Shown here in pieces: positions 1-32,000 of a stretch of DNA of 32,000 nt (the first letter of the stretch is position 1; the number at the start of each line of letters is the position of its first letter). This stretch comes from Prochlorococcus sp. MIT 0801. GTDB lineage: Bacteria; Cyanobacteriota; Cyanobacteriia; PCC-6307; Cyanobiaceae. The position numbers and the translations under genes are program-made. The stretch spans positions 1,320,001-1,352,000 of the forward strand of contig NZ_CP007754.1 in NCBI RefSeq assembly GCF_000757865.1. Reading direction: 5' to 3'. The notes below the pieces were generated by a model, which saw nothing but the letters and a program-made list of their open reading frames with translations, searched no databases and was not told where the DNA came from.

Positions 1-16
1 CAAACTTCTTAGTCTG

Positions 17-43
17 AGCTGCAATTAATTTGCAGCTTTTTTT
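17..43 (+). terminator. Rho-independent terminator candidate for a + strand gene lying left of the window
   Basis: Perfect 8-bp stem agctgcaa (17-24) / ttgcagct (30-37) with a 5-nt loop ttaat, running into a T-tract that ends at 43. Confidence 0.55.
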
Positions 44-135
44 GTGCGTTGAATAATAACTCATAAAAATATAGCCATACCAATGCATTAAAAGCAAAAT
101 CTTGGTTGGAGAATAAAGTTAAAGGATAGAAAGTT
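42..135. repeat. ychF-3'-end repeat, copy 1 (degenerate, core plus right arm)
   Basis: Positions 42-63 match the 22-nt ychF terminal core ctagacgttgaataaaaactcc at about 16/22. The next stretch, agccataccaatgcattaaaagcaaaatcttggttggagaataaagttaaag, aligns with the shared arm agtcatgccaatcgattacaagcaaaaatcgcggttagacttaagttagaag of copies 4 and 5. Confidence 0.5.
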
Positions 136-367
136 TTGCGAGATTGAAGCTCTCCTAAAAGTCAAATTGTCTTCGGAGAAAATCCCATTTCATTCCTTAA
201 TAAGCCAAAACCCCTGAATTTATCAAGCAAAATCATTAAGCAAAACCTGTTATTACAGTAAAAAGGCCTTTGTTTTCAGAGATGAATTATTTTCATTACA
301 AAAATTGGTTAGGAAAGCGTTTTTCCTAGCACTTCAGAGTGAGTCCATCAAATAATTTCTATACAAT

Positions 368-1216
368 TCAGATAATTTCAATATTCCAATGTAATTCACT
401 TTTCAAGTCAGGAGCACCAGTAAAACTTCCTCTTACTGGTGCTACAAGTTCAGACTTAGAAGAAGAGGCTAGGGTTATATATTTACTATTAATCAAACCA
501 CAACCGCTTGGATCAAATCCTCTCCATCCAAAACCAGGTATAAAAATCTCAGTCCATGCATGAAGTTCATATTTTTCTGGGGGTTGGTCCATAAATTGAT
601 ACCCGCTAACGAAACGACTAGGTATGCCAACGGATCGACAAGTCTCCATTAACAAAATTGCCAAATCCCTGCAAGAACCAACTCTCTCTCTAAGAGTTCT
701 TGCTGCAGTCCATGCAGGTCCAAGATGTCTAGGTGTATATGTAACCCTATCTTTTATTAGAGCGATTAATTTATATAAAAAGTCCAATACATTATTTTCG
801 ATCCCTACTAATGCCTCTTGAGCAATTTGAATTGCTGCTGGATCATGTTGTCCATTAAGCAACCAACCTTGAATAAATCCATTAAGTGAGCTATTTTCTG
901 CTTCTATTTTCATAGGTAAACTTAGGTCATTATCATTTTTTAATTTATATAAATCTGGATGAATCTGCGTCTCGATTTCACTTTCTGCCTTAATAAGAAG
1001 AGAATTAGTAGGATCTTTAAAAAACACCTTAAAAATATCATCTCCATTTTCAGAGATTAAAGGAAATATTAAATGAGGGTAAGGATTAATTTCAAGACTA
1101 AAATAATTTAACTTCTGGAAACCCCCAGACCTGGGTTTCATACAAATCAAATGCTCGCGAAGAGAGACGGGTTCTTCATAAGAATAAAATAGTTTGTGAA
1201 TTATTTTCTTTTTCAT
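368..1216 (-). CDS. Transglutaminase-like cysteine peptidase family protein
   Basis: 282-aa ORF with the Cys-His-Asp core of the transglutaminase-like superfamily (GSCRDLAILL, LHAWTEIFIPGFGW, GFDPS). ATG start. 4-nt overlap with the upstream alpha-E gene. Confidence 0.85.
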   Translation of the reverse strand: MKKKIIHKLFYSYEEPVSLREHLICMKPRSGGFQKLNYFSLEINPYPHLIFPLISENGDDIFKVFFKDPTNSLLIKAESEIETQIHPDLYKLKNDNDLSLPMKIEAENSSLNGFIQGWLLNGQHDPAAIQIAQEALVGIENNVLDFLYKLIALIKDRVTYTPRHLGPAWTAARTLRERVGSCRDLAILLMETCRSVGIPSRFVSGYQFMDQPPEKYELHAWTEIFIPGFGWRGFDPSGCGLINSKYITLASSSKSELVAPVRGSFTGAPDLKSELHWNIEII

Positions 1217-2187
1217 TCTTCTAAAGAATCAAAATCAAATCCCTTTTCATTTATAAAATAAAAGCTATGTATAAGATCATTTAATTTATTTAAGTCAATT
1301 TGAAGGCTATCAATAGCCTCATGTAAACCATTTTTAATTAAGTTATCTATTCTTACAAAACTCCATTTTGATAGTAATAAACCTATTAAACATTCTAGAT
1401 CATTTGGCTTCTGAGAAACAGGGGAATTTTGAATCTTACCTAAAGATTCTTTAATGCCCTCAAGACAAAATCTCACAGATCTGGGAAAAATAGGATCTAA
1501 TAGTAAAAAACTTGCAATTGCATTAGGAGTTATTGATCCTTGTTCAGATCTTCTAAACATTTGATAAGCTCCCGCTGAGCGTAATAAAGAAATCCATTGC
1601 AGTTCATCTAAGGCTCCTCCAAGCTCATTTAGATTTGGTAAAAGCAAAAAATATTTCACATCTAATATTCTAGAAGTTTTATCCGCTCTCTCAATCAACC
1701 TTCCTAATTTACTAAAATGCCATGCAATATCATGACTAAAAGTAGCATCTGTAACTCCATAAAATAACTGGCAACTTCTTCTTATTTCAAATAATTGTTC
1801 TTGAGCAGGTTGATGCCATATGACCTCACCTTCCTGAATACTCCAAAATAAACTATTTATTTGTTCCCACATCTCAGAAGTGATAACATCTCTAATTTGG
1901 CGCGCATTTTCTCTTGCCATATAAATGCAACTAACAATGCTATTTAGATTCTCTCTATCTTTAATAAGAAAACTTATTACATCACTTGAAGTTTTATTCT
2001 TATAACTCTTATCGAATTCGTTTCTATCACCACTAGCATCTATTAAAGGCAACCAGGGTTCTGCACTACCAGGCGGACAGTCTAGAGCCATAGACTCGCT
2101 AACTTCAACAAATCTAGAAATATTTTCAGCACGTTCTAAATATCTATTAATCCAATAAAGTGATTCAGCAACTCTACTAAGTAACAT
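1213..2187 (-). CDS. Alpha-E domain protein (DUF403 family)
   Basis: 324-aa ORF. The N-terminal LSRVAESLYWINRYLERAENISRF is the typical alpha-E signature. It sits between a circularly permuted ATP-grasp gene and a transglutaminase-like gene, which is the conserved three-gene arrangement. Confidence 0.85.
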   Translation of the reverse strand: MLLSRVAESLYWINRYLERAENISRFVEVSESMALDCPPGSAEPWLPLIDASGDRNEFDKSYKNKTSSDVISFLIKDRENLNSIVSCIYMARENARQIRDVITSEMWEQINSLFWSIQEGEVIWHQPAQEQLFEIRRSCQLFYGVTDATFSHDIAWHFSKLGRLIERADKTSRILDVKYFLLLPNLNELGGALDELQWISLLRSAGAYQMFRRSEQGSITPNAIASFLLLDPIFPRSVRFCLEGIKESLGKIQNSPVSQKPNDLECLIGLLLSKWSFVRIDNLIKNGLHEAIDSLQIDLNKLNDLIHSFYFINEKGFDFDSLEE

Positions 2188-2192
2188 TTATA

Positions 2193-3626
2193 CTATTGGA
2201 TTACCACCCAAGTGTCTTTACACCCTCCACCTTGAGAAGAATTAACGATCAAAGAATCACGTTTTAAAGCGACCCTTGTTAGGCCTCCAGGACTTACCCA
2301 AGTATTCTTTCCTCTAAGAATATATGGTCTTAAATCAACATGACATGGGTATACTTCACCATCACTTAGTGATGGGACCGTAGACAAATCTAGAGTTGGT
2401 TGAGCTATATAATTTCTTGGATTAGCTTTGATTTTAGCTGAAAATTTATCAATATCTATTTGAGAAGAATGTGGACCTATTAACATTCCATATCCGCCTG
2501 CTTCAGAAACGCTTTTAACAACTAGGTAACGGAGGTTCTTAATTACATAATCAAGATCTTTTTCCCTTGCACATACATATGTTTTAACATTATTTATTAT
2601 TGGCTCCTCTTTTAAATAATATCTAATCATATCTGGTACAAAAGTATAAATTAATTTATCATCTGCTAATCCTGTACCAGGAGCATTTGCGACAGCCACT
2701 CTACCCTTACTCATCACATCAAGAAGACCTGGGACTCCAAGCATTGAGTCTTTTCTAAAGAATTTAGGATCTAAAAAATCATCATCTATTCGACGATAAA
2801 TAACATCAATTTTTTTTATCCCTGAGGTGGTTCTCAAATAAACATTATCATTCTGACAAACTAAATCACTTCCTTCAACTAATTGAACTCCCATCTGTTG
2901 AGCCAAATAACTATGCTCAAAATATGCACTATTAAAAACTCCAGGAGTCAATAAAACAACTTTTGGATTATCAGTCCAAACTGCCAATTCCTGAAGTGAT
3001 TTCAATAAATATGATGGGTAATCATCAATAGGTCTAACAATCCTGCCAGCAAAAAGGCTAGGAAAAATTCTTTTCATAACTAATCTATTCTCCAAGAAAT
3101 ATGCAACTCCTGAAGGGCACCGAAGATTGTCCTCTAGAACGAGCCAGTCTCCTTTTCCATCTCTAATTAAATCTAAGCCAGACACATGGCACCATTTCCC
3201 TAATGGCAACACAAATCCCTGCATTTGTGGCCGCCAACCATCAGAACTCTCTATAAATTCTATTGGGATAATCCGATCTTTTATTATTTGCTGTTTGCCA
3301 TAAACATCAGATAAAAATAAATCTATCGCTTCAAGTCTCTGTACAAGTCCTCTTTCTAGCTCTAACCATTCAGAGGCACCAATTACTCTCGGCAAAGGAT
3401 CAAAAGGAAGAATCCTTTCAGAACCTTTGTTACCGGAGTCGTTAAGACGAAAAGTTGCTCCATGACGTAGAAGTAATTTTCTAGCAATTTCATGACTTAC
3501 ATTTAACTGATCTAAACCTATCTTTTTTAAAGATGAAAGAAGAGGCTCAAGGGATTTTCTAGGAGAAAAATCTTCAGAAGAAAAATATTCATCATATCCC
3601 TTTTTAGGTTGATAATCTGTAAACAT
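2193..3626 (-). CDS. Circularly permuted ATP-grasp type 2 protein (DUF404/DUF407 family amidoligase-like)
   Basis: Long ORF with family-level resemblance over its full length. It ends 5 nt before the alpha-E start. I prefer the ATG at 3626 (MFTDYQPKK...), preceded 4 nt upstream by GGAGGT (complement of 3631-3636), over the track's TTG at 3638. Confidence 0.85.
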   Translation of the reverse strand: MFTDYQPKKGYDEYFSSEDFSPRKSLEPLLSSLKKIGLDQLNVSHEIARKLLLRHGATFRLNDSGNKGSERILPFDPLPRVIGASEWLELERGLVQRLEAIDLFLSDVYGKQQIIKDRIIPIEFIESSDGWRPQMQGFVLPLGKWCHVSGLDLIRDGKGDWLVLEDNLRCPSGVAYFLENRLVMKRIFPSLFAGRIVRPIDDYPSYLLKSLQELAVWTDNPKVVLLTPGVFNSAYFEHSYLAQQMGVQLVEGSDLVCQNDNVYLRTTSGIKKIDVIYRRIDDDFLDPKFFRKDSMLGVPGLLDVMSKGRVAVANAPGTGLADDKLIYTFVPDMIRYYLKEEPIINNVKTYVCAREKDLDYVIKNLRYLVVKSVSEAGGYGMLIGPHSSQIDIDKFSAKIKANPRNYIAQPTLDLSTVPSLSDGEVYPCHVDLRPYILRGKNTWVSPGGLTRVALKRDSLIVNSSQGGGCKDTWVVIQ

Positions 3627-3855
3627 ATCAACCTCCAATTAGTTAATTAAATATGAATCAAGCCAGCAATTATTCAGGTAGCTAAAAATACAAAAAAGAA
3701 TTTAAATATCTCTAATTAATGATTTAAGTATATTTAAGTACAGTTCTTGCATGATCTTCCTTTATTTCCTCAAGGATCTGAAGCATTGATCGAACTAAAG
3801 GTTATGCATGTTTAGAGAGAAAATAACTAAAAAAGATTTCTAAAATAATTCGAAG

Positions 3856-3990
3856 GTTAGGATAGAATCTTATTAAGAAAGCTGAGAAACCTTGATCTAA
3901 ATATCCCACTATACGTTAAATAAAAACGCCAGCACGTCAATTGATATCAATTGCTTAAGAGCAAAAATCGCGGTTAAACGAAAGTTAGAG
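3856..3990. repeat. ychF-3'-end repeat, copy 2 (left arm, core, right arm)
   Basis: 3909-3930 ctatacgttaaataaaaacgcc matches the ychF terminal 22-mer at 19/22. The left part gttaggatagaatcttattaagaaagctgagaaaccttg parallels copy 5 gttagattagaagcttattgagaatactgagaatccttg. The right arm gcaaaaatcgcggttaaacgaaagttagag parallels copies 4 and 5. Confidence 0.75.
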
Positions 3991-4033
3991 CAATTCAAAG
4001 AGACATAATTGAGAAGATATATCCATGATTAAT

Positions 4034-4192
4034 TCACTCAAAGAATTCTTTACTCATCTCTAGGCTAAAAACACAAATCAGAATATCATGCAGTCGAGCT
4101 ACATTTTTTGCAAAATTCAGAACGACAAAAGTTTTCCACATTGCTGGTCTTCCTGCAACAATAATTAAGTCACTTCTTTTGTGGACCTTAGC
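4034..4192 (-). pseudogene. DnaB-like replicative helicase fragment (decayed)
   Basis: A 52-codon open stretch bounded by stops translates to [52 protein letters not shown]. This carries the DnaB-family Walker A block (consensus ARPxMGKT, here with Gly replaced by Trp), the ALNIAxNVA-like helix and the FSLEMS motif. The upstream sequence to about 4250 has only vague similarity, broken by stops and a frameshift. The fragment is far too short for a functional helicase. Confidence 0.7.
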
Positions 4193-4260
4193 TCAGTTTT
4201 TTATTTTTTAAATTACTGATTTCCAAATCCACAATCAGATTCTTCGTTAGTTATCAGACA

Positions 4261-5373
4261 ATGAAAATAGTTTTTTTTGATCCTGTTCATTGGGACTATA
4301 GTCCTGTTACACCATACCAAAAGCCTTTAGGAGGTACACAATCGGCTGTATGTTATTTGTCAACAGCTCTCTCAGAATTAGGACATCAAGTATATCTTAT
4401 CAACAATATTAGCAATTCCAAAGAGATAAATGGTGTTAATTGCCTAAATGTTCGAAGTAATGATGAATATTTAAAAGAGATTATTAATAGTTCTGATATT
4501 TGTATAGTTATTGCTCTTCCATCTTTAGTAAATGGACTTAAATCTCTATTTACTGGTAAAGTTAAATTCTTTCTTTGGTGTCAGCATTCCTACAATCAGC
4601 CAGTACTAGAAAGTCTTTATTCGAGTGAAGTAAAGAAATCATGGGATGGATATATTTTTGTTAGTAATTGGCAAAGGGATAAATTTTGTTCTGTATTCGC
4701 TTTAGAAAAAAACAAGACTTTTATACTTAGAAATGCTATATCCCCTCTGATTTATAATTTATTTGATAAAAAAGAATCTATTTCTAAATCAAAAAAATTA
4801 GAAGATACTATTTTTTATAGTAGTACACCTTTTCGAGGTCTGGATATATTAATTGATGTATTTCCTTCTATAAAAAAAAAATTACCTAAGGTTAAATTGA
4901 AAGTATTTTCCTGTTTAAAAACATATCAAATAGATAAAGATAATGATAATTATCTTTATCTTTATAAGCAATGTGAAGCAATGAATGGGGTCGAATACAT
5001 AGGATCTTTATCTCAGTCGGAACTGGCACCTCATTTAAAAAAAGCCAGTATATTAGCTTATCCTAATTCATTTGAAGAAACATCATGTATATCTGTCATG
5101 GAGGCACTAGCCAGTGGATGTGCTGTCGTAACAAGTGAGTTAGGTGCTCTTCCTGAAACAAGTTCAGGTTTTGCATCTTTAGTAAAAGGCAAACCAGGTT
5201 CAGATCAATATAAAAAAAATTTCATAGATGAAATAGATAAAACATATAAATTATTTAAAGGTGATGATTGTTTTTTAGATAGGAAATTAAGAAATCAAGT
5301 TGATTACTTTTTGTTAAATAATAATTGGGAAAGAAGAGCGCAAGAATTAATTGAAATAATACAGGATTACTAA
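4261..5373 (+). CDS. Glycosyltransferase, GT-B fold (family 1/4-like)
   Basis: 370-aa ORF with an ATG start. C-terminal retaining-GT motif EETSCISVMEALASGCAVVTSELGALPE (E-x7-E). Confidence 0.8.
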   Translation: MKIVFFDPVHWDYSPVTPYQKPLGGTQSAVCYLSTALSELGHQVYLINNISNSKEINGVNCLNVRSNDEYLKEIINSSDICIVIALPSLVNGLKSLFTGKVKFFLWCQHSYNQPVLESLYSSEVKKSWDGYIFVSNWQRDKFCSVFALEKNKTFILRNAISPLIYNLFDKKESISKSKKLEDTIFYSSTPFRGLDILIDVFPSIKKKLPKVKLKVFSCLKTYQIDKDNDNYLYLYKQCEAMNGVEYIGSLSQSELAPHLKKASILAYPNSFEETSCISVMEALASGCAVVTSELGALPETSSGFASLVKGKPGSDQYKKNFIDEIDKTYKLFKGDDCFLDRKLRNQVDYFLLNNNWERRAQELIEIIQDY

Positions 5374-5739
5374 TATCATTTATGGTTAAATTAGAGGGGG
5401 TTATTCTAACTTATTTTTCTTATTAGTTATATTTTATCCTGTCATGTAGATTCCAATATTCCCATAGGTTAAATTAAATAATGAACTTTTTCATCCTTCG
5501 ACTATTAATTTTCTAAAAGCCATCAGAAACTTAAATTAAAATCTAAAGGTTTTTTTTTATCGGTCTTATATGATTTCTTAATTTTACTTCTTTAAATATA
5601 AGCCACTTTATTATCTCAAATATCAATTTTCTGGTTTCAAAAATAAAAACACTTCATTCAAGGAGGCTATATTTAGTGCAAATTTTATTATATAAAAAAC
5701 AAATTATCTTTTATATTGATATTTTTGATTTATTTATAT

Positions 5740-6405
5740 TTAACTAATAAAACGTTTATGAATATTATTTATTGCAATCATAAGTTTCATTGTTGAGGAT
5801 GATATGCCGTGGGTTTGAACTATCTCATTAAAACCTTTTCTTAGCATTGAGAGGGTTTCTCGATCTTCGTTATCTGCAATTTGACTTTCTATCCATCCAA
5901 CACAAACCATCCTCTCTCCTTCTATAACTTCTTTTACTTCATGCAGATATTTAGTAGGATAAATAATCATTTCACCTGCATTAAGTTTTATATTCTTCTT
6001 TTCAGGAGGGATGTTAAGTACTAACTCCCCGCCCTTATATTCATCTGGTTGATTTAGGAAAATTGTGAAAGAAAGATCTCTCCTTCCTTCTCCTCCATAT
6101 TGATATATTGCATCAACATGAGGTTTATAATACATTCCTGGTCCAGTCCTTGAGAATAAAAGACCAAATATTTTAGAAGGGAAAACCTCAAATTGTAAAA
6201 AATCATCTTTTATGAACGCCTCAATTATCTCATTTGAAAAGTTTTCATGTGATTCTCCTGGAGCAAGTTCCAAATTTCTCTTTGTTTCCTTAGCATTACC
6301 TAAAGCTGAATAAATACCATCTTGCCAATCACTTGAAATTAATAATCTCTTTCTCAAATCTTTATGAGTTTCATCATTTAGAAACTTATGTGCAAAATAA
6401 ATCAT
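5740..6405 (-). CDS. PKHD-type Fe(II)/2-oxoglutarate-dependent hydroxylase (YbiX/PiuC family)
   Basis: 221-aa ORF colinear with E. coli YbiX-type proteins. H-x-D in YKPHVDA, distal His in KYLHEV, GGELVL block, C-terminal helical tail. Confidence 0.85.
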   Translation of the reverse strand: MIYFAHKFLNDETHKDLRKRLLISSDWQDGIYSALGNAKETKRNLELAPGESHENFSNEIIEAFIKDDFLQFEVFPSKIFGLLFSRTGPGMYYKPHVDAIYQYGGEGRRDLSFTIFLNQPDEYKGGELVLNIPPEKKNIKLNAGEMIIYPTKYLHEVKEVIEGERMVCVGWIESQIADNEDRETLSMLRKGFNEIVQTHGISSSTMKLMIAINNIHKRFIS

Positions 6406-6452
6406 TTTATTTTAAAACTGAATGATAATTAACAAATTTAACTTATTAATAG

Positions 6453-7247
6453 TTATATCTTAAGTATTAATTGAATACGTGTTTTCTCACCTTGATAAAC
6501 ATGATTAGTAGGATCTTTTTCTATTGCCTTTTTAATCTGAAAAAGTGCTTCTTGGTATTTGTTATTTTTCGAAAGTAATATACTAAGATGGTAATGAGCT
6601 TGTACTAGATTTGGATTAATTTCTATAGATTTTCTCATGTAATTATCAGCTTCATCTATTTTACCTAGATCTTTCAGTACTATTCCAAGATTAAAATAAG
6701 CTATTACTAAATCAGAGTCAAGACTAATAGCCTTGCGAAATGATAATTCTGACTCTTCTAACTGACCAAGATCTTTTAAAATCGCACCTAAATTAACATG
6801 CGAAATAGCTTCCATTGGATCAATATCGATAGCTTTAAGCGTATAAGTTTTAGCCTCTTCTAACTTACCAATTTCTCTTAAAATAGCTCCAAGATTAGTA
6901 TAAGAATTACTCGAATTAGATTCTAATTCAATAGCTCTTCTAGTCAATATTTCAGCTTTCCTTAAATTACCAAGCTCTTTTAAAATTATTCCGTAATTAT
7001 AAAATATTTTTTGATCGGTGAAGCCTTTATCTAGAAGATCCTGATAACATTTTGCAGCTTCCTCTATTTTACTTTCTGAATACAATTTAACTGCATTGTT
7101 AATTAATTGCTCTTTAGAAAATTTATCAGAGGAATTTGTATTAATAGTAAGATTTTCTTGGATTTCTTCTAAATTAAATGGAACTGAGAATATATTTTCT
7201 CCAATGACTTCCTTTTTTCTTTGCTCCTTGTCACCTATCTTATCCAT
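6453..7247 (-). CDS. TPR repeat protein
   Basis: 264-aa ORF with about six consecutive 34-residue repeats following the TPR pattern (e.g. AISHVNLGAILKDLGQLEESELSFRKAISLDSDL, VIAYFNLGIVLKDLGKIDEADNYMRKSIEINPNL). No other recognisable domain. Confidence 0.85.
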   Translation of the reverse strand: MDKIGDKEQRKKEVIGENIFSVPFNLEEIQENLTINTNSSDKFSKEQLINNAVKLYSESKIEEAAKCYQDLLDKGFTDQKIFYNYGIILKELGNLRKAEILTRRAIELESNSSNSYTNLGAILREIGKLEEAKTYTLKAIDIDPMEAISHVNLGAILKDLGQLEESELSFRKAISLDSDLVIAYFNLGIVLKDLGKIDEADNYMRKSIEINPNLVQAHYHLSILLSKNNKYQEALFQIKKAIEKDPTNHVYQGEKTRIQLILKI

Positions 7248-7446
7248 ATCAAGTTACGAATAATCTATTAAAACCTAATTATGTGAATTTTATACCTGGT
7301 CCAATGTGATTTGGTTGTGTATGACAATAAATAAAGACTTAAAGTCTCTAATAGCTCCTTAACTATCCATACTCTTATAGATTAGTTAAAAGATAGCCAG
7401 AGCTAAGAAAAATACTAAATAAACATCTATATAGAACATTAAATGA

Positions 7447-7556
7447 TTGATATGACAAGCTTTTTATACGTTGAATAGGAACCCAATACAGACTAGTAAT
7501 ACCAATAGATTTTAAGCAAAATTCAGTGTTAGACCTGTACAACAAAATGTTAGACC
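7447..7556. repeat. ychF-3'-end repeat, copy 3 (degenerate)
   Basis: ttgatatgacaagctttttatacg aligns with ttggtatgactaactttctagacg (19/24). 7464-7485 matches the ychF 22-mer at about 16/22. The arm ccaatagattttaagcaaaattcagtgttagacc parallels ccaatcgattacaagcaaaaatcgcggttagac. GTTAGAC occurs at 7528-7534 and 7549-7555. Confidence 0.65.
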
Positions 7557-7634
7557 ATTTTTGAGACATGCAAGAACGTATAGATCTTCTCTTAACGCGA
7601 GAGACAAAAGTATTTTGTTTAGAAAATTCTTTCC

Positions 7635-9506
7635 TTATCCGAAGCCCGTCATCTCAGTGAAGAGTGCTTTGTTCTCAGCTGACTCTGCAAACCCTAAAAG
7701 AACTTCATGTCTCTGCTCAATGTCGTTACTCAGATTTCCTACCCAGTAGTCGTATCCACTCTGATCTAGTTCTCTATTCAAAACATTTATATATAGTGTT
7801 TTCACATACTGATTATCAGAAATATTCTCTCCATAACGCAATTTAAATTCATCACTCACCAAAAATGAAGAGGAAACAGTCCTAATATCATTCGCTCCTG
7901 AACTAAATTGATCAATCCAATACTTGAGTCCACTACTATCAGGGAAACGTCTAAAAGCGGCATTATATAACCGAAACATTCTCCCAGAATCTGTATTTAA
8001 ACCAGTAACTTGATCAAAAACACCTTTCACATCATCAATTAAATCTAATTTTTTATCAGTAAATTGCAAGGCAAATGACTCAAGATCATTGGAATTAATG
8101 ATATCTTTTTCTGAGAAATATTTTTTTTGTACTAATTGGCCAGTTATTTCATCAAAGTTATTCTTTGGTAATATTTCATAGTTATTATCTCCTTTGTTTA
8201 TAAAGTTATAATTCAGACTTGATCCTCTAAACTGCTTATTATTCTTATTAGTATTACTCGATATTATTGTCTCATCTATTGAGATAGTATCGGTATCAGA
8301 TTGATATCCAGATACTCCTTCATGGTTATCTTTGTATATTTCCTCAAGTCTATAACTTTCCGGCTTAGTTATCACTTTAGTTATATAATTAGTATAAAGA
8401 TCATATCCTAGTGGATTAGCTTCTTTTATACTATCTGAAGTTAGATAGTTATCACTCCACTCACCATCCAAGCTTCCATCTTGGGTATATTTTGTTATGT
8501 AACCCCACATAGAATAAGTAAGGCAAAAAAGATACTCTCTCATAACCATTGACTTATATAAATCACTATATATCTCATGATTATCACCTTTGAATTTGAT
8601 ATAATCCTTATCGTTATAAACCCCATTATCAATTGCCTCTTTTGCCGCATCCCAAAGCATTCCTTTACCTTCAATCAAGTTAAATTGTGAAGGAAAAGCT
8701 CCGGGCAAAGCAAAGTCTGTAAAAGTATGAAGTAAATGCTCTAATTGTTGTGTTATTTGATTTCTTTGAATTGGTGAGTCATTAAGCTTCCATATGAAAT
8801 CAACTGAATTATATAAGTTATTAATTTCATCATAACCCTTAGGCGCATCGTTTAAACTGGGATTTTGATATGCACCAAAGGTATTAATACCAACCCTCTG
8901 AATAGTACTTTTTGATTTCATATATTTGATAGCATTCTCTTGTGCTTGTTTATCTATTAACTCACCACTAGGATTCATCATTAACTTAACAGTTTCTGCA
9001 GTTTTCTTTATAAATTCATCATCCACTGCAGGCATTCTGCTAAACGAGCCTAAACAAAATATTCTTAAGCCATATACATCTATGTATTTTGACCATACAC
9101 CAAATGTTTCATTCGTTGAGACAACATCTCCACTTACATAAGAGCTATTAATTTTCTGCAAAGAATTTCCCATAAAGGCATGATTTTTGCATTGATAAAA
9201 CAACTTAATTGAAGTACTAGCAGGAAGAGTTATCTCTGTATAAGCTCCTTCAGAACCTGCAATACCATTATTAATTACATTGCTTTTGAAGGGAGTTAAT
9301 TTTTCTGAATCCTTATAAAATAATATTTGATGACCAAGATTACTAATGTCTGATTGATCAAATCTATAAGTAACATCTGAAAGTAAGTTTAGGCGTGGAG
9401 ACTCTATTCCATTAATAAAATAGCCTTTTGCAGAACCTTTATCGCTATAGATATGATTGCTTGTCTTGACGTTTACAGTTACTACTTTATTGACTACTTT
9501 TGGCAT
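7635..9506 (-). CDS. Large hypothetical protein: cupredoxin-like N-terminal module, unknown central region, two C-terminal DUF4214-type repeats
   Basis: 623-aa ORF with an ATG start. The C-terminus has two DUF4214-like units (RLYNAAFRRFPDSSGLKYWIDQF...SDEF and YVKTLYINVLNRELDQSGYDYWVGNL...SAENKALF). The N-terminus has H59...C106-x2-H109-x2-M112 in plastocyanin/amicyanin-like sequence contexts. No obvious signal peptide. Confidence 0.75.
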   Translation of the reverse strand: MPKVVNKVVTVNVKTSNHIYSDKGSAKGYFINGIESPRLNLLSDVTYRFDQSDISNLGHQILFYKDSEKLTPFKSNVINNGIAGSEGAYTEITLPASTSIKLFYQCKNHAFMGNSLQKINSSYVSGDVVSTNETFGVWSKYIDVYGLRIFCLGSFSRMPAVDDEFIKKTAETVKLMMNPSGELIDKQAQENAIKYMKSKSTIQRVGINTFGAYQNPSLNDAPKGYDEINNLYNSVDFIWKLNDSPIQRNQITQQLEHLLHTFTDFALPGAFPSQFNLIEGKGMLWDAAKEAIDNGVYNDKDYIKFKGDNHEIYSDLYKSMVMREYLFCLTYSMWGYITKYTQDGSLDGEWSDNYLTSDSIKEANPLGYDLYTNYITKVITKPESYRLEEIYKDNHEGVSGYQSDTDTISIDETIISSNTNKNNKQFRGSSLNYNFINKGDNNYEILPKNNFDEITGQLVQKKYFSEKDIINSNDLESFALQFTDKKLDLIDDVKGVFDQVTGLNTDSGRMFRLYNAAFRRFPDSSGLKYWIDQFSSGANDIRTVSSSFLVSDEFKLRYGENISDNQYVKTLYINVLNRELDQSGYDYWVGNLSNDIEQRHEVLLGFAESAENKALFTEMTGFG

Positions 9507-9681
9507 TTAGAAATAAAAATTCATTATAGATTAGTTATCGAAATTTTGTGTTTGGTTATCATTTAGCGTTATTTCCTAATCAAAAAATTGTTTTAAGCAA
9601 AACATTAGGCAAAGCTGATCTTATCGAAGCTGGACTCTTAAAACCAGTCAGTCTCAAAACCCAAGGTTTCCTTCTCAAATA

Positions 9682-9835
9682 GTTAGACTAGACATTAGTC
9701 TAACTCGTGAAAACTGTTGGTATCACTAACTTTCTAGACGTTGAGCAAAAACTCCATCACGTCCAGTCATGCCAATCGATTACAAGCAAAAATCGCGGTT
9801 AGACTTAAGTTAGAAGAGAAGAATGAAGTTAGAAC
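9682..9835. repeat. ychF-3'-end repeat, copy 4 (full unit)
   Basis: 9734-9755 ctagacgttgagcaaaaactcc matches the ychF 22-mer at 20/22, and similarity continues to about 31 nt (ccatcacgtc versus ccataacgtc). The flank cgtgaaaactgttggtatcactaactttctag matches 12125-12156 at 26/32. The right arm has GTTAGA at 9798, 9809 and 9828. Confidence 0.85.
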
Positions 9836-9877
9836 AAATTCAGCTCTAATATCATGGACAATCATAAAAGCACATAA

Positions 9878-10588
9878 CTAATCAAAAACCTTATAAAACT
9901 CTTCCCAGTTTTGAGACCAAAAAGAATAAGAAGTAAATCCGCCTCTTAAAATGACAGCTCTATGATCAAGTAGCACTAACAAAAGTGAGGAAAAGAATAA
10001 ACATTTATGTCCAAGCTCAATGACAAATTTATATAGCGGTAGTTTTTGCTTGCGCAAACTTTTTAACAGCATCGACTCATACAAAACATGCTTTTTTTCC
10101 TCTTCAATTATTTTCAAGCAAATATTCTTTAACAACTTACTCTGCGTGGCTTTAGACAGAGCGTCGTAATAGGTTAAGGCAATGATTTCAGCAGTTATGA
10201 GAACTGTAATTGACAATTCATAACCAGCCAGGCTTCTAATTGATCTAAATAAGTTGTCTGTCCAATGTTTTTCTAGGATTGCAATATTATTGGAGTCCAT
10301 AAAGCGTTTTAAAATATAAGAATGAGCCTGCTCTTCTCTAATAAAAAGATTAGTTATTTTTTTAATTGTTTTATCTTTATACCTTTGAGCGTAATTCTCA
10401 CAAAAATCTATTAATTTTTTTCCTTCTGAATACTCTCCTAGCTGAAACTTAGCAATAGAGATTGAGATACACTCTTTTTCTTCTTTTGATAAAAAGTGAT
10501 TATCACTCCATGTTATCTTCTGAAAATTACCTTCATTATGTAAAAAGTATTTTTTCCATTCATCAAGATCAGGAAGCTTTGCAATCAA
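9878..10588 (-). CDS. Ferritin-like di-iron carboxylate family protein (function unknown)
   Basis: 236-aa ORF with the four-helix ligand pattern E...ExxH...E...ExxH (QLGEYSEG, REEQAH, ITAEIIA, EEEKKH). The track start is TTG and there is no in-frame ATG near the N-terminus, so the start is uncertain. Confidence 0.65.
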   Translation of the reverse strand: MIAKLPDLDEWKKYFLHNEGNFQKITWSDNHFLSKEEKECISISIAKFQLGEYSEGKKLIDFCENYAQRYKDKTIKKITNLFIREEQAHSYILKRFMDSNNIAILEKHWTDNLFRSIRSLAGYELSITVLITAEIIALTYYDALSKATQSKLLKNICLKIIEEEKKHVLYESMLLKSLRKQKLPLYKFVIELGHKCLFFSSLLLVLLDHRAVILRGGFTSYSFWSQNWEEFYKVFD

Positions 10589-10697
10589 AATCTACTAACA
10601 AGTAATTTTTTATAACTTGAAAAAACTATTTTGTAATCTTGAGAGGTCAAAGTCCTGACAAAACTAAACCATTTGGAAGCAGCATATTAATACAAAC

Positions 10698-10852
10698 GTT
10701 AGATTAGAAGCTTATTGAGAATACTGAGAATCCTTGGTATGAATGAATTTCTAGACGTTGAATAAAAACTCCTTAGCATCCAGTGATGCCAATTGATTAC
10801 AAGTAAAAATCACGGTTAGACGTAAGTTAGAAGAGTAGAACGAAGTTAGAAC
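10698..10852. repeat. ychF-3'-end repeat, copy 5 (full unit, best preserved)
   Basis: 10751-10772 is identical (22/22) to 12153-12174, the ychF stop codon plus its last codons. 10724-10753 matches 12126-12155 at 26/30. The right arm has GTTAGA at 10815, 10826 and 10845. Confidence 0.9.
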
Positions 10853-10940
10853 GCAGCTACTAGGTCTCAATTCGGCGGAGATGGATGTTTTGATCTAGTT
10901 TTCTAAATAAACTATAAAAAACATAAGTTTATTGAGCCTT

Positions 10941-11963
10941 ATGCAAAGCTCAGGTCGATTACCACTAATCAATAAACTACTTAAGGGAAAAGAGGAAGGG
11001 TTTTCTCTGATTGAATTAGTGGTGGTCATTGCTGTTCTTTCTGCTTTATCCGCAATTGCGATTCCACAATTTACCTGTATTCAACGAAAAGCCAAAGCAT
11101 CTACAGCATTAGCTGCCATGAGACAAATACAAACTGAATGTGCTGTTAATACAACAAGTACAGGAAGCTCAGGTACCTTTTTGACAGGTAATCTCAACTC
11201 ATATCAAATCCAATCCGATGGATCTAACAGCTGTAGTGGTGTACAAAGTACAGGCGTTATTAGTGCTATACCTAATAATACGAGTCAATTGCCTACTTTC
11301 TTATTGGCGACTAATAATAATGTGTTGACGTTTAGTTTTAGAGGGCGAACAGGTACAAACTTCACAGATTGCTTGGGGGTGATTTGCGGCGATACCTCTG
11401 CTTTCAATATTGATATGAATACATTTGAAAATAGATTTAACCAAGCTGTTTCTGATGGAATCACATTGGAGAACAATTACTATCAAAGAGGTGATTCTAT
11501 ATATGTAATTGTCGAAGGTGATACCTGGGAAAAAGCTCTTGAAAACGCAAATAAACTTGGAGGAACATTAGCAACCATTAATGATGAAGAAGAAAATGAT
11601 TGGTTAGTAGATGAACTTTGGGGAAATGATAAGGCAAGTTCAAATCTGACCGATAAAGGAGGAGCAGTATGGCTGGGACAAAAATTGAACGATACTGGTA
11701 ATTATGTAAGCGTTGCAGGAGAGGAACAATTGTATAACTTCTGGGGACCTGGAGAATATACAGATGGTTTATCAAAAGGAGAAGAATATACAATCTTCAA
11801 TTTATATGAAGGGAATGATAGTCCAGGTAGAGATCCTGGAATGGTTAGCACGGTTGCCAATAGACAATTCAATACTCCAGAATTAATCGAAAGAGGTGGA
11901 ACTCACATTTTTTATGGACTTGCCGAAATCAAATTAAATGAAATCAATGATGTTCTTGATTAG
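10941..11963 (+). CDS. Type IV pilin-like protein with a C-terminal C-type-lectin-like domain (modular pilin)
   Basis: Prepilin leader ending in Gly, followed by FSLIELVVVIAVLSALSAIAIPQF (class III signal / N-methylation motif G|FxLxE). Cys-containing pilin globular part. The C-terminal ~160 aa match the CTLD pattern (TWEKALENANKLGGTLATINDEEENDWL...VWLGQ...YNFWGPGEY). I prefer the ATG at 10941 to the track's TTG at 10932. Confidence 0.8.
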   Translation: MQSSGRLPLINKLLKGKEEGFSLIELVVVIAVLSALSAIAIPQFTCIQRKAKASTALAAMRQIQTECAVNTTSTGSSGTFLTGNLNSYQIQSDGSNSCSGVQSTGVISAIPNNTSQLPTFLLATNNNVLTFSFRGRTGTNFTDCLGVICGDTSAFNIDMNTFENRFNQAVSDGITLENNYYQRGDSIYVIVEGDTWEKALENANKLGGTLATINDEEENDWLVDELWGNDKASSNLTDKGGAVWLGQKLNDTGNYVSVAGEEQLYNFWGPGEYTDGLSKGEEYTIFNLYEGNDSPGRDPGMVSTVANRQFNTPELIERGGTHIFYGLAEIKLNEINDVLD

Positions 11964-12016
11964 TTAATAATCCTTTAAAACAAAAAATAACAATCAATTA
12001 GGCTATTCGGCCAAAC

Positions 12017-12074
12017 CATGAGAAATCTCAAAGAGGACATTAATAAATTCTCCTCAACTTTTTAATTTCTCATG
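12017..12074. other. Long nested inverted repeat (hairpin) between the pilin gene and the ychF-proximal repeat
   Basis: Perfect 10-bp arms catgagaaat (12017-12026) / atttctcatg (12065-12074) enclose a second pair gagga (12033-12037) / tcctc (12051-12055). No T-tract follows on either strand. Confidence 0.5.
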
Positions 12075-12100
12075 CTAATAGAAAAGTATAGACTGCAAAA

Positions 12101-12183
12101 GCTAGAATAGCACCTCTTCTAACCCCTGAGAACCCTTGGTATGACTAACTTTCTAGACGTTGAATAAAAACTCCATAACGTCT
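12101..12183. repeat. ychF-3'-end repeat, copy 6: the genuine ychF terminus plus downstream flank (attR-like junction)
   Basis: Carries the left arm and core shared with copies 4 and 5 (ctgagaacccttggtatgactaactttctagacgttgaataaaaactccataacgtc). It then continues into real ychF coding sequence instead of the shared right arm. Confidence 0.85.
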
Positions 12184-13244
12184 CCTTCATTAACTACATA
12201 TTCTTTACCCTCACTTCTTAGCCACCCTTTATTTCGAGCTTCTACTAAAGATCCTGCTTCAAGTAGTTTTTTGTATGAGATTGTTTGAGCTCGAATAAAT
12301 CCCTTTTCAAAATCTGTATGTATTACCCCAGCTGCTTGAGGAGCTGTCATCCCATCAGAAATAGTCCAAGCTTTAGTTTCTTTTTCTCCAGTGGTGAAAT
12401 AAGTGCTTAAACCCAACAATCGATATGTAGCCTTAATAAGGCTGATTAAGCCTCCTTCTTCAACTCCCAAACCATTAAGGTAATCATCTCTTTCCTCCTC
12501 CCCCAATTCAATTAACTCAGCCTCAACTTGCGCTGAAATCTTCACACATTCAGAGCCTTCTTTCGTTGCCAGTGTATTTACTTCTTCTGAATAGGAATTA
12601 CCATTCGCAAGTTCATCTTCCCCAAGGTTAGTTGCATAAATAATTGGTTTTTCAGTTAATAAGCCTAATGGTTTAATTAATTTTTTTTCTTCATCAGTTA
12701 ATGAAACAGTCCTAACTGCGTTTTCATTCTCAAGTGCCTCGGTTAATTGTTCCAACACATCATCTTCTAACTTTGCTTCCTTATTAGTACTTATTTGTTT
12801 TTTTAAGCGAGCTCTACGTTTTTCTATCTGATTTAAATCAGATAACGCTAATTCTAAGTTTATTATCTCAATATCTCTTGATGGGTCTACTGATCCAGAA
12901 ACATGGATAACATCATCATCACTAAAGCACCTAATCACATGAACTATTGCATCCACCTCCCTTATATTTGCTAAAAATTTGTTACCCAGTCCCTCCCCTT
13001 TACTTGCTCCCTTAACAAGACCAGCAATATCAACAAACTCCATTCTCGTTGGAATAATTTGCTTACTATTACTAAGTTCTCCAAGCAAATTCAAGCGTTG
13101 ATCAGGTACAGAAACAGAGCCTACATTGGGTTCAATCGTACAAAAAGGAAAGTTGGCTGCTTGAGCTTGAGCATTCGCAACAAGAGCATTGAACAAAGTG
13201 GACTTTCCAACATTAGGGAGTCCAACAATTCCGGCCTTAAGCAT
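12153..13244 (-). CDS. ychF: Ribosome-binding ATPase YchF (Obg-family P-loop NTPase)
   Basis: 363 aa. N-terminal [22 protein letters not shown]1 motif, [11 protein letters not shown]3 motif, coiled-coil insert and C-terminal TGS-like domain. ATG start. Confidence 0.95.
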
Positions 13245-13410
13245 TGAAATGGTTCTTTAAAGGAACCCAGCTGATTAATCTGACTAAATTAAACCCAATC
13301 ATGCCCATTAACAGCGAAAATATTGTTATAAATCTCTTAAGGAAAGTTTCTAAGCTTTTTCTTAACATCGTTAAAACTTCTAAAACTCTTGAGTACTTGA
13401 TTTTTACAAA

Positions 13411-14484
13411 ATGATTTGGAAAAATTTGAAAAAGAAAAAAGTTATAGGCCTTATTGCTTTTTCGGTCTTAAGTGTTGGTGGAATTAGTTTTAAAATTTCA
13501 CAAGACAATGCATCGAACAAAGACATAAATCAATTCACTATTGCTGCTGAAAGCGGCAGTTTGCCTGGTTTAATAACAGCAAGTGGTGAATTAAAAGCAA
13601 ATAAAAGCGTAAATGTAAGCCCAAAAAGACAAGGAATCCTTGACGAAATTTTCGTAGAGGAAGGAGATCAGGTTAAGAAAGGTGATCTAATTGCGAAAAT
13701 GGATTTCGGAGATTTGGAATTTAGAATTGACGAGTTAAAAGCTAATTATGAGACTCAAAAAGCAAGCTTTAAAAGAAGGGAGATGCTTTTTAAAGAAGGG
13801 GCCATAAGTGCTGAAGAGTATGAAGAATATAAAAATAGATTTTTAAAAAGCAAAGCCAAATTCAAACAAATAGAAATCGAAGAAAATGACACAAGCATTA
13901 GAGCCCCATTCAGAGGAGTCATAACAAGCAGATACGCAGTCCCAGGCGCATTCGTAACTCCTACGACCTCTGCTTCTTCCACAAGGGAAGGTGGGGCCAC
14001 AAGTTCATCAATAGTCAGACTTTCTCAAGGTCTTGAAATAGTTGCGAAAGTTCCTGAGAGTGATATTGGAAGAATAAAAACAGGTCAAGAAGCACGTATC
14101 AGAGTAGATGCTTTTCCTGATAAGCGTTTTAAAGCAGTTGTTTCCAAAATCTCTCCAAGTGCAATCAAGAACAACAACGTAACTTCATTTGAAGTTACGT
14201 TGTTGTTGGACAATAGGCCCGAAGATTTACGCCTTGGCATGACATCTGATATCAACTTTCAAACTGGAGCGACCAAAATCAGCACGCTTATCCCAACAGT
14301 GGCAATTGTTACTGAAGAAGGTAGAACAGGGGTTCTAATAGTAGGCAATAACAATCAACCAGAATTTAAAAAAGTTGAATTAGGTACAAGCAGTGGCAGT
14401 AAGACTGCCATAATATCTGGATTAGAACCTGGAGAGAGAGTTTTTATTGATCTTCCTTCTTGGGCTAAAAAAAGAAAGAGTTAA
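13411..14484 (+). CDS. Efflux transporter periplasmic adaptor (HlyD/membrane-fusion protein family, DevB-like)
   Basis: 357 aa with an N-terminal membrane anchor (VIGLIAFSVLSVGGISF), lipoyl-like VKKGDLIAKMD, a coiled-coil segment and a beta-barrel region (IRAPFRGVITSR...). No cognate ABC or permease partner is adjacent. Confidence 0.8.
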   Translation: MIWKNLKKKKVIGLIAFSVLSVGGISFKISQDNASNKDINQFTIAAESGSLPGLITASGELKANKSVNVSPKRQGILDEIFVEEGDQVKKGDLIAKMDFGDLEFRIDELKANYETQKASFKRREMLFKEGAISAEEYEEYKNRFLKSKAKFKQIEIEENDTSIRAPFRGVITSRYAVPGAFVTPTTSASSTREGGATSSSIVRLSQGLEIVAKVPESDIGRIKTGQEARIRVDAFPDKRFKAVVSKISPSAIKNNNVTSFEVTLLLDNRPEDLRLGMTSDINFQTGATKISTLIPTVAIVTEEGRTGVLIVGNNNQPEFKKVELGTSSGSKTAIISGLEPGERVFIDLPSWAKKRKS

Positions 14485-14510
14485 TAGATTAATCACACTT
14501 CGACTGATTT

Positions 14511-17471
14511 ATGACAGAAATAAAAAAGCCAACTTTATTATTGGTTGATGGCCATTCATTAGCTTTTAGAAGTTTTTATGCTTTTAGCAAAGGCGGTGAA
14601 GGAGGTCTTACCACAAAAGATGGATTCCCCACAAGTGTTACCTATGGTTTTCTAAAAAGCCTTTTAGATAATTGTAAATCTATCGAACCGAAAGGAGTCA
14701 CAATTGCTTTTGATACTGCTGAGCCAACATTTCGCCACAAGGAAGATCCAAACTACAAAGCTAATCGAGATGTCGCACCAGATATATTTTTTCAAGATTT
14801 AGATCAACTTGAAGAGATTCTCAAAGAAAGCTTGAATCTCTCAATCTGCAAAGCCCCAGGATATGAGGCAGATGATGTCTTAGGAACACTCGCAAATGAT
14901 GCAGCTAAAAAAGGATGGAGTGTCAGAATCCTTTCTGGAGATAGAGACCTATTCCAATTAGTGGATGATGAAAGAGACATAGCTGTCTTGTACATGGGTG
15001 GAGGTCCTTATGCAAAAAGTGGAAGTCCTAAACTGATTAATGAAGAAGGCGTAAGGGAGAAACTTGGGGTCAATCCAAACAAAGTTGTTGATCTGAAAGC
15101 CTTAACTGGTGATAGCTCAGACAACATCCCAGGTGTTAAAGGAGTTGGTCCTAAAACAGCAATAAATCTTTTAAATGAGAACCTTGATCTTGATGGAGTC
15201 TATAAATCACTCCAAGAGTTAGAAAAAGAAGGTGAGAAAGCTAAACGGGGAGCGATAAAAGGAGCAGTTAGATTAAAATTAAAAGCAGATAAAGACAATG
15301 CCTATCTCTCAAGAAAGCTTGCAGAGATATTAATTAAAATTCCCATTGAACCAAAAGTAAACTATAATTTAGAAGGAATTAATGAATCAAAGCTAGCTGA
15401 AAACCTTAAAAAACTTGAGTTGCATAGTTTATTAAAACAAGTTTCAACTTTTAAAGCTATATTTTCTAAAGAAGGACTATTAGAGCAAGACAAAAGTGGC
15501 TCATTAAAAGAAACTAAGATCGTTAATAATAAGATTGAGAATATTGAACTAACTAGGCTTAATGAAACAAAAGACATTCCTCAGATAGAGCCTAAAATTA
15601 TAGATAATCTGGAAGAACTTAATATTTTTGTTGCGCAAATAATGAAACATACTGATGCGACAAAACCAATAGCCATTGATACCGAAACAACCAATTTAAA
15701 CCCTTTTAAAGCTGAACTTGTTGGCTTAGGTTTTTGTTTTGGCGAATCGTTAAAAGATATAGTTTATATACCAATTGGACATCAAAATAAAGAGGACGAT
15801 TTAATAGAAATTAATCAATTAAATCAATTAAAGATTGAAGAAGTTATCTTTGCACTTCAGGATTGGTTCTCTAGCAATGAAAATCCTAAAACCCTACAGA
15901 ATGCAAAATACGACAGACTGATTTTGCTAAGACACGGAATTATATTAAATGGCGTTGTGATTGATACTTTACTTGCAGATTATATTTGTGATGCAACCCT
16001 TAAACATAGTTTAGATGAAATTGCTTATAGAGAATTTGGATTTAAGCCCAAAAGTTTTTCTGATGTTGTCAAAAAAGGAGAAGACTTCTCTTATGTGGAC
16101 ATTAAGTCTGCCAGTATGTACTGCGGGATGGACGTTTATTTAACAAGAAAATTAGCAATTATTTATATTAATAGATTAAAAGAAACAAGTATAAAATTGA
16201 TAAACCTACTCAAAGAAGTTGAACAACCACTTGAGCAGGTTTTAGCAGAAATCGAATCCACAGGAATCATTATTGATACACCTTATCTAAAAGATTTATC
16301 TTTAGAGTTAACAAAAACATTAAATACTATCGAGAAAGAAGTTTATAATATTGCAGGAAATAAGTTTAACCTTTCTTCACCTAAACAGTTAGGTGAATTA
16401 CTTTTTGAGAAACTTGATTTAGATAGGAAAAAATCAAGAAAAACAAAAACAGGGTGGAGTACAGATGCAGCTGTATTGGAAAAACTGGAATCAGACCATC
16501 CAATAGTAAAAATGATCATTGAACATCGCACTATAAGCAAGTTGCTTAATACTTATGTAGATGCTTTGCCTCAGCTTATTGAAAAAGAAACGGGAAGAGT
16601 ACATACAGATTTTAATCAAGCCGTAACCGCTACTGGAAGATTAAGTAGCAGCAATCCAAATCTGCAAAATATCCCTGTCAGAACTGAATTTAGTAGACGA
16701 ATAAGAAAAGCTTTTCTTCCGCAAAAAGATTGGAAACTTCTAAGCGCAGACTATTCACAAATTGAACTTCGTATACTCACACATCTTTCAGGTGAGGAAG
16801 TACTAAAAAATGCTTATTTAAAAAATGAAGATGTCCACTCTTTAACAGCAAAAATTTTATTTGAAAAAGATGCTATTGACGCCGATGAAAGAAGAATAGG
16901 AAAAACAATAAATTTTGGGGTTATTTATGGTATGGGGGCTCAGAGGTTTGCAAGATCAACGGGCGTTTCATTAATAGAAGCAAAATATTTTTTAATTAAA
17001 TTCAAAGAACGTTATCCAGCCATTTTTAAATTTTTAGAATATCAAGAAAGACTTGCCCTAAGCCAAGGGTTTGTTGAAACATTGCTAGGGAGAAGACGAT
17101 ATTTTCATTTCAATAAAAATGGGCTTGGAAGACTTCTGGGAACACCACCAAATGAAATTGATTTAATTACTGCCAGAAGAGCAGGGATGGAAGCACAACA
17201 ATTAAGAGCCGCAGCAAACGCACCTATTCAAGGCTCAAGTGCAGACATAATTAAGCTAGCAATGATTAAGTTGCATTCAACTTTAAAAAAGACTGGATTG
17301 GCAGCGAAAATTCTACTTCAAGTGCATGATGAACTCGTGCTAGAAGTTAATCCCAAAGATTTGGAGGAAACAAAACTTCTTGTCCAAAACACTATGGAAA
17401 ATGCTGTAAAGCTTAGTGTCCCTCTTATCGTTGAAACTGGCGTTGGAGTAAATTGGATGGAGGCAAAATAG
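14511..17471 (+). CDS. polA: DNA polymerase I
   Basis: 986 aa. N-terminal 5'-3' exonuclease (LLLVDGHSLAFRSFYA), 3'-5' exonuclease block (IAIDTETTNL), polymerase motifs A (LLSADYSQIELRIL), B (RRIGKTINFGVIYG) and C (QVHDELVLEV). Confidence 0.97.
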   Translation: MTEIKKPTLLLVDGHSLAFRSFYAFSKGGEGGLTTKDGFPTSVTYGFLKSLLDNCKSIEPKGVTIAFDTAEPTFRHKEDPNYKANRDVAPDIFFQDLDQLEEILKESLNLSICKAPGYEADDVLGTLANDAAKKGWSVRILSGDRDLFQLVDDERDIAVLYMGGGPYAKSGSPKLINEEGVREKLGVNPNKVVDLKALTGDSSDNIPGVKGVGPKTAINLLNENLDLDGVYKSLQELEKEGEKAKRGAIKGAVRLKLKADKDNAYLSRKLAEILIKIPIEPKVNYNLEGINESKLAENLKKLELHSLLKQVSTFKAIFSKEGLLEQDKSGSLKETKIVNNKIENIELTRLNETKDIPQIEPKIIDNLEELNIFVAQIMKHTDATKPIAIDTETTNLNPFKAELVGLGFCFGESLKDIVYIPIGHQNKEDDLIEINQLNQLKIEEVIFALQDWFSSNENPKTLQNAKYDRLILLRHGIILNGVVIDTLLADYICDATLKHSLDEIAYREFGFKPKSFSDVVKKGEDFSYVDIKSASMYCGMDVYLTRKLAIIYINRLKETSIKLINLLKEVEQPLEQVLAEIESTGIIIDTPYLKDLSLELTKTLNTIEKEVYNIAGNKFNLSSPKQLGELLFEKLDLDRKKSRKTKTGWSTDAAVLEKLESDHPIVKMIIEHRTISKLLNTYVDALPQLIEKETGRVHTDFNQAVTATGRLSSSNPNLQNIPVRTEFSRRIRKAFLPQKDWKLLSADYSQIELRILTHLSGEEVLKNAYLKNEDVHSLTAKILFEKDAIDADERRIGKTINFGVIYGMGAQRFARSTGVSLIEAKYFLIKFKERYPAIFKFLEYQERLALSQGFVETLLGRRRYFHFNKNGLGRLLGTPPNEIDLITARRAGMEAQQLRAAANAPIQGSSADIIKLAMIKLHSTLKKTGLAAKILLQVHDELVLEVNPKDLEETKLLVQNTMENAVKLSVPLIVETGVGVNWMEAK

Positions 17472-17514
17472 TTGCTGACAAATTCAATAATTTCTCACAT
17501 TTTTATCTAAGAAA

Positions 17515-19017
17515 TTGTCCCTAAAATTCACAAACACCTTATCCAAAAAGAAAGAGGATTTTATTTCTATAAATCCTAATCAAGTTAAAATATATTGTTG
17601 TGGTGTAACTGTTTATGATCTTTGTCATCTTGGTCATGCAAGAAGTTATCTTAATTGGGATGTATTAAGACGGTTTTTAATTTGGAAAGGATTTGAAGTT
17701 AAATTTGTACAAAACTTCACTGATATTGATGACAAAATTATTAATCGAGCAAATAAAGAAGGATGTTCTACTGATGAATTAAGTGAAAGAAATATTAATG
17801 AATTCCACAAAGATATGGATACTCTTTCCATTCTTAGACCAACTAGCATGCCAAGAGCAACAAAATGCCTCCATCAAATTATTAATTTCATAAAAGAATT
17901 AGAACAAAAAAAAGTAGCTTATTCATCAAATGGTGATGTTTATTTTTCAGTAGATAAACATAAAAATTACGGGAAACTTAGTGGAAGAGAAATTGAGAAT
18001 CAGATAGATAATGCAGCCGGGAGATTAAAAACAAATCAAAAAGAAAGTAAAAAGAATTCGCTTGATTTTGCTCTCTGGAAAAAGTCCAACTCAGATGAGG
18101 TTAGTTACTCTTCACCTTGGGGAAATGGCAGGCCAGGTTGGCATATTGAGTGTTCAGCAATGGTTAAAGAAGAATTAGGAGAAAGTATTGATATTCACCT
18201 TGGCGGATCAGACCTTATATTTCCTCATCATGAGAATGAAATAGCTCAATCTGAAGCCTGTAATGGGAAAGAGTTAGCAAAATACTGGCTACACAATGGA
18301 ATGGTTAATGTGGGGGGTGAAAAAATGAGTAAATCTCTAGGGAATTTTACAACCATTAGGTCTTTATTAGATGAAGATATTTCACCTATGACTTTGAGAT
18401 TTTTTGTGTTACAAACTAATTACCGAAAGCCACTAGATTTTACTGAAGAAGCGCTAAAAGCTGCTTCAAAAGGGTGGGATAGATTAAATAATTGCCTGTC
18501 TTTTGGTTATATTTATAAAATTAAAGATCAAGTTAAAAACGAAATCAACCTGGATAATCCGATAAAAAGATCTGCCAACAGTAAACTTGATAAAGACTCA
18601 TTTAAATTATTATCAGACTTTGAAAACTATATGGATGACGACCTAAATACATCTGGAGCTTTATCTATACTTTTTGAATTGTCTCAACCTATTAAAAAAT
18701 GCCTAAATTTATTAAAAGGAAAAGATATCAGTGAAATTGACAAAGATCTTTTAAATGAAGTTTTTAATAAATGGGAACTACTCACTGAGTTAGCAGGAGT
18801 TCTGGGCTTAAAAGTAAATTTAAATCAAGAAAAACCAAAAAACAATCCTGAACTTGACACTAATAAAATTGAAGAACTTATAAAGAATAGATCCTTAGCA
18901 AAAGCTAATAAAGACTTTTTACTCGCTGATAAGATAAGAGCTGATTTGAAAAATATTGGAATTGATTTGATTGATAAACCTAAAGGGGTTACTGAATGGA
19001 AACAACTTTCAGATTAA
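17515..19017 (+). CDS. cysS: Cysteine--tRNA ligase
   Basis: 500 aa with a class I HIGH-type motif (CHLGHARSY) and KMSKS ([10 protein letters not shown]). The start codon at 17515 is TTG, so the start is less certain. Confidence 0.93.
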
Positions 19018-20339
19018 GCAAATGTTTCTATTGTAGATAAGACTGTTAAATAAAGTCCAATAGCAATAACTGGTGGAGACACCCAGCGCAGCATAAACTT
19101 TAGATACCTTCTAACTCTTAAATTAGCATTAGAATTTGCAAGATCCTCATCATAACGATTTGGAACAATCCAGCCCAAAAGAATTGAAATTAGAAGACCA
19201 CCTAATATCAAGAGTGTATTACAGATAGCATCGGACTTGCCTAAAAAGTCTGTAGAAATAGCAGACGGTATTCCAATCAAAAAGATCACTAATGTTGAAG
19301 TCCAAACGGCCTTCTTTCTACTCCAATTCAGCCTGTCCATTAAAGAAGATACTGGTACTTCCATTAATGAAATAGAAGAAGTAATAGCAGCTATAAAGGC
19401 CAATCCAAAGAAAACGGCAGCAATCAATCTCCCAAACAATCCAAGATTTGCAAATCCAGTTGGAAGAGCGATAAATAAAGTCCCAACAGTTGATTCACTG
19501 ATAACATCTTTCAAACCAAAACTCATAACTACAGGGAATGTAATCAGCCCTGCGAGTAAGCCCACAGCAGTATCCAAAGTTGCAACTCTCAAAGCTTCTT
19601 TAGGAAGATGATTTTTACGGTTTAGATATGAGGAATAGGCAACCATAATTCCAATACCCAAACTTAAAGAAAAGAAAGCTTGTTTAAATGCATTACTTAT
19701 TGTGTTTTTATCAAAAAGTTGAGATGAATCCCATTTAAGTAAAAATGATGTATATCCTTCCCATGCACCAGATAAAGTTGCAGCCCATATAGCTAACAAC
19801 AAAAGGAGTCCAAATAAAAATGGCATTGCCCATTTTGTTAGTTTTTCTATACCTCCGCGAACACCTGCAACCACAACAAAAGCAGTTAACAATAAGCTGA
19901 TTATTTGACCTACAAATACACTATTGCCACTGCTAATTTTACCAAAAAATTCTCCCGCCTCAGTCATATCTGAGGGTAGGCCAATAAATAAGGAATGGAA
20001 AAAAGTATCAATTGTCCATCCCATTATCACTGCGTAATAAGAAAGAATTCCACAAGAAGCTATTGCAAATAACCAACCTAGAGGCTTCCAATTCTCTCCA
20101 GCAGCTTTGATTGGAGCAAGAAAAGGACTACTTGCAGTGCTTCTCCCCAAGACCATCTCTGCAACTAAGACAGGTAGGCAAACAACTAAAACTACCAATA
20201 CATATAGGATAAGAAAGGCAAGTCCACCGCCTTGAGATGACCTATAAGCAAAGCCCCAAAGATTTCCAAGGCCTACAGCACTACCGGCCGCAGCGAGCGC
20301 GAATCCCAGTCCTGATCTCCATTGTTCCCTTTCTTGCAT
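19014..20339 (-). CDS. Sodium-dependent transporter, neurotransmitter:sodium symporter (NSS/SNF) family
   Basis: 441 aa, polytopic. N-terminal NSS signature [29 protein letters not shown] start. Its stop codon overlaps the cysS stop (convergent 4-nt overlap). Confidence 0.9.
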
Positions 20340-20431
20340 AATAAATCTCTATTAAAATCCAGAAGAAACTGGTAAATATATAACTGGGTTATACCTTTAA
20401 ATGGGAGACTGGTCATACTTGACTTCACAAT

Positions 20432-21670
20432 GTGAAAGCCATAAGCGTTTTAGGATCAACAGGATCTATTGGAACTCAAACCCTTCAAATTGCAGAAGAG
20501 TTTCCTGATCAATTCAAAATTGTTGCACTAACAGCAGGAAAGAATCTTGATTTAGTAATCAAACAAATTGAAACTCATCAACCTGAAGTCGTTTCACTAG
20601 CCGATGAGTCTCTTTTGCCAGAACTGTCTAGAAGAATAAATAGTCTCAATGAAGATTCAAAAATATTAAAGAAGCCCTTATTAATGGCGGGAGCCGAAGG
20701 ACTTAATACTGCAGCAGCTTGGGAAAGTGCAGATCTTGTTGTAACTGGAATAGTTGGCTGTGCAGGCCTCCTACCAACACTTGCAGCTATTGAAGCAGGG
20801 AAGGACCTAGCTCTAGCAAATAAAGAAACTTTGATTGCAGCAGGACCAGTTGTCATTCCTGCTTTAAAAAAAAGTGGAAGTAGACTCTTGCCTGCAGATT
20901 CTGAACACTCAGCGATATTTCAATGTCTCCAAGGAACGCCATGGGCTGACAATGCAAGACTCTCAACTGGAGTGCCTACTCCAGGATTTAAATCAATACA
21001 ATTAACCGCATCAGGAGGAGCATTTAGAGATTGGAAAGCTGAAGATTTAGTCAAAGCAACTGTCGAGGATGCGACTAGCCATCCTAATTGGAGCATGGGA
21101 AAGAAAATAACTGTAGATTCTGCAACCCTTATGAATAAGGGACTCGAAGTCATTGAAGCGCATTATCTTTTTGGTCTTTCATATGAGCAAATCGAAATCA
21201 TTATCCATCCACAAAGCATCATTCACTCGATGGTTGAATTGGATGATTCATCAGTTTTAGCTCAATTGGGATGGCCAGATATGAAGCTCCCTATTTTGTA
21301 TTGCTTAAGTTGGCCTAGTCGACTTAAAACACCATGGCCAAGATTAAAGCTTACTGAAATAGGTAATTTAACTTTTACAGAACCAGATACTAAAAAATAT
21401 CCATGTATGGAACTTGCTTACAGCGCAGGAAAATTAGGGGGGACAATGCCAGCAGTGCTTAATGCAGCTAATGAAAAAGCAGTAGAACTTTTTCTAAAAG
21501 AAAGGTTTAAATTTATCGATATTCCAAAAGTAATTGAGGCGATTTGCGAGAAACATAAATGCGACCTAAATCTAAATCCAAGCCTCAGTGAAATTCTTGA
21601 AATTGACAACTGGGCAAGAGAAGAAGTTTTAGATTATTCAGAAAAAAATATTACAAAGATGCAGTTTTAG
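20432..21670 (+). CDS. dxr: 1-deoxy-D-xylulose 5-phosphate reductoisomerase
   Basis: 412 aa. [16 protein letters not shown]-binding motif, [14 protein letters not shown] and [13 protein letters not shown] blocks. GTG start. Confidence 0.95.
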
Positions 21671-21671
21671 A

Positions 21672-22778
21672 TTAAATAGTTTTCAAAGATAAAAACCATT
21701 TAGAAACAACTTGATCGCCCCAACAACCTTGAACACCATGAAATCCATTATGTCCTCCTTTCTCAGTAAAAATAAATTGATTATCTATTTGATTATTAGA
21801 AGATTTCATTTTTTCCATTAGCTTTTCAGCAGCTAAAAAAGGCACCCAAGGATCATCTTTGGATTGAATAAATAATGTTTTAGGAAGAGATTTTTTATTT
21901 TCTATAAGAGAGAAGAAGGGAGATGCTTTTGCATAATATTCTCCAACATCTTTATATCCCCACCTTGGAGCAGTTATCAAATTATCAAAAGATCTAATAT
22001 CATTTATCTTTCTTTCTTTATCCTTTCTATTTATTAACAATGCATTCTTTTCCGTCTCTTCTATTCCAAAAGGATCTTCTAAAGTTTGCCTAATCAAACG
22101 ATTTAACAACCATTTTTGATAAATAAAATTTCTTGGCCTTTCAATAGAAGAACTACATTCATTCAAATCCAAAGGACTACTTATACATACCAATCCATCC
22201 AATAAAGACTCATCACACATGCAAGCATTTAAAAGAATAGTTCCACCCAAAGAAATCCCAGCTCCAAAGACAGGAACATTTTTTGAAGATTGATAGTCTT
22301 CAGTTAATTGATATGAAATCTCTCTGGCACGCCTTAATACAGGAATCAAATCACTATTGCATTCAGCAGCATAGGTACCATCAACAAAATTCCTACATGG
22401 ATCTGAACCTCTCAAATTAAGCTTCAATACAGCGAAATTTGATTGCACCAAAGCACTCGCCATCCTAGTCAAGCCTCTTCTGCGAGTAGAACCACCAAGA
22501 CCATGGAGAAGAAGAACTAAACCATTAATGCTCGATACACTTGATGGCTTATCCAAGTAGGCAACCAAGAAGCCTCCTCCTTCCTTTCTACTTTTTAGAG
22601 GTGGGACCTTTATACGAATTTCAGATGAATAGGCATCAGGCAATTCATCTGAGGCAAAGGTATCTCTTAGTGTCTGAAGGTCAGGACCGATCCAAGGGAG
22701 ACGCTCTTTAAAAGGGCTTATTCCTAGCTCTGAGAGTAAATCTTCTTTTGTTAAATTATCCTTTACTCCCAACTCCAA
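21672..22778 (-). CDS. Alpha/beta-fold hydrolase (YheT/ABHD-like)
   Basis: 368-aa ORF with LLLHGLGGS and the nucleophile elbow GISLGG. A C-terminal His lies in GGHNGFH. There is no ATG in the first ~100 codons. The track's TTG start overlaps the pntB 3' end by 23 nt, so the true start is uncertain. Confidence 0.75.
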   Translation of the reverse strand: MELGVKDNLTKEDLLSELGISPFKERLPWIGPDLQTLRDTFASDELPDAYSSEIRIKVPPLKSRKEGGGFLVAYLDKPSSVSSINGLVLLLHGLGGSTRRRGLTRMASALVQSNFAVLKLNLRGSDPCRNFVDGTYAAECNSDLIPVLRRAREISYQLTEDYQSSKNVPVFGAGISLGGTILLNACMCDESLLDGLVCISSPLDLNECSSSIERPRNFIYQKWLLNRLIRQTLEDPFGIEETEKNALLINRKDKERKINDIRSFDNLITAPRWGYKDVGEYYAKASPFFSLIENKKSLPKTLFIQSKDDPWVPFLAAEKLMEKMKSSNNQIDNQFIFTEKGGHNGFHGVQGCWGDQVVSKWFLSLKTI

Positions 22779-24195
22779 GCTCCTTTAATTCCAATAAAAG
22801 ATCTCCAAGAACCTTTTTTGCATCTCCAAAAACCATAGAGGTATTTTGCAAATCAAAAAGGTCATTTTTTATTCCTGAATATCCAGCACTCATTCCTCTC
22901 TTAACAACAAATACAGTTCTAGCTTCTTGAACATCTAAAACTGGCATTCCATACAAAGGTGAGGTCTGATCATACTTGGCCTGAGGATTAACCACATCAT
23001 TCGCTCCTAAAACCAATACAACATCCGTCGCAGGAAATTCAGGATTGATTACATCCATTTCTTTTAATTGCTCATAAGGAACATCTGCTTCGGCTAACAG
23101 AACGTTCATATGACCAGGCATTCTTCCTGCAACAGGATGAATAGCATATGCGACTTCAATGTCGGCGTTTTCTAAAACTCTGGTGACCTCTCTAAGTGTG
23201 TGCTGAGCCTGAGCCACAGCAAGACCATAACCAGGAACAATCACGACTCTCTCTGCCGCCTCAAGAGTAAGTGCACATTCTTCTGGACTGCAACTAGTAA
23301 TATTTGTATATTCTCCCCCTCCACCTCCTGAAGCAACAGAACTAGCTCCAAGTGCACCCCCAAATAATACAGAAACTAAAGATCTGTTCATACCATCGCA
23401 CATCACTTGAGTAAGTATTAATCCAGCAGCTCCAACCATTGCACCGGCTACAATCAAAAGTTGACTACCTACAACAAAGCCTGCCGCTGCTGCTGCAACT
23501 CCTGAGTAGCTATTTAGCAAGGATATAACTACAGGCATATCGGCTCCTCCAATAGGAAGAGTCACTCCAATACCCAGCAAGGTTGAAGCAATTACAATAA
23601 GAAATAGACCATTTTGTCCATCGATTGAAAGATAGATTCCACCTATCAAAGCAATAACAGCACAAAGAATATTGAAAAAATGCCTAGCTTTGCTTTGGGT
23701 CCAAGTTGGTGTAGAAAGCCAACCTTGAAGCTTGGCCATTGCCACAATTGATCCAGAAAATGTAATGGCTCCAACAAAAAGTGAAACGACTATGGAGAAA
23801 TTTCTAATAAGTTCACCGACCACACCATCTGAGCCATCTGTCGAGGGGAACAAAGCCACACCAAGTGCCACCAATAGCGATGACATCCCCCCACAACCGT
23901 TAAACAAAGCTACTATCTCAGGCATCGCAGTCATTGGAACCCTTTTAGCAGTTAAGGCACCTAAAAGACCTCCGATTAAAGTTCCAGAAATTATCCAAAT
24001 CCAAGAGTTAATAGTAATGCCTATGGTTCCTTGAGAGTTAAGCAATACTCCAAAAGCAGCCAATATCATTGCAATGGCGGCAAGCCTATTCGCCTCTCTT
24101 GCTGATCTAACTTTTGAAAGGCCTTTGATACCTAAAGCAAGCAATAAAACTGCCAGGAGATCAATAGCAAACTTAACGGGGGCAATAAAAGTCAT
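22756..24195 (-). CDS. pntB: NAD(P) transhydrogenase subunit beta
   Basis: 479 aa with a polytopic N-terminal half and an NADP(H)-binding dIII domain (VPGYGLAVAQAQH, GANDVVNP). Confidence 0.95.
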   Translation of the reverse strand: MTFIAPVKFAIDLLAVLLLALGIKGLSKVRSAREANRLAAIAMILAAFGVLLNSQGTIGITINSWIWIISGTLIGGLLGALTAKRVPMTAMPEIVALFNGCGGMSSLLVALGVALFPSTDGSDGVVGELIRNFSIVVSLFVGAITFSGSIVAMAKLQGWLSTPTWTQSKARHFFNILCAVIALIGGIYLSIDGQNGLFLIVIASTLLGIGVTLPIGGADMPVVISLLNSYSGVAAAAAGFVVGSQLLIVAGAMVGAAGLILTQVMCDGMNRSLVSVLFGGALGASSVASGGGGGEYTNITSCSPEECALTLEAAERVVIVPGYGLAVAQAQHTLREVTRVLENADIEVAYAIHPVAGRMPGHMNVLLAEADVPYEQLKEMDVINPEFPATDVVLVLGANDVVNPQAKYDQTSPLYGMPVLDVQEARTVFVVKRGMSAGYSGIKNDLFDLQNTSMVFGDAKKVLGDLLLELKELGVGSKG

Positions 24196-24206
24196 AAGAG
24201 ATAATC

Positions 24207-24500
24207 CTATTTACGAGTTTTTTTACGACTAAACATTGCAAGCATCCTGTCTGTTACAAGGAAGCCACCAATCACATTAAACAAAGCAAATCCAAGAGAT
24301 ATTGATCCAATTATTAGTAAAGGTAAATTATCTCCAGATTTTATTATTAAAGTTAAAGCGGCAAGCATCGTGATGCCTGAAATTGCATTAGCCCCACTCA
24401 TTAGTGGAGTGTGCAAAGTTGGAGGTACTTTTCCTATAAGCTCTAATCCCAAAAGGCTTCCAAGGAGAAGCACCCAAAGAGCTTCACTAAAAAAACTCAT
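24207..24500 (-). CDS. pntA: NAD(P) transhydrogenase subunit alpha, part 2 (membrane segment)
   Basis: 97-aa, three-helix hydrophobic protein between pntA part 1 and pntB. 4-nt overlap with part 1. Confidence 0.9.
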   Translation of the reverse strand: MSFFSEALWVLLLGSLLGLELIGKVPPTLHTPLMSGANAISGITMLAALTLIIKSGDNLPLLIIGSISLGFALFNVIGGFLVTDRMLAMFSRKKTRK

Positions 24501-25642
24501 GACCTAGTTCCTCCATTCTCAATAATCTCTGATTTGAGTATTACTCCATCCTTACTAATCAAAGAACCAGCAATAAGCTCATCATCGTTATCAATTAAAA
24601 ACTTACCCTCTTTAAACATTGGCTGAAGAAGAGACAATAAATTTCTCGAATATAAAGAACTTGCATGATTTGGTATTGAGCAAGGGAGATTAGAAGCACC
24701 CACAATCTTGACCCCCTTTCTAACAATAGTTTCTCCTGATTTTGAACATGCACAATTACCACCACTAAGCACAGCAAGATCAACCACTACCGAACCAGGA
24801 CGCATTTCATCCAACATATTTTCATCAATTAGTTTGGGGGCTTTTTTACCAGGCACCTGAGCAGTGCAAATTGCTACATCAGCTTCAGATAATTGCTTTG
24901 CCAATTCTTTTCTTTGCGCGATTATAAATTCATCAGAGACTTGTTTTGCGTATCCACCTGACTCTGATGGGGTTTCGTCAATCTTGGGAAGTTCAATAAA
25001 TCTTGCTCCTAGTGATTCAACTTGCTCCTTTACATCCTCACGAATATCACTCACATAAACAACAGCACCAAGTCTTTTTGCTGTTGCAATAGCTTGAAGC
25101 CCTGCAACACCAGCACCTAAAACAACAATTTTCGAAGGCTGAATAGTACCGGCAGCAGTCATCAACATTGGAAAATATCGGTCAAGAGCACTCGCAGCTA
25201 AAAGTACAGATTTATATCCAGCAATATTTGCCTGAGAAGACAACGCATCAGATGATTGAGCTCTGCTAATTCGAGGGAGCAACTCCAATGCTATTGCAGT
25301 AATTTTTTTGGATTTTAATGTTTCGGCTAACAATATATTTCCGTAAGGGTTAAGAAGACCAACAAGAAAACATCCCTGTTTTAAATGCGAAAGAAATTTT
25401 TCATTAGGAGGCTGCACACAGAGAACAATATCAACAAGTTTTTTTACTTCATCATTGTCTATTTCAACTAATTCAGCCCCAGCGTCTACATAACTAGCAT
25501 CCAAAAAGCCTGCAGCCTTTCCTGCTCCTTTTTCAAAAAACACTTTACAGCCTAAGTCCAAAAACTTTTTAACGGTCTCTGGAGTAGCTGAAACGCGTGT
25601 TTCTCCTAAAGCTGATTCAAATGGAATTAAGAAACTGACCAA
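24497..25642 (-). CDS. pntA: NAD(P) transhydrogenase subunit alpha, part 1 (dI domain, alanine dehydrogenase/PNT fold)
   Basis: 381 aa. Rossmann motif VLGAGVAGLQAIATAKRLGA. N-terminal PFESALGETRVSATPETVKK. TTG start in the track. Confidence 0.92.
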   Translation of the reverse strand: MVSFLIPFESALGETRVSATPETVKKFLDLGCKVFFEKGAGKAAGFLDASYVDAGAELVEIDNDEVKKLVDIVLCVQPPNEKFLSHLKQGCFLVGLLNPYGNILLAETLKSKKITAIALELLPRISRAQSSDALSSQANIAGYKSVLLAASALDRYFPMLMTAAGTIQPSKIVVLGAGVAGLQAIATAKRLGAVVYVSDIREDVKEQVESLGARFIELPKIDETPSESGGYAKQVSDEFIIAQRKELAKQLSEADVAICTAQVPGKKAPKLIDENMLDEMRPGSVVVDLAVLSGGNCACSKSGETIVRKGVKIVGASNLPCSIPNHASSLYSRNLLSLLQPMFKEGKFLIDNDDELIAGSLISKDGVILKSEIIENGGTRS

Positions 25643-25791
25643 GGTAAAAAAATTTATCCTCTTAAAGATTAGGGGAGTAAACGACTAGAGGAGTAAACGT
25701 TTTAATACCAGCATTTTTAGTTAAGAAAGGTTTTCGTAATAGTTTTTCTTGGCTATGAAGTAATTGAGCAAAAAGTTATCGATCAGAAAAA

Positions 25792-26370
25792 ATGAGTCTT
25801 ACCGCGATCGAATGTCCAGATGGTGTGTGTCATAGCCATCACGGTGGCCATGCTGTTCCAAGAACAGCCATGCAAAAGAATCTTCAAAGTCATGGGAAAG
25901 AGTGGTGCGAGCGCTTAGCAGAACGAATTTATGAAATGTCTGTAGACACATTTTCTCAGACAGTCATGCCTAGTCTTCATTCATCTGGATGGCAAAGAAA
26001 ACATCTTGACTGGGAATTCAAGCTAGCGAATAAAGAATCTGAGCCTGATGAAGCGCTGGTTGAGGGAATAATTAATGCTACTGAAAGTTTTTTGAGAAGC
26101 AGTGAAGTTCATCGCTTATTTATCCAAGAACTTATACAAGGAACGTTTGCTGAAGCAAAGGATGACAAATTGCCATCTAAGGCGGTTAGGAAAGTAATAG
26201 AAAATGAAATAATAGTAATGATCGAAGGAAAGAAAGAAGAATTAACAAATAAGATTGCTAAGGCATTGGAAGAAGAAGCAAACGGAGACTTAGAATTAGC
26301 AAAAAATGCAGCTATTGAAGGTATAAACGATGTTGAAAAATTATTGATAAATCATACAGAGGCAGTGTAA
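25792..26370 (+). CDS. Hypothetical protein with a Cys/His-rich N-terminus
   Basis: 192-aa ORF with an ATG start. N-terminal ECPDGVCHSHHGGH, and an acidic helical C-terminal half. No family recognised. Confidence 0.6.
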   Translation: MSLTAIECPDGVCHSHHGGHAVPRTAMQKNLQSHGKEWCERLAERIYEMSVDTFSQTVMPSLHSSGWQRKHLDWEFKLANKESEPDEALVEGIINATESFLRSSEVHRLFIQELIQGTFAEAKDDKLPSKAVRKVIENEIIVMIEGKKEELTNKIAKALEEEANGDLELAKNAAIEGINDVEKLLINHTEAV

Positions 26371-26577
26371 TCAGCCCTTAATTCGTATAATATATCCTAT
26401 TAGATTAACTATCAATACTTCTATCGATAGAGGCATATTTATATCATTTTTCAATTATTAAGGAAATCTAAAATCTTAAGTGATAATTTCGTTTTCCAGA
26501 CAAAACGCTAATTTGTACCAAAAAACACAAGTTAACCACCCATTGGCATGTAAAGGTGTGCTCGTTGGGGATTAATC

Positions 26578-26808
26578 ATGAATGCTTCTTTCAATAAGAG
26601 AATAAGTATTGCGAGCTGTTGGGCTGCCAGCCGAATAGCTTTACTTGATAGCGTGGAAAGATATGAAGATAGTTACGCTATCAGCCAAGAATTTTGTGAA
26701 TGGATTACTTGTATAAACACTTACCCTGAGGGAATAAAAGCCTCAACTTTAAAGGTTCCTGATTTCCAAAGAGAAAATTTTGACGCTGATGAACTTTTAG
26801 AACGTTGA
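26578..26808 (+). CDS. Small hypothetical protein
   Basis: 76-aa ORF with an ATG start preceded by a purine-rich ggggatt. No family recognised. Confidence 0.45.
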   Translation: MNASFNKRISIASCWAASRIALLDSVERYEDSYAISQEFCEWITCINTYPEGIKASTLKVPDFQRENFDADELLER

Positions 26809-26914
26809 TTTTAAATAAATTTGAGATTTAAAAAAATAATCTGATTTATTAATGCTTTAAATACACTTTCACGATTTTTCTAATATCGTATAATTCTGTC
26901 TGATTTGGTATTGC

Positions 26915-28291
26915 ATGCCAGCCGAGAAAAAAGAATTAAAAACTGAGAATTTAGTAATTATAGGTTCAGGACCCGCTGGGTATACAGCTGCCATCTATGC
27001 GGCTAGAGCGAATCTACAACCACTTATTGTTACTGGGTTTGAGAAAGGTGGAATCCCAGGTGGTCAATTAATGACAACAACATTTGTAGAGAATTTCCCA
27101 GGCTTTCCAAATGGAGTTCAAGGCCCAGAATTGATGGATTTAATAAAAGCACAAGCTGTGAGATGGGGAACAAATCTAATTGAAGAAGATGCCATATCAA
27201 TTGACCTAAGCAAAAGACCCTTTTCTATTGTTACTACTACCCAAAAAATCAAAACAAACTCCTTAATTATTTCCACCGGAGCAAGCGCCAATCGTCTAGG
27301 TCTTAAAAATGAAAAATTATTCTGGAGTAAAGGTATTAGTGCCTGTGCAATTTGCGATGGAGCAACCCCTCAATTTAGAAACGAAGAACTTGCCGTAATT
27401 GGAGGAGGGGACTCGGCTTGTGAAGAAGCCGAATATTTAACAAAATATGGAAGCCATGTACATTTGTTAGTCAGATCAAGAAAACTAAGGGCTTCTGCTG
27501 CAATGGCCGATCGAGTAGAAGCAAATCCCAACATTACGATTCATTGGGAGACAGAGCTTTTAGATGTTATCGGTAATGATTGGCTGGAGAAATTAAAAGT
27601 TAAACGAAGAGACTCTAACCAAGAAGATGAAATTTTAGCTAAGGGACTTTTTTATGCAATTGGCCATACTCCCAACACCTCTTTATTTACCAACCAGTTA
27701 AGAACAGACTCAAAAGGTTACTTACTAACAAAACCTGGAAGACCTGAAACCTCATTAGAAGGTGTTTATGCCGCTGGAGATGTTGCTGATTCTGAATGGC
27801 GACAAGGTGTTACTGCGGCAGGCAGCGGTTGCAAAGCAGCTTTAGCTGCTGAAAGATGGCTCACAAAAAACAACTTAGCAACACTTATAAAAAGAGTTGA
27901 ATTAGAGCCCTCAAAAGCTGAGACAACAAAAACTTTAGAAATTAGTAACGAGGTAAATTTTGACCCCGACAAGACATGGCAAAAGGGAAGTTATGCATTA
28001 AGAAAGTTGTATCACGAGACAGAAAAACCTCTCTTCGTAGTTTATACATCCAGCAGTTGTGGCCCTTGTCACATTCTCAAGCCCCAACTTCATAGAGTTC
28101 TTAACGAGTCAAAAGGGAACGCTATAGGTGTTGAAATTGATATTGAAAATGACCAAGATATTGCCAAACAAGCGGAAGTAAGCGGGACTCCAACGGTTCA
28201 ACTTTTTAAAAATAAGGAATTAAAAAAACAATGGAAAGGCGTTAAAGCAAGAAGTGAATATAAAGCCGCATTAGATGAACTAATTAATTAG
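26915..28291 (+). CDS. trxB: NADPH-dependent thioredoxin reductase fused to thioredoxin (NTRC type)
   Basis: 458 aa. FAD motif [16 protein letters not shown], redox-active CAICDG, NADPH motif [12 protein letters not shown]-terminal thioredoxin module carries SCGPCH. Confidence 0.92.
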
Positions 28292-28302
28292 CAATTCAAG
28301 GT

Positions 28303-28572
28303 CTATCTTTTTCGTGGCCCTCCTGGTCTATTGCCACCTTGCCTTCCTCCTCCAGGGCCTATGTTTCTTTCTCTATATGTAATACGTCCACGTGTTAAAT
28401 CATAGGGACTGATTTCAACAAGAACTTTATCTCCTGCAAGCAATTTTATTCTGAATTTTGTTAATTTTCCTGCTGCCCTACATAAGCATTGATGTCCAGC
28501 GGGCTGTTCAAGAGTTACAAGATAAAATCCATTGCCTTGTTCTTTTTCAATAACGCCGGATGTTTCAATCAT
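28303..28572 (-). CDS. infA: Translation initiation factor IF-1 with a Gly/Arg-rich C-terminal extension
   Basis: 89 aa. An S1-like OB core (GVIEKEQGNGFYLVTLE...GKLTKFRIKLLAGDKVLVEISPYDLTRGRITYR) is followed by ERNIGPGGGRQGGNRPGGPRKR. Confidence 0.92.
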   Translation of the reverse strand: MIETSGVIEKEQGNGFYLVTLEQPAGHQCLCRAAGKLTKFRIKLLAGDKVLVEISPYDLTRGRITYRERNIGPGGGRQGGNRPGGPRKR

Positions 28573-28648
28573 GTGTTTTTTTTTGCATCACTAATTAACT
28601 AAAATGATTGTATTCTAAAAAGTCTTTAATTAACCAATAAATGTATAT

Positions 28649-28864
28649 TTAACTAAAAATGTCTTGCAACTCTCTAGCAGTTTGAAATTGTCCATAATAA
28701 TAATTCGCAGAAGCTCTTAAGCCTGCATCAGCTAAACCATCAAAAGCTTCAAAACCAATACTTTTCCATAATTCATTACCACATAACTTATCTAGTTCCG
28801 AAGACGCTTCTTTAGATAGATTTTCTAATCTTCTATTCAGGTTCTTAATTTGACTAATAGACAT
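28649..28864 (-). CDS. Small hypothetical protein
   Basis: 71-aa ORF with an ATG start, lying compactly between infA and ycf39. No family recognised. Confidence 0.5.
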   Translation of the reverse strand: MSISQIKNLNRRLENLSKEASSELDKLCGNELWKSIGFEAFDGLADAGLRASANYYYGQFQTARELQDIFS

Positions 28865-28916
28865 CGCAGAAGGTTGTTTTTCTAATAGTACATATTAACT
28901 ATTTTTTTGCAATAGC

Positions 28917-29879
28917 TTAAATTGGGAATTTCTTTTTTTCTTCAATATCAAGATCAACTCCTATATCTTTAAGCCTTTTCAATATGACTCCGTAATACTC
29001 TTTTATATAACCTTCCATTGTTGTTGTATCAGCTTGATTCAACCCAAAAGCTGTATAAGTATCTTCCATCGGAGCATCCAACTTCCCTCCACTGCCGCTC
29101 AATTCAGAGAAAGAGAGCCTCTCTGCAACATTCAATGTTGGTTCGAAAAACGATACAACTGACTGAGCAATAGAAATTATTGTTGGGGAAACTTTTAATA
29201 CTCTTGCTTTTTTTTCACTGAACTTTTCGCATAAATCAACTAATCCTTTAGCACTCCATGCTTTCGGTCCAACTATTGGAAATCTTCCTTTTATGGTTTG
29301 AGGCCTATCTAAGGCTGCAACAGCAAATCGAGCAATATCCTGCGTATTCATATAAGCAATATCAGTAGGATTTCCACTTATCCAAACTGGTTCATTATTT
29401 AATATGGGAATAGCAAATTGACCTATGGCTCCTTGCATGAAAGCAACACCTTGAAGAATGGTGTAATCCAAGGAGGAACTTACCAGCAATTCTTCAGTAC
29501 AGTATTTGATATCCATTAATGGAATTTCTCTATACTTCTCCGCTGCTAGCAATGATAAGAAGACTACTCTTTTTACATTTTTTTCTTCGCAAGCATTAAA
29601 TAGATTTAATTTTCCATCCCAATCCGTTTCGTAGACGCTGCGTGGATCATCAGGTCTACTGGTTGCTGCATCAATAACAGCATCAACGCCATCAAGTGCA
29701 TACTCAATATCTTCTTTATTTATTAAATTTCCACGAGTCAATTCGCATCCCCACTCTTGAAGAAATGAAGCAGCTTTTGGTTTTCTAACCATACAGCGCA
29801 CTTTATGCCCTGCATCTATGGCGTTTTTGGCTATTTGGCGACCAAGAGTTCCTGTGCCACCAATCACCAGAACTTGCAT
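28917..29879 (-). CDS. ycf39: NmrA-like/atypical short-chain dehydrogenase, Ycf39 homologue
   Basis: MQVLVIGGTGTLGRQIAKNA Rossmann start, typical of Ycf39-type proteins. I prefer the second ATG (29879) to the track start 29891, which adds MNST. Confidence 0.85.
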   Translation of the reverse strand: MQVLVIGGTGTLGRQIAKNAIDAGHKVRCMVRKPKAASFLQEWGCELTRGNLINKEDIEYALDGVDAVIDAATSRPDDPRSVYETDWDGKLNLFNACEEKNVKRVVFLSLLAAEKYREIPLMDIKYCTEELLVSSSLDYTILQGVAFMQGAIGQFAIPILNNEPVWISGNPTDIAYMNTQDIARFAVAALDRPQTIKGRFPIVGPKAWSAKGLVDLCEKFSEKKARVLKVSPTIISIAQSVVSFFEPTLNVAERLSFSELSGSGGKLDAPMEDTYTAFGLNQADTTTMEGYIKEYYGVILKRLKDIGVDLDIEEKKKFPI

Positions 29880-29934
29880 AGTTGAATTCATTACAAGAAT
29901 CGAGCTTAAATGGGCAAACTATGGATTGTGGAAA

Positions 29935-30033
29935 TTAATCACCTTGAAGTTTCAAGAGAAGGACTCCTCCTAAAAGCCCAACGGGTATCAAAACCCAAAA
30001 GACTGCAGCGATTCCAAAAATTTCTGATGCCAT
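29935..30033 (-). CDS. petM: Cytochrome b6-f complex subunit 7 (PetM)
   Basis: Not in the ORF track because it is too short. My manual translation of the complement gives [32 protein letters not shown] (32 aa, ATG to TAA). This is a single transmembrane helix ending in the KLQG motif characteristic of PetM. Confidence 0.8.
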
Positions 30034-30175
30034 TCAGATAACTTAACTCATTACTATTAAAACCTAAAGACCTTACATTCAGGCCACAATCGAAAGGCAT
30101 GAGCAAATTTTTAAAATAAACTTAAAATGAAACTATAAATAATAAAAAACAAAGTTAAAGTAATTTTTGATCTAA

Positions 30176-31147
30176 ATGCAGCAAAATATTCTTAATAAAG
30201 AGTCTTTAATGGGATCTCCAGATTGGGGTGAGTCTAAATATTGGAGCTACAAAGATCTTAGGGTTCACTTCAGAGAGACTGGAAAGGAATCTGATCCTCC
30301 CATAGTTTTAGTTCATGGGTTTGGAGCTAGCTGTGATCACTGGAGAAATAATGCAGAAATATTTGCATCAGAAGGTTTTAGGGTCTTCGGAATAGATTTA
30401 ATTGGTTTTGGGAAATCAGAGCAAAATCTTCCAAGAAAAATAAATCATTTAGATAATCAATTTTGGGCAAATCAATTAGCTTCTTTTCTTGATGAAATTG
30501 TAGACATTCAAAAGAACGGAAAGGTTATATTGATTGGAAATTCATTGGGAGCTTTAACAGCAATAACAATTCTCTCTAACAGACCAGAGTTAATAAAAAC
30601 AATAATTGCAGCACCACTACCAGAGCCAGTTTTTGTTAATCCAATTAAATTTTATTTTCCAAATTGGCTTTTAAAAGTTAAAAGTTTTTTGATAAAGATT
30701 GTATTTCATTTATTTCCACTTAAAGCCTTAGTAAATTTAATATCAAAAACAAAATTAATTACTTTTGCTCTTCAAAGCGCCTATTTTCGCACAATTTCAA
30801 ATGACACTGCACTAAAAAGGATAGTTACAGTCCCTGCCAGGAGAGTCAATGCCTCCAAAGCTCTTAGAGCTATGTGCATAGGAATGAGCAATAGACCAAA
30901 TTCTGCAAAAGGTCCGTCTATTATTGACAAAATTCAAAACCTACCAAATCGTCCACCAATTTTATTAATTTGGGGCAAACAGGATAAATTGATACCTATA
31001 TTTTTAGCAAAAAAACTAATAAAGCTCCATCCTTGGATTAAATTAACGGTAATTAATGAATCAGGCCATTGTCCCCACGATGAATTACCGGAACATTTCA
31101 ATCAAATTGTTATGAGATGGCTTAAGAGCTTAAAAACTTCTAAGTAA
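30176..31147 (+). CDS. Alpha/beta-fold hydrolase
   Basis: 323 aa. [11 protein letters not shown] oxyanion region, nucleophile elbow GNSLGA, C-terminal SGHCPHDE. Confidence 0.8.
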
Positions 31148-31151
31148 AAAT

Positions 31152-31655
31152 ATGAAGCACACACTTTCAGTTTTAGTTGAGGATGAGTCTGGAGCATTAA
31201 GCAGGATTGCAGGCCTTTTTGCACGTAGAGGATTTAATATTGACAGCCTTGCTGTTGGTCCTGCAGAAGCCAAAGGGATATCTAGATTAACAATGGTCGT
31301 TCAAGGTGACGAATCGACGCTTCAACAAATGACCAAACAACTCAACAAATTAATAAATGTTTTAGAAGTTCTCGATTTAACAACTTTACCTGCTGTAGAA
31401 AGAGAGTTAATGCTCTTGAAAGTCTCGGCATCATCTCAAAACAGAGGAAAAATATTAGATCTTGTTCAAGTCTTTAGAGCAAAAGTTGTAGATGTTTCGG
31501 ATAGTGCTCTGACACTTGAAGTTGTTGGAGATCCAGGCAAACTTGTTGCTCTAGAAAATTTATTGAAGCCTTATGGAATTTTAGAAATCGCGAGAACAGG
31601 TAAAGTTGCTCTTAAGAGGGCCTCAGGTGTAAACACAGAAATGTTAAAAAGCTAA
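31152..31655 (+). CDS. ilvH: Acetolactate synthase small (regulatory) subunit
   Basis: 167 aa. The N-terminal ACT domain [37 protein letters not shown] is typical of IlvH/IlvN. Confidence 0.93.
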
Positions 31656-31671
31656 AAATTAATAGTTTCCC

Positions 31672-32000
31672 TCAAGGTTCAACTCTTTTAGCTTCAATTA
31701 TAAAATCTTCTTCTTGAATTATATCAACTACATTCATACCATTAATCACTTTTCCAAAGACAGCATACCTTCCATCAAGTTCAGGTAAAGACTTTAGTAA
31801 AATATAAAACTGCAAATTTGCTGAATTTACTGATTTAGACCTCGCCATAGATAAATATGATCTTTTATGCTTAAGTTCAATATTATTTATTTGACTAGGC
31901 GCATCAATTTCTTTTCCATATATTGGTAAATTTTTCGTCTTTAGTTTTATTTCCAAGGGAATATATCTTTTCCTTCCTGTTTTAGTATCTATAAACTTAT
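31672..32000 (-). CDS. Peptidyl-prolyl cis-trans isomerase, cyclophilin type (5' end outside the window)
   Basis: The C-terminal cyclophilin blocks are present (LSMARSKSVNSANLQFYILL, LDGRYAVFGKVINGMNVVDII). The frame stays open from 31956 to the window edge (…KFIDTKTGRKRYIPLEIKL…), so the track's TTG start is an artefact of truncation. Confidence 0.85.
   Translation of the reverse strand, partial: KFIDTKTGRKRYIPLEIKLKTKNLPIYGKEIDAPSQINNIELKHKRSYLSMARSKSVNSANLQFYILLKSLPELDGRYAVFGKVINGMNVVDIIQEEDFIIEAKRVEP

Follow-up and report, generated by a model that had tools for sequence, protein, structure and literature searches.

The 3' end of ychF as a probable docking site for stacked small cassettes in low-light Prochlorococcus

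Several described systems resemble the locus reported here. In Streptococcus thermophilus, ICESt1-related elements at the fda 3' end exemplify tandem accretion of cis-mobilizable elements derived from ICEs or IMEs (CIMEs; Pavlovic et al. 2004, reviewed in PMC5704250). In Prochlorococcus, tycheposons seed genomic islands at tRNA and tmRNA genes (bioRxiv 10.1101/2020.12.28.424599). The additive flexible islands of Methylophilaceae are marked by repeats of the tRNA-Lys 3' end (PMC10872708). There, as here, strain-specific blocks of genes are bounded by recurrent direct repeats of the target gene's final bases, but here the target is protein-coding and the repeats are far longer, with structured arms.

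We analysed a window of 32,000 nt from Prochlorococcus sp. MIT 0801 (NZ_CP007754.1, positions 1,320,001-1,352,000, forward strand), in which we found neither tRNA or tmRNA genes nor matches to Rfam families. The locus is best read as a docking site formed by the final 30 bases of the housekeeping gene ychF, at which low-light (LLI) Prochlorococcus stack small cassettes, each with its own copy of the site.

Anatomy of the array in MIT 0801

The anchor gene ychF is intact and lies on the minus strand (12153-13244; Pfam YchF-GTPase_C). Its product, a redox-regulated ATPase/GTPase, shows 95-96% amino-acid identity with those of LLI strains. Six copies of the 3' end of this gene partition the interval 42-12182, all on the + strand and 3' of ychF, as a preliminary description of this DNA had reported. 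That description relied on a 22-mer, CTAGACGTTGAATAAAAACTCC, which we found without mismatch at 12153 and 10751, with two mismatches at 9734 and with three at 3909, while shuffled sequences are expected to give no match. Two further copies, at 7464 and 42, had been put at about 16/22, and the direct count is 16/22 for each. They are weak by the 22-mer alone, but a profile of the whole unit retrieves them with E=2.7e-9 and 9.2e-6, respectively.

Each internal copy belongs to a unit of ~155 nt made of a P arm (~55 nt), a core O (30 nt, the final 9 codons and stop of ychF) and a P' arm (~75 nt). The flank downstream of ychF is co-repeated in copies 2 to 6, as described, but it spans ~55 nt instead of ~30. 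The ~75-nt arm said to be common to copies 1 to 5 is also real, but it comes in two sequence types: type A in copies 2, 4, 5 and, decayed, in copy 1, and type B in copy 3. The P arm has two or three GTTAGA(A/C) motifs, frequently with an inverted pair, and the P' arm has three, in roughly helical phase. Within the window, GTTAGAC is confined to the units. An 11-bp inverted repeat (TTGGTATGACT / AGTCATACCAA) flanks the core on both sides. O shows no canonical pair of inverted core-type sites flanking a 6-8-bp overlap. The units have no conserved fold (consensus fold energy about 0), and hence they are not attC sites.

The copy next to ychF, copy 6 (12097-12182, +), is the proximal junction P-O-B'. 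Its P arm (12097-12152) is followed by a core (12153-12182) that is the real end of ychF, i.e. the stop and the codons for V N F L F E M V D. It matches nhmmer profile positions 3-86 only, and homology to strain L001 stops ~35 nt beyond the ychF stop. Copies 5, 4 and 2 are full units on the + strand. Copy 5 (10696-10852; 148 bits) consists of P at 10696-10750, a 22/22 core at 10751-10780 and a type-A P' arm at 10781-10852. Copy 4 (9679-9835; 152 bits) has a hairpin (AGTTAGACTA/TAGTCTAACT) in its P arm (9679-9733), then O at 9734-9763 and a type-A P' arm at 9764-9835. Copy 2 (3854-4010; 128 bits, E=2.3e-38) is somewhat decayed, with P at 3854-3908, O at 3909-3938 and P' at 3939-4010. Copy 3 (7404-7573, +) joins a degenerate P arm to the core at 7464-7493 and to a type-B P' arm (GTTAGACCtgTACAACAAAATGTTAGACC) common to L001, L081 and L082.

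Copy 1 (42-150, +) is the ancient distal junction, B-O-P'. Alignments and a match to profile positions 58-144 only reveal a decayed core (42-71) and a decayed P' arm of type A; a P arm is missing. The B arm is a rho-independent terminator hairpin (16-45, +; GAGCTGCAAttaatTTGCAGC followed by a T-run) retrieved by a terminator scan; it belongs to a conserved convergent gene of 45 aa just left of the window. The same hairpin adjoins a decayed core in L138, L122, L093, L153, L081 and L163, and in HL clades, where the repeats are absent, the terminator comes directly after the ychF stop. The hairpin marks the ancestral neighbour of ychF, and the junction of terminator, decayed core and P' arm is kept across strains. 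Since copy 1 is the distal end, abutting the terminator of this neighbour, the array does not extend leftwards, contrary to an earlier suggestion.

Cassettes and their variation across clade LLI

The cassette nearest to ychF (10853-12096) encodes a 343-aa pilin-like protein with an N-terminal methylation motif (10932-11963, +; Pfam N_methyl), whose family is the second most frequent cargo by clustering (15 members). The cassette at 9836-10695 encodes a 236-aa ferritin/rubrerythrin-like protein (9878-10588, -; a weak Pfam match); a 94% identical counterpart lies within a larger cassette of contig L107. The next one (7574-9678) encodes a 623-aa DUF4214 repeat protein (7635-9506, -; Pfam) of the family that clustering identifies as the most frequent cargo at the ychF locus (22 members). 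Between copies 2 and 3, a unit-bounded cassette (4011-7403) carries three genes assigned by Pfam, i.e. a group-1 glycosyltransferase (4261-5373, +), a 2OG-Fe(II) oxygenase (5740-6405, -) and a TPR protein (6453-7247, -). It also carries a relic of a DnaB-type helicase, ~50 aa from Walker A to the SLEMS motif in translation (4034-4190, -), that adjoins the P' arm of copy 2. This relic had been recognised in the preliminary description and matches DnaB_C (PF03796) with E=1.4e-11, or 7.9e-10 in a six-frame scan. Its sole database match is a short dnaB-like fragment with ~80% nucleotide identity, on a 721-nt marine metagenome contig (L159). Finally, an operon for transglutaminase, alpha-E and circularly permuted ATP-grasp proteins (368-3638, -; Pfam) lies between copies 1 and 2. 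It had been counted as the first cassette. Its position here is cassette-like, and recurs in metagenome contig L118, but elsewhere in LLI it is a conserved operon beyond the 45-aa gene, outside the array (gene order in L152-L154 and L081).

We found units in 10 other LLI genome loci (L001, L081-L083, L153, L154, L160, L161, L166 and L167) and in 60 marine metagenome contigs, in a single orientation within any contig. In the 10 genome loci they occur exclusively in the interval from ychF to the convergent 45-aa gene. They are absent from the remaining 20 kb of the window and, outside that interval, from the flanking DNA of these loci and of L152. Among the loci examined, the system is restricted to clade LLI. 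The low similarity of copies 1 and 3 to the 22-mer might suggest that the repeat is of the dispersed REP/MITE type, or that the resemblance arose by chance, and that neither has a functional link with ychF. We reject this explanation: the matches exceed those expected from shuffles, the units are confined to one locus in the DNA examined, they show neither a conserved fold nor an Rfam match, and the repeat includes the point where the ychF reading frame really ends.

Comparison of ychF neighbourhoods, as proposed in the preliminary description, revealed the same units with different cassettes in LLI strains and wild contigs. Cargo falls into >45 clusters, and at least 12 different cassettes directly adjoin ychF. 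Cassette-level insertions and deletions coincide exactly with unit boundaries. For example, L128 and L129 lack a 93-aa cassette that MIT1011 carries between ychF and the M48 cassette, and a two-gene cassette of L001 is missing in L126. A given cassette takes different ranks from strain to strain. Cassettes also vary internally, e.g. the ferritin gene is found with or without a 357-aa neighbour, and cargo genes lie in either orientation, so that other processes must act on cassettes too. In L163, units abut without cargo; this indicates deletion between arm repeats and not site-specific excision.

Some cassettes look like decayed larger elements: the one with the DnaB relic here, and the distal cassette of L160, a 6.9-kb block with a sigma-r4 regulator, an SF2 helicase and an HA-domain protein. 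The array might then result from CIME-type accretion only. The cassettes would be the remains of full-size, integrase-bearing tycheposon- or phage-like elements integrated at ychF, which lost their integrase and replication genes and are no longer individually mobile, later changes being deletions. The position of the relic beside a P' arm fits this scenario, as does the element-like module of L160, which lacks an integrase. Furthermore, CIMEs are well established to accrete where a target gene ends 3' (PMC5704250), and most Prochlorococcus islands are reported to have scattered partial attachment sites but no intact element (bioRxiv 10.1101/2020.12.28.424599). We nevertheless find this scenario unlikely. 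The 46 cassettes measured from core to core are short (median 1.8 kb, 0.8-4.0 kb, in a sample biased by the shortness of contigs), and most are bracketed by units that keep most of both arms. Random decay should often delete an arm and leave integrase fragments, because integrase genes normally adjoin an arm, but we found no such fragments in 54 cargo representatives or in the intergenic DNA of the window. The core ACGTTGAATAAAAACTCC and GGTTAGAC are nearly invariant in 76 internal, non-coding copies (most columns at least 90% to consensus), with less conserved arms around them. The differing ranks of single cassettes also argue against decay alone.

Exchange point and candidate mechanism

In our linkage statistics, which count contigs as independent though some have common ancestry, the P type of a unit is unlinked to its own P' type (p=0.41, n=58) and linked to the P' type at the opposite end of the same cargo (p=2e-5, n=34), type-9 P being paired with type-B P' across cargo in 7/7 cases. 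Units are chimeric and their arms move with the cargo. By the same statistics, core positions 1-4 track the P arm (p=0.001) and positions 23-26 the P' arm (p=5e-8, V=0.78), while the two core ends are mutually unlinked (p=0.74). Hence, exchanges take place within the invariant 18 nt ACGTTGAATAAAAACTCC.

This bears on homologous recombination as an explanation. One or a few founding integrations would have made the repeats, and RecA-dependent exchange between 155-nt units, through double crossovers with imported DNA and unequal crossing-over, would then have caused gain, loss and shuffling, with gene conversion homogenising the units. Deletion and replacement by imported DNA can both act on direct repeats that are 80-95% identical, the cargo-less units of L163 and remnants in L126 and L145 resemble repeat-mediated deletions, and no recombinase was found. 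However, the exchange points lie in an 18-nt block instead of being spread over the unit, and the minimal efficient RecA substrate is usually quoted as ~25 nt or more, so that 18 nt falls short. The P and P' types reassort freely within units, yet are tightly linked across cargo. Conservation peaks in discrete motifs (the core, GGTTAGAC and the 11-bp inverted repeat), not in a uniform homogenised block. This makes homologous recombination quite improbable as the main process.

The preliminary description had no recombinase in view. We found none among the window ORFs or in a six-frame scan of array intergenic DNA, nor in any array of the 10 other LLI loci and the 60 contigs. Nor did we identify a recombinase that recognises the unit, a complete element with its own integrase, a circular junction or an attB that is truly empty. 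Cassettes exploiting a chromosomal housekeeping recombinase, like Xer-dependent IMEX elements or the pdif modules of Acinetobacter, would account for the missing integrase in every array. Their modularity, the conserved site that bounds them and the 11-bp inverted repeat around the core are consistent with this. But dif-type sites have two 11-bp arms spaced by 6-8 bp, and the arms here are 37 bp apart. Xer sites lack the phased arm repeats of the 155-nt unit, and pdif sites alternate whereas all units are direct. The locus lies at ~30-37% of the chromosome in complete genomes, not obviously at the terminus, if record coordinates start near the origin. We regard such hitch-hiking as very improbable. 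Judging from the size of the attP and from its arm repeats, the enzyme is probably an unlinked, heterobivalent tyrosine integrase that is supplied in trans and binds the GTTAGAC arm repeats.

The likely process, on the sequence evidence, is polar, site-specific accretion of attP-bearing cassettes at the ychF 3' end, catalysed by a putative unlinked recombinase. The preliminary description had proposed that repeated integration of an attP mimicking the gene end yields internal P-O-P' and terminal P-O-B' junctions. All comparative tests run agree with it (polymorphism, arm-cargo linkage and exchange in the core), and the far B-O-P' junction expected under integration is present, abutting the terminator of the ancestral neighbour. 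The mobile partner would be a family of cassettes, each with an attP of ~155-200 bp (P arm, core O, P' arm) whose core is identical to the final 9 codons and stop of LLI ychF. The recombinase would swap strands inside the invariant 18 nt of O. Integration would remake the ychF end from incoming DNA and displace the older O copy, with all behind it, away from ychF. As a consequence, the newest cassette would adjoin ychF, and the original gene end, still joined to the neighbour's terminator, would end up farthest, as copy 1. As all internal junctions are complete P-O-P' units, recombination between any two of them could release a circle of one or more cassettes with a single attP, which might be lost, put back at ychF or transferred to another cell. 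The integrase might be supplied by a rare autonomous element, or by a gene at some other place in the genome. The sequence comparisons establish the anatomy and polarity of the array, the polymorphism of cassettes at unit boundaries throughout the population, the linkage between arms and cargo, and where the exchange point lies; we infer recombination itself, the circular intermediates, the enzyme and present-day activity.

Comparison with known systems

CIME accretion resembles the ychF array in targeting the 3' end of a protein-coding gene that incoming DNA restores, in serial integration into a gene-end att site with chimeric internal att sites, and in elements that retain att sites without an integrase. 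However, the ychF array has up to 5-6 members, most of them with only 1-3 genes and no trace of integration or transfer modules. Its pattern is population-wide in a free-living marine cyanobacterium without conjugation, and no resident autonomous partner element was seen. Tycheposon islands occur in the same organism and follow the same polar additive model (new DNA beside the target, old DNA displaced outward), with scattered partial copies of the target 3' end and, mostly, no intact element. Yet ychF is absent from the seven listed tRNA/tmRNA genes, its system is limited to LLI among the examined loci, its repeats go beyond partial target copies, being complete ~155-nt P-O-P' units between nearly all cassettes, and neither the 11 genome loci (the window and 10 others) nor the 60 contigs yielded an integrase.

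Integrons (IntI, attI, attC) also have one chromosomal platform with tandem small cassettes, mostly of 1-3 genes, an apparent newest-first order, a recombination site for each cassette and a highly diverse environmental cassette pool. In contrast, the ychF array has no adjoining intI, its units are double-stranded, attP-like sites with arm repeats and not folding attC hairpins, and it docks at a housekeeping-gene end. A common promoter logic is lacking, since its cargo genes are found in both orientations. The earlier term integron-like is thus apt as an analogy, but IntI, folding attC and a common cassette orientation are all absent. The attP of lambda-type phages, used by heterobivalent tyrosine integrases with arm- and core-type sites, is similar in size (150-200 bp) and likewise has a central region in common with attB between arms that repeat a single short motif, which the unit carries two or three times in P and three times, in phase, in P'. 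It differs in that the ychF array lacks integrase, Xis and phage genes, the unit has no evident core-type inverted sites with a 7-bp overlap between them, and the identity block spans 30 bp because it restores the gene end. Read as polar accretion, the ychF array is a new variant on tRNA-anchored additive islands, tycheposon islands and CIME accretion.

The repeat unit and its copies

Read on the opposite strand, the 22-mer CTAGACGTTGAATAAAAACTCC spells the end of ychF (...E F L F N V stop). Exact copies stand at window positions 12153 and 10751, and copies with two and three mismatches at 9734 and 3909, respectively; shuffled sequence is expected to give 0 matches. By direct count, two further copies (7464 and 42) agree at 16 of 22 positions, which is weak alone, and a profile of the full unit recovers both (E=2.7e-9 and E=9.2e-6, respectively). 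This confirms the six direct copies of the ychF end reported in the preliminary description. All have the same orientation and lie 3' of the gene (12153-13244, minus strand). We number them from left to right, copy 6 being the one at ychF.

Alignment resolves a composite unit of ~155 nt, made of a left arm P (~55 nt), a core O of 30 nt that comprises the stop codon and the last nine codons of ychF, and a right arm P' (~75 nt). Copies 2-5 have all three parts, copy 6 has P and O and then runs on into the gene, and copy 1 has O and P' only. P' exists in two sequence types, called A and B; type B is the one in copy 3. The motif GTTAGA(A/C) is present in two or three copies on P and in three phased copies on P', and GTTAGAC is confined to the units within the window. 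Conservation among 76 internal, non-coding units is highest in three elements. Most columns of ACGTTGAATAAAAACTCC agree with the consensus in at least 90% of cases and GGTTAGAC is near-invariant (about 90% or more). The third element, as seen in the consensus of these units, is an 11-bp inverted repeat (TTGGTATGACT / AGTCATACCAA) that brackets the core with a spacer of 37 bp. For example, it is found in the window at 10733-10743 and 10782-10792, with one half in P and the other in P', while beside ychF itself it is represented by the P half only.

At the start of P' in copy 5 (10773-10792, minus strand), the ychF-sense strand has a short hairpin followed by the T-rich core GGAGTTTTTATT. This combination has a terminator-like score, so read-through out of cassettes whose transcription runs in the ychF-sense direction might be stopped at internal units. 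A promoter scan of the array gave fewer matches than shuffled sequence. Three direct repeats with a spacing of 102 nt at 6651-6909, inside the TPR gene, are TPR units unrelated to the ychF repeats.

We rejected a tRNA or tmRNA anchor, as ARAGORN found no such gene in the window. A known RNA family was rejected on Rfam scans, which gave no match in the window at the gathering threshold and, in three unit-rich contigs, none at E<=1 except one chance match to a snoRNA. A folding site or structured RNA was rejected as well: RNAalifold on 25 diverse units returned no consensus helix (0.0 and -0.95 kcal/mol for the two strands). Nor is the ychF 3' end exceptionally conserved as a whole, as its last 30 nt rank 51 among 355 windows; invariant third positions are limited to the central six codons.

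Distribution of the arrays and the ancestral site

The window has a G+C content of ~34%, and its YchF shares 95-96% identity with the homologues from Prochlorococcus SAG AG-402-K04 and from strain MIT 1011, a member of clade LLI (PMC12675747). An identical YchF was found in one 5-kb contig only, where the neighbouring pilin and ferritin-like genes match those of the window. A YchF scan of the genome collection returned mostly distant bacteria, with three Prochlorococcus loci among the matches listed. Searches with ychF variants gained further LLI loci, with more arrays and no integrase. We ran the unit profile on ten ychF loci of LLI genomes (L001, L081 from MIT1011, L082, L083, L153, L154, L160, L161, L166 and L167). 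In all of them units occur solely downstream of ychF, in constant orientation and with different genes between them. The homology between the window and L001 is 85% through the core genome and ends ~35 nt past the ychF stop. L152, an LLI locus taken around the transglutaminase gene, stops short of ychF and is free of units over its 20 kb.

Scanning metagenomes with the pattern 'core, 38-52 nt, GTTAGAC' yielded 60 marine contigs, every one with units (up to four per 3.6 kb), and 20 of them reach ychF. No repeats of the own ychF end were seen in HL-clade loci, in one non-LLI low-light locus (81% YchF) or in one Synechococcus locus. The unit is hence found beyond the window, in other picocyanobacterial genomes and in metagenomes, where the preliminary description had suggested looking for it. 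The same description had weighed a REP- or MITE-like repeat dispersed over the genome, which we reject: in all loci examined, units lie only between ychF and the gene for a 45-aa protein that is its convergent ancestral neighbour. A phage or virus origin of the site was also rejected. Arm and core patterns found no units in IMG/VR, only chance matches in coding DNA, and a blastn search of GenBank phages with the unit and the core region had no relevant match.

The array has two distinct ends. The proximal junction is P-O-ychF. At the distal end a terminator hairpin (GAGCTGCAA...TTGCAGC and a T-run), which belongs to the conserved convergent 45-aa gene, directly joins a core and then a P' arm, both decayed. 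This terminator-O-P' junction is present in the window (copy 1, hairpin at 16-45), in the LLI loci L153 and L081 and in the contigs L138, L122, L093 and L163. In HL clades, the terminator comes immediately after the ychF stop. The two arrangements together give the ancestral order as ychF stop, terminator and small gene. It follows that the P arm (55 nt) arrived with the incoming DNA and that O is only the last 30 nt of ychF. As read from its sequence, copy 1 is the B-O-P' junction foreseen by the integration model, where B is the ancestral flank. The array therefore stops there, against the terminator of the 45-aa gene, and the leftward continuation once envisaged does not hold. Every strain shows decay at the distal junction, and units near ychF are usually well kept; the decay with rank is not strictly monotonic.

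Cassettes, exchange point and candidate mechanism

We clustered the open reading frames located between units and obtained more than 45 cargo clusters. The median core-to-core cassette length is 1.84 kb (range 0.81-3.98 kb, n=46), in a sample biased by short contigs, and L160 (CP114781.1) and L167 have blocks of 6-7 kb. DUF4214/RTX-type repeat proteins are the commonest cargo (22), followed by pilin-like proteins carrying an N-methylation motif (15) and by TPR proteins (9), and the dominant types also include glycosyltransferases and restriction-type nucleases (Z1, McrB-N/NucS). These types tie the mechanism to cell-surface and anti-phage variation. Other cargos are a P-loop and metallophosphoesterase trio, an M48 peptidase pair, a 189-aa ribbon-helix-helix-like protein (assigned by eye, with no database match), an ECF sigma factor, a T2SSE ATPase, methyltransferases and many orphans. 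Cargo genes are on both strands, even inside one cargo family and one arm type.

Across different cells, at least 12 different cassettes directly adjoin ychF. Cassettes are gained or lost exactly at unit boundaries, so that the strain comparison suggested in the preliminary description comes out positive. For example, MIT1011 has ychF, a 93-aa cassette and an M48 cassette, whereas contigs L128 and L129 have ychF followed by the M48 cassette; the extra 0.75 kb of MIT1011 is delimited exactly by the repeated P-O segment. Similarly, L001 has a ribbon-helix-helix cassette, a two-gene cassette, a metallophosphoesterase cassette and ychF, and contig L126 lacks the middle cassette. One cassette thus holds different ranks in different strains. 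Contig L116 has three pilin-like cassettes in tandem.

The sequence types of the arms are informative on how units are made. The P and P' types of the same unit are unlinked (n=58, p=0.41), but the P type is linked to that of the P' arm on the opposite side of the same cargo (n=34, p=2e-5): type-9 P goes with type-B P' in seven of seven cases, a pairing that spans several different cargos. Inside the core, positions 1-4 are linked to the P arm (n=77, p=0.001) and positions 23-26 to the P' arm (n=65, p=5e-8, V=0.78), while the two ends of the core are unlinked (n=62, p=0.74). All these counts take contigs as independent, so their significance is overstated. The pattern implies that arms travel with the cargo and that units are chimeras, and it places the joints within the invariant 18 nt of the core. 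Strand exchange inside a short common core would predict just this. Homologous recombination along the 155-nt repeat could be proposed as the source of the same linkage, but chimeric arms with their joints in 18 nt are hard to obtain in this way. Repeated integration at the ychF 3' end, as put forward in the preliminary description, is therefore supported by the B-O-P' distal junction, the boundary polymorphism, the linkage of arms to cargo and the position of the exchange point.

It had also been remarked that no recombinase is in view, and wider searches bear this out. Pfam found none among the open reading frames of the window, among 54 cargo representatives, or among further orphans and the L160 block (with PHROGs and NCBIfam added for the orphans). 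There is no integrase in the 32-kb window, i.e. in about 12 kb and 19 kb on either side of ychF, and no recombinase among the genes called up to 10 kb from ychF in ten related LLI loci. A six-frame scan of the intergenic DNA of the array in the window had a DnaB_C relic as its sole match. This relic of 50 aa (4034-4190, minus strand) extends from Walker A to SLEMS and directly adjoins P' of copy 2, in agreement with the dnaB remnant first noted there. Tracing it to a complete element was a dead end: its one database match is a short dnaB-like fragment with ~80% nucleotide identity on L159, a metagenome contig of 721 nt that is a palindromic assembly artefact.

The distal 6.9-kb cassette of L160 (13800-20730) encodes a 534-aa HA-domain protein, a sigma-70 region-4 regulator, a 647-aa SF2 helicase and several orphans, with no recognisable integrase. 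By its gene content, it looks like the part of a mobile element that serves replication and regulation. Pfam, PHROGs and PDB return no match for a 286-aa orphan of L160, and the PDB sequence search gave no recombinase. Of a replication module such as tycheposons carry (helicase, primase), no primase was seen, and the helicase traces are the DnaB_C relic and the L160 SF2 helicase. Relics of element modules are limited to this relic and to the L160 helicase and regulator block; most cassettes show none.

By analogy, the anatomy of the unit is that of a lambda-type attP, with 150-200 bp, a motif on both arms and a core common to the target. We infer that a heterobivalent tyrosine integrase, supplied in trans, would act on it and may still do so at present. 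Integration at ychF would stack cassettes with the newest nearest the gene, and it restores ychF because the common block reaches the end of the gene, as with elements targeting tRNA genes. Each internal junction is a full P-O-P' site, so that any pair of them could recombine and release cassette circles, which would be able to reinsert.

Judging from the units and cassettes compared, other processes also act, namely deletion between arm motifs and internal change within cassettes. Some cassettes differ internally between strains. The motif AAAAAGTTAGA(C/A) ends P' and begins P. In the Tara contig L163 (1780-2330), the array is almost empty: ychF is followed by three abutting cargo-less units, the terminator and the 45-aa gene. 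L122 and L093 have an empty distal cassette of the same kind. Such abutting units could be the outcome of deletion between AAAAAGTTAGA(C/A) motifs.

The ATP-grasp/alpha-E/transglutaminase operon had been counted as a cassette. This stands for its position between two units in the window (1-4010) and in metagenome contig L118, but not for the LLI genomes L153 (7066-10859), L154, L081 and L152, where it is found on the far side of the 45-aa gene, outside the array. The operon is conserved (57% amino acid identity to more distant Prochlorococcus-type homologues), and over it the homology of the window to L153 covers window 352-3693 only. Its presence in the array may be a capture of neighbouring host DNA. 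In MIT1011, a 360-aa Photo_RC gene (psbA-like by length; L081 17171-18253) lies between the 45-aa gene and this operon. A similar gene is found near the operon in CP114777.1 (L152 2065-3147) and is absent at that position in the window.

Significance and comparison with known systems

To our knowledge, Prochlorococcus has no plasmids, conjugation or natural competence genes, and the current account of its large flexible gene pool rests on elements targeting tRNA genes. The ychF locus is an unusually tractable handle on how its islands grow. It differs from the tRNA-anchored islands in four respects: the attachment site is long and structured, so that even a short metagenome contig allows its unambiguous recognition, the ancestral state is open to reconstruction, the direction of growth can be read and the exchange point is placed within 18 bases. 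Island formation thereby becomes testable. The unit can serve as a probe for the missing recombinase, to count cassette circles in vesicle and virus fractions, and to track cassette turnover in cultures and time series. A compact attP/attB pair at a housekeeping gene could also serve genetic tools in intractable Prochlorococcus.

It is a real possibility, though somewhat short of probable, that the cassettes were small from the start and that a dedicated, unlinked recombinase mobilises each of them singly, which would make the system a functional analogue of the integron. If so, LLI Prochlorococcus would have an integron-like platform with cassettes of one to three genes, each born with a complete attP (P-O-P'), and a recombinase encoded elsewhere would insert them singly at the ychF end, excise them and reshuffle them. 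The most abundant phototroph would then draw site-specifically on a large pool of surface-protein, pilin and defence genes in the environment, with occasional capture of neighbouring chromosomal operons, as apparently with the ATP-grasp operon.

Among known systems, lambda-type attP has arm-type repeats flanking a core shared with attB, and so does the unit, with its 30-nt core common to ychF. Integrons consist of intI with an adjacent attI and Pc promoter, and of cassettes, mostly promoterless and co-oriented, whose attC sites are imperfect palindromes that fold as single strands. The array does not belong to them: it lacks a neighbouring intI, its unit has no consensus helix and its cargo is on both strands. 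Sites of the dif type (IMEX, pdif modules) are 28-30 bp long, with two 11-bp arms and a spacer of 6-8 bp. Membership in this Xer/dif class fails on geometry, since the unit has 155 nt and the halves of its only clear inverted repeat (TTGGTATGACT) are 37 bp apart.

By analogy, the closest mechanistic precedent is CIME accretion, in which elements that retain att sites without integration genes accumulate at the 3' end of a protein-coding target, as described for ICESt1-related elements at fda (PMC5704250). There, direct repeats contain the target 3' end, as all six units contain that of ychF, and integrase and transfer genes are absent inside the element, as a recombinase is from the open reading frames, cargo and intergenic DNA here. 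The closest biological precedent is, on the same comparative grounds, the tycheposon islands, where Prochlorococcus islands grow by polar addition at seven tRNA/tmRNA genes (bioRxiv 10.1101/2020.12.28.424599). The text of this preprint has no occurrence of ychF and gives only tRNA/tmRNA sites, and the figure of seven tRNA genes persists in a 2024 paper. In the literature searched, which included this preprint, no paper links ychF to a Prochlorococcus island. Tycheposons have a recombinase beside the attachment site, unlike the window and the related arrays, and they target one of the seven tRNA/tmRNA genes instead of ychF. The ychF array thus differs from its precedents in its consistent absence of integrases and integrase relics, in its protein-coding anchor, in its restriction to LLI among the loci seen, and in the complete, structured attP-like junctions around nearly every small cassette.

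Follow-up and report, generated by a model that had tools for sequence, protein, structure and literature searches.

The attP sites of heterobivalent tyrosine integrases (lambda, L5, HP1 and Tn916/CTnDOT type) consist of a short core between long arms, and the arms carry several direct copies of a second word that is unrelated to the core and recurs about once per helical turn. Such sites measure about 170–250 bp in total, their outermost arm sites define the functional unit, and the 3' end of the host gene is duplicated, so that the gene is intact after insertion. Their core has inverted core-type sites around an overlap region of 6–8 bp, and the cognate integrase, with its arm-binding N-terminal domain, is normally encoded next to the site. 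Integrons (IntI, attI, attC) are chromosomal stacks of small cassettes, recombinase-less and poor in promoters, with a conserved recombination site at the end of each; their cargo is very diverse, and the same cassettes rank differently from strain to strain. They have an adjacent intI and attI, and their attC sites are imperfect palindromes that fold as single strands. In SCC-type composite islands, recombinase-less modules are stacked where a housekeeping gene ends. How island genes move in Prochlorococcus is a long-standing question, because its flexible gene pool is huge and its recognisable mobile elements are few. Tycheposons, found in the same organisms, are islands of 10–20 kb that target seven tRNA/tmRNA genes and carry their own integrase and replication genes; their serial integration at one site leaves partial copies of the target gene, and the core gene integrase is grouped with their tyrosine recombinases (Hackl et al., bioRxiv 10.1101/2020.12.28.424599). 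That study makes no mention of ychF, and a literature search returned no paper linking ychF to a Prochlorococcus island.

The window analysed here is a stretch of 32,000 nt (bases 1,320,001–1,352,000) from a closed genome of 1.93 Mb with ~33–35% G+C. The genome is that of a low-light (LLI-type) Prochlorococcus, and its YchF is 95% identical to the YchF of a Prochlorococcus single-cell genome. Between psbA, immediately left of the window, and ychF lies a cassette array with six direct repeat copies, every one intergenic (Table 1). The core shared by the copies, CTAGACGTTGAATAAAAACTCCATAACGTC, corresponds in reverse complement to the final nine codons and the stop of ychF. Copies 2–5 have arms on both sides of this core, copy 6 is the genuine ychF end, in which a left arm and the core continue into ychF, and in copy 1 the psbA terminator hairpin stands in for the left arm. 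This B-O-P' ... P-O-P' ... P-O-B' order is the pattern expected of repeated site-specific insertion into one target. From their sequence we read the repeats as att-like junctions, a ~170-bp recombination-site-like unit that separates swappable gene cassettes behind ychF in Prochlorococcus and some Synechococcus. Scans of the window for tRNAs and for Rfam families gave no match. The psbA side of the array also has five tandem pcb (chlorophyll-binding antenna) genes, which lie between 14.4 and 7.6 kb before the first base of the window (about 1,305,600–1,312,400 in the genome). Outside the array, the sole further copy in the genome is a decayed core with right arm at 1.10 Mb. It occupies 1,100,376–1,100,471 (L254 8343–8479, minus strand), between two type IV pilin genes of a separate pilin cluster. 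Pilins are also frequent as ychF-array cassettes in metagenomic contigs, with three in a row in one of them (L350).

Each described system resembles the ychF array in part. As in attP, a short core duplicates the end of the host gene, and arm words lie on both sides of it, two on the left (plus one inverted) and two to four on the right. Unlike attP elements, the units travel without an integrase or excisionase gene, none adjoins a cognate integrase with an arm-binding N-terminal domain, they carry one to three cargo genes and are stacked two to nine deep, and the candidate enzyme is the product of a distant chromosomal core gene. The partial target-gene copies recall tycheposons; however, the target is a protein gene rather than a tRNA or tmRNA gene, and the units, of 0.9–3.7 kb, lack the hallmark genes, with no recombinase of their own and, among the cassettes annotated, no replication hallmarks. 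The stack of small recombinase-less cassettes is shared with integrons, but the array has neither an adjacent IntI gene with attI nor a folding attC. It is anchored inside a housekeeping gene, its junction is a core with direct-repeat arms instead of a palindrome, and its cassette genes point both ways. In contrast to the short, simple sites of SCC-type and large-serine-recombinase arrays, the arms are long and carry phased repeats, and several genomes with a ychF array have no serine recombinase. The present analysis adds how the arm sites are built and conserved, how arms are linked to cassettes, that the unit extends to other genera in which the word differs, and a candidate enzyme.

Table 1. 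Parts of the six repeat copies, in window positions (position 1 is the first base of the window).
Feature	Position	Strand	Sequence features
Copy 1, far-end junction (B-O-P')	25–150	+	psbA terminator hairpin 16–44 instead of left arm
Copy 1 core	42–71		Decayed
Copy 1 right arm			Decayed words GTTGGAG, GTTAAAG, GATAGAA
Copy 2	3850–4010	+	Core 3909–3938
Copy 2 arm sites			Degenerate: GTTAGGA 3856, GTTAAAC 3973, GTTAGAG 3984
Copy 3	7415–7583	+	Core 7464–7493
Copy 3 right arm, B-type			GTTAGAC 7528 and 7549, 21 nt apart
Copy 4	9678–9849
Copy 4 left (P) arm	9678–9733	+	GTTAGAC 9682–9688 facing GTCTAAC 9698–9704, then conserved TTGGTAT block
Copy 4 core	9734–9763	+	Copy of ychF end (nine codons and stop, reverse complement); likely crossover inside GA(A/G)TAAAAACT
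Copy 4 core-to-right-arm spacer	9764–9797	+	Weak CGATT/AATCG hairpin 9777–9795
Copy 4 right (P') arm, A-type	9798–9835	+	GTTAGAC 9798–9804, GTTAGAA 9809–9815, GTTAGAAC 9828–9835; degenerate GAAGAAT 9818
Copy 5	10693–10871
Copy 5 left arm	10693–10750	+	GTTAGAT 10698, ATTAGAA 10703, GAGAAT twice; no inverted pair
Copy 5 core	10751–10780	+	22/22 bases identical to ychF end
Copy 5 right arm, A-type	10815–10852	+	GTTAGAC 10815, GTTAGAA 10826, GTAGAAC 10835–10841, GTTAGAAC 10845
Copy 6	12097–12182
Copy 6 left arm, directly downstream of ychF	12097–12152	+	GCTAGAA 12101 pairs with TTCTAAC 12117–12123
ychF	12153–13244	-	Last 30 nt (12153–12182) = genuine core, P-O-B' junction; no right arm after

An initial annotation of the window had pointed out phased GTTAGA words in the repeat arms and likened them to arm-type sites of a recombinase or accessory factor. 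The motif observation is real and far from chance. The window contains 29 GTTAGA versus 17.2 ± 4.0 in shuffled sequences, and 29 was reached by none of 100 shuffles. The word occurs 0.50 times per kb in the whole genome, 0.58 times in intergenic-like DNA and 13.1 times in the six repeats, which are thus ~22 times denser than the remainder of the 1.93-Mb genome; the annotation's expectation that the word would be rare in unrelated DNA was borne out. Same-strand triplets within 60 nt exist only twice in the 1.93 Mb, as the right arms of copies 4 and 5. In a set of 59 copies (21 genomes), exact GTTAGA was present 2.2 times per 60-nt right arm versus 0.022 after shuffling, and 0.92 versus 0.019 times in left arms. 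Six other same-strand pairs in the genome fall mostly within ORFs and none is repeat-like; these were read as chance. The absence of motif clusters elsewhere in the genome argues against a transcription-factor regulon. Direct read-out of the sequence placed the sites of copies 3, 4 and 5 where the annotation had them, and all of its coordinates were correct except in copy 2. This copy had been credited with two GTTAGA sites, but position 3973 reads GTTAAAC and position 3984 reads GTTAGAG, so only degenerate sites remain.

The repeat family was detected in 30 of 41 other genomes of the genus, clustered at a single locus each time. In each of the 20 loci that we fetched, one copy is truncated and abuts ychF, several are complete, and one lies at the far end. 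We counted site offsets from the core start in 59 full copies from 21 genomes and in 43 metagenomic copies. Right-arm sites were found at +60 (window 59 to 61) in 50 of the 59 copies and 33 of the 43 metagenomic ones, at +71 (70 to 72) in 25 and 22, at +81 (80 to 82) in 27 and 13, and at +90/91 (89 to 92) in 25 and 28 (27 of them exactly at +90/91), and left-arm sites at -69/-68 in 21 (26 metagenomic, at -69 to -67), at -56/-57 in 25 (26 metagenomic, at -57 to -55) and, inverted, at -39 in 13 (13 metagenomic, at -39 and -38), counts that overstate independence because copies of one subtype are close kin, the independent observations being four or five arm subtypes and about ten genera. Distances between neighbouring sites were 11 nt (35 cases), 21 (23), 8 (13), 10 (8) and 19–20 (11). 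The right arms fall into subtypes whose spacers are unrelated, yet all have sites near 0, 11 or 21–22, and 30–32: subtype A reads GGTTAGAC-GTAA-GTTAGAA-GA-GTAGAAC-GAA-GTTAGAAC, subtype B GGTTAGAC-N14-GTTAGAC..., subtype C GGTTAGAC-N14-GTTAGAC-AAA-GTTAGAC, and subtype D GTTAGAC-N15-GTTAGAAC-AA-GTTAGAAC. In an unbiased count of 6-mers beyond the first site, GTTAGA ranked top in 16 of 19 non-redundant arms. The information content of 54 stacked copies rose above the 0.15-bit baseline only from -72 to +98, which makes the outermost motif copies the edges of the conserved unit.

The unit is also found outside the genus. With a search model built on sequence only and spanning the core to the first arm site, we detected full-length copies beside ychF in nine or more further genera of this family. 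Prochlorococcus-sized genomes of other genera have GGTTAGAC in the corresponding position and then another two to four copies of the word; one such example has four copies with spacings of 12, 9 and 11. Together with the 20 other genomes of the genus and the metagenomes, these copies retain the positions and helical-turn spacings while the spacers differ, as the initial annotation would have it. Five 2.4-Mb Synechococcus-like genomes have (A/C)GTAGAC instead, in two or three exact 11-nt tandem units (AGTAGACTTTT), and their left arm has two GTAGAC besides an inverted GTAGAC/GTCTAC pair. Co-evolution with a binding protein predicts just this, an architecture that stays while the word in it changes. 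Behind ychF, repeats are absent from two Prochlorococcus-labelled loci, presumed to be of high-light type, and from one Synechococcus locus, and in three g19 genomes (1.6–1.7 Mb, presumed high-light type) GTTAGAM pairs were not above control. Neither the core nor the A-type arm was found in IMG/VR viral contigs. The 81 IMG/VR matches to GGTTAGAC-N14-GTTAGAC were dismissed as chance, as nhmmer finds no repeat in them.

The same cassettes occur at different ranks in different genomes, and their orientation relative to the repeat is constant. Recurrent ones include a transglutaminase/alpha-E/ATP-grasp triad, a phosphoesterase-phosphoesterase-P-loop triad, a ribbon-helix-helix-like protein of ~189 aa and a small nuclease. 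For the two cassettes with the best sampling, the repeat to the left of the cassette has a constant right arm and a varying left arm, and the repeat to the right shows the converse, a constant left arm and a varying right arm. Pairwise identity was 0.741 versus 0.692 for right arms and 0.669 versus 0.646 for left arms, small shifts whose significance was not assessed; arm identities in the crossed control showed no difference. Each arm thus travels with its adjoining cassette, which makes the mobile unit a half-core, right arm, cargo, left arm and half-core, and places the exchange at the core. In one relative (MIT 0916; L144 1827–4135) a lone TPR-gene cassette sits at a second chromosomal site, with core and right arm at one edge and left arm and core at the other. 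The junctions there have only GA(A/G)TAAAAACT in common, narrowing the crossover to ~11 nt. A difference from attP is that core-type inverted repeats, GACGTT-N15-AACGTC, are clear in the ychF copy only; in internal copies the right half varies, and pairs are kept in 64% of cells. Homologous recombination between repeats could help to shuffle the cassettes.

To look for the enzyme, we surveyed recombinase genes. Neither tyrosine nor serine recombinase genes were found in or beside ~40 arrays or in 32 metagenomic contigs; no PF00589 gene was found beside arrays, the nearest matches being far away. Two complete genomes with arrays (G001 and G002) encode only one PF00589 protein and no PF00239 protein. 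This sole tyrosine recombinase is a family-wide "core integrase", the core gene integrase of the tycheposon study; its gene is located between cobO and hemH, and 139 of the 151 family genomes sampled have it. In the window's own genome it is encoded at 555,645–556,802 (L140 1438–2598, minus strand), about 770 kb from the site. In an alignment of 24 orthologues, the N-terminal domain of 85 residues is conserved and the linker after it varies, with the core-binding and catalytic domains following. AlphaFold models give the N-terminal domain as a helix, three strands and a helix (pLDDT 94) and the linker as disordered, and the remainder matches Xer, IntI, Tn1549 and lambda integrases. As modelled, this domain layout is that of arm-binding integrases. 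The N-terminal domain had no significant match among PDB folds, known arm-binding domains included (best E-value 0.1), and no Pfam match; PDB sequence matches were confined to the catalytic domain. The protein also occurs in array-free genomes and is for this reason a candidate, not a finding; as high-light-type genomes without a ychF array have it too, it must have another or an additional role. The window's genome has a second tyrosine recombinase, of 405 aa, at 1,194,748–1,196,726 (L141 838–2816), followed by a 254-aa protein that consists only of the adenylation domain of an NAD-dependent DNA ligase. The two are probably part of a tycheposon-like element.

We consider it reasonably probable that the GTTAGA(C/A) heptamers are arm-type recognition elements of a ~170-bp attP-like site, which would bound each cassette of a recombinase-less array in the 3' end of ychF. 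They would most likely serve as docking places for a recombinase or helper protein encoded elsewhere in the genome. From left to right, the proposed unit would comprise an arm with two direct sites, joined in some copies by an inverted one; a core mimicking the last nine ychF codons, followed by a spacer of 40 nt; and a second arm on which direct sites, two to four of them, recur at intervals of whole helical turns. A trans-acting protein would bind the phased sites on one face of the DNA and bend the arms onto the core. The likeliest binder would be a heterobivalent tyrosine recombinase, possibly with a DNA-bending helper, and the best single candidate would be the picocyanobacterial core integrase, with its conserved extra N-terminal domain on a flexible linker. 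It is possible, though we hold this part only tentatively and with some doubt, that the ychF locus is an integron-like but differently built cassette platform, in which small recombinase-less circles, each with a complex attP-like site and its GTTAGAC arm sites, are captured, excised and reshuffled through the extra N-terminal domain of the core integrase.

The phased sites could instead bind a protein other than a recombinase, such as an architectural factor of the excisionase or IHF kind, or one that represses or silences cassettes or their junctions, with recombination needing the core alone. In favour of such a binder, response regulators, ribbon-helix-helix repressors and excisionases also typically recognise direct repeats at a distance of one helical turn. 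A candidate would be the ~189-aa protein, a recurrent cassette in at least 10 arrays, whose N-terminus reads like a ribbon-helix-helix motif; it belongs to a family of ~189–216 aa (L124 5744–6394 and relatives). Paralogues exist in nearly all genomes of the genus (1,317,772–1,318,152 and 1,606,911–1,607,279 in the window's own), one of them beside psbA next to the array in most genomes and a third elsewhere. However, no GTTAGA lies near the paralogue genes, the ~189-aa protein has no Pfam match and its array version is absent from the window's own array, and the motif clusters are restricted to att-like units, whose edges they mark; we regard a non-recombinase binder as unlikely. It is improbable that a large serine recombinase needing only a short core built the array, with arms and GTTAGA words as passengers (terminators, promoters or cassette ends). 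Genomes of the genus do encode two full-length large serine recombinases (631 and 523 aa), but serine recombinases do not track the arrays: PF00239 is absent from the complete array-bearing genomes G001–G004 and from all arrays, and the window's own genome has only a pseudogene, at 85 kb. Sites of serine recombinases are short and without arm repeats, whereas the conserved stretch here measures 170 bp and has phased repeats to either side of the core.

That the words are functionless by-products, slippage duplications of an AT-rich word inherited within one repeat family, would agree with the near-identity of many copies of one subtype and with the decayed, presumably unused sites of far-end copies and of copy 2. 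Positions and spacings are nevertheless kept across subtypes with unrelated spacers and across genera, even where the word itself has changed, and conservation stops exactly at the outermost sites, which leaves this explanation very improbable. Least probable of all, to our mind, is that the repeat acts as a transcribed RNA, a small RNA or a terminator or attenuator with GTTAGA words as structural parts. The left-arm inverted pair of copy 4 folds into a 10-bp stem (minus strand), and that of copy 6 forms a hairpin followed by UUUU on the ychF (minus) strand. Copy 5 has an 8-bp hairpin in its spacer (10773–10792, minus strand) and then a T-run supplied by the ychF-derived core, terminator-like for leftward transcripts; only some copies have such a hairpin. 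Against an RNA stand the lack of an Rfam match, right arms that fold no better than shuffles (z-scores +0.6 and +1.3), and the restriction of hairpins to a minority of copies. The short hairpin that the initial annotation had proposed between core and arm, with one compensatory change, does contain CGATT/AATCG and TGATT/AATCA (9777–9795 and 10794–10812), and the helix is 78.5% paired over 55 copies, but its covariation is not above controls, the score being reached by 82 of 500 shuffles and the count of double changes by 32 of 500; RNAalifold returned no consensus pairs from the core to the first site. The left arm does carry the word in both orientations and a perfect inverted pair in copy 4, as also claimed, but the pair is missing from copies 2, 3 and 5 and from about three quarters of all copies. 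Because of the hairpin and UUUU of copy 6, a transcription terminator explains it at least as well; more likely it is a terminator built from two sites in one left-arm subtype. In some copies the hairpin of the left-arm pair would probably also end transcription of ychF or of a cassette. Arm-type protein-binding sites fit better than neutral relics, a transcription-factor regulon or an RNA: rarity elsewhere, fixed offsets, a place at the unit edges and confinement to att-like repeats all speak for that part of the initial annotation.

If the arm-site reading is right, a conserved complex site around every cassette would point to site-specific machinery acting in trans on very small cargo, even in genomes where the core integrase is the only recombinase. 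An orphan, family-wide integrase gene becomes a testable candidate, for which the exact DNA substrates are provided: the 170-bp unit, the seven-base sites and the 11-nt crossover window. If the platform reading holds, the core integrase, universal in picocyanobacteria, would run an integron-like platform in low-light Prochlorococcus and some marine Synechococcus.

Pilins, surface proteins, glycosyltransferases and peptide-modification operons are among the cargo, and these are traits linked to pressure from grazers and phages. Replication genes were found neither in the window's cassettes nor in the annotated recurrent families. A DnaB-like fragment of 51 residues (window 4037–4192, minus strand) directly adjoins the right arm of copy 2. 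The reading that it is a relic of a replicative element was ruled out, since it is 80% identical to the host DnaB (genome position 1,866,572), and this identity indicates that cassettes can carry captured pieces of chromosomal genes. Adjacent repeats without cargo also occur, at L129 6834–7100 and in L122, L134, L120 and L132. In the L129 example, the GTTAGAC that comes first in the right arm is joined directly to a left arm, at the GTTAGAC of the latter, as if the cargo had been deleted between the motifs.

What the first reader, a model, noticed from the sequence alone, without database searches (positions are those of the whole stretch)
10941..11963. Modular type IV pilin carrying a C-type-lectin-like head, delivered as the ychF-proximal and apparently newest cassette
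The N-terminus is a textbook prepilin: a leader ending in Gly, then FSLIELVVVIAVLSALSAIAIPQF. The last ~160 residues (about 11479-11963) fit the CTLD pattern, including TWEKALENANKLGGTLATINDEEENDWL, VWLGQ and YNFWGPGEY, but lack the canonical disulfide cysteines. Pilins with grafted adhesin or lectin modules are established in a few bacteria, for example the modular pilins of Streptococcus sanguinis. Type IV pili in marine picocyanobacteria have been linked to buoyancy and grazing avoidance. A glycan-binding pilus subunit acquired horizontally could mediate attachment to particles, vesicles, other cells or polysaccharides, or act as a phage decoy or receptor. Its flanking repeats (copies 5 and 6) are the least diverged, consistent with recent acquisition.
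Basis: partly seen in the sequence, partly recalled or inferred. Interest (0 to 1): 0.7.

Follow-up and report, generated by a model that had tools for sequence, protein, structure and literature searches.

The report
Prochlorococcus pilin with a lectin-fold head
This gene of the marine cyanobacterium Prochlorococcus MIT 0801 encodes a pilus subunit with a C-type-lectin-fold domain fused to its end, probably an adhesive pilus component, and it belongs to a large unstudied family that sits in swappable gene cassettes.

Summary
The ORF at 10941-11963 is real. It is exactly RefSeq WP_052041201.1 of Prochlorococcus sp. MIT 0801.

- **Pilin part:** the N-terminus is a genuine class III (prepilin) signal, above the PF07963 and TIGR02532 cut-offs. 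Its alpha1-N is almost identical to that of the strain's own PilA1.
- **Head:** the last ~170 residues model confidently as a C-type lectin-like domain (Foldseek vs CD23, E 1e-8, TM 0.8). Lectin_C scores just below Pfam's cut-off for this protein, but matches 44 of 48 relatives.
- **Machinery:** published data list PilA1, PilB, PilC and PilQ in MIT 0801. The closest homologues elsewhere lie next to a PilB-like ATPase.
- **Correction, ligand site:** this head has no cysteines and has lost the canonical Ca2+/sugar site (EPN to EYT, WND to V..NR). A sister protein keeps EPN and WND. Glycan binding is therefore unproven here.
- **Correction, repeats:** copies 5 and 6 are not the least diverged pair; copy 4 is closer to copy 6.
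- **Context:** the gene is one of at least six modular pilins in the strain. They share one pilin "handle" and carry different heads. At ychF such genes sit as ~1.3 kb single-gene cassettes between att-like repeats.

It is a new member of a known kind (modular pilins), uncharacterised, and moderately interesting.

The parts
10695..10852 (+). Repeat copy c5. It has a left arm, a 47-nt core (10734-10780) that mimics the last 9 codons and stop of ychF plus 17 nt of downstream sequence, and a right arm with three GTTAGAM motifs (10815, 10826, 10845). It is the distal boundary of the pilin cassette.
10853..10940 (+). Upstream leader region shared by pilin cassettes. The first 300 nt of the cassette (att core, right arm, this leader and the first codons) are 82-87% identical to cassette c of L082. 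It holds a hand-read sigma70-like match: TTGATC at 10890-10895, a 17-nt spacer, and TATAAA at 10913-10918. This is inference only; the automatic scan did not report it.
10941..11000 (+). Prepilin leader peptide, aa 1-20 (MQSSGRLPLINKLLKGKEEG), ending in Gly(-1). The predicted PilD cleavage site is before Phe21.
11001..11390 (+). Pilin module, aa 21-150. It begins F1-S-L-I-E5 with a hydrophobic alpha1-N. The model has a long alpha1 helix (aa 23-74) and a beta-sheet (aa 88-138). Cysteines lie at 47, 67, 98, 145 and 150.
11391..11474 (+). Helical linker between the pilin module and the head (about aa 151-178; modelled helices 152-155 and 159-171).
11475..11939 (+). C-type lectin-like domain head (about aa 179-333), cysteine-free. 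The WIGL-like VWLGQ lies at 11667-11681. The degenerate sugar/Ca2+ site is E272-Y-T274 (11754-11762, in place of EPN) and V302...N307-R308 (11844-11864, in place of WND).
11940..11963 (+). Short acidic C-terminal tail (EINDVLD; low model confidence) and stop codon.
12017..12074 (.). Hairpin (CATGAGAAAT...ATTTCTCATG) between the convergent pilin and ychF genes. It is a possible bidirectional terminator.
   Evidence: z = -2.3
12097..12182 (+). Repeat copy c6. It spans the sequence downstream of ychF and the true 3' end of ychF (core 12136-12182). It is the proximal boundary of the cassette.
12153..13244 (-). ychF (redox-regulated ATPase YchF). This conserved gene's 3' end serves as the attachment-site-like sequence.
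9678..9835 (+). Repeat copy c4, bounding the neighbouring cassette that holds a ferritin/rubrerythrin-like gene (9878-10588, minus strand).

Best explanation
The gene encodes a modular, low-abundance (minor) type IV pilin of Prochlorococcus MIT 0801.

**Proposed mechanism**
1. The prepilin inserts into the cytoplasmic membrane through its class III signal peptide.
2. The prepilin peptidase cleaves after Gly20.
3. The pilin module docks into the strain's PilA1 pilus through alpha1, whose first 24 mature residues are almost identical to PilA1's.
4. Because of the bulky ~19 kDa head, the subunit most likely sits at or near the pilus tip.
5. The linker holds out a disulfide-free C-type-lectin-fold head that acts as the ligand-binding (adhesin) module.

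The ligand is unknown. The canonical Ca2+/mannose-type site is degenerate, so binding is probably not classical Ca2+-dependent sugar recognition.

The gene is one allele of a repertoire. A conserved pilin handle is fused to interchangeable heads. The genes are carried in ~1.3-1.4 kb single-gene cassettes bounded by att-like repeats that copy the 3' end of ychF, which lets Prochlorococcus cells exchange them.

**Status of each step**
- Shown: the sequence features, the predicted fold, family membership, the genomic context and purifying selection.
- Inferred: processing, incorporation into the pilus, tip location, adhesin role and the way the cassette moves.
For: **Pilin part**
- PF07963 and TIGR02532 score above their cut-offs.
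- Gly(-1), Phe(+1) and Glu(+5) are present.
- The AlphaFold2 model (mean pLDDT 83) shows a 52-residue alpha1 helix plus a beta-sheet.
- PDB sequence hits are major pilins: Geobacter PilA 3.5e-8 and PAK pilin 3.5e-5.
- The protein is 56% identical to MIT 0801 PilA1 over aa 14-81.

**Head**
- Foldseek against the PDB gives CD23, MGL, mincle and mannose-receptor CRDs, with E 1e-8, TM about 0.8 on the target, and 375 hits at E <= 1e-3 (full-length model).
- Lectin_C matches 44 of 48 homologues, best E 2.9e-11.
- The sister protein P0095 hits 102 PDB CTLDs, with EPN and WND aligned.

**Machinery and context**
- The window is MIT 0801. That strain has PilA1, PilB, PilC and PilQ according to PMC7994388, Supplementary Data 1.
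- The closest homologues (59-65% identity) lie directly beside a PilB-like T2SSE ATPase, in tandem with other pilins.

**Function retained**
- dN/dS is about 0.19 against the L101 ortholog, and the head is more conserved than the pilin module as a whole.

**Repertoire and cassettes**
- MIT 0801 has at least six modular pilins at four loci.
- In L082, three att-flanked cassettes at ychF are all pilins with different heads. Two of them are 98-99% identical in DNA over three 100-nt blocks of the handle and about 50% identical in the head.
- L101 and L102 show further pilin-CTLD cassettes beside att cores or ychF.

**Precedent**
- S. sanguinis PilB and PilC are modular pilins (PMC8179133, PMC9934059).
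Against: - There is no expression, processing or localisation data for this protein.
- PilD was not verified in MIT 0801.
- Lectin_C is below Pfam's gathering score for this sequence, at 20.3 against 22.6.
- The canonical disulfides and the Ca2+/sugar ligands are missing, so the head may not be a lectin at all.
- The gene lies about 400 genes from the pilus cluster in MIT 0801.
- The PilB-like ATPase next to the closest homologues is only 50% identical to MIT 0801 PilB. That opens the possibility of a different, dedicated system that MIT 0801 may lack.
- No integrase was found in the window.
Confidence: 0.6

Rival explanations
1. It is a pilin-like exoprotein or surface-anchored protein. The class III signal is used only for PilD-dependent processing, followed by release or anchoring of the CTLD. 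This would resemble a T2SS-type or pilus-machinery-dependent secretion substrate. The protein would not become a structural subunit of the pilus.
For: - The large head would hinder packing in the filament body.
- The gene is far from the pilus cluster in MIT 0801.
- The same CTLD head family also occurs in giant multi-domain proteins, probably surface or secreted, that lack pilin modules.
Against: - A full pilin globular module (alpha1 plus beta-sheet) is conserved under purifying selection, not merely the signal.
- Glu5 and a PilA1-like alpha1-N are retained.
- Close homologues lie in tandem with other pilins next to the assembly ATPase.
Confidence: 0.2
2. It is a classical Ca2+-dependent glycan-binding pilus lectin, the reading the first reader favoured. 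The head would bind mannose- or galactose-type sugars through the standard CTLD site.
For: - The CTLD fold is supported.
- Family members such as P0095 and P0175 keep EPN or EPD together with WND.
- Glu272, Glu281 and Asn307, three of the five site-2 ligands, are invariant in the subfamily.
Against: - EPN is replaced by EYT, and the Asp of WND by Arg, after a 4-residue insertion.
- These changes are conserved across most of the Cys-less subfamily in the alignment, so they are not a one-off mutation.
- There are no disulfides to brace the long-loop region.
Confidence: 0.12
3. It is silent or decaying cargo: a remnant cassette left by an old integration, with no present function in MIT 0801.
For: - There is no integrase and no accessory genes in the 1.4-kb cassette.
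- The original GenBank annotation called only a 196-aa fragment.
- No promoter was reported by the automatic scan.
Against: - The ORF is intact.
- dN/dS is about 0.19 against an 84-97% identical ortholog and against more distant homologues.
- The upstream leader is conserved among pilin cassettes.
- Family-invariant structural residues are intact.
Confidence: 0.08

Closest known systems
Streptococcus sanguinis PilC, a modular minor pilin with a concanavalin-A-like lectin module (Shahin et al. 2023, PMC9934059)
   Same: - An N-terminal class III signal and a small pilin module are fused to a C-terminal carbohydrate-binding-type domain.
- It is proposed to be tip-located and adhesive.
   Different: - The head fold differs: ConA-like/LamG there, CTLD here.
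- PilC is from a monoderm pathogen with host glycan ligands shown by array. The present protein is from a diderm free-living phototroph, its ligand is unknown and its canonical sugar site is degenerate.
- PilC needs the partner pilin PilA. No partner is known here.
Streptococcus sanguinis PilB and the catalogue of modular pilins (Raynaud et al. 2021, PMC8179133)
   Same: - Both follow the design of a functional module grafted onto a pilin.
- The architecture IPR012902-IPR001304 (prepilin motif plus C-type lectin-like) is listed in their Dataset S1 with 3 proteins.
   Different: - PilB carries a vWA module that binds host proteins.
- The CTLD architecture was only counted there, never studied.
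- That work does not describe a multi-allele family with one handle and many heads in mobile cassettes.
PilA1/PilE pili of marine picocyanobacteria (Aguilo-Ferretjans et al. 2021, PMC7994388)
   Same: - It concerns the same organism group and the same machinery.
- MIT 0801 is listed with PilA1, PilB, PilC and PilQ.
- A paralogous pilin-CTLD (Pro_MIT0801_1509) appears in their PilE column.
   Different: - Their PilA1 is a classical pilin, on average 140 aa when mature, giving drag and grazing protection.
- The heads, the CTLD and the modular nature of the MIT 0801 proteins were not noted.
Animal C-type lectin CRDs (CD23, MBP, SP-D, Endo180 CTLD2)
   Same: - The overall CTLD fold matches (TM about 0.8).
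- The head keeps a WIGL-like motif and the GE..G...GE.. long-loop framework.
   Different: - It has no disulfides.
- EPN/QPD and WND are not conserved.
- It has extra insertions (FNTPELIERGG).
- It is fused to a pilin.
- Pfam's gathering score is not reached.
Tycheposon-type stacked integrations in Prochlorococcus islands (Hackl et al., bioRxiv 10.1101/2020.12.28.424599)
   Same: - Partial copies of the 3' end of a conserved gene are repeated along an island next to that gene.
- In that paper this pattern is interpreted as successive site-specific integrations that push older elements distally.
   Different: - The target here is the protein-coding ychF gene, not a tRNA or tmRNA gene.
- The units are 1-4 kb, often a single gene.
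- No integrase or replication module is seen in the window.

Membership tests
Type IV pilin (class III signal peptide protein) | Short hydrophilic leader ending in Gly or Ala, followed by about 21 hydrophobic residues; matches the N-methylation motif models | tested here: met
   The leader is 20 aa and ends in Gly20, followed by FSLIELVVVIAVLSALSAIAI. PF07963 scores 25.9 against 21.2. TIGR02532 scores 24.0 against 16.3.
Type IV pilin (class III signal peptide protein) | Glu at mature position +5 | tested here: met
   The mature N-terminus reads F1-S-L-I-E5. The Glu is invariant in 48 homologues, as E25 of the precursor.
Type IV pilin (class III signal peptide protein) | Lollipop fold: an alpha1 helix of about 50 residues carrying a beta-sheet globular domain | tested here: met
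   The AlphaFold2 model has a helix at 23-74 and strands at 88-138, with block pLDDT of 80-94 across those strands. This is a prediction only.
Type IV pilin (class III signal peptide protein) | The genome encodes the assembly machinery (ATPase PilB, platform PilC, secretin PilQ) | tested here: met
   The window is MIT 0801. PilB, PilC, PilQ and PilA1 of MIT 0801 are listed in PMC7994388, Supplementary Data 1. The PilC and PilA1 sequences were confirmed as MIT 0801 proteins.
Type IV pilin (class III signal peptide protein) | A prepilin peptidase (PilD) is present, and the protein is cleaved, methylated and polymerised | not testable with these tools
   PilD is not in the window and was not surveyed in the paper. 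Processing needs proteomics.
C-type lectin-like domain (Pfam PF00059 / IPR001304) | Reaches the family HMM's curated threshold | tested here: not met
   The score is 20.3 bits against a gathering score of 22.6, E 1e-3, covering only profile positions 3-71 of 107. However, 44 of 48 homologues match at E <= 0.01, best 2.9e-11.
C-type lectin-like domain (Pfam PF00059 / IPR001304) | CTLD fold: two helices, two beta-sheets, a long-loop region and a WIGL-type core motif | tested here: met
   The head-only model has pLDDT 83.6 and pTM 0.84. Foldseek against the PDB gives E 1e-8, TMt 0.77-0.84, and 375 hits at E <= 1e-3, with every listed hit a CTLD. VWLGQ is present.
C-type lectin-like domain (Pfam PF00059 / IPR001304) | Conserved disulfides (C1-C4 and C2-C3) | tested here: not met
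   There is no Cys in aa 172-340. Paralogous heads, for example P0027 and P0045, keep a Cys before beta1 and a C-terminal Cys.
Ca2+-dependent carbohydrate-recognition domain (true C-type lectin) | EPN or QPD triplet plus WND motif supplying the five Ca2+ site-2 ligands | tested here: not met
   The residues are E272-Y-T274 and V302...N307-R308. The sister protein P0095 has EPN and WND at the aligned columns. The profile alignment to CD23 places GE(Y/k)(T/s)DG on GEPNNG.
Modular type IV pilin (sensu Raynaud et al. 2021) | An IPR012902 motif and pilin module, plus an extra domain that is not specific to pilus biology | tested here: met
   The same head family occurs in non-pilin giant proteins. 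The architecture is listed in their Dataset S1.
Site-specific integrative element at a conserved gene's 3' end (tycheposon-like) | The unit is flanked by direct repeats that copy the target gene's 3' end | tested here: met
   c5 and c6 share the 47-nt core at 41/47, and c6 overlaps the ychF stop. The same layout is seen in L082.
Site-specific integrative element at a conserved gene's 3' end (tycheposon-like) | The element encodes, or lies next to, its integrase; the target is a tRNA or tmRNA gene | tested here: not met
   No recombinase domain is present in any window ORF. No tRNA or tmRNA gene is present.
Integron gene cassette | attC sites with R''-L''/L'-R' symmetry, an adjacent intI and attI, and cassettes mostly co-oriented | tested here: inconclusive
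   GTTAGAM motifs (GTTRRRY-like) are enriched in the repeats, 20 observed against 8.5 expected. There is no intI in the window, and gene orientations are mixed. No attC covariance model was available.

The most novel reading that the evidence does not exclude
Prochlorococcus cells that keep type IV pili maintain an exchangeable repertoire of pilus heads.
- One conserved pilin handle is fused to many alternative heads: CTLD variants with or without a sugar site, a beta-propeller, a small Cys-rich domain, and domains of unknown fold.
- Each gene is packaged as a ~1.3 kb single-gene mini-cassette bounded by a ~170-nt recombination site that copies the ychF 3' end and carries GTTAGAA-type motifs.
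- The cassettes stack at ychF and other hot spots and move between cells with a recombinase supplied in trans.
- Homologous recombination within the handle additionally swaps heads.

This would be an integron-like or shufflon-like system for diversifying what a planktonic cyanobacterium's pili bind, or what binds them (particles, vesicles, partner bacteria, phages, grazers).
Probability: 0.3. Interest if true: 0.75.

Novelty: new member of a known kind. Interest (0 to 1): 0.55.

Why it matters
Pili of marine picocyanobacteria have so far been linked to drag and buoyancy, grazing avoidance and phage encounter (PMC7994388; bioRxiv 10.1101/2025.09.20.677514). Nothing is known about what they bind.

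A family of pilins with lectin-fold and other heads gives a concrete, testable handle on pilus-mediated adhesion or recognition in the most abundant phototroph on Earth. The family is diversified, under purifying selection, and located in hypervariable cassettes.

It also extends modular pilins to a free-living oligotroph and to a CTLD head. In addition, it exposes a protein-gene (ychF) integration hot spot with single-gene cassettes, which differs from the tRNA-targeting tycheposons.

Tried and rejected
- **Genome-collection scan wasted.** It returned unrelated pilins from many phyla and was useless for the fusion.
- **Look-ups that failed.** MIT 0801 proteins P0004 and P0065 are not indexed for the look-up of encoding contigs. 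The paralogue loci in MIT 0801 could therefore only be ordered by accession number.
- **Diversity-generating retroelement target (CTLDs are the usual scaffold): rejected.** There is no template/variable repeat pair for 11479-11963, only a 22-nt chance match (D18). No reverse transcriptase is in the window.
- **Phage origin or decoy link: no evidence.** BFVD hits are essentially CTLDs of eukaryotic viruses; the few phage proteins listed score far above E 0.1.
- **tRNA-type attachment site: rejected.** None is present in the window.
- **Promoter scan.** The automatic scan gave no hit upstream of the gene. The TTGATC-17-TATAAA match is my own reading and is weak evidence.
- **Literature.** Searches for a pilin plus C-type lectin in Prochlorococcus or MIT 0801 found nothing. 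Searches for a ychF island in Prochlorococcus also found nothing relevant.
Full report
**1. Observation**

The + strand ORF from ATG 10941 to TAG 11961-11963 encodes 340 aa. Residues 172-340 contain no cysteine.

An exact-sequence look-up shows the product is WP_052041201.1. RefSeq names it a [quoted passage not shown]. All tested neighbours (YchF, the RND adaptor, the DUF4214 protein and others) are exact Prochlorococcus sp. MIT 0801 proteins. The window is therefore from that low-light clade I strain. The original GenBank record (AIQ97736.1, EW15_1644) called only the last 196 aa, from an internal TTG.

**2. The pilin half**

- PF07963 scores 25.9 bits against a cut-off of 21.2.
- TIGR02532 scores 24.0 bits against 16.3.
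- The 20-aa hydrophilic leader ends in Gly. The mature end is FSLIE..., with Glu5.
- With a 48-sequence alignment, AlphaFold2 gives mean pLDDT 83. The model has a 52-residue alpha1 helix (aa 23-74), a beta-sheet (aa 88-138) and a helical linker before the second domain.
- By sequence, the module hits solved major pilins: Geobacter PilA at 3.5e-8 and Pseudomonas PAK pilin at 3.5e-5.
- It is 56% identical to MIT 0801's own PilA1 over aa 14-81, and alpha1-N is nearly identical. This is what one expects of a subunit that must be cut by the same peptidase and pack into the same filament.

**3. The head**

- Pfam Lectin_C is just sub-threshold for this sequence: 20.3 bits against 22.6, covering only the N-terminal two-thirds of the model.
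- phmmer against the PDB finds CTLDs almost exclusively among its 25 hits (the one exception is a CTLD-fold type II antifreeze protein), but weakly; the best is CLEC4C at 8e-4.
- The family settles the matter. Of 48 homologues, 44 match Lectin_C, best 2.9e-11.
- The sister protein P0095 is 54-56% identical in the head. It hits 102 solved CTLDs down to 7e-11.
- The full-length model and a head-only model (pLDDT 83.6, pTM 0.84) both retrieve CD23, MGL, mincle and mannose-receptor CRDs. E is 1e-8, TM on the target is 0.77-0.84, and 375 hits reach E <= 1e-3.

**4. What kind of CTLD**

P0095 has GEPNNG...GMWNDQP, the textbook mannose-type Ca2+ site. It aligns residue for residue with Endo180 CTLD2.

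- In the window protein, the aligned residues are G-E272-Y-T274-DG and GMV302-STVA-N307-R308.
- A subfamily profile aligns GE(Y/k)(T/s)DG onto GEPNNG of an EPN-engineered CD23.
- Three of the five site-2 ligands survive (Glu272, Glu281, Asn307). These three are invariant in the subfamily.
- The Asn of EPN and the Asp of WND are replaced, the latter by Arg. Four residues are inserted.
- The disulfides seen in paralogous heads are gone.
- These changes are conserved across most of the Cys-less subfamily in the alignment. dN/dS is about 0.17-0.19, and the head is more conserved than the pilin module as a whole.

The head is therefore functional but probably does not bind sugar in the classical Ca2+-dependent way. 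"Lectin" describes the fold here, not a demonstrated activity.

**5. Machinery**

The window holds no pil genes. Supplementary Data 1 of Aguilo-Ferretjans et al. 2021 lists, for MIT 0801:

- PilA1 (1246), PilC (1242), PilQ (1235) and PilB (1244)
- in the PilE column, a paralogous pilin-CTLD (1509)

The sister strains NATL1A, NATL2A and PAC1 have none of these. I confirmed that the PilA1 and PilC sequences are MIT 0801 proteins.

Independent support comes from other genomes. The closest homologues (P0003 at 65% and P0007 at 59% identity) lie immediately beside a convergent PilB-like T2SSE ATPase. In L085 they are in tandem with two more pilins. That ATPase is only 50% identical to MIT 0801 PilB, so it could belong to a second system. 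PilD was not checked.

**6. A family with one handle and many heads**

- The full protein has 212 homologues at E <= 1e-3. Most are 300-350 aa.
- The head alone matches 613 cluster representatives at 50% identity. These include giant proteins with 4-7 CTLD repeats that keep EPN.
- A metagenome scan found 22 marine loci with GC of 28-38%. Wherever the 5' end is present, the head is fused to a pilin module. The genes often lie in tandem arrays of 3-4 pilins.
- MIT 0801 itself has at least six modular pilins at four loci, ordered by accession number:
  - AIQ97405 (pilin plus TolB-like beta-propeller) next to AIQ97406
  - AIQ97520, which RefSeq calls a "lectin-like protein"
  - AIQ97601 next to AIQ97602
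  - AIQ97736, this gene
  - all lie 67 to about 400 genes from the pilus cluster at about AIQ97334-97338
- P0045 and P0065 share an identical handle and have different heads.

**7. Cassette context**

The gene lies between repeat c5 (10695-10852) and repeat c6 (12097-12182). Copy c6 overlaps the true 3' end of ychF, whose stop is at 12153. Further copies lie at about 25-99, 3853-4010, 7408-7565 and 9678-9835.

- Copies c2-c5 (c1 is cut by the window edge) have a left arm, a 47-nt core that mimics the last nine ychF codons, and a right arm rich in GTTAGAM motifs. The window holds 20 such motifs against 8.5 expected, and 11 of them lie inside the repeats.
- Locus L082 comes from an NCBI genome assembly (GCA_003216695.1) with the same ychF-MFP-polA-cysS synteny. 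There, three consecutive 1.27-1.32 kb units next to ychF each hold one modular pilin, preceded by the core about 190-200 nt upstream of the start. One has an unknown head, one a Cys-containing CTLD, and one a PD-repeat plus a Cys-rich domain.
- Two of the L082 units are 98-99% identical in DNA over three 100-nt blocks of the handle. Identity falls to about 50% at the module boundary. This is a head swap.
- L101 carries an 84-97% identical ortholog of this gene, behind an att core with 4 mismatches. A different neighbour lies upstream of it: another pilin-CTLD.
- L102 has the ychF end, the att core and a pilin-CTLD in the opposite orientation.

This is the pattern that the tycheposon paper attributes to successive site-specific integrations. 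Here, though, the target is a protein gene, there is no tRNA, and there is no integrase in the window.

Copy c4 is closer to c6 than c5 is: 43 against 41 of 47 in the core, and 70 against 66 of 87 over the longer region. The proximal copies c4 and c5 are clearly less diverged than c2 and c3, at 34-35 of 47. "Newest" therefore rests only on position. GC content (0.35-0.36 across the gene) is like the neighbouring chromosome, which points to exchange within Prochlorococcus.

**8. Comparison with what is known**

Modular pilins are an established kind. Examples are S. sanguinis PilB with a vWA module and PilC with a ConA-like lectin module that binds glycans in a tip complex.

The architecture IPR012902-IPR001304 is already counted, with 3 proteins, in Raynaud et al.'s Dataset S1. 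I found no paper that studies a pilin with a CTLD head, or these Prochlorococcus proteins.

The protein meets the sequence, fold and machinery criteria I could test for a type IV pilin (PilD and processing remain untested) and for a modular pilin. It has the CTLD fold. It fails the Pfam threshold, the disulfide criterion and the sugar-site criterion of true C-type lectins.

**9. Verdict**

This is a real, intact, selectively maintained modular type IV pilin with a divergent, disulfide-free CTLD head, in a piliated Prochlorococcus strain. It is carried as the ychF-proximal single-gene cassette of a repeat-bounded array.

- Novelty: a new member of a known kind.
- Interest: moderate, at 0.55.
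- The more novel possibility is a cassette-borne, head-swapping repertoire of pilus adhesins. The context data suggest it but do not prove it (probability 0.3).

Noticed in passing
window 25-12182 (repeat copies at about 25-99, 3853-4010, 7408-7565, 9678-9835, 10695-10852, 12097-12182): Downstream of ychF lies an array of units of about 1-3.9 kb, each bounded by a partial copy of the ychF 3' end plus conserved arms. Besides the pilin, the cargo includes a ferritin/rubrerythrin-like protein, a 623-aa DUF4214 protein, a block with TPR, 2OG-Fe(II) oxygenase and GT4 genes, and an operon with a circularly permuted ATP-grasp, an alpha-E domain protein and a transglutaminase. There is no integrase and no tRNA in the window.
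   Followed up: partly
window 9682-9834, 10815-10851, 7528-7555, 12117-12123: GTTAGAM heptamers are enriched (20 observed against 8.5 expected) and cluster in the repeat arms. In copy c4 they form an inverted pair, GTTAGAC-N9-GTCTAAC; copy c6 has an imperfect one (GCTAGAA-N9-TTCTAAC) and the perfect GTTAGAA-N9-TTCTAAC form is seen in L082. In the right arms they form 3 direct copies. This layout resembles the core and arm sites of a tyrosine recombinase, or attC-like GTTRRRY cores.
   Followed up: partly
L082 252-4178: Three consecutive att-flanked cassettes at ychF all encode modular pilins with different heads. Cassettes a and b are 98-99% identical in DNA over three 100-nt blocks of the handle and about 50% identical afterwards. 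This indicates head replacement by recombination at the module boundary.
   Followed up: yes
window 11379-11963: The GenBank annotation of MIT 0801 (AIQ97736.1, EW15_1644) calls only a 196-aa C-terminal fragment from an internal TTG. Two paralogues are annotated as "nuclease (SNase-like) protein". RefSeq has corrected the models, and it names one paralogue a "lectin-like protein".
   Followed up: yes
L081 2741-4441; L085 5575-7254: The PilB-like ATPase next to the closest pilin-CTLD homologues is only 50% identical to MIT 0801 PilB and has a different N-terminus. It may be a second type IV filament system dedicated to these modular pilins.
   Followed up: partly
proteins P0167, P0170, P0171, P0177: The same CTLD head family (RGDSAYVIVEGPTWEEAEANA..LGGHLVTIN ... 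GIAEI) occurs as 4-7 tandem repeats in giant proteins of 575-6442 aa from public genomes and metagenomes that keep EPN motifs. These are a likely source pool for the pilin heads.
   Followed up: no
MIT 0801 protein P0091 (AIQ97405): This 569-aa paralogue fuses the same pilin handle to a TolB-like beta-propeller (PF07676, PF26549, PF26550). It is encoded in tandem with a pilin-CTLD (AIQ97406).
   Followed up: no
window 12017-12074: A 10-bp perfect inverted repeat forms a hairpin (z = -2.3) between the convergent pilin and ychF genes. It lacks a U-tract. It may be a bidirectional terminator or part of the recombination site.
   Followed up: partly
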